Position numbers and translations under genes: made by a program. From positions 1,184,001-1,248,000 of the forward strand of contig CAXWPJ010000009.1 in NCBI GenBank assembly GCA_963664115.2: DNA of 64,000 nt, read 5' to 3'. This document shows positions 1-64,000 of this stretch, piece after piece. The number at the start of each line of letters is the position of its first letter. Within the stretch, counting starts at the first letter, position 1. Source of the DNA: Terriglobia bacterium. Lineage in GTDB: Bacteria; Acidobacteriota; Terriglobia; 20CM-2-55-15. The notes under the pieces are model-generated. The model did not search any database. It had not been told where the DNA came from and saw nothing but the letters and a program-made list of their open reading frames with translations.

Positions 1-2
1 CA

Positions 3-821
3 AATCTCGATCTGCTCGTAAATTCAATCGGCTGCCAGGATTGTCGGCCCGCATTTGTTGAACGTCTCAAGGGGGAGATCGAAGCGAAAGCTTCCAGCCT
101 CTGTGGGGACTGCCGCCGCCGCGGCCAAGCCAATCCACTGCGGGTGTTCGACTGCAAGGTTCCCTCATGTCAGGACTTGATTGCGGCATTGCCTGCCATT
201 ACCGATAGTTTGTGCAACACCTGCCGCGACCACTTCGCAAAATTCTGCGGCTATCTGGATGATCGCAAGATTGCTTACCGTATCGAAAAGCGCATGGTTC
301 GCGGCTTGGACTATTACATGAGGACCACGATCGAAATAGTTTCTGGCGACCTCGGAGCGCAAGATACGCTCGTCGGCGGAGGGCGATATGACGGCCTGTT
401 CGAAGACCTCGACGGTCCGCCGATGAAAGGGTTTGGTTTCGCGATGGGTCTGGAACGGTTGATCCTTGCTATTCCCGAACCCGAAAAACTGTTTGCGGGA
501 CCTGGTCCGGACTATTTTCTGGCTACGATCGGCGATGAAGCTTTCACCTACGCTACGCTCCTGGCGCAAAAGTTGCGTTCCAGAAATCGTGTCGTCTACC
601 TCGACTTTGATGCCCGGAGCCTGAAGAGCCAGATGCGTCTGGCCGGTAAACTCGCTGCGAAGAAGGTCATCATTATGGGTGAGGACGAGACCCGGTCGGG
701 GAAACTGACGGTTAGGGATATGAACAGTCGGGAACAGAAGGAAATGACAGCGGAGGAATTCTTCCGGGCTGTGGATGCGGTTGATCGCGGCGCCGATCCT
801 GACTTGGCTGAGAAGTTGTGA
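3..821 (+). CDS. hisS: Histidine--tRNA ligase (5'-truncated by window edge)
   Basis: Frame open from base 3; motifs [24 protein letters not shown] and C-terminal anticodon-binding domain; overlaps the aspS start. Confidence 0.96.
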
Positions 822-2584
822 GTACCGAATCCATGCGAACGCATAGTTGTGGTGAGTTGACAGTTGCCGACGAGGGCAACGAAGTTTCACTGTCCGGCTG
901 GGTCGACCGCCGCCGCGATCACGGGCAGCTCGTTTTCATCGATTTGAGGGACCGTGCGGGTATTACGCAGATTGTTTTCAACCCGGAGCGCGACTCCCAA
1001 TCGCATGGTATTGCCAAGGACCTCCGCTCAGAGTTCGTGATCGGCGTGCGCGGCCGGGTGCGCCGGCGAGACGACGACATGATCAATCCGAATTTAAAAA
1101 CCGGTGAGATTGAAGTCGCGGCTGAGGAGGTGGTCGTTTTCAATGAGGCCAGAACGGTACCTTTTCCGATCGAAGACGACATAACGACCTCGGAAGACTT
1201 GCGGTTGAAATACCGTTACCTGGATTTACGGCGCAACCAAATGAAGCAGAATTTTCACCTGCGCCATCGCGTCATGATGGTTATACGGAACTACATGAGT
1301 CGTGCTGGTTTCTGGGAAGTCGAGACCCCGTACCTGACCAAGTCGACACCCGAGGGCGCCCGCGATTATCTGGTGCCCAGTCGGCTTTCTCACGGACAGT
1401 TTTATGCGCTGCCGCAATCTCCACAGTTGTTCAAGCAACTCCTGATGATTTCGGGATTCGAAAAGTACTTTCAGGTAGTGCGTTGTTTTCGAGATGAAGA
1501 TCTCCGTGCCGACCGTCAGCCCGAATTCACCCAATTAGACGTCGAGATGTCGTTTCCTGAGCAGGACAGTTTCTTCTCTCAGATGGAAGGCCTTATGGCT
1601 GAAGTTTTCCGGGGTGAAGGTATTGAGGTTTCGGTTCCGTTCCCCAGGATGGGTTTCGAAGAAGCGATGGATCGCTATGGGAGCGACAAACCGGATACGC
1701 GCTTCGGAGTCGAACTGCAGGATCTCAGTGCCATTTTTGCTGATGGCGATGAGTCCCTGTTTCGAGGAATCGTCGAAAAAGGACAGACGGTTCGCGGATT
1801 CCTCGCGCCTGTGGCATATTCGCGGAAGATCCTGGATGAACTCGACGCTTTTATCAAACAGCTGGGTGGAGCTGGTATTGCGTGGGTCGAGGTGACCGAG
1901 GGCGACCCGCGGACCCTGCCTGTAGTGAAGAAAGCGGGCGCCGAGTCTATAGCAAAACTGATCAGCCAGACAGGTGCAAACCCGGGGCAGACCATCTTTA
2001 TGCTGGCTGGGGAACGGATTGCCACACTGGAGAAACTGGGAAGTCTCCGGCTCGAGCTCGCCAGGCGGGAAAACTGGATCCCAAAAGGTGTTTGGCATTT
2101 TCTCTGGGTGGTCGACTTTCCACTGTTCGAATACGACGCGACCGAGAAACGCTGGGCGTCGCGCCACCATCCATTCACCGCGCCTGTAGAAGAAGACCTG
2201 CCGTTACTCGAAAGCGAACCCGGCCGTGTCCGAGCCCGTGCCTATGACCTTGTCCTCAACGGCCTCGAATGTGCCGGCGGCTCAGTCAGGATCCACAGGA
2301 GCGAGGTGCAGTCGCGAATCTTTCATACGTTGGGTCTTAAGGATGATGAGGTCCGGGAGAAGTTTGGATTTTTTCTTGAAGCTCTGGAGTACGGTGCTCC
2401 TCCGCACGGCGGCATCGCCTTCGGTCTCGACCGTATCATCATGTTGCTCGCCGGAGGCACCTCGCTGCGGGACGTCATCGCGTTCCCGAAAACCGCTCGC
2501 GCCATCGACATGATGTCGGGCAGCCCATCGTCGGTTGATGAGGCTCAATTGAAAGAATTGGGGCTCCGTATTCGAAAGAGCTAG
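818..2584 (+). CDS. aspS: Aspartate--tRNA ligase
   Basis: [59 protein letters not shown]. Confidence 0.98.
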
Positions 2585-2607
2585 ACAGAACGAAAGGTAG
2601 GGGTTTC

Positions 2608-2686
2608 AACACGAAGACACGAAGGGCACGAAGTCAGTATTTATTTCCGGAATACAGATTCCTTCGTGCTACTTCGTTATCTTCGT
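2608..2686. repeat. Intergenic long imperfect palindrome built from 9-nt periodic units (ACACGAAG.../...CTTCGTG)
   Basis: acacgaagacacgaagggcacgaag mirrored by cttcgtgctacttcgttatcttcgtgtt between aspS and mutL. Confidence 0.7.
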
Positions 2687-2717
2687 GTTAAAAATTTTCT
2701 TCCGAGAGCGCTGACTC

Positions 2718-4529
2718 ATGTCAAAAATAGCGGTCCTGTCCGATTCCGTCGCCAATCAGATCGCTGCCGGTGAAGTCGTCGAGAGACCTTCGTCGATCGT
2801 CAAAGAATTGATCGAGAATGCGATCGACGCGGGTGCAAAGAAGATTGCCGTCGAAGTGCGCGGAGGCGGGCGGGCCTGGATTCAGGTTATCGATGACGGG
2901 GAGGGAATGAGCCGGGAAGATGCCGAGCTTTCCTTCCAGCGGCACGCGACCAGTAAGCTCCACGAAACAGAGGATCTGCTCTCGATCCGGACTCTCGGTT
3001 TTCGGGGCGAGGCGCTACCCTCGATTGGCTCCGTGGCCCGGGTCCGACTGGAGACGCAGACACGGGATCAATCGGTAGGCACAGCTCTTGAGATCGCTGC
3101 CGGCGAGGTGGTTTCCCTTCGAGACGGGGCCTTCCCACCGGGAACGCAGGTGAGTGTCGAGGATGTGTTCTACAACGTTCCCGCGAGACGCAAGTTTCTC
3201 AAATCGGAATCCTACGAACTCAGTCAAATAACCGCGCACTGCACGCGCTACGCGCTGGCGTTTCCAAAGATTCACTTTGTTCTCAAGAGCGGGAATTTTG
3301 AAGTGTTGTCGGCGCCGCCCGCCCCGAACTTCCGGGAACGGATCTTTCAGGTATTCGGGGGTGATCTGCTCGACGAACTGGTCGAGTTCGAGAAGGACTT
3401 CTCAGGCTCAGGCCTGAAAGTGCACGTATTCACTTCTCGACCGCAGGTGCAGAAATTCAACAGGAATTCGATGTTTTTCTTTGTGAACGGGCGTGCGGTC
3501 CGGGAGCCGGCAATTTTACATGCCTACAATGAGGCATATCGGAACATCCTGCCGTCGCGCACATTCCCTGTGACTATTCTCTATGTTGTCACTCGGCATC
3601 GGGATATAGACGTCAACGTCCATCCGGCCAAAACCGAAGTGCGGTTCAGGCAACGCTCGGTGGTCCATGACGCGATTCGTGACACCGTCCTCGAAGCGCT
3701 CCGTTCGGACAAGACTATTGTGCCTATGGTCTCGGACGCTCCTTTGTCATCCGGCTATTCAGCCCCCCGTCTGCGCAGCCGCGTTCCGGAATCGTGGGGC
3801 AGCGGGCCCATTGCCAGAGAACCTCTTTCGGACTCTCCCGCGGTGCTCGATTATTCTGACCGGCGCACACTGGATCTCAGCTTCGAGACGGCCCAGGCCA
3901 CTGTGGGTGGTGGAGCTTCCTCAGAAAGCCTTGTGCCGGACTTCGACTTTGTTCGAAAGGAGATTCAAGCACTCGGGCAGTTGAAGGACAGCTTCATCAT
4001 CGCCTGTGACAGCAGTGGTTTGATCGTGATCGACCAGCATGTCGCCCACGAACGGGTTCTGTTCGAAAACTATGTCCGGGAGAGGGGCGCGGACCGTGTC
4101 GAGGTCCAGCGTCTGTTGACACCCATTCTGCTGGAGCTGTCACCCGAACAGGAAGTTCGCCTCGAAAGCGTTCGTCCCGAGCTCGCGCGTAACGGGTTTG
4201 AAATCGCGCCCTTTGGGCCTCGCACTCTGGCTGTCACGACGGCTCCTGCCATTCTCAAGGCGGGAGCGGTTGAGAAACTGCTTCGCGAACTCATCGACGG
4301 GCTCGAGCCCGACAGTCAGAGCCTCGATATCGAGGACTTCCAGAAAAAAATTGCGGCTACCGTGGCCTGTCATGCCGCAATCAAGATCAACAATCCGCTG
4401 GATAGTGTTAAGATGCGGTGGCTCGTTGGCGAACTCATGAAGACCGACTGTCCAACGGTATGCCCACACGGACGTCCGATCATCGTGAGGTACGACCTCA
4501 GAGAGATTCAGAAGGCGTTTAAAAGGTGA
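2718..4529 (+). CDS. mutL: DNA mismatch repair endonuclease MutL
   Basis: NQIAAGEVVERP, HATSK, GFRGEALPSI, DVNVHPAKTEV, DQHVAHER, CPHGRP. Confidence 0.98.
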   Translation: MSKIAVLSDSVANQIAAGEVVERPSSIVKELIENAIDAGAKKIAVEVRGGGRAWIQVIDDGEGMSREDAELSFQRHATSKLHETEDLLSIRTLGFRGEALPSIGSVARVRLETQTRDQSVGTALEIAAGEVVSLRDGAFPPGTQVSVEDVFYNVPARRKFLKSESYELSQITAHCTRYALAFPKIHFVLKSGNFEVLSAPPAPNFRERIFQVFGGDLLDELVEFEKDFSGSGLKVHVFTSRPQVQKFNRNSMFFFVNGRAVREPAILHAYNEAYRNILPSRTFPVTILYVVTRHRDIDVNVHPAKTEVRFRQRSVVHDAIRDTVLEALRSDKTIVPMVSDAPLSSGYSAPRLRSRVPESWGSGPIAREPLSDSPAVLDYSDRRTLDLSFETAQATVGGGASSESLVPDFDFVRKEIQALGQLKDSFIIACDSSGLIVIDQHVAHERVLFENYVRERGADRVEVQRLLTPILLELSPEQEVRLESVRPELARNGFEIAPFGPRTLAVTTAPAILKAGAVEKLLRELIDGLEPDSQSLDIEDFQKKIAATVACHAAIKINNPLDSVKMRWLVGELMKTDCPTVCPHGRPIIVRYDLREIQKAFKR

Positions 4530-4650
4530 AAAAGCCTCCGGGCGGGTTGACCCTGCGCTTTCAGGAGTTGACTTGGCTCCTTGCTCCAGCGAGAATCCAA
4601 TAGTCATTTATGGCTCGTTAGTGTAGACACTTTCATTAGGAGGACCTGGT

Positions 4651-4965
4651 ATGGCCGGTAAGATGACGCAGACGCAAATAATCGCCGCGCTGGCGGAGAA
4701 GACGAATGTATCGAAGAAGGAAGCTAAGGAGTTTCTTGTCTCCGTGGCAGACTTGGCTCATAAGGAAACCAAGAAGAACGGCGAGTTCACGTTGCCCGGC
4801 CTCGGGAAACTGGTGAAGCAGAAAAGAAAAGCCCGCACCGGACGTAATCCCGCGACTGGCGAGGCAATCAAAATTCCTGCTAAGACCGTGCTGAAATTCC
4901 GGATCGCCAAAGCAGCGAAAGATGCCGTTCTGGGTGCGGCTGCTGCGAAGAAGAAAAAGCGGTAA
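4651..4965 (+). CDS. HU-family DNA-binding protein
   Basis: KARTGRNPATGEAIKIPAK signature; AGGAGG RBS upstream. Confidence 0.93.
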   Translation: MAGKMTQTQIIAALAEKTNVSKKEAKEFLVSVADLAHKETKKNGEFTLPGLGKLVKQKRKARTGRNPATGEAIKIPAKTVLKFRIAKAAKDAVLGAAAAKKKKR

Positions 4966-4986
4966 ATCTCTAGAAATCCTATCGCG

Positions 4987-5022
4987 ACTGGGGCCCATGC
5001 TGTCACGGGCCCCAGTTTCTTT
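4987..5022 (+). terminator. Intrinsic terminator after the HU gene
   Basis: Stem ACTGGGGCCC / GGGCCCCAGT followed by TTCTTT. Confidence 0.7.
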
Positions 5023-5056
5023 AGATTCCTCCCGCTTGTGCGGTGCCTGTACCGTA

Positions 5057-5524
5057 TTAAGAAGCGGCTTGGCGTCCTCCCTCCGGGCGCGAAGGAATGA
5101 GTGTCCCCATCGTCCAGCCGATTACGGCCGCAACGATTCCAAAAACGCAATTGGCCACCAGGCCTCCAGCCCGAATCCCCATAGCTGTCATGAAACCGAC
5201 CGGCGCGTCCTGGTTCAGTGCAGTGGGGAAGTTGAAGTGCGTCCCGCCCATAGGGTAGGACACGATGGTCCCAACGATGATCAAGATCTGGGACACCAGA
5301 ACGATCATGAGGCCGACTTGAATCGCACCCCCGATACCATGTCCCTTGTATCTCCGGCCAACTGCCGGCCAGATCAGCGCCAGGTGGATTTGGAGCGTCA
5401 CCATCGAGAACACTTGAACGCCGGTTTGATAAGAGGCTCCAGTTATGCTGAGAATCAGTTTTCCCAGGAAGAAAATCAGGAGCAGAAGTGCCGGCAGGGT
5501 GATGAACTGAGCTTTTTCTTTCAT
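5057..5524 (-). CDS. Hypothetical membrane protein (about 4 TM segments)
   Basis: 155-aa hydrophobic ORF with GAGGAG RBS. Confidence 0.7.
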   Translation of the reverse strand: MKEKAQFITLPALLLLIFFLGKLILSITGASYQTGVQVFSMVTLQIHLALIWPAVGRRYKGHGIGGAIQVGLMIVLVSQILIIVGTIVSYPMGGTHFNFPTALNQDAPVGFMTAMGIRAGGLVANCVFGIVAAVIGWTMGTLIPSRPEGGRQAAS

Positions 5525-5835
5525 GGATCTCCTCGTCGGATAGAGCTTGGGCCATAGGGGACGGGCGCGTCATATTGGACATCAAAGTGAGTAGCCGCCG
5601 GAACGAAATAAGACCAAATGTGCGTCCGTCGTATAGCGCGGATTGTATAGGGTGGATTGTACGTCAGCGGGTGGGAAGAGCGGAAGCTGAGGTAGTGCGG
5701 CCCAGTGCACAGGGCTGCCATCAGGAGTTCGGTGTGTAACTCCTATGGGACCAACATCTCTGGCCCGAGGACCGGCGTCTAGTTCGCGGGCTGGGCTCGA
5801 GTCGAATTCCAGCTGTTGAAGTCAGATCCCAAAAC

Positions 5836-6405
5836 AAAGAACTTACGGCCAACGCGCATGGTTCGAATCTTCTCTTCTTCGATGATTCGGCGGAAATGCC
5901 GGCTTGAGAATCCAGCCATCGACGCGGCGGTCGAGAGGTCGAGGACGTCACAGCTTCGCCCGTCTTGGCACGGACCTTCGGGATTTGGACTGTTACCGGA
6001 CCCAATCCCGTCTGCAGTTCGCGTTCCGGCAGATAACCGTTGCGTACCACCCCGGCGTTTCCTGTCTCAGTTCGCCGGCCACCGTGCTGGGATAGCAGCT
6101 CTGCCAATTCGGTCTTCCACTGCGCGTTGGATCAGTTGCTGTGCCCCAACTCGTAGTAGTTCTGTTAATCCTCAATCGTTTCTCGACCTTCCGGTCATTC
6201 ACGTTACTCTTGCTCACAGTGGCGTATCTCCTATGGTTGCTTTGAAGTTTTGTCACAACAAATTCCGCTCTTATTCAATCCCTCAAACACCAGATTCGGT
6301 TATAACTCAAAGAACTTACGGCCAACGCGCATGGTTCGAATCTTCTCTTCTTCGATGATTCGGCGGAAATGCCGGCTTGAGAATCCAGCCATTGACGCGG
6401 CGGTC
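5836..6405. repeat. 97-bp direct repeat (5836-5932 and 6309-6405, one mismatch)
   Basis: Direct comparison; the repeats flank an IS256 fragment. Confidence 0.92.
5945..6308 (-). pseudogene. IS256-family left end with frameshifted, truncated transposase 5' fragment
   Basis: ...ELLSQHGGRRTETGNAGVVRNGYLPERELQTGLGPVTVQIPKVR resembles IS256 N-termini; stops after about 90 codons. Confidence 0.8.
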
Positions 6406-6482
6406 TCGAGGAACATCTTATCTTGAGAACTCTGAGTTCCGTTTTGTGTTTTAGACATAATGTTTGGTCTCCCTGCCATCAT
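6300..6482 (-). pseudogene. Small helix-turn-helix (excisionase-like) gene interrupted by the IS256 fragment; native C-terminus at about 5778-5932
   Basis: FLETAASMAGFSSRHFRRIIEEEKIRTMRVGRKFF; the second repeat copy continues VLGSDFNSWNSTRAQPAN*. Confidence 0.6.
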
Positions 6483-7130
6483 CTAGAGCAAATTCGTTTC
6501 CAAAACTCGGGCTTCAGCTTCGGGCACCCTCATGCGATGGTCGAAAAGAAGACTTAGAACCGGACGAAGGCGCAAAGGCGATCTCTTTCCTCACAAGAAT
6601 TTCTCTCCCCGATATCTCTCCGAATCATCGCTCAGTCGGTCTTTCCGGTTGGAAATCGCGATCGCTGCGTCCATTGACGCGCGACGTGTCAGTTCAGACA
6701 CTGTGAAGAGATGCGCAAGCCGTTCCGGGCAGCCAGACCTTGAAAACGAAGGCATTGCCTGCCACAGTCCCTGCGATCCGGTGCCCGAGGTCGGGTCGTT
6801 CTAGAGTCAAGGCATTGACGATCGGGCCCTCGGAGGGTGTCAAGGTACTGACTCCACGACGGTATGGCCGACGATCACTGGCCCACTTCGTGGAGCCTCA
6901 CGCCTTCGAAAACTGCAAGCCTGCCTGATCAAGCCCTGGCCATCTGGCAACAGTCCGCAGTTAGGAAGCCAGGTTAACAACCCCTCCTCGGCTGCGGTTT
7001 TAGGCTGACTGCGACCAAGTTCCTGACAAACGGGTCAAATCTTTGGGCCGGAAACATCGATGGAGGGCGCAAATCGTTGACCCAGTTGGGTAAAACTTTG
7101 GAAGAAGGTGTGCTTTTCAATTGAGTAGCA

Positions 7131-8570
7131 ATGATGGGACCGGAGCGCCTTCAAAAGTACTACTCTCGTCTGCGTCTTGAAGACGCGGATGTCGTGTTGC
7201 ATTATGGTTGGGGGACAGGTGATTGCGCCGAGATACTTCGCGAACGCGCAAAACCCACCGCATCGATCATTGTGTTTGAACCCGACGAGGGGCTTTTCAG
7301 GCGGTCGCGTTCGGTGCGTGATCGGCGCTTCAAGTTCGTTGTGGGATCAAGCGTGCCTCGTTTCTTTTCAGATTGGGGCCTCGGAGCTTGCGGTGACACA
7401 GATAATTTTCTCTGGATAGACGCGCCAGGCCAGGGAGGAAACAGCGATGCCGCGGCGTCATTGAAACTTCAGTTCAAGACCTACCTGAGAGACCGCGCCG
7501 CAAACCTGCTCACACACTTTCGAAATGGCCCGCTGTATTTCGAGCACGCAATGCGGAACATTGTGTATCAGAGCGACTCCGACGTGGGCCGCTTGTTCGG
7601 GAGTTTCCGCAACACTCCGCTCGTCCTAGTGTCGGCAGGTCCGTCGTTGGATTCCAATGTCCACCAACTACGTGGCATGGGAGATCGATGTTTCATTCTT
7701 TCGGTCGATACTGCACTGCGTCCCTTGTTGTCGGCAGGCGTTACGCCTCATGCCGTCATCATTGCCGACCCGAGCCAGGAAAACGCGCGACATGTCGCGG
7801 GCGCCATACCCCCGGCGACTTGTCTGATCGCAGAACAAGCCGTTCATCCGTCGGTGCTCGAGGGCGTGACGAAGCGATTTCTGTTTGGACTCGGCATGTT
7901 TCCAGATTCCCTGTTTGAAAAATTCGGATTCGGCAAATCGCGGCTTGAAGCGTGGGGGTCCGTCGCTACAACGGCGCTGGACCTGGCTTGCCGTATGGAA
8001 GCAAGCCCTGTCATTTTTGTGGGTCAGGACTTCGCTTACTCCTGGAATCGCGAATATGCCAGCCACACGATTTATCACGGCGCTTATTTTGATGTCCTCG
8101 AGAAGGGCAAAGCCCGCACTCGAGACATCTACGGTGAGCTTGCGTACACGACTGAAAACCTCATCGCCTATCGAGATTATTTTGTCCGTCGCATGAGAGA
8201 ATCCTCCAAAATTCGTTTCATTAACGCAACCGAAGGTGGAATTCTTACAGAAGGCGCGGAAATCCTTCCTCTCCGAGACGCTCTGGGGGCACATCTCGCC
8301 AGTAGCGGTCATGCCAGAGATACCCTCGACAGCCGTCATCGTCCATCCGAGCTGTCTAACGAAGCGCTCCCTCATCTGATGAACGTTCTGAAGTCAGGTC
8401 GGGACGATTGTGACTGTCTCGGCGCATTTCTAGAACTCACCGCAAAGGAACATCTGTTGAGAAACAACGACGTCGAGATCGAAAAAAAGATCGAATGGGG
8501 AGCCCAATTCCTGGACTCAATAATCCTGGCGAGTGGGTTCTCTGCGGAGGGGATGAAGAGTCATCCTTGA
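7131..8570 (+). CDS. Motility-associated factor (Maf / DUF115, MptE-like) glycosyltransferase
   Basis: LVSAGPSLD, SVDTALRPL, GSVATTALDLA, IFVGQDFAY, FINATEGG. Confidence 0.88.
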   Translation: MMGPERLQKYYSRLRLEDADVVLHYGWGTGDCAEILRERAKPTASIIVFEPDEGLFRRSRSVRDRRFKFVVGSSVPRFFSDWGLGACGDTDNFLWIDAPGQGGNSDAAASLKLQFKTYLRDRAANLLTHFRNGPLYFEHAMRNIVYQSDSDVGRLFGSFRNTPLVLVSAGPSLDSNVHQLRGMGDRCFILSVDTALRPLLSAGVTPHAVIIADPSQENARHVAGAIPPATCLIAEQAVHPSVLEGVTKRFLFGLGMFPDSLFEKFGFGKSRLEAWGSVATTALDLACRMEASPVIFVGQDFAYSWNREYASHTIYHGAYFDVLEKGKARTRDIYGELAYTTENLIAYRDYFVRRMRESSKIRFINATEGGILTEGAEILPLRDALGAHLASSGHARDTLDSRHRPSELSNEALPHLMNVLKSGRDDCDCLGAFLELTAKEHLLRNNDVEIEKKIEWGAQFLDSIILASGFSAEGMKSHP

Positions 8571-9683
8571 AGGGCTCACCGCTTCTCGATTGGCGAGGGC
8601 GTCGGCGTAATTCGGAAAACGCTCCAGACTTTTGGTAAATAACTCCTCGGCCGCGGCTCGGTCCCCGCGCTTTGCTTTCGCAACTCCAAGATTGTTTGCG
8701 CCCTCGGCCGTTTCATGAATTGATTCGGCGCGTTCAAAGCAGGCCTCAGCCTCGGACCACATCTCCAACATTGACATCGCGGATCCTCGGAAAAACGCCA
8801 CGCGCCAGCCCTCTGGCATCGGACATGGACCGGACGGCTCAAGCACCTCACTGCCGTCAACGACCATCGACTCGGCGAGCGACACAAACTCCAGAACTCT
8901 TTCGAACTCGCGGCGAAACAGGGCCATCGAGGCAAGCCCCCACGCGGTAACGCGTGCATCATGACCGGACTTCTGAAACAGCGTTCTCACCGAGTCGTAT
9001 TCGTGTTTCAGCAGGCATGCGCGATACATGTCGAGCTGGTTTTTCCGCTGGCGTGACAGGCTGGATGGATAGGCGTATACACGGTAGCCCGGCTCGTTGA
9101 TCAAGCAGAACTTGGCTCCGGCGGCCACTGCACGGAGCACAAAATCCATGTCCTCCCCACCATGCAGGTTTGGATCGAAACTGATCCGCCTCGCGAACTC
9201 CGTCCGAAAAACATGACAACCGACGCCCTGCAGGTAATTCCGCTCGAAGAGCCGGGCAAGGGGCTGACGCCCTTTCAGAAATTCTGGAATCGTCAGCCGT
9301 GTCAGAAACTCGGAAGCGGCGCCGTCGAAGAGTTCGATCGTGTCGCTTGCCACATCCGCATCGTCACGGCACAGGGCGGCGACAAGCCTCTCCGCGCGTC
9401 CCGGAAGCAGTTCGTCGTCCGCATCCAACCAGACGCCGAAAGGCGTCGAGATCGCGTCGAGGCCCGTCTGCCGGGTGTGCCCGAGACTCGTGTGCTTGGA
9501 CGGGCGAACAATTTTCAGGCGATCCCCTCCGACTGAACTCGCGCGTTCAACCGTATCGTCCTCTGAAAAGTCATCGACGAGGATTACCTGGCAATCGTCC
9601 TGGAGCATCGCCGAACGAACAGCTCGCTCAATCGTTGCGGAAGCGTTTCTCGCTGGAACCAGGATTGTGGCAGACGTGCGCAT
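8517..9683 (-). CDS. GT2 glycosyltransferase with C-terminal TPR-like repeats
   Basis: ILVPARNA, VDDFSEDDT, WLDADD, GEDMDF; TPR-like ANNLGVAKAKRG. Confidence 0.88.
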   Translation of the reverse strand: MRTSATILVPARNASATIERAVRSAMLQDDCQVILVDDFSEDDTVERASSVGGDRLKIVRPSKHTSLGHTRQTGLDAISTPFGVWLDADDELLPGRAERLVAALCRDDADVASDTIELFDGAASEFLTRLTIPEFLKGRQPLARLFERNYLQGVGCHVFRTEFARRISFDPNLHGGEDMDFVLRAVAAGAKFCLINEPGYRVYAYPSSLSRQRKNQLDMYRACLLKHEYDSVRTLFQKSGHDARVTAWGLASMALFRREFERVLEFVSLAESMVVDGSEVLEPSGPCPMPEGWRVAFFRGSAMSMLEMWSEAEACFERAESIHETAEGANNLGVAKAKRGDRAAAEELFTKSLERFPNYADALANREAVSPSRMTLHPLRREPTRQDY

Positions 9684-9786
9684 CGCTTCGAGTACAGCAA
9701 AGTCAGATTATTGACGATTCAAGCATTGTTCAATCAAGACAATGACATAGTTCGGTTCGAACTGCGGTCAAACACGAGAGTTATCT

Positions 9787-9804
9787 TTGGCAATTCGATT
9801 GCCA
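9787..9804. promoter_or_regulatory. Near-palindromic sigma54-like -24/-12 element readable on both strands
   Basis: TTGGCAATTCGATTGCCA gives GG-N10-GC on both strands, between divergent genes. Confidence 0.45.
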
Positions 9805-9817
9805 CAACTCAAGTCGC

Positions 9818-11131
9818 ATGATCGCTGTAGCTACAGATCGCGTCGAAGAATCCACCAATCGACTGGCACGATGTCGTGTCTGCGACAGTCGCGATCTCGA
9901 ACCCGCAATTGATCTGGGCGATCAGCCCTGGTGCAATCACTTCATCCGTCCGAGTGAAGCAGGCAGCGAGCCGTTCTATCCGTTGCGCGTCGTGTTCTGT
10001 GCCCGATGTACGACGGCGCAGCTGGACTTTACCGTCAGGAAAGAAGTGTTGTTCGGCAATCACACCTACCTTTCCGGGATCACGAAGACACTGAACAACC
10101 ATTTCGCAGGGGTTGCTCGAACCGTCGACGACACCTTCATGCAAGGGCGAACGGACAAATCAGTGCTGGATATCGGGTCCAACGACGGAACTCAGTTGCA
10201 GTACTACAAAGAGCTTGGATTTTCCGTGCTGGGCGTCGAGTCCTCAGAGCCGACAGCGAAACTCGCCAACGAATCCGGAGTCGAGACCCTTCAGGCATTC
10301 TTTAACGAGGGCATTGCGCGATCTCTGAATAGAAAGTTCGACGTTATCAACGCGTCCGGTGTCTTTTTCCATCTTGAAGAGCTTCACTCGGTCACCGATG
10401 GCATTCGGCAGTGCCTCAGAAGCGACGGTGTGTTTGTGGTGCAGTTTCTGTATATGAAGCAGATCTTCAAGAATCTTGCCTTCGACCAGATCTATCACGA
10501 GCATCTCCTGTACTACAACCTGGAGACGATTCAAACGCTGCTCAGACGCCACGGTCTGGAAATGTTTGACTGCCACCTTTCTCCGATCCATGGCGGATCG
10601 ATCATCGGCTACGTCACGCACGCAGGCAGTCGATCGAGTTCCCTGCGGTTTGAAACCATGCTCTTCGAGGAAAAGGCCGCGCGGTGTAACGAGCTCGTGA
10701 CCTATAAGCAATTTCAGCGCGATATCCAACGAAAGAAGCAGAAGGACCTGGAGTTCCTGGAGGCAGAGCGAACTGCAGGTAGTCGCGTCTTCGGAATGGG
10801 CGCCCCGGTCAAGGGCAACACGCTCCTGAATTATTTTGGCATCGGCACCGATCTCATCGAATGCCTCGCTGAAAAGAACTCGCTTCGCAAAGGCCTGGTG
10901 TCACCAGGTATGCACATTCCAATCGTGCTGGAAGACGAGCTCTCGGAGCCTCCCGACACTTACTACGTTCTGGCATGGAACTTCAAAGACGAAATCCTCA
11001 GCAACAACCAAGAATTAATTGACGCAGGCGTCACTTTCTATTTTCCAGTGGAGACGGATACAAATGAAAGTCCTCGTTACCGGGGCAACCGGCTTTCTCG
11101 GACGCGCTCTAGTCCCCGAATTGCAACATAG
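9818..11131 (+). CDS. NDP-hexose C-methyltransferase-like (Zn-binding N-terminus plus class I SAM domain)
   Basis: CRVC...CARC, DIGSNDG, FDQIYHEH, IHGGS, GAPVKGNTLLN, LAWNF. Confidence 0.9.
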   Translation: MIAVATDRVEESTNRLARCRVCDSRDLEPAIDLGDQPWCNHFIRPSEAGSEPFYPLRVVFCARCTTAQLDFTVRKEVLFGNHTYLSGITKTLNNHFAGVARTVDDTFMQGRTDKSVLDIGSNDGTQLQYYKELGFSVLGVESSEPTAKLANESGVETLQAFFNEGIARSLNRKFDVINASGVFFHLEELHSVTDGIRQCLRSDGVFVVQFLYMKQIFKNLAFDQIYHEHLLYYNLETIQTLLRRHGLEMFDCHLSPIHGGSIIGYVTHAGSRSSSLRFETMLFEEKAARCNELVTYKQFQRDIQRKKQKDLEFLEAERTAGSRVFGMGAPVKGNTLLNYFGIGTDLIECLAEKNSLRKGLVSPGMHIPIVLEDELSEPPDTYYVLAWNFKDEILSNNQELIDAGVTFYFPVETDTNESPRYRGNRLSRTRSSPRIAT

Positions 11132-11996
11132 CGGGCACGAAGTGACAGCGGTGGGTTCGGCGGATTGCGACCTGTTACAGGAAGGGAGTCTCTACAAGTT
11201 TCAGGAGTCGTTCGATCAAATCTGGCATCTGGCGTCCTGGACCCAAGCTGGAGATTTCTGCCTCCACCATCCGGGCGAGCAGTGGATTATCAATCAGCGC
11301 ATCAACACAAACGTCCTCGATTGGTGGCAGTCCCAACAGAAGCGGGCGAAACTCATCGCCATCGGAACCAGTTGCTCCTATACCTCCGGTGACGATTTGA
11401 GGGAAGAGCACTATCTGGAGGGTGAGCCTGTTCCGGAACTCTATGCGTACGGTATGACCAAGAGGATGCTGTTGGTCGGACTGCGGGCGCTGAATCAACA
11501 GTACGGGCTCGACTACCTGTATCTCGTCCCTTCGACTCTTTACGGGCCGGACTATCACACCGATGGCAGGCAACGGCACTTCATATTCGATCTCATCGAC
11601 AAGATTCTTACCGGCGCATTGTTCGACAAACCCGTCGAGCTGTGGGGTGACGGCCATCAGACACGCGAACTGATTTTTGTTCCGGATTTTGTCAATGCGG
11701 CCACACAGCTGGCCGATCAGACCTGCAACGAAATCGTGAACATCGGTGGCGGGCGGCAATACTCGATCCGGTGGTATGCCGAACGGATCAGCGAATCTGC
11801 AGGCTACGATCACGCCAGGATCAGCTACGACACATCCCGCTACACCGGAGTTCGATCGAAACAACTATCCATTCAGAAGCTGAAAGCATTGTTGCCTGAA
11901 TTTGAATTGACGCCCATCGATGAGGCTCTGGAACTCACCGTTAAATGGTTCCGGGACCGGGCACAACAACCTGCATCCAGTGGACAACTTCAGTGA
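11064..11996 (+). CDS. NAD-dependent epimerase/reductase (GDP-fucose synthase-like extended SDR)
   Basis: MKVLVTGATGFLG, YGMTK catalytic motif, LWGDGHQTRELIFV. Confidence 0.9.
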   Translation: MKVLVTGATGFLGRALVPELQHSGHEVTAVGSADCDLLQEGSLYKFQESFDQIWHLASWTQAGDFCLHHPGEQWIINQRINTNVLDWWQSQQKRAKLIAIGTSCSYTSGDDLREEHYLEGEPVPELYAYGMTKRMLLVGLRALNQQYGLDYLYLVPSTLYGPDYHTDGRQRHFIFDLIDKILTGALFDKPVELWGDGHQTRELIFVPDFVNAATQLADQTCNEIVNIGGGRQYSIRWYAERISESAGYDHARISYDTSRYTGVRSKQLSIQKLKALLPEFELTPIDEALELTVKWFRDRAQQPASSGQLQ

Positions 11997-12053
11997 ATGT
12001 ACTGATCACCGGAGGCGCCGGATACCTCGGCTCGGTCCTAACGCCCCATCTGC
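11993..12053 (+). pseudogene. First 20 codons of a second SDR epimerase, cut by an IS
   Basis: GTG start overlapping the previous stop; MNVLITGGAGYLGSVLTPHL then IS terminus. Confidence 0.8.
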
Positions 12054-13543
12054 TGTACGTCGTCAGAATAATTCGGACAAAAAGACCATTTAGCTAAGAG
12101 ACGGTTTTGAAGTTATACCACTCCAATCCTAAGGTTCTCGATTTTGCGTCGAGCCAGCGTTTTTCTTTTGATCTGGTCACGACGTGCAAGGATCTGCTGA
12201 TCCCTCCCGAAGAACACGTCAGCCGGTGTCACGTTGTTCAGAGATTCGTGATACCGATGGTGGTTGTAGTGTTCGACCCATTGCGCGATCGCCTGCTCAA
12301 GTTCCCACGGATAATAGTAGTGTTCCAACTTGACCACGTTCTTCATCGAACGGTGATAGCGTTCGATCTTGCCCTGTGTCATCGGGTGATAGGGCGCACC
12401 CCGGGTGTGTTCCATACCACGACGTTGTAAATAGTCTTTGAGTTCGTGCGATACGTAGCAGGGGCCGTTGTCGCTCAACAATCGCGGTCGGTGCCGGACT
12501 TGTACTTGTCCGACATCTGTCGCCTGTAGTGCAACGTCCAGCGTGTCCTGAACGTCAGATGCGGCCATGGTTTGAAAGAGCTTCCAGGCGATGATGTAGC
12601 GAGAGTAATCGTCCAGCACGGTCGACAGGTAGTACCAACCCCAACCGACGACCCTGAAGTAAGTGAAATCAGTTTGCCAGAGTTCGTTCACACGCCGGGT
12701 TGGCTGCTGGAAGTGATCGCTGGCCGTCATCACGATGTATGCGGGACTGGTGATCAGGTCGCATCTCTTCAGAATCCGATACACGCTGGATTCGGAGATG
12801 AAGTAGTCCTGGGTGTCGGTGATCTGCCAGGCCAGTTCCCGCGGTGAGGCTTCCGGGTGGTTCAACGCGGTTTCGACCACCTGTTCCCGCACCGGTCCCG
12901 GAATCCGGTTCCAGCAGAAGCCGGGGCCGGAATGCCGATCTAACAAGCCGGCTGCGCCACGCTCTTTGTATCGTCGATACCAACCGTAGAACGTGCTGCG
13001 GGGGACGCCCAGCTCCCGGAGGGTCGCTGTCACCGACAACTCCGAGTCTTCCACCACTCGGATCGTCTCCAGCTTCTCAGATCCCGATTGCCTCATATAT
13101 CGATGCTCTCGGAGTCCGTTACGTTCAACGTTTTTTTCAGAAAACGATTCTTTAGCAGTATTTCGGCCACGACCTGCTTCAACTGATCGTTTTCCTGCCG
13201 CAACTCGGTGACTTCGCTCGATGTCGCTTCCCGCTTCGTGTCCCCAGCCAGCCGTTTCTTCCCCGCCTCCAGGAAGTCCTTGCTCCACCGGTAATACAGA
13301 TTTGACGGAATCCCTTCGCGTCGGCACAGTTCTGCGATGCTCTCTTCGCCTCGCAACCCTTCCAACACGATCCGCACTTTCTCCTCAGACGAGTACTTCT
13401 TGCGCGTCTTTCGACGAATCTCTCGTACCCGATTCTCTGCCGACACTTTCTCACTCATTCGATCCTCCTTCAGATCGTTCTGATTAGAAAAGTGTCTCTT
13501 AGTTTTTTAGGGTATTTCGTACGAAATGCTCTGACGGGCTACA
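12054..13543 (-). mobile_element. IS3-family insertion sequence (orfA 13093-13458, orfB 12113-13096)
   Basis: Imperfect terminal IRs TGTACGTCGTCAGAATAATTCG / TGTAGCCCGTCAGAGCATTTCG; HTH orfA; DDE orfB (WQTDFT, SDNG, QGKIER); A7 tract at 13131-13137; no target duplication seen. Confidence 0.92.
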
Positions 13544-13758
13544 GGCTGGCCGATCAGATCCGCAACCATGGGGCTGGAGTCGTCTACAACGCACTGGATC
13601 CTCACGGAGCCGTCAGGGCCGTACGCGATGCGATATCGTCGCTTGAGACCCTGCAGAGACGCGCCGACGATCGCCGCTGGGCATACGCCCACTTTCATCG
13701 CCCATCTCGACTTGCGGAATTCGTCTGTGGACCAAGGACAACAGACTTTCCGGATTGA
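13544..13758 (+). pseudogene. 3' remnant of a glycosyltransferase gene, truncated by the IS
   Basis: Homologous to the 3' end of the GT pseudogene at 15437-15651. Confidence 0.65.
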
Positions 13759-13831
13759 TGCGGATACTGCCCGTGGATACCGGCGATTCGATCTGAACGG
13801 CATCATCCCGGCTTGGATCTAGAGCGCGTTT

Positions 13832-14722
13832 TTGGAGATACAAATGGCAGACATACTGAAGATGGATACACTCACTCGGAGCACCTCAGCCGCCATAGCG
13901 GAAATGGACACTCAGGGACTCTTCATCGTGGGACACGCGCGGTCCGGAACGTCGATTCTCATGGATGCTCTGAACTCAAGCACTGACATTTATATGTTTG
14001 GGGAAGCTAACCTTCATGTTTCAGCCAACCGCAACGATTTTGTCGAGTGGTACAACTCCATGCACCGGCAGTTCGGCAATCCCGAATACAAGGGGACATA
14101 CTGCCCGGAGGGCGGCAATGAATCCGCGAACGGAATCGATACGATTGTTTCACTCGCTCGCCGTTTTAAGTACGTCGGCGACAAGCTCGCTTTCAACAGC
14201 GAGACATTTGGCCTCGACTTCGAAGGGTTCTTGCCTTTCGCCGCGAAGTACTTTTTGCGGTCGACCTATCTGTGCGCTCTTCGCAACCCACTGCAGACCA
14301 TCTCGTCGTGTCTCGACCTGTTTCAGAGCGGCGAGCGAACTCAAGACACAGTTGACCTGTATGCTGATTCCTATTTGCGGTCTATTTATCTCCAACTCAG
14401 AGTCTCGATGCTCTTCAATCGGACCTATTTCCTGGTGCATGACCGCATAACCGAAAGTACGTTCGAAACGCTCTCGAAGTATCTCGATGTGGATCTTGCC
14501 GAAGCCTGGCTGTTCTACGATGAAAAACACCTGCACAAAGCCGTGCGATTGGTCGAAGATCTGCAAAGCTTCCCAAGCGTTCAACGAGTTTCGGCCGTTT
14601 ACGCCCGCCTTGTAGAACATCTGTCGGCCGAATCGCTTCGCCCGACTTCGCTCTGGAACCTCAGAACTCTGATGTACGAGTTGCGCAATGAACTCGTGAT
14701 CGAAACGAAGGCCGTGTCTTGA
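13832..14722 (+). CDS. Sulfotransferase-family protein
   Basis: FIVGHARSGTS (5'-PAPS-binding loop), VGDK, LRNPLQTISS. Confidence 0.82.
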   Translation: MEIQMADILKMDTLTRSTSAAIAEMDTQGLFIVGHARSGTSILMDALNSSTDIYMFGEANLHVSANRNDFVEWYNSMHRQFGNPEYKGTYCPEGGNESANGIDTIVSLARRFKYVGDKLAFNSETFGLDFEGFLPFAAKYFLRSTYLCALRNPLQTISSCLDLFQSGERTQDTVDLYADSYLRSIYLQLRVSMLFNRTYFLVHDRITESTFETLSKYLDVDLAEAWLFYDEKHLHKAVRLVEDLQSFPSVQRVSAVYARLVEHLSAESLRPTSLWNLRTLMYELRNELVIETKAVS

Positions 14723-14929
14723 CAACTGGCAGGAATTGAGGAGGGTAGAGGGGGAACGGAACTCAATCTCCTGCCGCCAGAGCCTGTGGCTAAAGTCGAA
14801 TTCTTTCGAAATATCTCTGTTGCATAACTCAACGCAGGAACTTAAGTGAGAAAAATTGGTTAGTGGCTAAATGAAAGAGGGGGAGTGACTCGACCGACTC
14901 GGTGCGGCCTTCGAACCCTTTGAATTGTG

Positions 14930-15651
14930 CGTGAATGAAGGATTCGCGACCACCCCTTTAGATTCAGGCTTCATGAAAAGAACGGCCCATCGCCAATCCG
15001 ATGACAGCAAGTATAGGCAACGGACAAGAGCCCCCATCCCGGTAGACCCGGTACTATTCGGGTCGAGACCCGACCTTTCAGATGAGGGCGTCACGCTGCT
15101 CCACCTGGGAGATGCGCGAACGGAAAATGGATATCCGACGATGGCTGCTATTGGACATGCTCTCTAAGGATGAACTGGCTTCGGAGCGGGTGCGGATGGT
15201 GGTCCAGAGTAACTCCAACGTTCCTGGCGGTGAAGCCGGAATTGGGACGGCACGGGATCTCCTTTCAACTCTTCCCAACGTGACTCTCCTGAGGAAGCCC
15301 ATTGTACAACCACTACCTCTTTACCGCTGACCTGATGGTGCTTCCCTACCAGGTGGACCGGTATATATCGAGGACCTCAGGGATACTTGCCGAAGCAATC
15401 TGCGCGGTCTTCCGGCCATTGCCCCTCAGGGGACCTGGCTGGCCGATCAGATCCGCAGGCATGGTTCGGGTGTCGTCTACAAAGCACTGGATCCTGATGG
15501 AGCCATTGGGGCGGTACGCGATGCTATATCCTCGATCGAGACTTTGCAAGTACGCGCCGACGACCGCCGTTGTGCATACGTCCACTTTTATCACCCATCG
15601 CGACTTGCAGAATTCGTTTGTGGAGTCAGGACTCCAGACTTTCCGGATTGA
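14930..15651 (+). pseudogene. Frameshifted GT-B (GT4-like) glycosyltransferase remnant
   Basis: HLGDARTENGY, ADLMVLPY...RTSGILAEA and WLADQI blocks lie in different frames. Confidence 0.7.
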
Positions 15652-15765
15652 CGCCGATACGAGGGATGAAATCCGGCAATTCGATCTGGATGGCAACATT
15701 CCGGCTTGGATCCGGCACCCAGTTTGCGGAGATGCAAATGGCGGACCTACTGAAGACGGAGACGC

Positions 15766-16818
15766 TCAGGCTCGACTAGAAAACACCGTAGCGATCTGGT
15801 CAGCACAACGAGACTCTTCTTCTGCGGTAAGAGCCGGATAGATCGGCACGGAGACCGTAGAATTGAAAAGTTCGACCGATGTTGGAAAGTCGCTGTCTCC
15901 CTGATCGATCAGGCGGTGGAGCAGCACATCGACGCCTCTGCGTACGTGAATGCCACGGTCCAGAAAGCTACCTTGGCAAGCTCCCAGACCGCCGCGGATC
16001 CGAATCGGAAATCGAAAGAACATACTGTTTTCGAACGCATTGCGGTTGAGGCAGTCCGGTCTCGCTGTTTCCAGCGTTTCCACATATCTGTGAGCAATTT
16101 CCCCGCGGCGGACCAGCGCTTCGGGATAACGCCGCAACTGGGAAAGTGCGAGGCTAGCGGCGATGTCCGACAGAGGGGAAAACATACGCCCGCATTCCAG
16201 AACGCCATCAGATCCATCGCGGAGCTTGCGCATCTTCGCTACGACAAGAGGGTCCGATGACACGGCCATGCCTCCTTCACCCGATGTCAGACACTTTGTT
16301 GGATGGAAAGAGAACACGGCGACGTCCGCCGCAATCGAACGGCGCTCACAGTTGTCTACGGCTTGAGCAGAGTCCTCTATCACTGGCACATCGAAGGTGC
16401 GAAAGGAATCGACATCCGCGAACACACCGTACATGTGCGGAACTATGATCGCCTTCGTCTTAGGAGTGATTCGCCGGGCGACACATTCTGCCGTAACCAC
16501 CCAGTCCTCGCCGACGTCGCAAAGGACCGGAATGCCATCGACCGCCACCACAGCTTCTAAAACCGACCGACATACATAGGTCGGCAAAACGACCTCGTCT
16601 TCCCTGCGCAAACCCACACCGCGAAGCGCCAGAACCAGGGCCGCCGAGCCGCTGCCCACGGCCACACCGTCGGAAGCATGCACCCAGGCGCTGAGCATGC
16701 GCTCAAGATCTCGTACGAGTTCGCCCTGAGCGAGCATGTTGTTTCCGAGGAGAGTATCTATCGCCTTTTTGTCGGCGTCCGTAATCCATGGTTTTGAATG
16801 CGTGATCGGCGTCATCAT
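15766..16818 (-). CDS. DegT/DnrJ/EryC1/StrS PLP-dependent sugar aminotransferase
   Basis: SGSAAL, IEDSAQA, SFHPTKCLTSGEGG; ATG overlaps the radical SAM stop (ATGA). Confidence 0.9.
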   Translation of the reverse strand: MMTPITHSKPWITDADKKAIDTLLGNNMLAQGELVRDLERMLSAWVHASDGVAVGSGSAALVLALRGVGLRREDEVVLPTYVCRSVLEAVVAVDGIPVLCDVGEDWVVTAECVARRITPKTKAIIVPHMYGVFADVDSFRTFDVPVIEDSAQAVDNCERRSIAADVAVFSFHPTKCLTSGEGGMAVSSDPLVVAKMRKLRDGSDGVLECGRMFSPLSDIAASLALSQLRRYPEALVRRGEIAHRYVETLETARPDCLNRNAFENSMFFRFPIRIRGGLGACQGSFLDRGIHVRRGVDVLLHRLIDQGDSDFPTSVELFNSTVSVPIYPALTAEEESRCADQIATVFSSRA

Positions 16819-17798
16819 TCCTGCTGGAGGTCTGCCACCATGTCCGCATAGCCGCGGCCTTCCGACGGCCAGCGAGTCTGCTTCCAGTCGGGACATTGGC
16901 CACAGAATCCGTGGGCTGCGTAATCGTTCGTCAGATGTGCCTGTCTGAGTTTCCGGTAGAAATCACTTTGCCAAATCTGGGAAATACTCGTTTCCCGGTA
17001 ATCGGTGACGGTCGAGCCGTGAGACCAGTCGTCGGGACAGAACGCCAAATGCCCACGCGGATTCAGGACAATGCGCTCCCACGGATAGACGCAGGGTCTA
17101 CGTGGTTCGTGGGCCTGCTCAGCATGCATGCGCTTGGCCACATCGAGCACCGCGCCTGCGGCGGAATGCAGCCTGCGGATGACGACGTAATCAGCCCCCT
17201 GGTCCTTCCAGTAGGTTTCGAACTCGGCGGCTTCGTGCTTATTCAGTGGTTGCTCGATGAAGCTCAGCACCACTTTTGTTGCCGACTTGGATTGTTTGAT
17301 CCAGCTAATCAATCTCAGTACGTTCCTCTGAGTAATCTTCAGGTCCCCGTTGACACGTACTTTCGCATAGGTTTCCGGAGTGAATGCATCGATGCTGATA
17401 TCGATCATATGGATGCCCGAGTCCAGCAGCTTTTGCGTCCGCTTCTCGTTCATGATCGTTCCGTTGGTCGTCAGCGTCACAAAAACACCCGATTTGCGGA
17501 CGGCGTAATCGATCATGTCGTACCCCTTCGGATGGACGAGGGGCTCGCCCTCGCTCGTATAGCGGATGTACTGAGTGTGCCCCACACCGTGCGACGCGAC
17601 CTCGTCTACAAGCTTGGCACTCAGCTCTGACTCGAGGTAGCGCGCGTCGTAGTGTTCGGATTTCTTGAATTCCGGGTGCGGGCAGTGGATGCACGCTAGA
17701 TTGCAGACTTCGGTAACGTCGACGATGACCTGCGATGGGAATTCCGCTTTCAGTCGGCCATGAAAATCATATTCCGCCGTTGTGATGTCGTTAGCCAT
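16815..17798 (-). CDS. Radical SAM protein with SPASM/twitch domain
   Basis: CNLACIHC (CxxxCxxC), GEPLVHP, LTTNG; C-terminal CVYPW...FC...CGQC. Confidence 0.9.
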   Translation of the reverse strand: MANDITTAEYDFHGRLKAEFPSQVIVDVTEVCNLACIHCPHPEFKKSEHYDARYLESELSAKLVDEVASHGVGHTQYIRYTSEGEPLVHPKGYDMIDYAVRKSGVFVTLTTNGTIMNEKRTQKLLDSGIHMIDISIDAFTPETYAKVRVNGDLKITQRNVLRLISWIKQSKSATKVVLSFIEQPLNKHEAAEFETYWKDQGADYVVIRRLHSAAGAVLDVAKRMHAEQAHEPRRPCVYPWERIVLNPRGHLAFCPDDWSHGSTVTDYRETSISQIWQSDFYRKLRQAHLTNDYAAHGFCGQCPDWKQTRWPSEGRGYADMVADLQQE

Positions 17799-17984
17799 GT
17801 GTTTCTGTCAGGACAATAATAGCAGAAGCTCCAAAATCTGCCTGATCGCCAATCCGCTGACATTGAGAGGGAAAGGAGGCCAAGCCCTTGACCCTGTGGA
17901 AGGCCTCGCCGGATTTAAGACCAATAAATACAATTGGTTACGTGGATGTCATCCTGGTAGACGACTTGCGTTAATCGAATTCAA

Positions 17985-19250
17985 ATGCAAAAGCCCGCCG
18001 ACATTCCAGCGCCCGTGCCCTACCCCGGCGACCAGGGAATCCTTGGGCGCTCAGGTCGCGAGCCGTTTGAACTTTTGGCGCCGTCCGCCCGACCACTTGA
18101 GAACTATCTGCCCTTTGGCAGGCCCAACTTTTCCTCCGAAGAAATCGAGGCTGTGACTCGCGTGATGCAGTCCGGTTGGATCGGGATGGGTGCTGAGACT
18201 CTTGCGTTTGAAGAGGAACTGGCTGCCTCGATCGGTGTGCCGCACGTCGTAACTGTCAATTCCTGCACGTCAGCGCTGTTTCTCTCACTCCTGCTTCAAG
18301 GGATCGGTGAAGGCGATGAGGTGATCTGCCCCAGTCTCACTTGGTGCGCCACGGCCAACGTAGCGCTCTACCTGGGTGCGACACCGGTGTTCTGCGACGT
18401 GGATCCGCAAACTCTCTCGGTCACCCCAGAGACGATCCTCGAGAAAGTATCGAAACGTACTCGTGCGGTGATGGTCGTCCACTACGGCGGGTTTCCAGTG
18501 GACGTTGATGAAATTCGTGCGGTTCTGCCTCACGGCGTTGAAATAATCGAAGATGCCGCACATGCATTCGGCGCGCGCTTTCCCGATGGACGATCGGTAG
18601 GGGCCTCGGGCAATCTGACGTGCTTCAGCTTTTACGCCAACAAGAACCTTTCGACCGGTGAAGGCGGGGGCATTGCCCTCACCGATGACGATCAGGCCGC
18701 CCGTTTGCGGTCTCTCCGGCAGAACGGTATGCCCGTCAACGCCTGGAACCGATTCGTCAAGTCGACATCAATGGTCTATTCGAACCTCAGCGAGCTGGGC
18801 TATAAGATGAACTTTACTGATTTGCAGGCGGCGATTGGTCGAGTGCAACTCAGACGACAGCCGGAGTTCCACTCTTTACGCTCCGAAGTCGCACAGATCT
18901 ATCGTGAAACGTTGTGCGGTCTTGAGCCATCGCTTCTGTTTCAAAGTGAAGTCCTTCATTCCCGGCACGCGCGTCATTTGTTCGCTGTCACGCTTCCCAT
19001 CGACGACATGCGGATGAGCAGAGATGAATTTCTCCTCGAACTCAGAGAAATGAACGTGGGTGCCAGCGTTCACTATGCGCCCCTGCACACCATGCCGCTC
19101 TACGGCTGTTCGGGTCGATCTGTCCTTGTCCAGACGGAACGATTGAGTCGCGCGCTCGTCACGCTACCCATCAGTTCCAGCATGAGCCTGGGTGAGGCGC
19201 GTCAGGTGACCGAAATATTTGAGGGCGTGTTCCATAGCTCGCTCGACTGA
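17985..19250 (+). CDS. DegT/DnrJ/EryC1/StrS aminotransferase
   Basis: NSCTSAL, IEDAAHAFG, SFYANKNLSTGEGG, GYKMN. Confidence 0.92.
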   Translation: MQKPADIPAPVPYPGDQGILGRSGREPFELLAPSARPLENYLPFGRPNFSSEEIEAVTRVMQSGWIGMGAETLAFEEELAASIGVPHVVTVNSCTSALFLSLLLQGIGEGDEVICPSLTWCATANVALYLGATPVFCDVDPQTLSVTPETILEKVSKRTRAVMVVHYGGFPVDVDEIRAVLPHGVEIIEDAAHAFGARFPDGRSVGASGNLTCFSFYANKNLSTGEGGGIALTDDDQAARLRSLRQNGMPVNAWNRFVKSTSMVYSNLSELGYKMNFTDLQAAIGRVQLRRQPEFHSLRSEVAQIYRETLCGLEPSLLFQSEVLHSRHARHLFAVTLPIDDMRMSRDEFLLELREMNVGASVHYAPLHTMPLYGCSGRSVLVQTERLSRALVTLPISSSMSLGEARQVTEIFEGVFHSSLD

Positions 19251-19588
19251 TGAGTGTGGTACGGGAGCTCGCCGATTCGAGCGACCCGGAGGGAAACGAA
19301 GAACACAGCTTATGGTTTTTATGATCGACGGACAGCGGGTTTCCATTCGCAGTTGTTGGTCGACGACACGGAGATCTGCAATCTTAGCTGCTTGCATTGC
19401 ACCCACCTCTAGTTTGACGTGCCGGAACGCATCCAGGGGAGTTCTACCAGAAATTGCGACAGGGTTGCCCGAACGACGAATTTGCGCGTTATGAATTCTG
19501 TGAGCAAGGTCCTGATTGGGAATCCACTCGATGGCAAAACGAGGGGCGCAGTTGCGCCAACATGATTGAGGAATTCTAAGGAGACGGA

Positions 19589-20338
19589 ATGACAGTGTTG
19601 ACGGCGAATTCGATCGCAACTTCGACCACAACGCCCGTGATGAGCCAGATCGAGACCTTGGTCGAGGATGTTCCCGGTTGGTCACCTCTGGATCAACTGT
19701 ATACCTTGTTTCAGCTGGCGTACGAAACCGCCGATCTGCCCGGCGACATCGTAGAGCTTGGATCCTGGTGCGGGCGATCGGCGCTGGTGCTTGGACTGGC
19801 CGCTCGCCTGTCCGGTCGCGGTCAGGTCCACTGTGTCGATCTGTTTCCCGAGAAAGCCGACTGGACAGAAGACAGCGACGGATCCTATTCGTTCAGCGTG
19901 ACGATCGACGGGCAGCCCTATGGTGGCAACCAGAGCCAGCCAGTCTGGCGGGAACCCTTTGAGAACGACATTATGCCGCTGTACGAGCGGCGGGAGAGTC
20001 TGCTCGATCTCTTCAGTGAGAATGTCGCCCGGAACCAGCTTCAGGACATAGTCAGTGCGTTCAGGGGCAGTTCCGGTGTCTTTGCGCGCTCGGCTTCCAG
20101 CGATTTCCGCTGTCGGCTGGTGTTCATTGACGGCGATCATAGCTACGAGGCCGTGTGTCAGGACATCGAAAACCTGAGTAGGTTCCTCGTGCCCGGTGGA
20201 TGGATCTGCTTCGATGATGCATTCTCTTCATGGGAAGGTGTGAACCGCGCCATTACCGACTGCATCCTCGACAATCCGCTTTTTGAGCTGGGCCAGCAGA
20301 TGACGCGCAAGTTCTTTGTAGCCCGAAAGAAGTCGTGA
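19589..20338 (+). CDS. Class I SAM methyltransferase (Methyltransf_24-like)
   Basis: VELGSWCGRS, FIDGDHSYE, GGWICFDD. Confidence 0.88.
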   Translation: MTVLTANSIATSTTTPVMSQIETLVEDVPGWSPLDQLYTLFQLAYETADLPGDIVELGSWCGRSALVLGLAARLSGRGQVHCVDLFPEKADWTEDSDGSYSFSVTIDGQPYGGNQSQPVWREPFENDIMPLYERRESLLDLFSENVARNQLQDIVSAFRGSSGVFARSASSDFRCRLVFIDGDHSYEAVCQDIENLSRFLVPGGWICFDDAFSSWEGVNRAITDCILDNPLFELGQQMTRKFFVARKKS

Positions 20339-21039
20339 AAGTCGGCGTCATCCAGTCAAATTATGTCCCGTGGCGCGGATACTTCGATTTCATTGACTCG
20401 GTCGATCTCTTCGTCTTCCATGATGATCTGCAGTACACCAAAAGCGATTGGCGCAATCGAAACAGAATCGTGACGCCACAGGGTCTACGCTGGATAACGG
20501 TTCCTGTTAATTACAGGAAAGTGAGTCAACGGATCGATGAGGTGTCGGTGGACTACAGCCAGAACTGGGCGATGCGCCATATCCGCCAAATTGAGGCCCA
20601 TTACCGACGGGCGCCATTCTTCCAGACCTACATCGACGAATTTTCCGAAATTATCAGTCAGGAATTTTCGAGTATCTCTCAGTTGAACGTCGCACTCAGC
20701 AAGTGGGTCATGCAGGTGTTGGATATCCGCACACCCACGATGATGTCCAGCGAGCTGAAGCTGACCGGGAGCAAGAGCGAGAGGCTCATTCTGTTGCTCC
20801 ATAGTGTGGGTGGAACAAGTTATCTATCAGGTCCAAGCGCCGCTGAGTATTTGGATCTGAAACTTTTTGACAGACATGGTATTCGAGTGGAGTACAAGGA
20901 TTATTCCTACCCCTCTTACCAGCAGCTCGCCGACCCGTTTTCGGGAGAGGCATCCATTCTTGATCTGCTTTTCAACACCGGCCCTGAGGCTCACCGGTAT
21001 CTGAAGAGCTGTGCCCCCGATCGCCTTGCGGCTGCCTGA
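20335..21039 (+). CDS. WbqC-family protein
   Basis: IQSNYVPWRGYF, DDLQY, WRNRNRI, YLSGPSA, SILDLLFN. Confidence 0.9.
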   Translation: MKVGVIQSNYVPWRGYFDFIDSVDLFVFHDDLQYTKSDWRNRNRIVTPQGLRWITVPVNYRKVSQRIDEVSVDYSQNWAMRHIRQIEAHYRRAPFFQTYIDEFSEIISQEFSSISQLNVALSKWVMQVLDIRTPTMMSSELKLTGSKSERLILLLHSVGGTSYLSGPSAAEYLDLKLFDRHGIRVEYKDYSYPSYQQLADPFSGEASILDLLFNTGPEAHRYLKSCAPDRLAAA

Positions 21040-21044
21040 GCAAC

Positions 21045-22586
21045 ATGCGCGAATTGCTTAATGGTTTGCGTTCCCTAGAGAGGGCTTTACCTCCCGGCGA
21101 GATTGAAGCAGGAATGGAATTGCCCGATGACTGTGCCACCAAGATCGTTGCCATTCTGTCTGACACTAATTTCGTGCGCTTGCGTGAGGAGCACCAATTT
21201 TCATTCTTGGACTTTGTCCAGACGGCCTATGAGCGCACGCAGCATCCCTCGGCGCACCGGCTGGCTGCTGCCCTGCAAGGGGTTTTTCAGGTCCATCTCC
21301 AGAGTGGGCAGGTGACTCTCAGCCGGCTGCTCAAGACCTATGATTTCCTATATTTCTTGTACTGGAGCGCCGCCGTTTCAATCGAACAGCAGCGTGGTTT
21401 TGACAACGGAGTAGTGCGCCCGTTTTCCCGATACCTTCGGCGAAGCCCTTCTTCACGCGATAACGGCCGAGATATCGTGAGTCATCCACAGTCTCAAGAG
21501 AATCGGCAAATTCGTCTCTGCTACATGGCAGAGTTCGTCTATGACGATGGCGCCAACGCACTGGCTACGGTGATGAGAAACCTGTTTGCCGGCATGTCGA
21601 AATATTGTGGCAGCGACTATGAACTGTTCCTGTATGCATGGAAGCACAAATCCCAGGAACTCGTTGACAGCATCAAGGCACTTGGCGTTAAGGTGCGCAG
21701 CTTTGACCTCAGCGAGTATTCGGATAAAGAGCTGCTGGATTTGAGGCAGTCGTTTGCTTGCGACGAGATTGATGTTGTGATCACGGATATGAACTCTGCC
21801 GTGCCGCATTACCTGTTTGAGAACCGGGTCGCACCGGTCCAGATTTTCTATCAGTTGGGGCTTCCGTTCTGGCGGCTCCAGAATCTGGACGGCGTGTTTC
21901 AAGGATGGCAGATATCTCCGGAAAGGTTGGGCTTCATGCCCGAGCGATGTTTTACGATGGGGGCGCCCGAGTCGTTGCGGGACTCGAACCCGTCAGTGGA
22001 TCCGGCAAGAGTGCAGGCCGAACGACATCGGTTCCCAAGAAGCGAGTCCGTTGTCGGTTTCTACGGTAGATTGGTCAAGATCACCGCCGAGCACTGCGCC
22101 ATCGCCCGGCAAATTCTGGAGCGCAATCCCAGCACGATAGTCGTCCTCGGCGGTACGGGAAACGCCAGCTCGATTGTGCGATTCATTGAGGAAAACCAGC
22201 TCGAGGACCGTATGTTTGTCGTCAACGAGCAAGTTGATGGTCACGTCTGGGGGCACATTCTGGATGTCTTTCTGGATACGTTTCCACTACTGGGAGGATA
22301 CTCGTGCCGCGAGGTTATGGCTAAGGGCAAGCCTGTGGTTTATGTGCCGAGCGATGAGATGCCCAACCTCGGCACGCTACGCGATCCCGAATTGCGGTCT
22401 TCCGATGCTGAGGAGTATGTCGCACATGTCTCACGTCTCCTCAATGATCCTGATCACTATCGCCGGGCGAGCGAACGAGCGATCGCAATGGCGCCACCGC
22501 CCGATGCCGAGGCATTCGCCAGGAAATTCGATGCCGCAGTTAAGAAAGCGATTGCCACGTGCGATATCCCCGTATTGGCTTCCTGA
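21045..22586 (+). CDS. GT41/O-GlcNAc-transferase-like GT-B protein
   Basis: RVAPVQI, FYGRLVKI, DVFLDTFPLLGG...E.MAKGKPVV, EEYV. Confidence 0.65.
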   Translation: MRELLNGLRSLERALPPGEIEAGMELPDDCATKIVAILSDTNFVRLREEHQFSFLDFVQTAYERTQHPSAHRLAAALQGVFQVHLQSGQVTLSRLLKTYDFLYFLYWSAAVSIEQQRGFDNGVVRPFSRYLRRSPSSRDNGRDIVSHPQSQENRQIRLCYMAEFVYDDGANALATVMRNLFAGMSKYCGSDYELFLYAWKHKSQELVDSIKALGVKVRSFDLSEYSDKELLDLRQSFACDEIDVVITDMNSAVPHYLFENRVAPVQIFYQLGLPFWRLQNLDGVFQGWQISPERLGFMPERCFTMGAPESLRDSNPSVDPARVQAERHRFPRSESVVGFYGRLVKITAEHCAIARQILERNPSTIVVLGGTGNASSIVRFIEENQLEDRMFVVNEQVDGHVWGHILDVFLDTFPLLGGYSCREVMAKGKPVVYVPSDEMPNLGTLRDPELRSSDAEEYVAHVSRLLNDPDHYRRASERAIAMAPPPDAEAFARKFDAAVKKAIATCDIPVLAS

Positions 22587-22597
22587 GACGCCTTTTC

Positions 22598-22836
22598 GCC
22601 AGAGATCATTAGCCACACCGTCTGCCTCCTACGATCGGTTTGGCCTCAGCCGGCAGCCCTTGCTCACCTCGACTGTCGACGAGGAGAGGCCCGCGGCAGA
22701 GGACCTGGTTTTTCCAACAGATTGACTTCCAGGACAATCAGATGGCCAAAGCGTTGACAACTTGGAAAGGGCCTGTCCTCGCCGCCCAGCCAATTCAGCG
22801 GGTTAGCTGCCACATCAGATTGGCAGTCTAATTGCG
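22598..22836 (+). repeat. Copy 1 of a ~240-bp dispersed non-coding element ending in a sigma54-like site
   Basis: Collinear blocks shared with 29278-29527; TTGGCAGTCTAATTGC at 22820-22835. Confidence 0.7.
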
Positions 22837-22849
22837 TATTTCGAGGCTT

Positions 22850-24091
22850 ATGAGTAGTCCATACTCCAGAACTGAGTCCATTGTTGAACCCGAAGACATC
22901 GGCCGCTTCCCGCGCGTGGCTTTGAAAACCGACAACCCAATCGCCGTCAATAGCGTTGATCACCTGTATCCACTAGGGACGATGCAGGACAATTTTCGTT
23001 CACCTGCATTTACCAATAAGCTGATTGATCTTTACTCGGGTCTGCCGATGACAGTTCTCGATATTGGATGCGCCGGTGGTGGGTTTGTTAAGGAAGTGAA
23101 CGAATTCGGATTTCTCGGTGTGGGACTGGAGGGAAGCGATTATTCTCTGCGGCACCGCCGCGCTGAGTGGGCAACGATTCCGGATCGGCTGTTCACCTGC
23201 GATTGTACGAAACCTTTTTCACTGAGTTTTGAAGAGACAGAAAAGAAAAGCCCCGCAAAATTCGATGTCGTGACAGCATGGGAGTTTCTGGAACACATCA
23301 AAGAAGAAGACCTCAGTACAGTCTTTGAGAACGTAGCTTCTCATCTGAATCCGGAGACCGGAATTTTTGTTGCGTCAGTACACCTGCATTCATGCGAGTC
23401 GGAAGGTCATGAGTATCACGCGACCGTCAAGCCGGAGTGGTGGTGGCGCGACGTGTTCAGGAAGCACGGATTCTACATCATCGACCGTGCCCTGGACTAT
23501 TTCGACGAAGATTGGGTTCGTGGCTATCAGGACGATCAGGATGCAATCGGCACGTGCCATATCGTGGGCGCATTGCGCCACGATTCTGAAATCGTTCAGA
23601 GAATCGATCGAGCAGCATGCTCTAGTTTTGAGCATGGACATGTTGTCGCGACGGAACTCCGGCGAATAGCGAAATCAGCCTTCGAAAAGATTGAGTCGCT
23701 GGAGGGAATCGTTCAGCATCAGGCGCAGGGTTTTGTGGAAATCTCATTGCCCCAACTGCCAACCGTAGCGGCTCACGTCGTGGCTCGGTGCCGCGCGGAG
23801 CAATGGAAACACATCGCTCTTTATGGAGCCGGCAGCCACTCGGCCATGTTGATTCCCCTCTTGCGAAGCCTTGGCGGGCCATCGATCGAATCGATTCTCG
23901 TTTCCAGGCGGAATGAGGACAGCTTTGATGGTATTCCACTTGTTGAAGTTGGCAAAGCGCTGCCCGCCCTGGTGCAGGCGATTGTTCCATCGTCCCACCA
24001 ATCTGAGGCCAGTATGAAGCTGGCAGCTCGGGCCGCGTACCCGAAGATCCCATGGGTATTTCTGTGGAATCCGGATGAGGAACTGGGGTGA
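22850..24091 (+). CDS. Class I SAM methyltransferase with C-terminal Rossmann-like domain
   Basis: VLDIGCAGGG, FDVVTAWEFLEH; IALYGAGSH. Confidence 0.82.
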   Translation: MSSPYSRTESIVEPEDIGRFPRVALKTDNPIAVNSVDHLYPLGTMQDNFRSPAFTNKLIDLYSGLPMTVLDIGCAGGGFVKEVNEFGFLGVGLEGSDYSLRHRRAEWATIPDRLFTCDCTKPFSLSFEETEKKSPAKFDVVTAWEFLEHIKEEDLSTVFENVASHLNPETGIFVASVHLHSCESEGHEYHATVKPEWWWRDVFRKHGFYIIDRALDYFDEDWVRGYQDDQDAIGTCHIVGALRHDSEIVQRIDRAACSSFEHGHVVATELRRIAKSAFEKIESLEGIVQHQAQGFVEISLPQLPTVAAHVVARCRAEQWKHIALYGAGSHSAMLIPLLRSLGGPSIESILVSRRNEDSFDGIPLVEVGKALPALVQAIVPSSHQSEASMKLAARAAYPKIPWVFLWNPDEELG

Positions 24092-24289
24092 TAACGAGCG
24101 AAAGAACTCCGCGCTCTTCCTGATCCAGTGGCTTTCCGCTGGTCATTGTCCCGCGTTTGGCGACCAATTCCGGCACCGCCAAATCGTCTGTACCTACCAA
24201 GAAACTCATCGAGTCTGAAAATTGTCGCGATGTATGGCTCTGCGTCCATCGATCGCTCGCGCCGAGCAACGTCCCGAGTGCAGCACAGC

Positions 24290-25449
24290 TAGTGGTCCCC
24301 GTTAAACAGACTGTAACTTATCAAGATTTCGCCGGCCGCGCTGGACTTTAGCAAGGATGTCGGAAGCCGTTGCAGTCCAGATGAAGGGTTTCGGGTCTTC
24401 ATTGTGACGAGCGAGGTAGTCCTCCACGGCCTGGATCAACTCGGGGACCGAGCGGAAAACGCCACGCCGGAGTCGTTGCTCGGACAGATCCCGGAAAAAG
24501 CGCTCGACCATGTTGAGCCACGACGCACTGGTTGGCGTGAAGTGCACATGAAAACGCTTGTTACGCTTGAGCCAGTTGACGACTTTCTGATGTTTGTGAG
24601 TCGCATAGTTGTCGCAAATAATGTGGATCTCCTTATCTTTCGGCATGGCGCGTTTGATCTGATTCAGAAACCGGATCCATTCCTGATGGCGATGCTTTGG
24701 CATGCAGGTTCCGATGACCGAACCGTCCAGGATGTTGAGCGCGGCGAAAAGCGTGGTTGTCCCGTTACGTTTGTAATCGTGGGTCATGGTGCCACACCGC
24801 CCCTTCTTCAGAGGTAACCCGGGTTGCGTGCGGTCCAGGGCCTGCATCTGGCTCTTCTCATCGCAGGACAAGACAATGGCGTTTTCCGGTGGGCTCAGAT
24901 ACAGACCGACCACATCCTCCAGCTTTTCGGCGAATCGTTTGTCGTTGGATAGTTTGAAGGTTCGTGACAGATGAGGCTTCAGTCCATGGACCCGCCAGAT
25001 TTTCCCGACCGTGGACTCGCTCACGCCAACGGCCTTCGCCATCGAGGCCCGACTCCAGTGCGTCGCGTTCGGGGGCTTCTCTTCCAGTGTCTTCTTGACG
25101 ATCCGGGCTCGCTTCCGGCGACTGATCGTGGGAATCCGTCCGCTTCGCGGCGCATCCTTTTCGATCCCAGCCAAGCCCTGTTCCACAAAACGATTGCGCC
25201 AGCGGCCCGCTTTCTGGCGCGTGATCTCCAAGCGGGCGGCGATCTCATAATTGTTCCGACCTTCAGCGGCCAGTAATACAATTCGGGATCGTTCCGCCAA
25301 CCGGACCGATGTACTCCGGCTTCGACTCAGTCGCTCCAACTCCATCCGCTGCTTGTCATCCAATTCAATGGTCGGTGCTTTCCTCATTCTCTATTGGACG
25401 TTGGAAAGCTATTTTATTTTAGTTACATTACTTCGAGCGGGGTACACTA
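24290..25449 (-). mobile_element. IS630-family insertion sequence (transposase 24302-25387)
   Basis: DEKSQMQAL, DYKRNGT, DNYATH, SWLNMVERFF; IRs TAGTGGTCCCCG..TGTAACT / TAGTGTACCCCG..TGTAACT; CTAG at both ends. Confidence 0.94.
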
Positions 25450-25739
25450 GCGTCTGAGTGTGCGTCGATTCGGCCAATTGGCAATCCTACTGGAGGCAGG
25501 ATGAATCCCGGATGGTGTGGTCTGTGATACAGCGTGCCACCCACTCTAACGTTGGGAATGCCGGAACGCCCGGCGAACATGACACGATCGTTTGCAACCA
25601 ACAATTCCTCCCAATACATGCGGCTGGTCACAATGCTGTCAGGGTTGCTGAACGGGACGGAAGGTGGTGTACTATTTTGTACATGATCGATGAGGCTGAC
25701 GATTGATACCTTGCCTGATAGAAAGAATCGAGGTTCTGA

Positions 25740-26450
25740 ATGGATTACGCTCAACTCTACAAGACCGCCTTCCAGAGTGAGCCCGACGGTCCGCCAGCCT
25801 GGATTCGATTCCCTTTCCCTTGGGGGTCTCCCGAAGCGTTGGAGCTCCAAGCGACCATCTGGAAAATAGAGAGCCGTATGTGGAAACAGTTTTTGACGAA
25901 CGTCCACGATACCTTGATTGAAGGGGATCTGTTGGAATTCGGCGTGTCTGTAGGAAATAGCCTCGAACAATTGATCCAGTACTCAGAAGAGATCGGACTG
26001 AAGATCAATATTTACGGATTCGATAGTTTTGAAGGGCTACCTGAGCCTTCCTCTCTTGACGCCCCTTATTGGCAAAAGGGTCAGTTCGCCGCCGATTACG
26101 AATCCGTCTTGGAGCGGTTGAAAGCGAAATCTCGCCCTAGTGTTTCCCTCGTCAAGGGCTGGTTTTCAGATACGCTGGCGCGTCCTGACATCCGGGCGAA
26201 CATAACCTCCGTCGCCTTTGCCCGGATTGACTGCGACCTTTATCAGCCAGCTGCTGAATGTTTGGAATTTCTTGAGGGTCGGCTTGTGGATGGCGCCTAC
26301 CTGTGCTTTGACGATTGGACAGATAACCCGAACACCGGCGAGACGCGAGCATTCTTTGAATTCTTCGATAGGACGAAGTGCAAGTTCAGATTCGATCTGC
26401 TCTGCCGAATTTCTCTCGGCGGCATGCATATGCGCGTGTTCCATATTTAA
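25740..26450 (+). CDS. TylF/MycF/NovP-like O-methyltransferase (copy 1)
   Basis: LEFGVSVGNS, GFDSFEGLP, VKGWFSDTL, IDCDLY, FDDW. Confidence 0.88.
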   Translation: MDYAQLYKTAFQSEPDGPPAWIRFPFPWGSPEALELQATIWKIESRMWKQFLTNVHDTLIEGDLLEFGVSVGNSLEQLIQYSEEIGLKINIYGFDSFEGLPEPSSLDAPYWQKGQFAADYESVLERLKAKSRPSVSLVKGWFSDTLARPDIRANITSVAFARIDCDLYQPAAECLEFLEGRLVDGAYLCFDDWTDNPNTGETRAFFEFFDRTKCKFRFDLLCRISLGGMHMRVFHI

Positions 26451-26828
26451 TCGTGAAGTCGGTCACCGCAGGATTTCTATGCGACAGTGCTAGAATTTGA
26501 GAAACTGCAGGTCGAAATCCATTCCATACCTCTTCCCAATCTTCCTGTACCTTCGTTCCAATGACGGAAGCGTAGTGGGTGGATAGTCAAAACAAAAGCA
26601 CTTTTGCAGTGAAGGCGAGATTAGGTTGTGGCGATTTCATCGCTCGATCAAGGTGAACACCGCCGCCGAGACTGCGTCACAGAGAATCAACGTCATCCTG
26701 AACTATTTTGAAGACCCGAAGGATTGAGTGCCGCTGCCGCAAAGCAGTTGATTCCTCCCTGCCTACCACTGAAATCCATGCTCAAGTCCAGTAAATATTG
26801 TCGGAAATTGACCGCTTGGACGTGTAGA

Positions 26829-26849
26829 GTTCGATTCCCGCCGCCTCCA
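26829..26849 (+). other. tmRNA 3'-end-like fragment (probable att scar)
   Basis: GTTCGATTCCCGCCGCCTCCA matches the typical ssrA T-loop and acceptor 3' strand; no 5' part present. Confidence 0.6.
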
Positions 26850-26956
26850 TTTCCATCTGTGACACGCCACGACGACTGTAGGTGCGAGAGTGCCCACCTA
26901 CCCCAGCGGAGAATCCCGAGAAGGAGGCTCGCCGCTTGAAGGGCCCATCGATACGC

Positions 26957-27610
26957 TTAAGATTGCTGCCCTAGGAAGTTGCCTTCATGCTCCGGCGTGT
27001 TCAGATCCGAAGGATTATTGAACTCAATTCTCGCAGGCACTTGATAGGAATCGAGACCGGGATCCTGAGGCAAGTAGCCGTTACGTTCCAGCCAGTCTAA
27101 GATTCGGCGCGTGCTTTCTTCGATGGTTTGTTGATCGGTGTGAACCACTATATCCGCTCGCTTCGGTGGTTCGTAAGGATCCGAAACCCCTGTGAAGTTG
27201 GATATCACTCCGTCGAGCGCCTTCCGATAGAGACCTTTGACATCCCTTGCGATCAGAGTATCGAGGGAACACTCCACGTAGACTTCAACAAACCGGCTTG
27301 AATCGTGGTCGGCACGGACTGCGTCGCGCGTGGTGCGGTACGGAGAAATCGCCGCTACGATCGTACACACTCCGTTACGGCTGAGTAAGTTCGCGACGAA
27401 GCCGATACGCCTGACGTTTGTATTTCGGTCCTCCTTGCTGAAACCGAGGCCCTTGGACAAGGTTTCCCGCACCAAGTCGCCGTCCAGCAATTCAACAGAT
27501 AGTCCTTTGAAATGTAGTCTTTTCACGATCTCACAGGCAAGACTGCTCTTCCCAGCACCAGACAGGCCTGTGAGCCACAGCGTCCAACCGGAATCGGGCT
27601 CTTGCTCCAT
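26957..27610 (-). CDS. cysC: Adenylyl-sulfate kinase (start uncertain; frame open to 27736)
   Basis: WLTGLSGAGKS, LLDGD, LGFSKEDR, RDVKGLY, FTGVSDPYEPP. Confidence 0.93.
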   Translation of the reverse strand: MEQEPDSGWTLWLTGLSGAGKSSLACEIVKRLHFKGLSVELLDGDLVRETLSKGLGFSKEDRNTNVRRIGFVANLLSRNGVCTIVAAISPYRTTRDAVRADHDSSRFVEVYVECSLDTLIARDVKGLYRKALDGVISNFTGVSDPYEPPKRADIVVHTDQQTIEESTRRILDWLERNGYLPQDPGLDSYQVPARIEFNNPSDLNTPEHEGNFLGQQS

Positions 27611-27987
27611 CAGTCGCCTATGCTCTCCGGCCTCGTCTCTGGGTTCTTCGTTTTCTACAAGTCCGTTCATATCATTCAACAATGCAATTGAAAAACCAAA
27701 GATCCGAGTTTGGAGCATCGTACTAACCTCATCCAAATAAGAACCTTATCCGTCATAGGGGCATTCTCAGAGTCCAAGCCTGAAAAGCGGAGTCAAAAAC
27801 GTGACGGCCGTCGGCAACTCCTGGCCGAGGAGGTCTTACTGACGCTCCTTCCGAAAGCGACGATTTCCCAGAAACGATTGGTCTCTAAACGGGGGGAACG
27901 CCAAAACTCTGGAAACTCTACTTTAGAACTCTCTACTTGACGGGGAAGCTTACGCGGTCATACGCATCGAACGTTCCAGTGGTGGAG

Positions 27988-29247
27988 AGAGGTGGACCCC
28001 ATACGTTGGACAGCGTGGCAGCCAATTTAAGGTGGATTCCGCGGTTCATGTTTATGCTGCCGAGGTCAGTGGCCGTGTTCCCGCGTAGGCTTCGCTCGGC
28101 GTGAGATCGTCGAGTTTGGAATGCGGGCGGTCGTTATTGTAATAGTTCATCCAGACACCTATGTGGTGCCGGGCATCTTTGAAGTCACTGAAGGCGTTTA
28201 GATAAACGCATTCGTATTTGATCGAGCGCCATAGGCGTTCGATGAAAACGTTGTCGATCCATTGCCCCTTGCCGTCCATGGAGATCCGGATACCTCGTTC
28301 TTTAAGTCGGTCCGTCCAGGCCTTGCTGGTGAACTGGCTGCCCTGATCGGTGTTGAAGATTTCCGGACTGCCGTATTCCTCGATCGCCTCGTCGAGGGCT
28401 TCAAGGCAAAACGTCGTGTCCTGGGTGTTGGACAGCCGCCAGGACAACACCTTCCGCGTATGCCAGTCCATGATCGCGACCAGATATAAGAATCCGTGCG
28501 CCATCGGGATATACGTCACGTCGGTAGACCACGCTTGATTCGCCCGCTCCACGGCAATGTCGTTGAGTAGATATGGGTACACCGGATGAGCCGGGTTTCT
28601 CCGGGACGTCTGCGGTGCCACCGAGCGCAGCCCCATCAACCGCATTAGTCGGCGTACCCGCTTCCGGCCCACATCGTAGCCGAGACGTTTCAGATGACGC
28701 GTCATCTGCCTGGACCCATACCAGGGCATCTTCAGATACGCCTCGTCGATCACGCGCATCAGGTCCAGATTGCGATCACTCTCACCCCGTGGCCGATAGT
28801 ACCAACTCGAACGGCTCAACCCGATCAAGTCGCATTGCCGGACCACACTGAGCTGCTCATGGCCCGGTTCGACCACCTCGCGCCTTCGACCCAAGCTCAT
28901 CGATTGAAGGCTCGTGCTAAAAAATCCCGTTCCACGACCAGTTCACCGATCTTGGCCTGCAGGTCTTTGATCTCGTCCTCGTGGTTCCGGGCCGATGGAT
29001 CCCGGCCTCGCTGGAATCCTTCTTTAACGCTATCAAGCGCATCACGCTTCCACTTCGTGATCATGTTCGGATGGATCTTGTACCGCGCCGCCAATTCGGC
29101 CATCGTGCCGTCGCCACGCATCGCGGCCAGCGCTACCTTCGCTTTGAAATCTGCTGAAAAATTCCGTCGTTTCGCCATCGTCGTTAGGTCCTCTCATCTA
29201 TGCAGAGTCCACCTTATAACGCTGTCCTAATTTTGGGGGCCACTTCA
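27988..29247 (-). mobile_element. IS3-family insertion sequence (orfA 28897-29178, orfB 28052-28900)
   Basis: 29-bp IRs (22/29 match); 3-bp target duplication GAG (27985-87 and 29248-50); DDE motifs WSTDVT, TDQGSQF, IERLWRS. Confidence 0.94.
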
Positions 29248-29277
29248 GAGCCAACTGGAATCAAAATGCATCTGTCG

Positions 29278-29527
29278 GCCAGAGATCACTCACCACGCCG
29301 TCTGCCCTCCCTACTGTCCGTCTAGCCCCGTGCTGTCTCTTCGGCCTTAGCAGGCAGCGCTTGCTCACCTCGACAGTCCCGGGGCGACCGTTGCGGCGAA
29401 AGATCTAAGAACTGGTTTTACTGAAATGCAACACTTTCAAAGCGTCGACAATCTGGGAAACGCCAGTCTCCGCCGCTTGACCGATTCAGCGAGTCAGAAG
29501 CCACACAAGATCGGCAGGCAAATTAGC
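29278..29527 (+). repeat. Copy 2 of the ~240-bp non-coding element, with no gene directly downstream
   Basis: Shares GCCAGAGATCA, CCGTCTGCC, CTTGCTCACCTCGAC, CAAAGCGT.GACAA, ATTCAGCG and GCCACA with 22598-22836. Confidence 0.7.
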
Positions 29528-29599
29528 CAGGGCCACCAGTTGTAACTTAAAGATTAATAAATGGATAGCGTTAGTGCGATTCCGGACCTTTTCAGAGGA

Positions 29600-30382
29600 C
29601 TACTTCGTTTGAGCCAAGACCTTTCGCACCGCCTCCTGGAGCGATACTGGGTGGGCGATGAGGCCGTTCATGAGGGGATTCTGGTTGTTGAATGACCTGG
29701 GATTACCATCGGGCGTGTAAGCGCCGCCGCCGGCCGCATTCATCAGAGCGACGCCGGCGGCGACGTCCCATTCGTTTTTGGGTTGGAGGGTCCAGGTGGC
29801 GTCGGCTTGGCCGGCCGCGACGAGGGCGAGTTTGTAGGCAATCGACCCTACGGGTTTGATCTTGAATCCGGCGCCCTTGAAAGGATCCCATTCGCCTCGG
29901 CGGAACTCGCTACGACTGGCAAGGACTGTTGCGCCGATCAGGTCCTGCCGGTCGCTCAATGTGACCGGATCGGCCTGGCAGGTCACGCCGTGGCCGAGTG
30001 CTCCGACGAACACTTCGCCTTTTTGCGGGTTACAGACGCCGCCGGCAATAGCGTGGCCGTCCTCGATGTAAGCGATGGAGATGGCCCATTCGGCAACGCC
30101 GGCTACGAACTCGCGCGTGCCGTCCAACGGGTCGATGATCCAGAGGCGACGATGGCCCAGACGGCTCCAATCGTCCGTAGTTTCTTCAGAGAACCAGCCT
30201 TCGTCTCCACGTGGAAGCGCCTCACGGAGTGCTTCGTCCAGTGCGCGATCCGCCTCCGTTACCGGATCGTCAACGCCTTTCCATTCTGCAGCGACGTCTC
30301 CCGGTGTGAATTCGCTGACGACATCACAGGCCTTATCGATGGCTTCGCGAATCCGTTCCAGGATGTGAACATCGGTTTTCAT
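29600..30382 (-). CDS. cysQ: 3'(2'),5'-bisphosphate nucleotidase CysQ / inositol monophosphatase family
   Basis: PVTEAD, FSEE, IIDPLDGTREF, ASRSE, EWDVAAG. Confidence 0.8.
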   Translation of the reverse strand: MKTDVHILERIREAIDKACDVVSEFTPGDVAAEWKGVDDPVTEADRALDEALREALPRGDEGWFSEETTDDWSRLGHRRLWIIDPLDGTREFVAGVAEWAISIAYIEDGHAIAGGVCNPQKGEVFVGALGHGVTCQADPVTLSDRQDLIGATVLASRSEFRRGEWDPFKGAGFKIKPVGSIAYKLALVAAGQADATWTLQPKNEWDVAAGVALMNAAGGGAYTPDGNPRSFNNQNPLMNGLIAHPVSLQEAVRKVLAQTK

Positions 30383-30498
30383 TGAGCTGCTGGAATGATC
30401 TCACGTACTGGTCCCTCGGTGTGAACCAGTGACCGATCGATCCCGTTCCCGTCACGGCCTGGATTGACACCCTTCTCCGCGAACCCTAACCTTAATCG

Positions 30499-31413
30499 GT
30501 GTCCCCAGCCCTAGAAATCCAAGGATTATCCAAGACCTACCGTCGCTGGTGGGCCCGCAAGGTAGTTCGGGCGTTGGTCGATGTAGATCTAATCGTCGAG
30601 CCTGGATCGATCTTCGGGCTCCTCGGGCCGAATGGCGCCGGCAAGACATCGCTCATCAAGATCGCGTTGACGATCGCCCATCCTGACCGGGGGACGGTCC
30701 GCTTGCTCGGACAAACCACGAAAGACCGTTCCGTGTTTCGACGTATCGGTTACCTGCCCGAAAGCCCAAAGTTTCCTGCCCATCTCACAGCCCGAAACGT
30801 TCTCCGTCTCTATGGGAGCATGAGCGGCCGTGATCCGGACTTTGTACGCCGGGAAGGACAGATTTGGCTCGAACGCGTGGGTTTGGCCGGTTGGGAAAAG
30901 ACGCCGGTGTCAAAGTTTTCCAAGGGCATGGTTGAGCGACTGGCATTCGCCCAGGCAGTCATTCATCAACCGGATTTGATTTTCCTGGACGAACCCACCG
31001 ACGGCCTTGATCCGGTCGGGCGGATGGACATCCGAAAGATATGCAGGGAACTGGCTGACGCCGGGAAAACGATATTCATCAATTCCCACATCCTTGCCGA
31101 GATCGAGACCGTTTGTGACACCGTAGCTTTGATGAAGGCGGGTGAGATCGTCGATGTCGGCACCGTTGAGCAGTTTACAAGCGGCGGGGAGTCCTACGAA
31201 GTTTCAATTCCCGCCGACGAGCCCCTGCTCGACTGGCTGAACGGTATCGGGTTCGTACCTACGCTTGACGATGGACAGATTCGTGTGGTTGTGCAGGATC
31301 GGAATTCGGCGAACCAATTGATCGATACACTGCGGACCCGAGGTGTCGAGATCGATGCGTTGATCCCGCACCGAAGGACACTTGAGCAAGTTTTCCTGGA
31401 GCGCCTCAGTTGA
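30499..31413 (+). CDS. ABC transporter ATP-binding protein
   Basis: GPNGAGKT, FSKGM, FLDEPT, SH switch. Confidence 0.95.
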   Translation: MSPALEIQGLSKTYRRWWARKVVRALVDVDLIVEPGSIFGLLGPNGAGKTSLIKIALTIAHPDRGTVRLLGQTTKDRSVFRRIGYLPESPKFPAHLTARNVLRLYGSMSGRDPDFVRREGQIWLERVGLAGWEKTPVSKFSKGMVERLAFAQAVIHQPDLIFLDEPTDGLDPVGRMDIRKICRELADAGKTIFINSHILAEIETVCDTVALMKAGEIVDVGTVEQFTSGGESYEVSIPADEPLLDWLNGIGFVPTLDDGQIRVVVQDRNSANQLIDTLRTRGVEIDALIPHRRTLEQVFLERLS

Positions 31414-32240
31414 GAGTTCTCAGACCAGGTGTTTTTCTCGACACGTTTGAGGAGTCTTTTCGGAACAAGATGTTCCTGTTCTTCTTCGTGGTGTCCTCTC
31501 TGATCGTCGGGTCGATTGCCTTAGCCCTCAACATGGATATCGTGAGCGGGGCAATACAGGGGGTCACGTTCTTTGGCGAGGAGCTGGAGATTCCGTCGAT
31601 GACGATTGAACAGTTCGTCAACGCCGTTCAATCCGGAATGGCGATGATCATTTCGACCATCGGACTCTTTCTGGCCTTGATGGCGACTGCGACGTTATTT
31701 CCGCTGATGGTTCAGAAGGGGAGTATTGAACTTCTGCTATGCCGGCCCGCTCCCCGATGGCGGCTGGTCGTGGCCCGTTTCTTCGGCGGAGTCGCCATCA
31801 TGACCTTTAACGCCGTGTACCTCATGGTGGGTGTCTGGGTCGTTATGGGCATCAAATCTGGGATCTGGAACACTGGATTTCCCTTATCGACCATCTTGAT
31901 CGTCATCGCTTTTGTGTTCCTGTACGTGATCGTCGCGGCCTTGTCGGTGATGAGCGAGAACGCAGCCGTTGGGCTTTTAGCGGGTTATGCCGTCCTGATG
32001 TTTTCACCGGTCCTGGCGGCACACGAGCGGATCACTCCCGTCCTTTCTACGGAACTCTATCGAGATGTATTTCGCTCTCTATATTGGGTTGTACCTAAGA
32101 TCGCGGAGTTGATCGGAGCCATGCGCAGGCTGATCTCCGGAACGCCGATGGAGTTGACCACCGCGCTATGGACTTCCTCACTCTTCGCCGCGGTTTGCTT
32201 CCTGGTCACGGTGATATACTTTTCGAGAAAAGACTACTAA
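31410..32240 (+). CDS. ABC transporter permease
   Basis: Multi-TM ORF coupled to the ATPase; GSIELLLCRP, FSRKDY. Confidence 0.88.
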   Translation: MRVLRPGVFLDTFEESFRNKMFLFFFVVSSLIVGSIALALNMDIVSGAIQGVTFFGEELEIPSMTIEQFVNAVQSGMAMIISTIGLFLALMATATLFPLMVQKGSIELLLCRPAPRWRLVVARFFGGVAIMTFNAVYLMVGVWVVMGIKSGIWNTGFPLSTILIVIAFVFLYVIVAALSVMSENAAVGLLAGYAVLMFSPVLAAHERITPVLSTELYRDVFRSLYWVVPKIAELIGAMRRLISGTPMELTTALWTSSLFAAVCFLVTVIYFSRKDY

Positions 32241-32283
32241 GTTAAGCGCCTTCTTTTGCTTCGCGACAAAGGGTTTACCAGAA

Positions 32284-33228
32284 ATGAAATGGCTTATTGC
32301 TACCTTTGCACTGGCGGCAACGATTGTGGTTGTCGCCGGTACGCAGTCTCCGGCGACTGAGGCCCTCAGCCCGGACGATGCTTTGCTGAGGGTGTTTCCC
32401 GCAGACAGCGGCGGCGTGATGTTCGTCGACGTCGCAGAGCTTCGAAACAATCCATTGGTGCGCGAGTACTTTTTGGACGGATCTGATTTTGAGTTTCCGG
32501 CTGTCGTGAGAGAGTTTGCCCGCCGGACGGGCCTCGACCCCGAAACCGACGTGGATCAGGTGATGCTTGGGCGGACGGGCGAAAACGAGTTTCTGGGTGT
32601 TGCCAGGGCCGATTACGATCCTCTTGAAATCGAGCAGTATTTTCGAGATTCGAACATCGGCTTCGAATCTTACGCCGGACGTTCGATTTATCGACCTTCT
32701 CCAGGGTCCGACTGGTCAGTGGCGTTCATCGACGACTTCGTCCTGATGGGTGAGGACGGATCCGTTCGAGGTGCGATCGATCGAATGGCGGCGACAACCG
32801 GGACTGCCATCGACGATCCGGATCTGACCGAGGCCATTCGATCCATCGAGGAAGGCAGCCAGGTTTGGGGCGTGGGGATGCTGACGGACATGCTGCTTCC
32901 CGAAGAGCTGGCGCCTCCAATGGCGGTTGATCTGATCGCTTCGCTGGAGCGCGTTACCTACCAGATGCGCTTGGATGCTGGCCTGAGGGTCCGGGCTGTC
33001 GGCGAATTCACGAGTCCGGACACAGCTCGACGCACGGGTGATTTACTGCGGGGACTCGTGGCGCTTGGTAAGATGCAGGTGTTTGAGCGAGAGGAGTTGA
33101 TCGAGCTGCTCGACGGGCTTCAGATAGAAAGCGTCGAATCTTCAATCGAGATCCGCTTTTCCGCCGATGGTGAGTTACTCAGGCGTGTGGCTGAGTCCGG
33201 CTTCCGACTTCCACGGTTGGGCGATTGA
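32284..33228 (+). CDS. Exported hypothetical protein
   Basis: Signal-peptide-like N-terminus, 314 aa. Confidence 0.75.
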   Translation: MKWLIATFALAATIVVVAGTQSPATEALSPDDALLRVFPADSGGVMFVDVAELRNNPLVREYFLDGSDFEFPAVVREFARRTGLDPETDVDQVMLGRTGENEFLGVARADYDPLEIEQYFRDSNIGFESYAGRSIYRPSPGSDWSVAFIDDFVLMGEDGSVRGAIDRMAATTGTAIDDPDLTEAIRSIEEGSQVWGVGMLTDMLLPEELAPPMAVDLIASLERVTYQMRLDAGLRVRAVGEFTSPDTARRTGDLLRGLVALGKMQVFEREELIELLDGLQIESVESSIEIRFSADGELLRRVAESGFRLPRLGD

Positions 33229-33406
33229 GCCGTTTAGGGCTCAGGACCCGGATTCCTCGACTCCGACCCCGAGTTCTGTGTCGGGTGTCTCTGTGAGTCA
33301 GTATATTTCCGATTCATCAAGCCAAAAAAACTTACGTTTCTTCGTGTTGACAAAACTTAGCGTCTTTGCGCCTTTGCGGTGATTTCTTCTCTTCGTGTAT
33401 CGAAAG

Positions 33407-34726
33407 TTACCTCGCCCCGGACATAGACGCCAGAAACTCGCTGTTACTCTTCGTCTTCCCCATCTTTTCCAGGAGCAGTTCCATTGCCTCAACTGTAGAA
33501 AGTGGGTTCAAAACCTTTCTCAAAACCCAGATGCGGGTGAGTTCGTCCTTGGTGACCAAGAGCTCTTCTTTTCTGGTGCCCGACCGGTTGATGTCAATCG
33601 CCGGGAAAACCCGCTTGTCTACGAGCTTGCGGTCCAGGCCGATCTCCATGTTGCCCGTGCCCTTGAATTCTTCGAATATGACGTCATCCATCCGGCTTCC
33701 GGTGTCGATCAGTGCCGTTGCCATGATTGTCAGACTGCCGCCTTCCTCGATGTTGCGTGCCGCACCGAAGAACCGTTTCGGGCGCTGAAGGGCGTTGGAG
33801 TCGACTCCGCCGGAGAGCACCTTGCCTGAGGGCGGGACGATCGTATTGTAGGCTCGCGCCAGGCGCGTGATCGAATCCAGAAGGATGACGACGTCGCGTT
33901 TGTGCTCGACCAGCCTCTTCGCCTTTTCGATGACCATTTCCGCCACCTGGACGTGTCGGGAGGCGGGCTCGTCGAATGTCGAACTGATCACTTCTCCATT
34001 GACCGATCGCTGCATGTCGGTCACTTCTTCGGGCCGCTCATCGATCAACAGGACGATCAGAATGACTTCAGGCTGGTTGGCCGTGATGGAGTTCGCGATC
34101 GTCTGTAACAGCATCGTCTTGCCGGTCCGGGGCGGTGCCACGATCAGTCCACGCTGACCTTTACCGATAGGCGTCAGCAGATCCAGCACACGCGCCGACA
34201 GATTTCCCTGCTCTGTTTCCAGTGTCAGTCTTTCGTCGGGATAGAGCGGTGTCAGGTTGTCGAAGAAGATCTTGTTGCGGGCTTTATCTGGATGTTCGAA
34301 GTTGACGGCTTCAACCTTGATCAAGGCAAAGTAGCGTTCGCCCTCTTTGGGTGGGCGAACCTGACCGGATACTGTATCCCCCGTTCTCAGATCGAACTTC
34401 CGAATCTGCGACGGAGATACGTAAATGTCGTCCGGTCCCGGTAAATAGTTGTAATCGGGAGCCCGGAGAAATCCGAATCCATCCGGTAAGGTTTCCAGAA
34501 CGCCCTCACTGAAAATGAAACCGCTCTTTTCAGTCTGGGCCTGGAGAATTTTGAAAATGAGTTCCTGCTTACGCATGCCCGACGCGCCCTGAATGTTGAG
34601 GTCTTTCGTGACCTGGGTCAGAGCGGAGATGTTCATCTCCTTGAGTTGGGCGATGTCCATCGCGGTGGAACCGTCTGCACGTTCTGTCACTAACTTTTTC
34701 GTTGTGGGTGGGTTTTTCTCGCTCAT
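33407..34726 (-). CDS. rho: Transcription termination factor Rho
   Basis: [42 protein letters not shown]; start uncertain. Confidence 0.98.
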
Positions 34727-34786
34727 GTGGGGTTCTTGATGTTGCGGTGTGTGGTTGCGGATTCGGTCCGAATGCGCCCTCTCCAC

Positions 34787-35362
34787 CTATGAAACGACGG
34801 TCCCGATCTTGTTCAATGTTTCTTTCTTTCCAAGACGCGTGACTGTCGAGAATGGAATCAGCCCTTCGGTTCCGAGCGTTGTCTCCGCTCTTTTGACCGA
34901 CTGGATCAACTGACTCCGTGAAAGTTTGTCTGATTTCGTCAAAATGACTGCGTTTTCGATTTGGTAGTGGTCCAACCACTCCTTCATTAGGATGTCGTCC
35001 TGCGTTGGCGGGATGCGGCAATCTACGAGCAGCAACGCCAACTTCAGCTGTGGCCGGTCTTGTAAATAACCTTCAACCATGTTCCTCCACGTCGCCTGGA
35101 TCTGCTTGGGAACTTTGGCGTATCCGTATCCGGGTAGATCGACGAAGTACAGGTTGTCATTGATTGAATAGAAGTTGATGGTTTGTGTGCGTCCCGGCGA
35201 CCGGCTGATTCGGGCTAGTTTGCCCAGATTTGCCAGCGCGTTCAGCAAGCTTGATTTTCCGACGTTCGAGCGGCCTATAAAAGCGATCTCCTGTAGTTGA
35301 TCACGAGGAAAGTCAGCCGGTTTCTGGGTACTCTTGATAAATCGGGCGGAACTGACTTTCAC
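34787..35362 (-). CDS. engB: GTP-binding protein EngB/YihA
   Basis: GRSNVGKSS, PGRTQ, DLPGYG, TKSDK. Confidence 0.95.
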   Translation of the reverse strand: MKVSSARFIKSTQKPADFPRDQLQEIAFIGRSNVGKSSLLNALANLGKLARISRSPGRTQTINFYSINDNLYFVDLPGYGYAKVPKQIQATWRNMVEGYLQDRPQLKLALLLVDCRIPPTQDDILMKEWLDHYQIENAVILTKSDKLSRSQLIQSVKRAETTLGTEGLIPFSTVTRLGKKETLNKIGTVVS

Positions 35363-35576
35363 GGGAGGTCGAGCACGGAAGGCTCATTTCCAGACCTGAC
35401 TATTCTACCAACTATTGGATGAAAATATCCAGTTTAAGAGGACGGAAACTTCAAGGGTGTTTTTTTACAAGTGATTGCTGAAGCCCATTCTTCGCTTGGG
35501 CCATACGTTCCATTCGCTCTCAATCAGTACGCGACGTCAATATGCAACAACACTGTGCAACATCAATGTTGCAACA

Positions 35577-37988
35577 TCAATGTGCAATCGAGGTGGGGCC
35601 TTCGCCAGGACTTCCGGTCAGCGCTGCCGGATTAAAGGCCTCTGCCTCATCCAGGGGTGTCGGTTGGGAGGTGAGCGCAACTTTCAGCACTTCGTCCATG
35701 TTTTCTACCGCGTGTATCGTGAACTCCCCCAATATGTTAGCAGGGATGTCCGCCAGATCCTTTTCGGTGTCCTTCGGTAGTATGATCGTGCGGATACCCA
35801 CGCGATGCGCCGCCAGCATCTTCTCCTTGATCCCGCCGATCGGCAAAACCTTGCCCCGCAGCGTGATCTCTCCCGTCATCGCCACGTCACATGAAACCGG
35901 AATCCGTGTCAAAGCGCTAACGATCGACGTTGCCATCGTGATCCCGGCCGAGGGCCCGTCTTTCGGGATCGCACCCTCCGGCACATGAATGTGGAGGTCG
36001 AGTTTTTGGTAGAAATCTTTGGGAATCCCAAAGGCGTGCGCACGGGACCGAACATAACTCATTGCGGCCTGAGCCGATTCCTGCATCACATCACCGAGCT
36101 TGCCGGTTAGCGTCAACTTCCCGGTCCCTTCCATCGCGGTGGTTTCCGTCACAAGGATTTCACCGCCCACTTCGGTCCACGCCAGGCCGGTCACGAGACC
36201 TATCTCGTTTTTGGCTTCATGCTGGTTTGAACGGTACTTTGCGACTCCGAGATATTCGCTCAGGTTCTCTGAAGTGACCTGGGCACTATACTTCTTGCCC
36301 TCCCGCACCACTGCCCGCGATACCTTACGGCAGACCGAAGAAATTTCCCGTTCCAGGTTCCGAACGCCTGCTTCCCTCGTATACCGGCTAATGATGTCAC
36401 GAATGGTCTCGTCATCGAACTGGAGCTGTTTTTTGCCCAGGCCGGTTGATTCCAACTGCTTGGGTATCAGGAAGCGCTTAGAGATTTCCCGCTTTTCTTC
36501 CTCGGTGTATCCGGGGATACGCAGAATCTCCATCCTGTCCTGCAGGGGCCGCGGGATCGTGTGAAGGACATTCGCCGTCGCTATGAACATGACCTGTGAC
36601 AGATCATAGTCGACATCGAGATAGTGATCGTTGAAGCTTGAGTTCTGTTCGGGATCGAGGACCTCCAGTAGTGCCGCTCCGGGGTCTCCTCTGAAATCCA
36701 TGTTCATCTTGTCGACTTCATCCAGAAGGAAGACCGGATTCATGGTGCCCGCTTTCTTGATCATCTGAATAATCTGACCCGGGAGGGCGCCGATATATGT
36801 CCGGCGGTGCCCTCGAATCTCGGCTTCATCCCTTACTCCACCCAGTGCGAACCTGACGAATTTGCGACCCGTCGCCCGCGCGATCGACATTCCGAGAGAA
36901 GTCTTGCCAACTCCCGGAGGTCCGGCGAAACAAAGAATCGAGCCTTTGGGCTTTTTGACGAGCTGGCGTACCGCAAGGAACTCCAGAATGCGCTCCTTGA
37001 CCTTGTCGAGCCCATAGTGATCTTCGTTCAGGATCCGCTCAGCCGCTTCAATATCTCGAATTTCCCGGCTGCGTTTCTTCCACGGGACCGCGACCAACCA
37101 GTCCACATAGTTTCGGGAGACCGTTGATTCTGCTGACATCGCCGGCATCATTTCGAGCCGGCGCAGTTCCTGGATGGCCTTCTCGTACGCGTCCTTCGGC
37201 ATTCCGGCGTCTTCGATCTTTGCCCGGAGCTCGTCCAAATCCGATTTCTCGTCCTTTTTGCCCAGCTCACGTTGAATCGCCTTGATCTTTTCGTTGAGGT
37301 AGTACTCCTTCTGGGCACGCTCCATCTGGCGCTTGACCCTGCCCTGAATCGATCGATCTACCTGAAGCTTCTCGGTCTCTATGTCGAGCAGGTCCGCGAG
37401 GCGCTTACATCGCTCGACGGGGTTGAATATCTCGATGAGTTCCTGCTTTTCTTCTACCGACAGCGTAAGGTGCGCACATATCGTGTCGCCCAGACGACTG
37501 ATGTCGTCCATCCGGATCGCAGCCAGAACCTGTTCGTAATTGACATTCCGGCTCAGCTTTACGTATTGCTCGAAAAGCTGACTGACACGGGCAATGAGGT
37601 TGTCGTATCCGGAGAAGGTTTGGTTTCTGAAAGGTGACAGTCGCAAGTCGGCAGTGAGATGCCCGGATTCTTCTGACATTTTCAGTATCCGAGCACGCTC
37701 AATGCCTTCGACAAGAACCTTCGTGTTTCCGTCCGGCAGTTTTAGAGCCTGGACAAGGTTGGAAACCGTTCCGACCTGATAAATCTCGTTGGGTTTGGGA
37801 TTGTCGACTGCGTCGTCGTACTGAGTGGACAGGAAAATTCTTTTGTCCCCATCCATCGCGGCTTCCAGCGCCCTCACCGAGGACTTCCGTCCGATGACGA
37901 AGGGCACCAACATGTAGGGAAAGATTACGACGTCCCGAATCGGGACCATGGGTAGGGTGACCTGCTCGTATTTTTCCTTCTTAGTCAT
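35577..37988 (-). CDS. lon: Lon protease
   Basis: [28 protein letters not shown]. Confidence 0.98.
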
Positions 37989-38071
37989 TTTCTAGAGTCG
38001 CTTCCGGTGTATTAACCCTTGGTTAAGTGTGGCGTTGCGACCGGAAATCGATAGTCCCTCGGATAGCCCGC

Positions 38072-39304
38072 TTACCCGGCCTTTTCAAATGGTAACCGTA
38101 CTTCCTTCTTTTCGACCATTCGCTTCGTAATCGTTAGTTCTTCGTGGTTTTTCTGCCCTGGAATCGTGTACATAACGTCCAGCATGAGCTCTTCCATGAT
38201 GATACGGAGGCCTCGGGCGCCGACATTTCGTTTTACGGACTGGGCCGCAATCGCCTCGATCGCCTTGTCAGCGAACTTCAAGCTGACGTTTTCGTAGTCG
38301 AACAGGCGCTGATACTGCTTGACCAGTGCGTTCTTGGGACGGGTGAGGATTTCCACCAATGCCGCCTCATCCAGATCGTGAAGGGTTCCTACCACAGGAA
38401 CACGCCCTACGAACTCCGGGATCATGCCGTATTTGATCAGATCTTCAGGCTCGACGACGTCGATGAGCTGGGATCGACCGTCATCGGTCTTGCTCCGGAG
38501 CTCACCCTTGAAGCCCATCGTACTGCGTTTGGCTAAACGTTTTTCGATGACTTCCTCCAGGCCTACAAACGCACCTCCGCAAATGAACAGAATGTTCGTC
38601 GTGTCAACCTGCGTGAACTCCTGGTGAGGATGCTTGCGCCCTCCTTGAGGGGGGACGTTTGCCACGGTCCCCTCCAACATCTTCAGCAGGGCCTGCTGGA
38701 CTCCTTCACCGGAGACGTCGCGCGTGATCGAAGGGTTTTCGTCCTTGCGGCCGATCTTGTCGATCTCGTCGATGTAAATAATTCCCGTCTGAGCCCGTTC
38801 CACATCTCCCCCGGCACTTTGAACGAGCTGTAAGATGATGTTTTCGACGTCCTCACCGACATAACCGGCCTCGGTCAGAGTGGTTGCGTCGACTATCGCA
38901 AAGGGGACACTCAGCAGTCTCGCCAGCGTCTGGGCAAGGAGCGTCTTGCCTGTACCGGTGCGACCGATCAGCAGAATGTTGGATTTCTGAAGTTCGACTT
39001 CGGACTTCTTCCGCGACAGCTCGATCCGTTTGTAGTGGTTGTAGACGGCGACGGCCAGCTTCTTCTTCGTTTGGTTCTGAGCGATGACGTATTGGTCCAG
39101 AAATTCTTTGATTTCAGGTGGTTTAGGGAGATGGACGTTACCCGATGCCGGTTCAAGACCCTGATCTTCGTCAATGATGTCCTGACAGACAGTAACGCAT
39201 TCGTCACAAATAAAGACCGTTGGACCTGCGATCAGTTTTCGAACGTCATTCTGGCTCTTGTTGCAGAACGAACATCGAAGCGCTTCGTTACTGTTCTTTT
39301 TCAA
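38072..39304 (-). CDS. clpX: ATP-dependent Clp protease ATP-binding subunit ClpX
   Basis: CSFC..CDEC zinc finger, [24 protein letters not shown]; TTG start after GGAGG. Confidence 0.97.
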
Positions 39305-39385
39305 ACCGCTGTTCCTCCACCTGTTCGTCAGGCTCGAGGGCCTAACCGTGTCCATATAAAGCGCTTTGTTGACTTCGTTTGGTGT

Positions 39386-39973
39386 CTACTGGCGCGTGGA
39401 GATGACCTCGTCGATAATGCCGTATTCCTTTGATTGTTCTGAGTCCATGATGTAATCCCGCTCGACGTCCTTTTCAATGCGTTCCAATGGCTGATTCGTG
39501 TGTTTTGAGAGGATGCCGTTCAGGATGCTACGCATCCTCAGAATTTCCTTCGCCTGGATGTCGATCTCGGTGGCCTGGCCCTGTAAGCCGCCCATCCACG
39601 GCTGGTGGATCATGATCCGGGCACTCGGCAAAGCAAATCGTTTTTTGGGAGCTCCTGCAGCCAGTAGGACTGCCCCCATGCTGGCCGCCTGCCCCATGCA
39701 TATCGTCGTTACATCGGGCCGAATGAACTGAATCGTGTCGTAAACAGCCAGGCCGCCAGTGATCGATCCGCCGGGAGAATTGATATAGAGGGATATGTCC
39801 CGCTCCGGATCTTCAGCCTCTAAATAAAGAAGCTGGGCAGTGACGACGTTGGCGACGTTGTCGTCAATCGGAGTTCCAATAAAGATGATGCTGTCTCTGA
39901 GCAGCCGCGAGTAAATATCGTAGGCGCGCTCACCACGATTGCTCTGCTCGACGACCATTGGAATAAGTGCCAT
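39386..39973 (-). CDS. clpP: Clp protease proteolytic subunit
   Basis: [27 protein letters not shown]. Confidence 0.98.
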
Positions 39974-40071
39974 CTGTTCCTCAGGAGTGTTCTTCATTGA
40001 CTGATTCCTACTCTATTCTCTTGCACACACTAGCCCTTAGTGACGTTATCGGAAAATTGCGTGGATTCCTT

Positions 40072-40147
40072 GAATTGGGGTCAGAGCCCTATTTCCCTAT
40101 TTTCTTGTTACCTCAATTGTCGGGTAATTGGGCTCTCACCCCAATTC
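40072..40147. repeat. 22-bp inverted-repeat pair (REP/REPIN-like) between tig and clpP
   Basis: GAATTGGGGTCAGAGCCCTATT (40072-93) and AATTGGGCTCTCACCCCAATTC (40126-47), 20/22 complementary. Confidence 0.75.
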
Positions 40148-40387
40148 GATACCCGGGACACCACAAAAATTGTGTCACAAACTGGTGAGAAATACAGCAT
40201 GTTGGGGAATTCTGTGTCAGGGGCGTTTCAGGCGTTGGTGCAGTCTATTGCTCCACGCAGTATAAAATTCGGGTGATTTTGTGCGCTGGCAGAGGGCAGA
40301 GACAGAAGAAGATCGCGGTCTGTATCGATAAATCCCGCTGCCCGAAGTAAGAAAGTTGAGGCGTCTAAACCCATAATCCTGCGTTTC

Positions 40388-41713
40388 CTATTCCGTTACT
40401 TCGGCTTTTGATTCTCCTCCCAGGCTTCCCGCGGGCACGAACTTTGCCCGGTCCTGAAGAATCTTAAGAGTCTTGGTATTGCTGATCTGTCCTTTGATCT
40501 TTTCGATGCCGTTGTTTCCGTTCAATGCCTCGCGGACACTATGCGTGGACTGCTGCATTTGAGTGGCCATCGCCTCGATTTCCTTGTCGATTTCCTCTTC
40601 CGATACTTCGACGTCCTCCTTGTCGGCGAGATGATCCAGTATGAGTGATCCCCGAACGTCGCGTACGGCCTGGTCGTATTGCTCGTTGCGAACCTTTCCC
40701 CAGTCCAGATCCAACTGCTGCGGGTTGATCCCCTGCCGCGACAAATCTCTCATCAGGCGCTGCAGTCGAACCTGCACCTGGTGTTCCACGAGCGATTCCG
40801 GGACTTCGAATTCGTTGTTTTCTTCCAGCCAGTGAAGCAAGGCGTCCCGCATCTGCTCGTCGGCGCGGGTCTGTTTGTGTTCTTCGAGATTATTCCGGAC
40901 TTCCACCCGGAGGTCTGCCAGCGTCGGGTAGTCTCCAAGTCCCTGGGCAAACTCGTCGTCGAGCGCAGGGCGCTTTTTCTCCTTGATCGATTCGAGGTGT
41001 ACCGTGTACTCGGCCAACTTGCCGGCCAGCTTCGGTTCGGGATGATCGTCGCGGTATTTCACGTCGAAGGTCTTGTCTTCACCTGCCCGGGCGCCTGTCA
41101 GATTTTCGGTGAACTCCTTGATCGTCGTTTCGCCTCCAATCTCGCACAGAGCTTTTTCGGCCGATAGAGCATCGTCGTTCTCCTCCCCTTCCAGAGTGCC
41201 TTTAAAGGAGATTTCGACAAAGTCACCCTCCCCGGCCGCACGATCGTCTTCGACCGGCGTCATTTCAGCGCGTTCCTCGACCATCCGGTCCAGCGTGTCA
41301 TCCACCTCTTCTTCGGTGACCTCGGTGGGGACTTCTTCAATCGGAATATTCGCGTGGTTCGTAACGTCGAGCGTGGGATAGATCTCAAAGACCGCTTTGA
41401 ATCGGAGTGGGGCGCCCTTCTCGTAGTCGACTTCCTCAAACTCAGGCGAATCGACGATATTTAGATCTTTCTCTTTGACCGCATCGGAAAAATAGTGGGG
41501 CAGAAGGTGCTGGTACATCTCCGAAATAATATCGTCCCGATAGCGGGTCTTGATCACACCCAGCGGAGCCTTTCCTGGACGGAACCCGGGTACGCGGGCC
41601 TGCTTTGCAAACTTGCGCGCGACAGCCGTAATTTCATCGCTGACAACGTCTTCGGGAATTTCGATTTCGAAACGCTTCTTTACGGTACTGATGTCGGTCA
41701 GTTCTGCCTTCAT
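40388..41713 (-). CDS. tig: Trigger factor
   Basis: VPGFRPGKAP ribosome-binding loop, FKBP-like domain, tig-clpP-clpX-lon order. Confidence 0.96.
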   Translation of the reverse strand: MKAELTDISTVKKRFEIEIPEDVVSDEITAVARKFAKQARVPGFRPGKAPLGVIKTRYRDDIISEMYQHLLPHYFSDAVKEKDLNIVDSPEFEEVDYEKGAPLRFKAVFEIYPTLDVTNHANIPIEEVPTEVTEEEVDDTLDRMVEERAEMTPVEDDRAAGEGDFVEISFKGTLEGEENDDALSAEKALCEIGGETTIKEFTENLTGARAGEDKTFDVKYRDDHPEPKLAGKLAEYTVHLESIKEKKRPALDDEFAQGLGDYPTLADLRVEVRNNLEEHKQTRADEQMRDALLHWLEENNEFEVPESLVEHQVQVRLQRLMRDLSRQGINPQQLDLDWGKVRNEQYDQAVRDVRGSLILDHLADKEDVEVSEEEIDKEIEAMATQMQQSTHSVREALNGNNGIEKIKGQISNTKTLKILQDRAKFVPAGSLGGESKAEVTE

Positions 41714-41750
41714 GAAATGAGTTTTCCGCTACAGGTTGTAAGGGGCCGAG

Positions 41751-41832
41751 TGCGAAAGGAGGGACTCGAACCCTCAAGGGTTACCCCACTGGATCCTAAA
41801 TCCAGCGCGTCTGCCAGTTCCGCCACTTTCGC
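41751..41832 (-). tRNA. tRNA-Leu(TAG), CCA not encoded
   Basis: GCGAAAGTGGCGGAACTGGCAGACGCGCTGGA-TTTAGGA-TCCAGTGGGGTAACCCTTGAGGGTTCGAGTCCCTCCTTTCGCA forms a cloverleaf with long variable arm. Confidence 0.96.
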
Positions 41833-41842
41833 GCACGTTTAA

Positions 41843-41876
41843 AATCAATTATTTGGAGAATCCTGCCACTTTCCAA
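41843..41876 (-). promoter_or_regulatory. IHF consensus site overlapping a candidate island-supplied promoter for the restored tRNA
   Basis: + strand AATCAATTATTTG fits WATCAANNNNTTR (41843-55); - strand TTGGAA-17-AATAAT (41876-41848). Confidence 0.45.
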
Positions 41877-42608
41877 TTAGGCGTCGATGGGGAGATTCGT
41901 GGGGACTCGACTCCTAATTTTGGCAGCTTCGCCACGAACTCTCGTTTGTAATCCATCGACAAGTGAGTATATCGCATCGTCATCTTCGGGTCCTTATGTC
42001 CCATGAGCTCCATTTGCGCTTTACTCGTCACTCCGCTCATCGCCAGCCATGATCCGTAGCAATGCCGGAGGTCATGGAAACGGAAGTCTTTCAGCCCGGC
42101 ACGTTCTACTGCGTTACAGAACGCCGTTCTCCAGTCCTTCCAGGGTTTCCCGTACCGATTGATGAATACCAAATCCTCTGGAGCCCGTTCACGCTCGGCC
42201 TTCAGTTGATTCAACGCCTCGAAGAGATCTTCCGTCATAGGGACTGTCCGCGTCTCACCGTTCTTGGCGTAGCAGCTCTCGACGGTGATCGACCGGTTCC
42301 GTATATTGACGTTGGACCAGCGCAAGGATGTGATTTCTGACTTCCTGAAGCCCGTATGCATCGCCATCAAAACGACGACGCGGAAATCAGGGTTGCAGTT
42401 AGCCAGCAGCGTCTGGACCTCTTCCTGGGTCAAATAGCGCGTCCTACCGTTATCTTCGCGGTACAGCTTCACTTCGCTGACCGGATTCTTCTTGGCGAAG
42501 CCCCACTTGGCGCACACGTTGAAGAGGTTTTTGAGCAGAGCCAACTCTCTGTTGACCGTGGCATCCGCAGCCTTCGCCTTCTTAGCGCTCCCGTTTGTAC
42601 TTCTCGAT
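41849..42608 (-). pseudogene. Tyrosine integrase, N-terminally truncated and frameshifted
   Basis: Catalytic motifs present (TGFRKSE, KNG, HDLRH, MGH, RY); upstream IEKYKRER is out of frame with KKAKAADATVNRELA and abuts the TylF module. Confidence 0.88.
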
Positions 42609-42705
42609 CAGGAGGATTGGAGAGAGACATGGCGTGGATTCCGACCTGCGATTTCTCAAACTCCAGCACTATCACAGCTATATCCTGCGGTGACCGGCTT
42701 CACGC

Positions 42706-43416
42706 TCAAATATGGAACACGCGCATATGCATGCCGCCGAGAGAAATTCGGCAGAGCAGATCGAATCTGAACTTGCACTTCGTCCTATCGAAGAATTCAA
42801 AGAATGCTCGCGTCTCGCCGGTGTTCGGGTTATCTGTCCAATCGTCAAAGCACAGGTAGGCGCCATCCACAAGCCGACCCTCAAGAAATTCCAAACATTC
42901 AGCAGCTGGCTGATAAAGGTCGCAGTCAATCCGGGCAAAGGCGACGGAGGTTATGTTCGCCCGGATGTCAGGACGCGCCAGCGTATCTGAAAACCAGCCC
43001 TTGACGAGGGAAACACTAGGGCGAGATTTCGCTTTCAACCGCTCCAAGACGGATTCGTAATCGGCGGCGAACTGACCCTTTTGCCAATAAGGGGCGTCAA
43101 GAGAGGAAGGCTCAGGTAGCCCTTCAAAACTATCGAATCCGTAAATATTGATCTTCAGTCCGATCTCTTCTGAGTACTGGATCAATTGTTCGAGGCTATT
43201 TCCTACAGACACGCCGAATTCCAACAGATCCCCTTCAATCAAGGTATCGTGGACGTTCGTCAAAAACTGTTTCCACATACGGCTCTCTATTTTCCAGATG
43301 GTCGCTTGGAGCTCCAACGCTTCGGGAGACCCCCAAGGGAAAGGGAATCGAATCCAGGCTGGCGGACCGTCGGGCTCACTCTGGAAGGCGGTCTTGTAGA
43401 GCTGGTCGTAATCCAT
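42706..43416 (-). CDS. TylF/MycF-like O-methyltransferase (copy 2)
   Basis: Protein identical to 25740-26450 except residue 4. Confidence 0.88.
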   Translation of the reverse strand: MDYDQLYKTAFQSEPDGPPAWIRFPFPWGSPEALELQATIWKIESRMWKQFLTNVHDTLIEGDLLEFGVSVGNSLEQLIQYSEEIGLKINIYGFDSFEGLPEPSSLDAPYWQKGQFAADYESVLERLKAKSRPSVSLVKGWFSDTLARPDIRANITSVAFARIDCDLYQPAAECLEFLEGRLVDGAYLCFDDWTDNPNTGETRAFFEFFDRTKCKFRFDLLCRISLGGMHMRVFHI

Positions 43417-43557
43417 TCAGAACCTCGATTCCTTCTGTCCCATCCAGCAAACCTGACGGCATCGTGGCAAGCCGCGTGCGCGCCACACTTCTCCCATCCC
43501 ACCCTTGCCGAGGAGACTCAGGATCTCGTAGTGGCCGAGTTTAGAGCCAGATTCCAT
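43417..43557 (-). pseudogene. Ser/Thr kinase N-terminal stub 1
   Basis: [28 protein letters not shown] then unrelated sequence; stop directly before the TylF ATG. Confidence 0.85.
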
Positions 43558-43634
43558 GTTCAAAGTGTGTCGCTGAAAAAACCGAGAAAAACTCGGTAAA
43601 CGATACTAGAGGTGGGTGTTAGGCGCTATCAAAT

Positions 43635-43728
43635 TCTCAACGCCTGATAAACATTGGCGGACACTGAGAAACCCCAGTAATTTGCCCAATTCTCAACGTC
43701 CGACAAGATGATTTCTCAGGACTTGACC
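43635..43728. repeat. Paired ~40-bp inverted sites, module 1
   Basis: TCTCAACGCCTGATAAACATTGGCGGACACTGAGAA (43635-70) and ATTCTCAACGTCCGACAAGATGATTTCTCAGGACTTGACC (43689-728). Confidence 0.8.
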
Positions 43729-43811
43729 CCGAGAGTCACGGCACCGGCACCCGTTCTTTCAGTTCTTCAATGTTGACTCACTGGAATCACACCGCGACTT
43801 TTGAGTCCAGC

Positions 43812-44456
43812 TCAGCGCGCTAACGAGCTCAGGTTCAGGGCCGTCATGGCGACGACGTAGATCGCGACAAAGTAGTACCAGCCACCCACCAGCTTCGGCA
43901 TCCGAAAGGGAGAAACGTTTAGGATGGCGAGTGTAACGACCGCAACGTAGAGTGCCCACGAGAACGCAGGGTGCCCCAATAGCTCACGGAACGGAAACAG
44001 AGCCGTCACAACGATGATATTGCTGTCGATCGGCAGGCCGCTGTACGCGCCGCCGTCGTGGCCAAGAATGTTGAAGTGAGCCAACCGAATCGCTCCCGCA
44101 ATCACCAGCAGAAAAGCGCCTGGTAGAAACCAGGGCTCGAAGTCGCCAATGCTGATCAGGAGCATTGCGGGAGCGACGCCGCTGGATACCATATCGGTAA
44201 GGGAGTCCAGTTGCGCGCCGAAGGCCCGGTCCTCGTCGGTCCGATCGGTCATTCGCCGAGCCAGCGGACCATCGAACCAATCGCAGAACAGCGCCCACAG
44301 CAGAGCTGTGCTGGCGGCGGTATAGGCGCCGCGCACACTGAACCAAATAGCCAGAATTCCGCATACCAACCCCGCCAAGGTCAGCAGGTTGGCTCGGTCG
44401 TAGACAAAAGACAGGGCGCTTCGTCGGCCGGATGGACTCGTCATTGGGGCAGGCAT
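43812..44456 (-). CDS. CDP-alcohol phosphatidyltransferase (PssA-like)
   Basis: DWFDGPLAR...GAQLDSLTD motif, RLAHFN, SGLP. Confidence 0.9.
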   Translation of the reverse strand: MPAPMTSPSGRRSALSFVYDRANLLTLAGLVCGILAIWFSVRGAYTAASTALLWALFCDWFDGPLARRMTDRTDEDRAFGAQLDSLTDMVSSGVAPAMLLISIGDFEPWFLPGAFLLVIAGAIRLAHFNILGHDGGAYSGLPIDSNIIVVTALFPFRELLGHPAFSWALYVAVVTLAILNVSPFRMPKLVGGWYYFVAIYVVAMTALNLSSLAR

Positions 44457-45607
44457 TTCCGCATCGCTTCGACGAGCATATGGTTCTCCGCTGCCGTCCT
44501 GCTGGCGATGCGCAGATACCGATCGGCATCCGACATGTGTTTACCAGCGCAGTGCTTGACGAAGATGTTGTGCTCCACGAAGAGCCGTTTGGCGATGACC
44601 GGACCGGATGGGCCTGGAGCTGGGAGACGACACATTACGAAGTTAGCCTGAGGTCGATATGCTGTCATTCCGGGTATCTCGTTCAGCCCTTCGTAGAGCT
44701 CATCGCAGTGTTCGCGAACCAGAGCGCAACTCTGCCTGAACGCCTTGCGCCAGCGCGGTGCCTCGCGCAGGAAGGCTTCCGCGAAACCGTTGATGTTCCA
44801 GATGGGCAACTCGGCGCGCACCGCGTTCGCGAATTCCTCATTGGCCGTCAGGAGATAGCCCAGCCGCAGTCCGCCGATCCCGAAGGACTTGCTCAAGCTC
44901 TTGAGGACCGCGAGGTTGGGAACGCGGTCAACCCAACCCTCCACGCTCAACTCCTGATAGTCGTTTGCAAAGTCGATGAAGGATTCATCGACAACGAGCA
45001 TGCACTCGGCCGATTCGAGTTGCGCGGCAAGGCGCAAGATGTCTGCTCTGGGCACTGCCAACGAGGTGGGATTGTTAGGTGTCACTACGATGGCCAGTTT
45101 TGCCTCGCTCTCGAGAACCCGTTGGGCAAAGGCATCTACGTCGAGTTTGAAAGTGGGAGAGGGCAGTTCGAACGGGACGAAGGCGCCAGCTCTCGCAGCG
45201 TCCTCGTACTCGTTGAACGAGGGCACAGGACAGGCGATCGGGCCGGGAAGGCGACCAGCGATGATCTTAATCAGTTCCGAAGCCCCGTTTCCAACCAGAA
45301 TGCGAGAGGAAGGCTGACCGATCAAAGTACCCACGAGCCGCGTGACAACTTCCTGTCCCGGAGGGTAGTTGAACACCAGCTCTCGCAAGTTGTTCTCAAA
45401 ATGTACGAACATCGTTTTAGGCGGGTAATAGGGATTGTACAGGTAGGCGTGATCGATAAACCCAAAGCGCCAATATCCCCCGTGCTGGCTCTGGACGTGG
45501 TCGTAACGCTCCTCGCCTGAGTTGGATAGATACTCAGCCGCCAATCGGTCACTTTCATCGTCGATCTCGCGCTTACCGGGCGTGAGATTCCATCGGTCGG
45601 CTTTCAC
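44441..45607 (-). CDS. Class I/II PLP enzyme (HisC/CobD-like)
   Basis: VGNGASE, PNNPT, VDESF, KSLSKSFGIGGLRLGY. Confidence 0.88.
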   Translation of the reverse strand: MKADRWNLTPGKREIDDESDRLAAEYLSNSGEERYDHVQSQHGGYWRFGFIDHAYLYNPYYPPKTMFVHFENNLRELVFNYPPGQEVVTRLVGTLIGQPSSRILVGNGASELIKIIAGRLPGPIACPVPSFNEYEDAARAGAFVPFELPSPTFKLDVDAFAQRVLESEAKLAIVVTPNNPTSLAVPRADILRLAAQLESAECMLVVDESFIDFANDYQELSVEGWVDRVPNLAVLKSLSKSFGIGGLRLGYLLTANEEFANAVRAELPIWNINGFAEAFLREAPRWRKAFRQSCALVREHCDELYEGLNEIPGMTAYRPQANFVMCRLPAPGPSGPVIAKRLFVEHNIFVKHCAGKHMSDADRYLRIASRTAAENHMLVEAMRKCLPQ

Positions 45608-45634
45608 GTAGATCTCCCTGAATCTGCCAGAGCG

Positions 45635-46471
45635 TTAACTTGCATTCTCTAGCATAAAAAAATGGTTCTGGAGCTTTGGCCAGCGCACACGAAGCCGCGC
45701 CGCCGCTCGGGGAAGAAGCCCGAAGCATACGGGCGACGTAGCCCGTAGCGACCACCAGGTCAAAGCGCCAAGAAAAGGTGAGGTGTGCGGCAGCATACGC
45801 AGGTAGCGGCGTCGCAGTTCGACGAGTTCGACTGCGATCTCCATATAGGTATAAGCGTAGTTTCGACGTGTGTCGACGCGCGACAAGCCAGCCTCTCGAA
45901 AGAGCGTTCGGTAAACGTCGACGCTACGATAGATCGCATGGTACTCGCCCTCTCTGTGCTCGTAACCGTTCGCAACGGTAGTCTCCCGTAAAACGACTCG
46001 CCCCCGATCACCGAGGCGTTCGATAACTGCTTGAACGAGCGCGATCGTGTCAGCGTCGCTCAGGTACATGCAGATTCCTCCTAAAAAGACGAGATCAAAT
46101 GGCCCCGGCGGCAATGGCTCTCGAACGTCCTGGTTCAGAAGCTCCACGTTCGACCGGTCCGTGAGCTTCTTTTTTGCAGCGACCAGCATCGCAGGGCTCT
46201 GTTCAATCCCAATGACGCTGCCGAAGCGCTGAGCGAAGAACTCGGTCCAGGTCCCCGACCCACAGCCCAAGTCAAGTACACGTGCTTGCGGCCCCCCGAC
46301 ATCGAGCCAGTCGCGTATCGCTCGGCGTTCCTTCTGGAAGCGATAACGAACAGCGTTTTCGGGCAAGTCTTGTGCGTGGGCCATGTAGCTCGCACAAGCC
46401 GCCGTGTCGGGGCCAGCTTGAGCAAAGTAGCGCCTAACCTCCCGGTAGTCGATCTGGTATTTGCCACTCAT
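45635..46471 (-). CDS. Class I SAM methyltransferase, phosphoethanolamine N-methyltransferase-like
   Basis: VLDLGCGSG; FDLVF..MYLSD..RE..YR..Y..LF.E pattern. Confidence 0.8.
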   Translation of the reverse strand: MSGKYQIDYREVRRYFAQAGPDTAACASYMAHAQDLPENAVRYRFQKERRAIRDWLDVGGPQARVLDLGCGSGTWTEFFAQRFGSVIGIEQSPAMLVAAKKKLTDRSNVELLNQDVREPLPPGPFDLVFLGGICMYLSDADTIALVQAVIERLGDRGRVVLRETTVANGYEHREGEYHAIYRSVDVYRTLFREAGLSRVDTRRNYAYTYMEIAVELVELRRRYLRMLPHTSPFLGALTWWSLRATSPVCFGLLPRAAARLRVRWPKLQNHFFMLENAS

Positions 46472-46609
46472 GTTCTGTCGCGCACCTTTTACGCGATAGG
46501 CACCACAAACTACGTTTCAGCAGTCCGGTCGGTGTCGCTGGGCCTCGCTCTCGGCCCCCGCTGGTCAACTCATGCGGACTTAAACCGCCGCATTCGTTGT
46601 CAAAGTAGA

Positions 46610-46697
46610 TTTTCGCGGGCTTTCCACACCTCGTCCATGACTCCTTACTTATTGCGGAGAGGATCTCGTAGCAGCCGAGTCGGGTGCCAGGGGGCAT
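46610..46697 (-). pseudogene. Ser/Thr kinase N-terminal stub 2 (degenerate, frameshifted)
   Basis: MPPGTRLGCYEILSAISK then MDEVWKARE in a shifted frame. Confidence 0.7.
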
Positions 46698-46772
46698 GAT
46701 TCAGCGTGGACTGTTCTGAGCGGCGCAAACTCACTAAATGATATGTAAATAAGGGGTTAGAAGCAAATAGAG

Positions 46773-46958
46773 TCTCAAGTCCTGAGAAACGACCTTGTCG
46801 GACACTGAGAATAGGCGAGCTTCGAGTGTCGCAGTAATTCATTGAAACAATGAGAGATATAGCTCGTTAGCGACCAATCGAGGAAGGGCAGGCGAGAGGA
46901 GGATTTCCGTTCGGTGAAATTCTCAATGTCCGCGAAGATGATTTATCGGGACCTGAGA
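46773..46958. repeat. Paired 40-bp inverted sites, module 2 (186-bp MITE-like unit)
   Basis: 46773-46812 and 46919-46958 are 31/40 complementary. Confidence 0.85.
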
Positions 46959-47039
46959 ATCGTTTTTAAGGCAGGGCTCAAGAAAATTCGATGGCCGCCG
47001 GCTGGTGCAGCACTTGTTATGCCGTTTCTTCGCTGAAAC

Positions 47040-47211
47040 AGAGAATGTATCCGTCGGGAACGGAGGCGAATCGGAGTGGTCGCCCGATGGCAGGACGCTC
47101 TACTTCCGAAACGGAAATCAGCTGCTGGCCGCCGACGTTCTTGATGCCGATAGTATGACTCTCGGTGTGCCGCGGCGGCTCCAGCTTTGCGACGGCTTAT
47201 ATCTCTCGTAA
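47040..47211 (+). pseudogene. Fragment of a TolB/PD40-like beta-propeller C-terminus
   Basis: VSVGNGGESEWSPDGRTLYFRNGNQLLAADV...GVPRRL. Confidence 0.6.
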
Positions 47212-47328
47212 TTCACCATCCTGACGCCTGCTTCGCCCCCTGATAGCGGCCGTTCGAAGACAATGCCTCAGGTCTGAGATGAACTCAGGGTTTAACTTTG
47301 GGACTCGGCGGATTTCGGGCCCCTCGCG

Positions 47329-47739
47329 CTAGTCTTTGCTCGTGCCGCGAATGTTGGAACCCGTTCCTCGCGAGTAATACACGCCGTTCACTTCCATACC
47401 CATGAACTCCCCGGTGCGTCGGGACTTGTTCCGTGGAGGATGAGCGATGATCTTGACCCGATTCCCGACCTTGAGAATCTGCGGCGAGATTCCGGATGCC
47501 ACCATGGACGCGGCCCCGGAGCCCTCAAAACCCCAGCTCTCCGTCCCGCCCTCGGCAATCGGCACATCGAGGGTGACCCACATGTGCGGATTCCTCCACT
47601 CGACGTTGGTGACCACGCCTTCGACGGAAATTAACACGTCCACGTCGAACATCGCACGCGAATGATGGGCCGACAGCGGCGCCGCCATTGACACGAATCC
47701 GAGAAGCATCGCTAGGATGCCGAGTGCCTTCCAAAACAT
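47329..47739 (-). CDS. Exported DUF6152-like protein
   Basis: Signal peptide, AHHS, W.NPH, LKVG.RV pattern; AGGAGG RBS. Confidence 0.75.
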   Translation of the reverse strand: MFWKALGILAMLLGFVSMAAPLSAHHSRAMFDVDVLISVEGVVTNVEWRNPHMWVTLDVPIAEGGTESWGFEGSGAASMVASGISPQILKVGNRVKIIAHPPRNKSRRTGEFMGMEVNGVYYSRGTGSNIRGTSKD

Positions 47740-47792
47740 ACCTGCCTCCTTCAAAATCGCGACAGCGATTCGCCACCCAAGTGCTGAATTCG

Positions 47793-48651
47793 TTAACCGA
47801 GGCGCGAAAGATAGGTCTCCGGTCCATCCTCCGGCCGGCACAAGACCTCTTCGATTTGATCGACCGTCTGACGCTTGAAGGTGACCGTCGGCGTCTCCCA
47901 GGGTATCGTCAGCGAGTTCTCATCTTCTGCCCTCGCCTGATACTCGAGCGTGTCGGCATCGATGCGACGCCACCGCTCGACGACGTGCATCGCGTCAGAG
48001 GTCAACCACACGCCCGTGCTGGCGTTCGTCGGCCTATCCTCGGGGCTCGCCAGCCATCCTTCACCGTTGAATGAAACCACGTCGACCACGAGCGTGTCCC
48101 CTTCCCACACTGCCGTTGAGTCGCCCATGTAAGTGGGATACAAATACTGCTCCGCGGTGTGCGGCCTTCCGGTCGTTGGAATGATCCGGTAGACCGGGTA
48201 CGCCTCGGTGAGCACGAATGCGAATCCGGGGCTCTGAATAATCTGGATTGGGTGCCCCAGCATCGCGGCGCGCGGAAAAGCGGGAGGAGCGCAGCAGGGT
48301 TGGGCAGCGAGAGTTCCTCCATCCAGGGTTCCGGTCGTTGGAATGATCCGGTAGACCGGGCGGGTCATCCTCCGCCGAGAGTTCCTCCATCCGAGCGCGC
48401 GCGGCGGGCGTGTACAGTCCCTCGAGCGTCGCCAGATCAAACGTATCGCGTCCGGAACTAGCGCCAAGGGGCGGCGCCCTCCAGACACCAGCTAGATCTG
48501 GCTCTCCCCACTCGGTCCGCGCCGAAAACGAACCGGTACCTGTCGAGGCGCTGTCGTTCGCGCCGTTCTCGTCCATCACTAGTCGCAGGCCGAGCAGCAC
48601 GGCAGCTCCAACGACCAAGCCAATGCCAATAGTCATCGCACGTCCGCTCAT
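47793..48651 (-). pseudogene. Exported hypothetical protein, frameshifted, with an internal duplication
   Basis: RTEWGEPDLAGVW and GDSTAVWEGDTLVVD blocks in different frames; 48168-48199 repeated at 48329-48360. Confidence 0.65.
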
Positions 48652-49925
48652 TGGACACCCCCGTCGAGGGTTCAACGGCGGGCGCACCCGACGCCTCCCT
48701 CTCTGCTTGCTGGACGGCGAACTCCCGGTGTCGCGCGTCCAACTCGGGATCCGGGAAGCAGAGTGACTCAAAGAGCGTGTCGTACGGCATGAGGCCCCGG
48801 CGAACGACCGATCCGGTCCATGGAGCCGTGAGCATTTTCGAGTCTTCAACGACCACGCTGTATTCAATGATCTGCGCGTCCGGCCGACTCCAGCGCTCGA
48901 CGATGCGCAATGCGTCCGAGGAGGTTTGCGGCAGCTGATCCGGCGGCCGAGCTGGCCAAGCCAGGGCTTGCCGTTGAAGTTCAGGGTCACCTCCACGACC
49001 AGCGTGTCGCCCTCCCAATGACCGACCGACGAGCCTTGAAAGGAAGGCTTGTGCGACGCACTCGGTTGGGGTTCGTTCTCGCCAACGATTGGGATGATCC
49101 GGAAGTAGTCACCGCCCTCGTTGAGCATCAGGAGGTATCCCGGGGCTGACACCAGTTGGATGGTTCCGGCGCCGAGCCCGAGCGCGGCCAGCAGTGATAG
49201 TTGGGGGTATCGATGCCTTGCCAATCGATCAGGCCGACCGCGGCACCTCCGCCCTCTCTGTATTCGCGCACCTCCGGACGGTACAGCGACTCCAGCGGAA
49301 CCGGGGGCCGCAGCCAATAGACGCCCTGGGCCAAGCCAAAATCCACGACCAGCGTGTCGCCCTCCCAATGACCGACCGACGAGCCTTGAAAGGAAGGCTT
49401 GTGCGACGCACTCGGTTGGGGTTCGTTCTCGCCAACGATTGGGTGATCCGGAAGTGGCCCTCGTTGAGCATCAGGAGGTATCCCGGGGCTGACACCAGTT
49501 GGATGGTTCCGGCCGCCGATCAGTGAGTTGGGGGTATCGATGCCTTGCCAATCGATCAGGCCGACCGCGGCACCTCCGCCCTCTCTGTATTCGCGCACCT
49601 CCGGACGGTACAGCGACTCCAGCGGAACCGGGGGCCGCGTGACTGTCGCGTCGGGCCAATAGACGCCCGAAAAATCCGGTTTCCCGTCCCACGACGTGCG
49701 TGGCACTGGATATTGCACAGGATCAGATTCGTACGCAACGAGACGCCCTCTCGCCTCGGAGCGAGTCTCCACGCCTTCAGGGAGGAGTTCTACAATCCGC
49801 TCTGTCCAGTCCGCGCCCGCCCCCGCCGCCTGTGGCGGGGTATAGGGCTCTATCTGAGCCGATGCGCGAAAAGCACCGAGGGCCACAAGCAGCGCCATTA
49901 CGGCGATTCCGGAACGAGTCAGCAT
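48650..49925 (-). pseudogene. Paralogous exported hypothetical protein with ~340-bp tandem duplication and indels
   Basis: PRTSWDGKPDFSGVY; GSSVGHWEGDTLVV occurs twice; 48992-49326 resembles 49342-49667. Confidence 0.65.
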
Positions 49926-50122
49926 CTCCGTCCCCCTAACTTTCTGATGCTCAAAGCATGCATTTCTGTGTGAAAAGAGAAGGTGGAAAATTCTTCAGGC
50001 AGCGTCTTGATCGCAACTTCACGCCCAAGTTTCGTGTCCTTGGCACGCCATACCTCACCCATACCACCCTTACCTAAGAGCGTTGAGATCTCGTAGTGGC
50101 CGAGTTTGGTACCGGATTCCAT
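49919..50122 (-). pseudogene. Ser/Thr kinase N-terminal stub 3
   Basis: [45 protein letters not shown] then unrelated; stop overlaps the next ATG. Confidence 0.9.
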
Positions 50123-50365
50123 AAAATAGTGTGTGCCGAATCGAAAAGCGAAAATGTTGAATAAATCTAACTACAGGTGGGGGTTATAAGCAAGGAAGTT
50201 GTGAGCCCGTGGGCCTCGCCTAATTCTCAACGTCCGAGAAGATGATTTATTGATGGTATGGACTCCTCTTTGATGACTGAGTCGGCATCGAAGTGCCAAA
50301 GTCATTTTGAGCCTCGCAATAAAGCGGGCGAAACACGTGTACGTGTGAACAAAAAGGAGTCCGAG

Positions 50366-51400
50366 ATGAAGAATAGAACGATAGCAGTGGATCTGGCAAA
50401 GAATGTTTTTCAAATTGGTGTTTCAGATCGCCCCGGGCATGTAGAGAAAACCTATCGTTTAAGTCGGGCAAAGTTTCTGGGGTTCTTTGCGAACCAGGAG
50501 CTGGCGACCGTGGTGATGGAAGCCTGCGGATCCGCCCATTACTGGGGTCGGAAGATCCGGGAACTGGGACACACGGTCGTTCTGATCTCGCCGCAGTATG
50601 TGACGCCCTACGTCAGGCGCAACAAGACCGACCGTACGGATGTGAAAGGATTGTTGGAAGCCTATCGTGACAGCGATATTCATCCAGTGCCGGTCAAAAC
50701 CCTGGCCCAACAGCAACTGACCTCATTGCATCGAATCCGTTCGGCGTGGATGCGAACCCGAACCGCACGGATCAATACGGTGCGGGGGTTGTTACGGGAG
50801 TTTGGCTACGTGATCCCGACCGGAGCGGATCATCTGGTGCCGGGGGTAATGGAGCTGATCGAAGATGCAGATGTCGTCATCCCCAGTGTCGTTCGGGAGA
50901 TGTTTCACCAGGTGTGTGGCGAGATCCGTGAATTGGAATCTCGCATGCGATCGGTGGAACAAGAGTTGAAGACGCTGGCTCGGCAGATGCCTGAGGTCGC
51001 GCGTCTGACGTCGATTCCCGGCATCGGCCTGTTAACGGCAACGGCAATGGTGGGGTTTGTTGGAAACATCAAACGATTCCGAACGTCCCGCCATTTTGCC
51101 AGTTATCTGGGACTCACACCCCGGGAACATTCCAGTGGCAACCAGCGACGCATGGGCCGGATCAGTAAGCAAGGCGATCGTTACCTCCGGATGCTGTTGG
51201 TTCATGGGGGCCGTTCCCTGTTGTGGAGTGCCCATCGAGAGGGCGCCACACCGACACCTCTCCAGCAATGGGGTCTCCAGAAACACGAGTTCCGCGGACA
51301 CAACAAGGCAATCGTTGCACTGGCCAACAAGTTGGCGCGTCGCGTGTGGGCGGTTTGGAACCGTGACTGTGACCATCAGGCCCGGTATCAGGCGGCCTGA
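50366..51400 (+). CDS. IS110 DEDD recombinase/transposase
   Basis: AVDLAKNVFQ, MEACGSAHYW, KTDRTD, GLTPREHSSG, ISKQGDRYLR; AAGGAG RBS. Confidence 0.94.
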   Translation: MKNRTIAVDLAKNVFQIGVSDRPGHVEKTYRLSRAKFLGFFANQELATVVMEACGSAHYWGRKIRELGHTVVLISPQYVTPYVRRNKTDRTDVKGLLEAYRDSDIHPVPVKTLAQQQLTSLHRIRSAWMRTRTARINTVRGLLREFGYVIPTGADHLVPGVMELIEDADVVIPSVVREMFHQVCGEIRELESRMRSVEQELKTLARQMPEVARLTSIPGIGLLTATAMVGFVGNIKRFRTSRHFASYLGLTPREHSSGNQRRMGRISKQGDRYLRMLLVHGGRSLLWSAHREGATPTPLQQWGLQKHEFRGHNKAIVALANKLARRVWAVWNRDCDHQARYQAA

Positions 51401-51439
51401 CCCGGAACAGTCGGAATATCTTTTCAGCGAGCTGCGATG

Positions 51440-51610
51440 AGGTTCGAGATGATGGCGTACCGGTCAGACCGGCGCGGGGCAACGCCGACAAGTCCTTTGG
51501 CCCTTAGAGGCCGTTATTTTATCGGTTGGCTCCCCGCGCGCAAATTTCCATCATGGCCTGGAACAATACAGTTCCACTTTTGAGGCCGAAGATACGGGTG
51601 CAGTCGACTA
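51440..51610 (+). ncRNA. Predicted bridge/seek RNA of the IS1111 element (boundaries approximate)
   Basis: Two stem-loops with internal loops carrying AAGTCC / TTTATCGG (target) and CCATCAT / AGATA (donor junction). Confidence 0.75.
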
Positions 51611-51731
51611 GCTACTCACCTCGTAACTTCTAGTCAGTCCTGCTGAATGCATTTTGCCGAAGAAAGCTGACGGGAGAGCTGCGCCTACTTGACAGAGGAG
51701 TCCAGATACGGGACTTGACCTCATTCTTTGG

Positions 51732-52199
51732 TCACTGATCTTGCCGTTCTTGTTTGAGCTTATCTTGATAGATCTGCTCGTACTGCTGAATGCGTTCTAA
51801 ATATCCGTCGGGATCGACGAAGCGCTCCGGATCGTAAGAGTCTCCAGGCTCGTATTTATCGTGAAGTCCGAAATGACCGGCATGTGATGAAACCCAGACA
51901 TCGAAAGTTCCTGCCAGCCTCTTTTGCCTGTCGAAGGTCTCAGCGTAAGCCTCACTGAAATTCGGGTAAGCCGGTGAATCGAGCAGCCGCACACGATACG
52001 CGATGCTGTAGGGATTCGCGAGGCCGCGCGCGACGACAACGACTCGGATATCCTGCCCTTCGGCGGTCTCGTAGGTCTTGGGCACGGGCGGCACCTTGAG
52101 CTCCGGTGCGACGGGGATGCCGTTCGCAAACGGCACGTTTTGCTGGGCGGCGGCCGGCGCCCAGACCAAGATCAACGATATAAGGAGTCCCCGTTTCAT
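51732..52199 (-). pseudogene. In-frame chimera: PQQ sugar-dehydrogenase-like N-terminus plus subclass B3 metallo-beta-lactamase-like C-terminus
   Basis: IRVVVVARGLANPYSIAY joined to YPNFSEAYAETF...DVWVSSH...FVDPDGY. Confidence 0.65.
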
Positions 52200-52352
52200 A
52201 TTTTCCACCGACCTCGAGTTTCCAGCGACGCACTGACCGCTTATTGCTATTGTGTATGAGCATAAAAAGCTCGGGGCGGGATGCGAAAGCTTGGCGTGAC
52301 GCCGGTTAGGTGAACTGCCCCACAGTTCAAATAGGCAGCCAGGGGGAAGGTC

Positions 52353-53807
52353 ATGTTGAACAAGAGTTACCTTTGCGGCGCCGCGTTGCTCCTCATCGCG
52401 ATCGGCACACAGATCGCTTGGGCAGATGACGCCGGATTATTGCGTACTACCTACGCGCTCGACGAAGCCCGTGGTTATTGCCTCGATATCCGGGGTTTCG
52501 GCGAAAACGCGAGAGTCGACGAACCGTTGCAGGTACATACGTGCAAATATGGCGCGGAGCTCGGGGATCAGATCTTTGCACGCACCGACGGGACGCGCGC
52601 GATATCGCTGCCCGAATACGATCGCTGCCTGGCCGCCACGGCGCTCGAGCCCGGCGCCACGCTACACGCGAGCGAGTGCACCGACAGCGCCAGGCAGCAG
52701 TGGCGCTTCGAGTGGGGGCGGCTGAGCCCCGAATCGCGACCGGATCTGTGCGTGTCGCTTGCCGGCGGCGCCGGAGCGGTCGCGGGAACGCCCGTATTGA
52801 TCACGCCCGTGTATCACAGCAGGTCGGTGAGCTTGGAGCGCTGCGATGACGCGCACAAGGCCCTCCAGACATTGCGCTTCTCGCCGCCCGATGAACGAGG
52901 CTTAAGCACGGCCGATGTCGCGCGTGAAGGCCTGCCGGCCGATGTCGCGGAGCGCCTCGCGGCTTTCGGGCGCGTGTTCGATGGACGGATCGCGGGCGAG
53001 ACGGCTCAGATCGTAGCGCCCGTACCAACCCTCTACGAAGCGGCTGAGATCGAAGTCGTGGAAGGGCTCGCCTATGGCTCGCACGAGCGCCAGCAACTCG
53101 ACATTCACACGGCGACGGCGCGCAACTCGAACGATCCCGTGCCCGTCATTGTCGTCTTTCACGGCGGCGGCTTGATCGGCGGCAGCAAAGAATCGACGGC
53201 GGCCGCTGCGAACTATTTCGCAAGCTTAGGACTAGTCGGCGTCAAGTCGAACTATCGTCTCGCCGGAACTCATCCTTGGCCTGCCGGCGCGCAAGACATC
53301 GGCGCGGCCGTGACTTGGCTCAGCGAGCATGCCGATGAATACGGCGGCGATCCCGAGCAGATATTCGTCATGGGCATCTCGACGGGCTCCTTCCATTCGG
53401 CGACTTACGTGTTCAGGCCCGAGCTCATGCCGCCCGGCACGATCCGCGCGGCCGGCGCGATCCTCATGTCGGGCCCGTATACGTTCGATTTCGACAATCC
53501 GTCGCCCGGTGAGCGCGCGTATTTTGGCGAGAATGCGTCGGCGTATGCCGAGCGCGTCGTCCCAGGCAATGTCAGCAGCACCGATATTCCGGTGTTGTTT
53601 ACGACGGCGGAGTGGGATGCGCCGCGCTACACGCGCTCATTGGCCATTCTGTTGCACGAGCTCGTCGTTGAGCATGGCGTTATGCCGCGCTATGCGCAGA
53701 GCCTAGGACACAATCATACGTCACAGTTGCTCTCGCTCGGCACGGCCGAAAAGAGCGTTTCGACGGAAATCGTCGACTTCATCGGGCAGGTGACAAAAGG
53801 GGACTGA
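52353..53807 (+). CDS. Exported ricin-B-lectin-like plus alpha/beta hydrolase (HSL-type esterase) fusion
   Basis: YCLDI, RCL, QQW, LCV lectin-like repeats; HGGG, YRLA, GISTG, HNH. Confidence 0.8.
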   Translation: MLNKSYLCGAALLLIAIGTQIAWADDAGLLRTTYALDEARGYCLDIRGFGENARVDEPLQVHTCKYGAELGDQIFARTDGTRAISLPEYDRCLAATALEPGATLHASECTDSARQQWRFEWGRLSPESRPDLCVSLAGGAGAVAGTPVLITPVYHSRSVSLERCDDAHKALQTLRFSPPDERGLSTADVAREGLPADVAERLAAFGRVFDGRIAGETAQIVAPVPTLYEAAEIEVVEGLAYGSHERQQLDIHTATARNSNDPVPVIVVFHGGGLIGGSKESTAAAANYFASLGLVGVKSNYRLAGTHPWPAGAQDIGAAVTWLSEHADEYGGDPEQIFVMGISTGSFHSATYVFRPELMPPGTIRAAGAILMSGPYTFDFDNPSPGERAYFGENASAYAERVVPGNVSSTDIPVLFTTAEWDAPRYTRSLAILLHELVVEHGVMPRYAQSLGHNHTSQLLSLGTAEKSVSTEIVDFIGQVTKGD

Positions 53808-53820
53808 CGAGTCCCTTTTG
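53794..53820. terminator. Hairpin at the end of the hydrolase gene
   Basis: CAAAAGGGGACT-GACG-AGTCCCTTTTG. Confidence 0.55.
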
Positions 53821-54011
53821 CCGTTGGCGCTATGCGTAGTAGTACTGGCCCATATCACATTCGATGCCCCCATGAAGAAGGAATACTTGGCGAAGCTGCG
53901 TTCCTTTATTGAGTCATTAGAGACATCCCTCTCTGAATGACATGGGTGAACTCATCAAGTAGCGCGCAGACCCTCCAACCTCAGGACCAATCTAGCGGAC
54001 CATCACCCAGG

Positions 54012-54100
54012 ATCGAGAACCTTAGGACTGGAGTGGTATAACTTGAAAACCGCCTCTTAGAAAAACGGCCCTTTTGTCCGAATTATTCTGACGACGTACA
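54012..54100 (+). mobile_element. Solo right end of an IS3 element related to 12054-13543
   Basis: Near match to the reverse complement of 12054-12142, including the last transposase codons IENLR.GVV*. Confidence 0.88.
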
Positions 54101-54118
54101 GGCTCGAACCCAACAAAG

Positions 54119-54165
54119 AAGCGGGTTCCGGCGTGCCCTCAAGCACTTCCGAAACCCGCTTTTTT
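54119..54165. terminator. Probable bidirectional terminator beside the displaced tRNA half
   Basis: AAGCGGGTTCCGG...CCGAAACCCGCTT stem with T6 on + and TTCTTTGTT on -. Confidence 0.7.
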
Positions 54166-54167
54166 GC

Positions 54168-54207
54168 ATCCTAAATCCAGCGCGTCTGCCAGTTCCGCCA
54201 CTTTCGC
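54168..54207 (-). other. Displaced 5' half of tRNA-Leu (att site)
   Basis: Exact 40-nt match to tRNA positions 1-40; TATACT about 20 nt upstream (54227-32). Confidence 0.9.
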
Positions 54208-54294
54208 CCGAAATAATCGAAAGCTCAGTATACCTCAGGGCCTCCAGTCGATGGTTGGGTCGTGGAGGGCAGGTGCCGGGCTTCTTTCAGATGT

Positions 54295-56004
54295 TCAGTA
54301 GGGTGCCGTCGTGATAGACGTGCCGTGGCGATAGAATTCGGCATCGTAGACCGTAGGTCCTGTGTCGCCGTCCAGCATGACCTCGCGTAGCATCCGAATC
54401 GGAATCCCTCCCTGGCTCAGAAAGGCATCGTGGAAGCGCTTCAAGTCCACAGTCCTGTTTGCCTTCATCCAGTCGTCTCTCAACTTGTATAGCTGAAGTT
54501 TTCCGAAAGTGTAGCTGAGATAGGTGGGATCGTAGGTTCCACGGCGGGCCTCTTCGTAAGCGTTGGCCGGCTCCTGAAATCCCTTTGCTTCGAAAAACTG
54601 TGCGCCCTCCTCAAGAGTCATACCTTCGGTATGCAGCTTGATGCCGACAACCAAGCGGCAGTCACGCAAAAGCGCTTCCTGGAGCTGCGCCAAATGCAGA
54701 AAACGCGTGTCCCCACCGTAATGCGCCTCGATCATCATTTGCTCGGCGTAATGTGCCCAACCTTCCACATTCGTATTGCAGTCGAGAATCTTCCGGGTTC
54801 GGGTGGGGAACCGGGATGCGTTTAAGAACTGCACGTAGTGACCGGGATAGGCTTCGTGAATCGTGATGATTTCCATGACGGGGCGATTGAACAGCCGCAG
54901 GTGCTCCCCCTTGTGCGCCGCGTCCCAGTCCGGTTCCGGCGGCGTTACGTAGTAGTAAGCCTCGCAATGTCCCTGCTCGTACGGCCCCGGCGTGTCCATT
55001 GCCGCAAACACGCCAGACCGGAGGTATGGGGGAGTCTCCTTGATTAACGGGTGTGTGTCTCGGGGGAGGGTCACGATCTGATGCGCCTTGATGAACCGAA
55101 CGATATCGGCCAGGGTGTCGTTCGCGAAGCCGATGAGGTTCTGCTCGGCTGGGTAGTCGTCGGACATCGCCCGCATCACCTCCGATGGCGTCCGATTGGG
55201 GTTGATCGCCTCAGTGACTTGGACAAAATCCCTGTAGTCCCGTTCCAGGTTGGCTTCTCCAATTGCGAGCAAGTCGGCTAGAGGCAGGTCGACCATTTCT
55301 TCGTATCGCAACTTTCTGAGGAAGGCGTCCTCACCTATTGCATAATCCGTAGTGGAACGGGGCAGTAGTTCCTCAGCCAGCCACGTCGCCACGCTCTCGA
55401 TGGCATCTGACGCCGGCCTGTGAGCCGCCTTGAAATCCTCCAGCAGGCCTTTGTTTCCGCCCGCGGCCTCTGTGGCCCACGCGTCGAGCGTCTGTCCGAA
55501 GAAATCGGTCGAGCCCCGTGCCATGCGGATCGCCAAATCAGTGAAGGCCCGTGGCGATTCGGCGATGTTCGTCTTCATGGCGGCCACAGCCCGAGGTATT
55601 CCGTGCAGCCGTGATGTGAGGGACTGAAGCCGCTGGGGGGGCGCTATGAAGTCACGTTTGATCAGCCCATCGACGGTGCTGCCGAGGAGCCAGAGATATT
55701 CGATCGGACTCCGCCGCCAGTTTGCGATGGTTTCCAGGTCGAGTAATTCGGCCTGTATACGGCCAGCGATCACGTCTCCATCAATTCTGTCCGAAGTTGA
55801 AAGTGCGGTCCGTCCCAATCGTTCGATCCGTTCGCCCTGCTCCTTGAGTTGGTCGATACGCTTGAGGTGGGCCGGGGCCGATAGGTCGGGAAAATCACCG
55901 TCGCGATCGTGCAGTCCTTTGGATGTCGCCAGGGAAGGGTCGCGCTCGAACAGCGCGTCAAAGTATTCGTTCACGAAGGCCGTAAATTTGGAATTATCCG
56001 TCAT
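54295..56004 (-). CDS. DUF885-family protein
   Basis: HEAYPGHYVQ, EGWAHYAE, YLSYTFGK, FHDAFL. Confidence 0.88.
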   Translation of the reverse strand: MTDNSKFTAFVNEYFDALFERDPSLATSKGLHDRDGDFPDLSAPAHLKRIDQLKEQGERIERLGRTALSTSDRIDGDVIAGRIQAELLDLETIANWRRSPIEYLWLLGSTVDGLIKRDFIAPPQRLQSLTSRLHGIPRAVAAMKTNIAESPRAFTDLAIRMARGSTDFFGQTLDAWATEAAGGNKGLLEDFKAAHRPASDAIESVATWLAEELLPRSTTDYAIGEDAFLRKLRYEEMVDLPLADLLAIGEANLERDYRDFVQVTEAINPNRTPSEVMRAMSDDYPAEQNLIGFANDTLADIVRFIKAHQIVTLPRDTHPLIKETPPYLRSGVFAAMDTPGPYEQGHCEAYYYVTPPEPDWDAAHKGEHLRLFNRPVMEIITIHEAYPGHYVQFLNASRFPTRTRKILDCNTNVEGWAHYAEQMMIEAHYGGDTRFLHLAQLQEALLRDCRLVVGIKLHTEGMTLEEGAQFFEAKGFQEPANAYEEARRGTYDPTYLSYTFGKLQLYKLRDDWMKANRTVDLKRFHDAFLSQGGIPIRMLREVMLDGDTGPTVYDAEFYRHGTSITTAPY

Positions 56005-56104
56005 ACGTTAGTCCCGACCGGCATTATGGCATGGTCCGACAATCGTGCTTTTTGGTTGCCCGTGGAGACCGTCTTGATACAATTCGCGCGAGGAGCCTTT
56101 CAGC

Positions 56105-56479
56105 ATGAATCCAGCACCACCGGAAGTGCGACGCACGCTCGCGCGACTTCGCGTGGAGATCCTGACTTACCTGGATCGCGCCGAAAGCGAGACGGACTTC
56201 TGCGGCCGCTGCCAGCTGCCACTTCCCTCAGGAGACTTCGAAGAATACGAGTTCTGTCCTTGGTGTGACCAGTCGTTCAACGGTGACGCGCCGCGTCTGG
56301 ACGAATCGTGCCGAATCATCGAGCACCACTGGATCGTTCAGGAAGAGATCCAGTGCGGAGAGTGTGGCGGGGAATATGAACAGCCGAGTCGTTATCCGTT
56401 CTGTTTCTGTCCTCATTGCGGTGCACAATTCGCCTTTGAACACGAAGCAATTTTGGAATTGCCATTTCTGGTTCGATGA
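56105..56479 (+). CDS. Small multi-zinc-ribbon protein
   Basis: Four CxxC pairs (CGRC, CPWC, CGEC, CPHC); GAGGAG RBS. Confidence 0.7.
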   Translation: MNPAPPEVRRTLARLRVEILTYLDRAESETDFCGRCQLPLPSGDFEEYEFCPWCDQSFNGDAPRLDESCRIIEHHWIVQEEIQCGECGGEYEQPSRYPFCFCPHCGAQFAFEHEAILELPFLVR

Positions 56480-56530
56480 CACGGTTCTTCCTGGATTGAC
56501 GACGTAAGACGCTATGCTAGATTTTCTGCA

Positions 56531-58195
56531 ATGAAGCTATGCTCATTCCATAAACCGATAAGCGTCGGCGTTCTCCTTGTCGGTCTCGTGTGCGGACTGC
56601 TCCAGTCCTATCAACTACAAGCGAGTCAGGAAGTTCGCCCCCGACCCAAGTTGATCCTGGTGCTTGCGATCGATCAAATGCGCTTCGACTACTTGACCCG
56701 TTTTGACGATCTCTACGAAGGTGGATTGCGGACACTGATTGACGACGGAGCGGTTTTCACGAATGCGCGCTACCGTCACGCAGCAACGGAAACGGGTCCA
56801 GGCCATTCTGTGATCCTTTCGGGTCGTCATCCCAGCAGTTCCGGCATCGTCGGAAATGTTTGGTACGATCTGCTCTTGGGACGTTCGGTCAATGTCATCG
56901 CTGACCCATTCCAACGCCCGCTTGGAGGAGAAGGCTCACAGGCGTCTCCGGTCAACCTGGTGGGTTTTACTGTAGGCGATACCTTAAAGCAGTCCAGCCC
57001 CGAATCCAAGATCGTCGGTGTGTCTCTCAAAGATCGATCTGCGATCTTGATGGCTGGCCGCCTGGGTGACGCAGCCTACTGGTATGAGACCTTTGGCGGC
57101 AACTTCATTACAAGCACCTACTACATGGATGAGGCTCCGCCGTGGCTGGATGCGTGGAACGGGCGGCACGTGGCGGATGGGTACGCTGGACGGCAGTGGA
57201 CCCGTTCGATCGACGACGCGTCGATCTATGAACGCTATGCCGGCCCTGATGCTGTCGAAGGCGAGTGGGATCGAACAGATATTGTCTTCCCCCACCAGAT
57301 CCGCGGAAATCCGCCCGAGCGTGGGTTCTATGACGATCTGAGACGGACGCCGTTTGCCGACGAGATGACGTTAGAGGTGGCCTTGGAGGCTATAACGGCT
57401 CATGAGTTGGGAACCGACGAGATTACCGATATTCTGGCGATCGGTTTCTCCGGTACTGACATCGTGGGGCACACCTATGGGGCGCAAAGTCAGGAAGTGA
57501 TGGACCAGATGCTTCGACTGGACCGCGTCCTTAAGGAACTGTTTGACGAGATTGATGAGAGCGTCGGGTTGGGAGAGACTTTGGTCGTGCTCACTGCCGA
57601 TCATGGATCTCTTCCCCTGGTCGAGACCCTGCAGACCAGTGGAATAGACGCTCGCCGCGTCGATCCCAATGTCCTTCGAAATGCGGTGGAAAGAGGACTT
57701 CAAGATCGATTTACGGACTCATCGAACTTTGTTGCCAGCGCTGGATCGCGCAGTATCTATCTGGATGTAGCCGCCATCGAGCGTCAGGGTGCACGGCGGT
57801 CCGATGTTGAACAGGTCATCATCGAAGCACTCACCTCGACAGGGATCGTTGGTGCCGTCTACACTCAGGATCAACTGATCAGTGATCAGCCGTCGGAAGA
57901 CCCCTACATCGGACTGTACCGCAATTCGTTTTTTTCTTCGCGAAGTCCACACCTTACGGTTCGGATTAACCCTTACATCTACCTGAGCAGCGAGTTCGCC
58001 GGAGGTACGGGTCACGGCACTCCATACGATTACGATCGCCACATTCCCATCGTCCTGATGGGCCCAGGCATCCAAGCCGGTACCTTCCCGCTCGATAGCG
58101 GTCCAGAGGACATCGCGCCAACTCTTGCCGAGATACTGGGCCTGGACTACCCCAAAGAACCGGATGCCCGTATCTTGAGCGAAGCCTTTCAATAA
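56531..58195 (+). CDS. Alkaline phosphatase family protein (PafA-type)
   Basis: IDQMR, TETGPGH, SLKDRSAI, DIVGH, TADHG, GHGTPYDYD. Confidence 0.9.
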   Translation: MKLCSFHKPISVGVLLVGLVCGLLQSYQLQASQEVRPRPKLILVLAIDQMRFDYLTRFDDLYEGGLRTLIDDGAVFTNARYRHAATETGPGHSVILSGRHPSSSGIVGNVWYDLLLGRSVNVIADPFQRPLGGEGSQASPVNLVGFTVGDTLKQSSPESKIVGVSLKDRSAILMAGRLGDAAYWYETFGGNFITSTYYMDEAPPWLDAWNGRHVADGYAGRQWTRSIDDASIYERYAGPDAVEGEWDRTDIVFPHQIRGNPPERGFYDDLRRTPFADEMTLEVALEAITAHELGTDEITDILAIGFSGTDIVGHTYGAQSQEVMDQMLRLDRVLKELFDEIDESVGLGETLVVLTADHGSLPLVETLQTSGIDARRVDPNVLRNAVERGLQDRFTDSSNFVASAGSRSIYLDVAAIERQGARRSDVEQVIIEALTSTGIVGAVYTQDQLISDQPSEDPYIGLYRNSFFSSRSPHLTVRINPYIYLSSEFAGGTGHGTPYDYDRHIPIVLMGPGIQAGTFPLDSGPEDIAPTLAEILGLDYPKEPDARILSEAFQ

Positions 58196-58340
58196 GAGTT
58201 GGATTTCAGACACAAAGGCTCAGAGAAACACACACGGATTGATACGCCTGTACGCTTCTGAGGACCCGAAGACACCTGTCTCCCCCCCTGCACCTCGGTG
58301 CCTCTGCGCTCAATAACTCTCTGTGTGATAATTTCACGCA

Positions 58341-60278
58341 ATGCCCGACACCAAGCCCTACGGTTCCTGGACGTCTTCAATCACTGCCGAGCTGATCACG
58401 GCCAATGAGATCGTTCTGGCCAGACCGCTGTTTTCAGGTGGTTTTCTGAATTGGCTTGAAGGCAGACCGTTGGAAGGTGGTCGTAACGTAGTCGTCCGGC
58501 GCGACCCAACGGGCGTCGTCACCGACGTGACTCCGGATCCGTTTAGCGCACGCTCGCGCGTTCACGAATACGGTGGTGGCACATGGATAGCCGATGGTGA
58601 GCGAGTCTTCTTTACCGAGGATTCAAGCCAGCGACTCTATCGTGTGACAGGAAAAGAGGTCCCGACCCCGATTACGCCGGAGCCTCCCTCTCCCGGTTCC
58701 ATCCGTTATGCGGACCTCTCCATGACTCCCGACGGCGACTCCGTGGTTGTCGTTCGTGAGGTTCACGACAACGATCACGAAGTCGTCAACGACCTGGTCA
58801 TTGTTGCTGCCGATGGTTCGCTTGGACCGAGAAGTTTAACCGCAGGCCGCGACTTCTATTCGTTCCCCCGTGTTAGCCCGAACGGGAAGCGATTCCTCTG
58901 GACGTCCTGGGATCACCCGCAGATGCCGTGGGACGGGACCGACCTCTGGGTTGCGGGCCTCACTCCCGACGGCCTGTCTGTCGCGCAGCATGTTGCCGGA
59001 GGTGTAAAAGAGTCGATCTTTCAGCCTGTCTGGGGTGACGACGATACGATCTACTTCATCTCTGACCGAAGCGGTTGGTGGAATCTGTATGCATTTCACG
59101 GTGGCGAGACACGCGCCCTTGTTCCGATGGAAGCTGAGTTCGGTGAGCCGCAGTGGGTGTTCGGGCTGTCGCGCTACGCTTTGATTGAAGGGGGTCGGCT
59201 CGCATGTGTATATACCCAGGGCGGAACCGATCATCTGGCCGTTGTCGACACCAAACGGAATAGCCTGGAGGATTGGCCGCTACCGTATACCGCAATTACA
59301 GGGGTGGCCAGCGACGGGATTAAACGCGTCGCGATCATCGGGTCATCACCTTCTGTGCCCTCCGAGTTGGTGCTGCTTGAAGTCGGGTCCTCAGATCGGA
59401 CCGTCATTAGGAAGAGCCTCGATGTTGAACTCGACCCGAGAGACCTGTCTCATCCACAACACATCGAGTTCCCTTCATCCGGAGGGCGCAGGGCGTACGC
59501 GTTCTATTATCCGCCGACCAACAAAACGACCTCCGGGATTTCCGGCGAGAAACCCCCGTTGATAGTGACGAGCCACGGCGGTCCGACAACTCACGCCACG
59601 TCCGGCCTCAAGCTTAAGACTCAGTTCTGGACGAGTCGGGGATTCGCGGTCGTGGACGTCAACTACGGCGGCAGCACAGGATACGGACGGGAGTACAGAA
59701 ACCTTCTTCTGGGTCGTTGGGGGATCGTGGATCTTGAAGACTGTGTGGCAGTCGCCCGTCATCTGGCAGGGAAGGGATATGTCGATGGCGAGAGGATGGC
59801 TATCAGGGGCGGGAGCGCCAGTGGATTTACGACGCTGTCTGCTCTCGTGTTTCATGATCTGTTCCGAGCCGGCGCGTCGTACTACGGCGTCGCAGATCTG
59901 GAGGCCCTGGCTCGGGATACGCACAAGTTTGAATCCCGCTACCTGGACAATTTGATCGGCCCATATCCGGAACGCGCTGATTTGTATCGGAAGCGATCAC
60001 CTCTTCGGAAGGCAGAAAGTTTGTCGGCTCCGATCATATTCTTTCAGGGACTTCTGGATGCCGTAGTGCCGCCATCTCAAGCCGAGGAAATGATAGCCGC
60101 TCTCAGGAGAAATGCGCTTCCGTTCGCGTATGTGACTTTTGCCGAGGAACGGCACGGTTTCAGGCAAGCGGCCTCGATCCGTCGTTCGCTGGAAGCCGAG
60201 CTCTACTTTTATTCACGTGTGTTCGGTTTCGAGGCGGCAGATACTGTGGATCCGGTTGAGATAGAGAACTTCAATTGA
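58341..60278 (+). CDS. S9 (prolyl oligopeptidase family) peptidase
   Basis: KPYGSW, RSRVHEYGGG, HGGPT, VNYGGSTGYG, GGSAS, D..VPP, ERHGFR. Confidence 0.92.
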   Translation: MPDTKPYGSWTSSITAELITANEIVLARPLFSGGFLNWLEGRPLEGGRNVVVRRDPTGVVTDVTPDPFSARSRVHEYGGGTWIADGERVFFTEDSSQRLYRVTGKEVPTPITPEPPSPGSIRYADLSMTPDGDSVVVVREVHDNDHEVVNDLVIVAADGSLGPRSLTAGRDFYSFPRVSPNGKRFLWTSWDHPQMPWDGTDLWVAGLTPDGLSVAQHVAGGVKESIFQPVWGDDDTIYFISDRSGWWNLYAFHGGETRALVPMEAEFGEPQWVFGLSRYALIEGGRLACVYTQGGTDHLAVVDTKRNSLEDWPLPYTAITGVASDGIKRVAIIGSSPSVPSELVLLEVGSSDRTVIRKSLDVELDPRDLSHPQHIEFPSSGGRRAYAFYYPPTNKTTSGISGEKPPLIVTSHGGPTTHATSGLKLKTQFWTSRGFAVVDVNYGGSTGYGREYRNLLLGRWGIVDLEDCVAVARHLAGKGYVDGERMAIRGGSASGFTTLSALVFHDLFRAGASYYGVADLEALARDTHKFESRYLDNLIGPYPERADLYRKRSPLRKAESLSAPIIFFQGLLDAVVPPSQAEEMIAALRRNALPFAYVTFAEERHGFRQAASIRRSLEAELYFYSRVFGFEAADTVDPVEIENFN

Positions 60279-61198
60279 CAATGCGTTGGATTTCAATCGT
60301 CTGCATTCTCTACGCGACGGCCTTAGAGGCCCAGAATGGTGTGGGTTTGTGTAGGGAATGGGGCGAGGCCCGTGAAGTCGGTCAGTTGGACTCCGCAATC
60401 ATCCCCGAGGCAAGTGGAATGGAGTTTTCCTCGGATTTTCGGGACCGGCTGTACCATGTGGACGATTCTTCGACGCGTATCCATGTGACTGACGCTCAAG
60501 GCAACCTCCTCCAATCGGTATCGATCGAGGGAACCGGCGGAACCGACGTCGAAGATCTGGCGCTGGGTCCCTGCGGGGAAGCAACATGTCTGTTCATCGC
60601 GGACATCGGAGACAATTCCCGTCAGCGAGACAGCATTGAAGTGATTGTTGTCGAAGAAGTCGAGGAATTTTCTCAACAAGTATTGCCCCGACATAGGATT
60701 CGCCTGCGATACCCTGACGGTCCAATAGATGCCGAGGCGCTGGCGGTGCGTCCCAACGGTGATATCTTTTTGATGGCACGTCGGCTTTTCCCCGATACTT
60801 CAGAAACCCATGCCGAACTATTCCGACTGCCTGCCGCGGCTTGGGTCGGCGAAGCAAATTCCAGCCCGACCCTTGAGCCCGTATCTTCGATTGATTTCCG
60901 GGAACTCTCCCCGACACTACCCGGTCAACTTGTTACGGCAATGGATTTTTCTGAGGACGGGGAACGACTGCTCGTTCTGACCTACGTTGACGCGTTCGAG
61001 TTCCAAATCGGACCGGCTGAAATGTTCGAGTTGAATCCTCCGTTGAATGAAGGGCAAGACTTTCTTCGAATTCGGCTCACACCATTGCGGCAGCAGGAAT
61101 CGGTAGCCTATGTAATCGGATCTCCGGCAGTAATTTATGGGAGCGAAGCGGGCGGCGGGCGATCGCCTATCATGCGCGTCGAATGCCGGACTCGGTAA
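60275..61198 (+). CDS. Exported hypothetical protein (beta-propeller-like)
   Basis: EASG, DVEDLA, IADIGDN, DAEAL, QESV motifs; signal peptide. Confidence 0.75.
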   Translation: MTMRWISIVCILYATALEAQNGVGLCREWGEAREVGQLDSAIIPEASGMEFSSDFRDRLYHVDDSSTRIHVTDAQGNLLQSVSIEGTGGTDVEDLALGPCGEATCLFIADIGDNSRQRDSIEVIVVEEVEEFSQQVLPRHRIRLRYPDGPIDAEALAVRPNGDIFLMARRLFPDTSETHAELFRLPAAAWVGEANSSPTLEPVSSIDFRELSPTLPGQLVTAMDFSEDGERLLVLTYVDAFEFQIGPAEMFELNPPLNEGQDFLRIRLTPLRQQESVAYVIGSPAVIYGSEAGGGRSPIMRVECRTR

Positions 61199-61316
61199 AA
61201 GTCCTAGGACAGGAAATCTGAGAGAACCTTTGATCGGGCGTTGCCGTGGTGATAGGTTTCTAGCGATCTTCGCGGGGAGGCCAGACAAAACTCATATCCA
61301 AAAAATATGAGTCACG

Positions 61317-63995
61317 GTGCTCATTATGCATTTCGCAGAAAGACTTTTCTTCTGGAACACCTTCCTTCATCTCAGCCAGTTTCTGTTGAACACCGCTTTC
61401 GGGTATTACGATCATGTTTACGGGATTGCGGTGGGCTGGGTGCTCACGTCCGTCCTTTTGGCGTTCTTCTACTTCCTGGAAGATAGAATCAGTCACTACG
61501 TCTCCTCTTTTGCGTTTATCTCTTATTCGATCGTTCTCGTATACAACCTTGTCAGCGATCTCCACTGGCATGTTTTTGGAACCCCCTTTTCATACGCCCG
61601 CCTAGTTGAAGGCGCCCCCTTTGTGTATGAATATCTGACGGTCTCTTCCGTTCTGACGGGTGTAGCCGACGGGTATTCTTACCTCGTGTTCGCGTTGAGT
61701 TTTCTGGCATTGCTGGGTCCATTCATCCGCCTTCCTCGGAAGTTTCCTCTCAGGTTTCATCGACTGTACTGGAGATACGCGGGGATAGTTGGAGTTGGCT
61801 GTGCCAGCGTGCTGTTTGTCTTGAGTCCTACGGGGAGACGCGACTCGCTCTGGGGTTTCATGAATCAGGCGTTTTTGGTGACGAACGCCGACTTTCAGCA
61901 GAGAGCGGTCCATCAGCCTCTGCGTCTCTTCCTTCCGGAGAATAACTTCGAACCGGCCCCGCTGTTAGAACTCCCCCCCGACAGGCCGCGACCGAACATC
62001 CTCGTCATTAATTTGGAATCCGTTGGCGCTTCCTACATTTCTTCTTACGACATGCGGCCGGACGTTCGGATGGAACATTTCGATCAGCTTGCAAGCACCG
62101 GCATCCTCGGAATGCGGCATTACAGCGTATTGGGAGGCTCGTCGCACGGAAATGACTGGGCGCTGTTGACCGGACTGTATGCACCCAGCTTCGGCCCCAC
62201 GCCCTTTAGCGGCGACCGGTCGATTCTGCAGAAAAACCTACTCTCTTACGGGAAACAGGCCGGTTATAGAACAGGCAGCTTCGTCACTGACTTCACGGCA
62301 TATCGGGAGTACTACAAGTTATTCAAGCATCCGGACTGCGACGTTTTTTATGACGCTAAATCTTCAGAATTGAGCCTCTTTCCCGGAGAGTTGACCGTTG
62401 AAGAAAAAATGGCGCGGCTCCTGTTTCGTGAAATTGACTCACCGCTTGACGAGCCCTTTATGTATTTCTATAAGACCAATAACGGACATTGGCCATATCT
62501 CTCCCGACAGGGAGACGAGAGTATGTCTCCCCTTGATCGCTATAAACTCGCTCTTGGGGAGAACGACATGGTTTTGGGCGAGATCGTCGCGGGCCTGAAA
62601 GAAAGGGGACTATTCGAGAACACCATCATCCTGGTCACCGGCGATCACGGTGAATCGTTTCAGGAACACGAAAACTTGAGCATGCATTCGGGGGGCGTGT
62701 ATGAGGAATTGGTCCATGTTCCTTTTGTGATTTCATATCCGGAGTACATTGCGGAGCCGATCGTAATTGGCCAAATCACATCTCATCTCGACATCCTGCC
62801 CACGCTTCTCGATCTGGCCGGCCTCGGAACGGAGGAGTTCGATGAACTGGAAGGCTACAGTTTGATCCGGACACTGCCTCCGAACCGGATGATCTTTACC
62901 GTAAACGGCGATGACGGAACGGTGAACGGCGTAATCCAGAACGAGTATAAATTTATCCGAAAGTACTCTACCGATACCGAAATGTTGTATGACCTGTCAA
63001 AGGACCCGTTGGAGGAAATCAACATTGTTCAATTCCAGCCTGCGATTGCGGACTCTCTTCGGGAGTATGAAAAAACCTGGGTGGCGCACCGGCAGCAGCC
63101 GTGGGGCAGATCCCGCTACATGAATCCGGAATCGCTTGTCGAGAGTGATGTAGCGATTGTGGGTAACGTTGACGTTGATGTGTTTCTCAACGGGGACAGG
63201 CTTGCAACCCTATCGGACGCGAAAAACTTGAGTCTTCCGGTTCAATTCAAGGAAGGCCATAACTTTGTAGCCATTACAGGTTTCGTGAGGTCCCGGGGGA
63301 CGAATACCAGCTTACGCGTGCTGGTACGATCGATGGGTACGCAAATCGACACGGGTCCCGGGTGGCAAATTTCAAGCTCGCCTGAATATGTTCTCAGCCG
63401 CGCATGGCTCGACCAGACGACCGAACCCGACGAATGGGCCAGCCCCGTGGTGATACATAAAAGAGTACCCGACTACATCGAGTTTAGAGACGAAAACTGG
63501 ATTGAACTGGATCGACGAAAACCGTTTGTTCTGCGCCTGGATTTCGAGGTGGCCGATGGAAGACTCGTAGCAAATGAGTTGCCCCGTTGGTTGAACATCA
63601 ACGCGAATAGCCGCTTTCAACTCTTCATAGACGGTATGCCTGCGGGTTCCGGAGCAGACGACACTTACAGGTTCGCTTTTCCCCGACTCGACGGCGAAAG
63701 GCCTGAAATTCTCGTAGCCGCCTATGATGATGGAGGAAGGTTTGGCTTGTTGACGGCTGGCCGTCTTGGGGGATACGACCTCAAGAGCACTCCCGAGAAT
63801 TGGGAATCGCTGGGAAACATGACGTATGAGGAATGGACAGGCTTGTCGGACGACCAGAAGCGTTCCAGCAGATGGACACGGCCTCAGATCAACGAGAGTT
63901 ACCAGGTAGACGGGGACTGGGGGCAGGATGCGAAGAGGCTGTGGGCGCCGAACCAGGAAAGTGGAAGTGTCCTGTTTCGCTACGTGTACGAATAG
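61317..63995 (+). CDS. Membrane-anchored sulfatase/LTA-synthase-like protein with long C-terminal extension
   Basis: N-terminal TMs, PNILVINLES, HWPY, TGDHGE, HVPF, SHLDILPTLL, LYDLSKDP.E; start uncertain. Confidence 0.82.
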   Translation: MLIMHFAERLFFWNTFLHLSQFLLNTAFGYYDHVYGIAVGWVLTSVLLAFFYFLEDRISHYVSSFAFISYSIVLVYNLVSDLHWHVFGTPFSYARLVEGAPFVYEYLTVSSVLTGVADGYSYLVFALSFLALLGPFIRLPRKFPLRFHRLYWRYAGIVGVGCASVLFVLSPTGRRDSLWGFMNQAFLVTNADFQQRAVHQPLRLFLPENNFEPAPLLELPPDRPRPNILVINLESVGASYISSYDMRPDVRMEHFDQLASTGILGMRHYSVLGGSSHGNDWALLTGLYAPSFGPTPFSGDRSILQKNLLSYGKQAGYRTGSFVTDFTAYREYYKLFKHPDCDVFYDAKSSELSLFPGELTVEEKMARLLFREIDSPLDEPFMYFYKTNNGHWPYLSRQGDESMSPLDRYKLALGENDMVLGEIVAGLKERGLFENTIILVTGDHGESFQEHENLSMHSGGVYEELVHVPFVISYPEYIAEPIVIGQITSHLDILPTLLDLAGLGTEEFDELEGYSLIRTLPPNRMIFTVNGDDGTVNGVIQNEYKFIRKYSTDTEMLYDLSKDPLEEINIVQFQPAIADSLREYEKTWVAHRQQPWGRSRYMNPESLVESDVAIVGNVDVDVFLNGDRLATLSDAKNLSLPVQFKEGHNFVAITGFVRSRGTNTSLRVLVRSMGTQIDTGPGWQISSSPEYVLSRAWLDQTTEPDEWASPVVIHKRVPDYIEFRDENWIELDRRKPFVLRLDFEVADGRLVANELPRWLNINANSRFQLFIDGMPAGSGADDTYRFAFPRLDGERPEILVAAYDDGGRFGLLTAGRLGGYDLKSTPENWESLGNMTYEEWTGLSDDQKRSSRWTRPQINESYQVDGDWGQDAKRLWAPNQESGSVLFRYVYE

Positions 63996-64000
63996 CCCCC

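Follow-up and report, generated by a model that had tools for sequence, protein, structure and literature searches.

On the minus strand of a Terriglobia genome, the same 40-bp repeat stands three times ahead of the truncated start of a Ser/Thr kinase gene, and the genes that follow are unrelated each time. The locus lies in a stretch of 64,000 nucleotides that was analysed as a whole and is hereafter called the window. It raises the question of what the repeat is and how such different genes came to share one leader. A sequence-only reading had proposed a family of recombination sites tied to kinase genes, with an integron-like layout and without attC structure, and this proposal is supported by the analysis described here.

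The array in the window

All coordinates of the thrice-repeated leader were reproduced, and Pfam confirmed the labels given to the cargo (Table 1). As had been described, the stop codon of stub 1 directly precedes the ATG of the TylF gene, and stub 3 overlaps the ATG of its cargo by 7 nt. A second TylF copy, 97% identical, is located at 25717-26547 and has the last 23 nt of stub 1, stop included, in common with the first; the stop therefore arrived with the cargo. The motif TAAA-N18-TTA was found at all three places, where it corresponds to the opposite-strand reading of a predicted sigma70-like promoter. Site 3 is interrupted at 50251-51708 by an insertion sequence of the IS110 family, whose transposase frame (50258-51400) has the Pfam domains Transposase_20 and DEDD_Tnp_IS110. 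The two halves of the site (50223-50250 and 51709-51720) are together identical to site 1 at 37 of 40 positions. The kinase C-terminal tails, the fourth unit, the tRNA-Leu duplicate and the genome-wide scale of the family were absent from the earlier reading.

Table 1 Features of the array and its surroundings, in window coordinates.
Feature	Position	Strand	Remark
tRNA-Leu	41750..41832	-	integration site of the array-bearing island
Island tyrosine integrase, 3' remnant	41849..42613	-	not the cassette enzyme
Unit 1 cargo, TylF-family methyltransferase	42706..43416	-	Pfam
Kinase head stub 1, 46 codons	43417..43557	-	kinase homology 43475-43557 (83 nt)
Predicted sigma70-like promoter TTGATA-N18-TAGTAT	43603..43632	-	putative function
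B-type site, inverted, spacer short by 3 bp	43633..43671	-	
A-type site 1, spacer GATGAT	43689..43728	+	
Kinase tail stub NIEELKERVPVP*	43736..43774	-	3' end of unit 2, beside site 1
Unit 2 cargo: methyltransferase, PLP enzyme, CDP-alcohol phosphatidyltransferase	43812..46471	-	Pfam
Kinase head stub 2, decayed, 87-codon frame	46434..46697	-	kinase-like at start only
B-type site, inverted, spacer GGTCGT	46773..46812	-	106 bp from site 2
A-type site 2	46919..46958	+	
Unit 3 cargo: DUF6152 protein and frameshifted exported partner genes	47329..49925	-	Pfam
Kinase head stub 3, 67 codons	49919..50122	-	kinase homology 49984-50122 (139 nt)
Predicted sigma70-like promoter TTGCTT-N18-TAGATT	50164..50193	-	putative function
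A-type site 3	50223..51720	+	split by IS110-family element
Fourth unit, right of site 3: short ORF and carboxylesterase	51721..53807	.	Pfam
43-bp duplicate of tRNA-Leu 5' end	54165..54207	-	far end of the island

Misassembly does not explain the tested junctions, which are spanned with 0 differences by contigs from public runs: one run each covers 42708-43575 and 46546-46946, and two runs cover 46774-47367. Four such runs were used, one of which may be the source sample. The integrase remnant near the array, toward which the units had been noted to point, belongs to an ordinary tRNA-Leu island. Its G002 orthologue is intact (83% at the amino acid level) with no sites nearby, and it was rejected as the cassette enzyme.

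The 40-bp site and the exchange of its flanks

At the score used, the genome carries 172 intact copies of the site (162 non-redundant) and about 79 broken ones, while the base-shuffled genome gave 0 matches; sites are also present in relatives, 40 of them in G003. The site can be described as two 18-bp arms flanking a fixed 6-bp spacer. In the consensus, the arms form one inverted repeat that is shifted by one base, and their outer 7-bp extensions are conserved beyond an 11-6-11 core. The spacer is GATGAT in 130/172 sites and TGTCGT or GGTCGT in 20; inverted B-type sites are a minority of about 20. Neighbouring GATGAT pairs less than 12 kb apart are direct in 86 of 90 cases, with a median spacing of 2.3 kb. 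Orientation follows the array and not skew, both orientations being found on one replichore of G002, and a replication-strand bias was rejected. Sites with 3-bp spacer deletions and left-arm/left-arm hybrids are also present in the genome. The site had no match in the viral contigs or plasmids searched, and an Rfam search returned only the tRNA.

Several types of insertion sequence insert almost only into the site. All 7 copies of one IS110-type element are in sites, 7 of the 8 genome copies of the IS110-family element seen in the window occupy the same position of a site, and all 12 listed ends of an IS30-like element lie in sites. IS91-like elements with paired recombinases insert at or near sites.

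Families of left flanks pair with differing families of right flanks, and the changeover takes place inside the site. The right flank of site 2, for example, adjoins in G002 an A site with a different left neighbour. Unit boundaries in relatives coincide with sites, as the original proposal implies: G001 and G004 both carry the complete unit 2 of the window, at different loci and among different neighbours, ending at or inside sites that are damaged or partial in these two genomes. The PLP enzyme of the window is about 700 bp shorter than its counterparts there. In G003, the fourth unit is flanked by sites at a different locus. In the sister species G004, the arms are related and the dominant spacers are different (CCGGAT; GGCGAC, GGGGGT), which is expected if spacer identity governs exchange, a rule stated for pdif sites in PMC13141974. 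When 18 loci of G002 (360 kb) were compared with the genome analysed here (G000), 46 blocks of at least 90% identity mapped to dispersed places. Of the 87 block ends, 11 lay inside a site, against 0.87 expected. The other 76 lay outside, many in kinase stubs or at random joints, and for this reason the site accounts for only part of the shuffling.

A unit is the stretch between sites, often a hollowed-out kinase gene with its head and/or tail left. The genome has 6 full copies of a Ser/Thr kinase-PD40 gene, the proposed founder cassette, together with 61 heads and 135 C-terminal tails, and one full kinase lies exactly between two direct sites (C10:248476-251145). Hollowed-out kinase genes are likely the commonest cassette shell. 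The heads noted by the sequence-only reading are real, but they do not define the units, 43 of 86 having neither stub adjacent. Its portable promoter and start module, a predicted function, finds statistical support in the 34 of 46 non-IS genes after a stub that share its orientation; within arrays, 107 cargo genes are co-oriented versus 58. Kinase stubs are also present in relatives with few sites.

A regulatory operator, or some other repeat bound by a protein, that spread along with the duplication of kinase genes, with shuffling by ordinary homologous or microhomology recombination between repeats and stubs, would account for block ends outside sites, several of them in stubs, and for B sites, which directly adjoin the kinase promoter. 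It would also fit a recombinase that was not found. The variable inner-arm positions 8, 14, 15 and 26 track neither flank, as gene conversion would give and as a single crossover in the spacer does not predict. However, most A sites come shortly after a kinase stop codon, half of the units have no stub beside them and neighbouring sites are direct. Furthermore, an asymmetric spacer that is near-invariant within a species and differs between species with related arms is not what an operator would give, nor are the hybrids and spacer deletions. We regard this explanation as unlikely, and the site as more than a kinase operator.

A proposed mechanism and its candidate enzymes

The 40-bp repeat is probably the joint of gene blocks that are reshuffled chromosome-wide, between loci and between species, by a tyrosine recombinase; among the candidates, host XerC ranks first, acting alone or together with XerD. 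The recombinase would bind both arms as double-stranded DNA and exchange strands in the 6-bp spacer. A block between two direct sites of the same spacer would be excised as a circle, which would re-enter at any other site with that spacer. The differing spacer of the inverted B sites would make them a second channel. The founder cassette may have consisted of a promoter and a Ser/Thr kinase-PD40 gene, whose interior would be swapped for unrelated genes by deletions and illegitimate joins at variable points. This hollowing would leave the head (promoter and start) and/or a tail of 10-50 codons beside the sites, and the leftover stubs would then offer extra homology for ordinary recombination. 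A search for circular junctions gave neither an excision circle nor a skip junction with long unique sides in two read comparisons, which used contigs only, a form that drops rare variants; the read joints at sites were short-sided (20-30 letters).

The left arm of the site matches the XerC arm of the genome's dif at 8/11 positions in the consensus and at 6-8/11 in 125 of 130 sites, while the right arm matches the XerD arm at 3-6/11 in all 130. The canonical dif is conserved and separate from the arrays. There are three hybrid sites that combine the XerC arm and spacer of dif with a non-XerD arm, two of them in arrays. Among all 12 tyrosine recombinase hits in G003, high conservation relative to G000 is confined to XerC (C9:863291 in the genome analysed here) and XerD (C2:150455). 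No recombinase tied to the sites was found among 147 sampled array proteins (147/309 clusters), no new one in a local HMM search, no intact small one linked to sites, and no XerH/XerS-like gene common to site-rich genomes. A profile search with PF12835 gave zero matches, positive controls included, and so carries no weight here.

Several other enzymes were rejected. The 316-aa recombinase between inverted B sites (C5:52189-53139) is missing from G002, G003 and G004 at 1e-30, occurs in 12 of 61 genomes, mostly site-less, and is likely cargo. The recombinases paired with IS91-like transposases have no orthologue among the 12 hits in G003. Serine resolvases gave 3 hits with no link to sites, and large serine recombinases are absent from G000-G003. 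A minimal recombinase with TGTCG-N17-CGACA sites was also discarded, the motif occurring 9 times versus 6-18 at other spacings. Given a recombinase, XerC (with or without XerD) has a little less than an even chance of being the enzyme; the chance is the same for one that is absent from, or was missed in, these assemblies. Another resident enzyme is improbable.

Comparison with known systems

The arrays resemble the dif (pdif/xrs) modules of Acinetobacter, which, as far as these sources describe them, have a site built of two arms around a 6-bp spacer, modules that comprise one or a few genes, arrays that lack the enzyme, distinct classes of spacer and an insertion hot spot for IS (PMC13141974; bioRxiv 10.1101/2022.12.17.520857). 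Chromosomal islands of dif modules are treated in PMC12907356. Ordinary XerC/XerD dif modules would give the 11-6-11 core, the XerC-like left arm, the inverted A/B pairs with different spacers and the IS hot spot seen here, and, according to PMC5357621, a divergent XerD arm does not prevent XerCD from acting at IMEX sites. However, the right arm is unlike that of XerD, which is conserved in the pdif sites of Table 1 of PMC13141974. Neighbouring sites are mostly direct instead of alternately inverted, and the site has 40 bp with conserved outer arms. In addition, about 240 sites are spread over the chromosome here, with head and tail shells of kinases. Ordinary dif modules are therefore very unlikely.

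Integrase-less attC arrays are known as CALIN. Integron arrays, these included, also have direct sites between unrelated genes, a one-way bias of the cargo, and cassettes common to different arrays and species, as described in PMC8352920. A reading of the repeat as an unusual attC, which the integron integrase of this genome would recombine as a single-strand hairpin, would agree with the direct arrays and co-oriented cargo, with a site for which a two-bulge hairpin can be drawn, and with an IntI-like gene at C9:714590, so labelled from a reading of its insertion. Compensatory pairing is absent, however: at the variable pair 15:26, 72 of 176 sites are paired where independence predicts 74.9. 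Moreover, the short centre is fixed where the attC loop is highly variable (PMC8352920). No intact site comes closer than about 195 kb to the IntI-like gene, which is far from the arrays, and G003 has no IntI orthologue among its 12 hits despite its 40 sites. The two site orientations on one G002 replichore also speak against attC. Unlike integron cassettes, many units have a predicted promoter of their own or several genes. We give this explanation hardly any weight. High copy number, a quasi-palindrome and IS-rich regions could suggest a MITE or REP-like origin, in which the repeats would be the ends or remnants of small non-autonomous transposons inserting beside kinase genes. This is just as improbable. 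Target duplications are not in excess (6.2%, against 5.3% +/- 1.8% when flank pairs were shuffled; n=130), and the flanks are not unrelated sequences but belong to recurrent, exchanged families. Units are bounded by direct and not inverted copies, and HUH transposases, also rejected as the enzyme, gave two hits that lie away from the arrays save one single site.

The sites of single-recombinase Xer systems, difH/XerH and difSL/XerS, likewise have arms that form one inverted repeat with a one-base offset, and difH has a 6-bp centre. In the accounts of PMC5241119 and PMC5357621, both are single chromosomal dimer-resolution sites, whereas here there are 172 copies instead of a single one at the terminus, beside a separate canonical dif, and no cognate single Xer gene common to the site-rich genomes was found. 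IMEX (TLC phage, gonococcal island) share the XerC-like arm and divergent second arm, but are described as retaining the dif central region and integrating at dif (PMC5357621); the A spacer matches that of dif at 1/6 and the arrays are genome-wide. The acidobacterial Ser/Thr kinase expansion also involves many kinase paralogues and short repeats (PMC3174227). The description compared here covers paralogues and repeat counts and not recombination sites, stubs or cassettes.

A literature search, in which subscription journals were largely uncovered, found no publication on this system. It is an open question how the cassettes of integrons and dif modules are first formed, and putative intermediates of cassette birth are abundant here: complete kinase cassettes, fusions of head and tail, and shells filled with foreign genes. 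The outer sites enclose 558 kb, about 11% of the genome, which makes the arrays one of the main ways in which this little-studied lineage gains genes; some of the kinase expansion in Acidobacteria may be due to them. Xer biology would be extended if XerC proved to act where a canonical XerD arm is lacking, and assays are easy with a site that is short and double-stranded and whose spacers can be swapped. Tentatively, these arrays could be a third natural cassette system beside integrons and pdif modules, with about 240 Xer-type sites in about twenty arrays, in three Terriglobia genera, served either by another recombinase or by host XerC in the absence of a canonical XerD arm, with species-specific spacers as channels of exchange and with cassettes born from hollowed-out kinase cassettes, whose promoter and sites would pass to the captured genes.

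A repeated site and its distribution

The sequence-only reading had described a three-copy leader array in the window, and re-checking the sequence upheld it, coordinates included. With a profile of the arms of the 40-bp site, 172 sites were found in the 4.9-Mb genome of this Terriglobia bacterium (G000) and none in base-shuffled G000 DNA. Ten of them lie in duplicated context, leaving 162 non-redundant sites, and a looser half-site search of G000 gave 79 further places where the site is interrupted or aberrant, of which a few are weak. The consensus reads ATTCTCAA-N-GTCCGASAA, spacer, TTVTCAGGACTTGA; the two arms, of 18 bp each, together form one inverted repeat in which the GTCC block is off by one base. 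The A type, with 130 sites, carries the 6-bp spacer GATGAT; in the B type, with 20 sites, the spacer reads TGTCGT or GGTCGT. Eight sites lack 3 bp of the spacer. Neighbouring A sites less than 12 kb apart are direct in 86 of 90 pairs. B sites are inverted and look towards a kinase promoter; their distance to an A site is often 56-57 or 146 bp. Of the 22 arrays with at least four sites, half (11) have a tRNA within 15 kb.

Allowing up to 3 mismatches, the A pattern has 128 matches in G000, 10, 89, 40 and 0 in four congeners, and 1-3 in four of five genomes of genus g4, with none in the other 51 genomes searched or in reversed controls. The genomes holding the exact pattern are Terriglobia (8/8 loci), and the exact site is found on eleven metagenome contigs, several with the same stubs. 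The congener G004 has related arms with the spacer CCGGAT, plus a second family with GGCGAC/GGGGGT. The pattern of this family, which was derived from loci of genera g1, g4 and g10 and is therefore biased towards them, matches in 4/4, 4/5 and 2/2 of their genomes, respectively, and in none of the other 51, G000 included. Insertion elements show a preference for the site, with ends or copies of three types lying in sites (7/7, 7/8 and 12/12 of the ends listed); we take two of the site-targeting elements to be IS30 and IS91, while the IS110 label in the window alone comes from Pfam.

Kinase remnants, cargo and the window island

The kinase, of about 890 aa, consists of Pkinase and PD40 (Pfam), a family that 50 of the 61 searched genomes contain. 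In G000 it is represented by 6 full-length copies and by fragments, 61 with the head (5' part) and 135 with the tail (3' part); one full kinase is exactly flanked by two direct A sites. The 86 A-A units, the stretches between sites, adjoin no stub (43), a tail (26), a head (6) or both (9), and 2 have a full kinase. Heads and tails are of variable length, so their inner joints are not site-specific. Direct head-tail fusions are also present.

The cargo genes serve mixed accessory metabolism (hydrolases, glyoxalases, methyl- and acetyltransferases, cupins, secreted propellers), with no recombinase in 147 proteins sampled from 309 clusters. It runs with the kinase in 107 genes and against it in 58. 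In 46 cases a non-IS gene comes after a stub; 34 of these genes are co-oriented, and 15 begin -30 to +60 bases from the stop of the stub. A TT(G/A)NNN-N18-TAG(T/A)(A/C)T box, presumably, by its consensus, a sigma70-like promoter, precedes 24 of 40 stubs. The TAAA-N18-TTA motif earlier assigned to the leader is indeed found upstream of 20 of 40 stubs, but it overlaps this box on the opposite strand. The stop of stub 1 does abut the TylF ATG, which had been read as part of a portable translation start; however, it lies within 23 bases common to a second TylF copy, so the coupling arrived with the cargo.

Unit 1 (TylF methyltransferase), unit 2 (methyltransferase/PLP enzyme/CDP-alcohol transferase) and unit 3 (DUF6152-associated exported proteins) share one island, bounded by tRNA-Leu and a copy of its 5' end. 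Misassembly was not borne out at the joints compared. Public-run contigs from four studies, with one of the runs possibly being the source sample itself, read through the joint between stub 1 and TylF and through the region of site 2 with no differences, in single pieces that cover parts and never the full stretch. Within unit 3, public contigs carry differing small insertions, so part of its duplications and frameshifts may be assembly error. The tyrosine integrase remnant beside the array belongs to the tRNA-Leu island and is not the cassette enzyme: at this locus the congener G002 has the integrase intact and without sites.

Features and their coordinates (bare numbers are window positions; C, contigs of G000; L, extracted loci; G001-G004, congeners)
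Feature	Position	Remark
tRNA-Leu	41750-41832	island bound
43-bp copy of tRNA-Leu 5' end	54165-54207	island bound
End of homology with G002 at tRNA-Leu	42613	
Unit 2 complete in G001	43722-46816	
Unit 2 complete in G004	43740-46781	
PLP enzyme gene	45570	~700 bp lost vs 534-aa form of G001 and G004
Unit 3 exported-protein genes	48167-49638	frameshifts; internal stretches of 32-113 bp exactly duplicated
Differing small insertions	49169-49179	
Second TylF copy	25717-26740	97% identical; edge of glycosylation-like cluster, then decayed kinase tail and site
REP-like 26-bp inverted repeat	40072-40147	between clpP and tig
Head-tail kinase fusion	C2:744318	example
477-aa S1-domain protein	L127:2972-4402; C2:~257-258 kb	ribosomal protein S1-like; cargo between two sites
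Tandem kinase arrays without A sites	L137, L138 (G026), L143 (G021), L144 (G013)	head and tail stubs; tail stop overlaps next start, or REP-like palindrome between kinases
Group II intron (presumed)	C5:37622-39676; L016 (G002)	right arm of site, two species
True dif	C2:108118	
dif and second site	C2:108118-111541	direct repeat, 3.4 kb off
dif-hybrid sites	C2:750682, C9:952936	inside arrays; first adjoins ssb fragment
Two-XerC-like-arm sites	C2:93821, C2:258699, C2:322773, C12:429565, C12:544097, others	nested in arrays; spacers such as GCCGAC
316-aa tyrosine recombinase gene	C5:52060-53270 (L011)	between two inverted B sites
Integron-integrase-like gene	C9:714590-715549	far from any array

Signs of exchange at the sites and the candidate recombinase

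Unit 2 occurs among other neighbours in G001 and G004, where its bounding sites are damaged; the right flank of site 2 comes after a site in G002, and that of site 3 sits between sites in G003. Left-flank families pair with differing right-flank families, and the changeover is inside the site. In 18 G002 loci, picked because they hold sites, 46 blocks (low-copy, at least 400 bp, at least 90% identity) match scattered G000 places. Of their 87 ends, 11 fall within a site against 0.87 expected, 7 of these in a G000 site too, and the remaining 76, so far as listed, fall in stubs or at IS insertions and plain joints. Two observations count against exchange: the variable inner-arm bases track neither flank, and no excision circles were seen in contigs of public runs.

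G000 has 27 PF00589 matches. Compared with all 12 of G003, the only close full-length orthologues are XerC (78%) and XerD (85%), besides a phage-type integrase (67-70%) at a place without sites, which makes XerC, possibly with XerD, the parsimonious candidate for a recombinase acting at the sites; for G002 and G001 the comparison covers 20 regions of 27 matches and 8 of 35, respectively. Because the match to the XerD arm is poor and the arms are offset by one base as in difH, a single other recombinase is equally possible. At L011, both B sites have an outward promoter and then a kinase head, and the recombinase gene with these sites could be an invertible unit.

Comparison with known sites and systems

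Judged from its sequence, a double-stranded recombination site would fit better than an attC hairpin, as the variable pair of the would-be stem lacks covariation (72 paired vs 74.9 expected, n=176), or than a MITE, as there is no target duplication. The true dif of G000 is a separate single copy, and a dif-matching pattern occurs in 20 of 61 genomes. Against this dif (11-6-11), the A consensus matches 8/11 of the XerC arm, 1/6 of the spacer and 5/11 of the XerD arm. Three sites combine the XerC arm of dif, and a spacer like that of dif, with a different second arm, and there are 11-6-11 sites with two XerC-like arms; both kinds lie mostly in arrays. In distant relatives, sites resembling those with two XerC-like arms lie on either side of Cre-like recombinase genes. 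The second site beside dif, which keeps the XerC arm and spacer and has a non-XerD second arm, is probably what is left of an element that had inserted itself there.

Our literature search found no description of this system; the work compared with it includes the available part of a study of acidobacterial kinase paralogue expansion (PMC3174227). As far as the available parts of the sources go, the system is integron-like in array layout (PMC8352920) and dif-module-like in site design (PMC13141974, bioRxiv 10.1101/2022.12.17.520857, PMC12907356), but its site departs from each in a defining test, and it has the one-base arm offset in common with difH and difSL (PMC5241119, PMC5357621).
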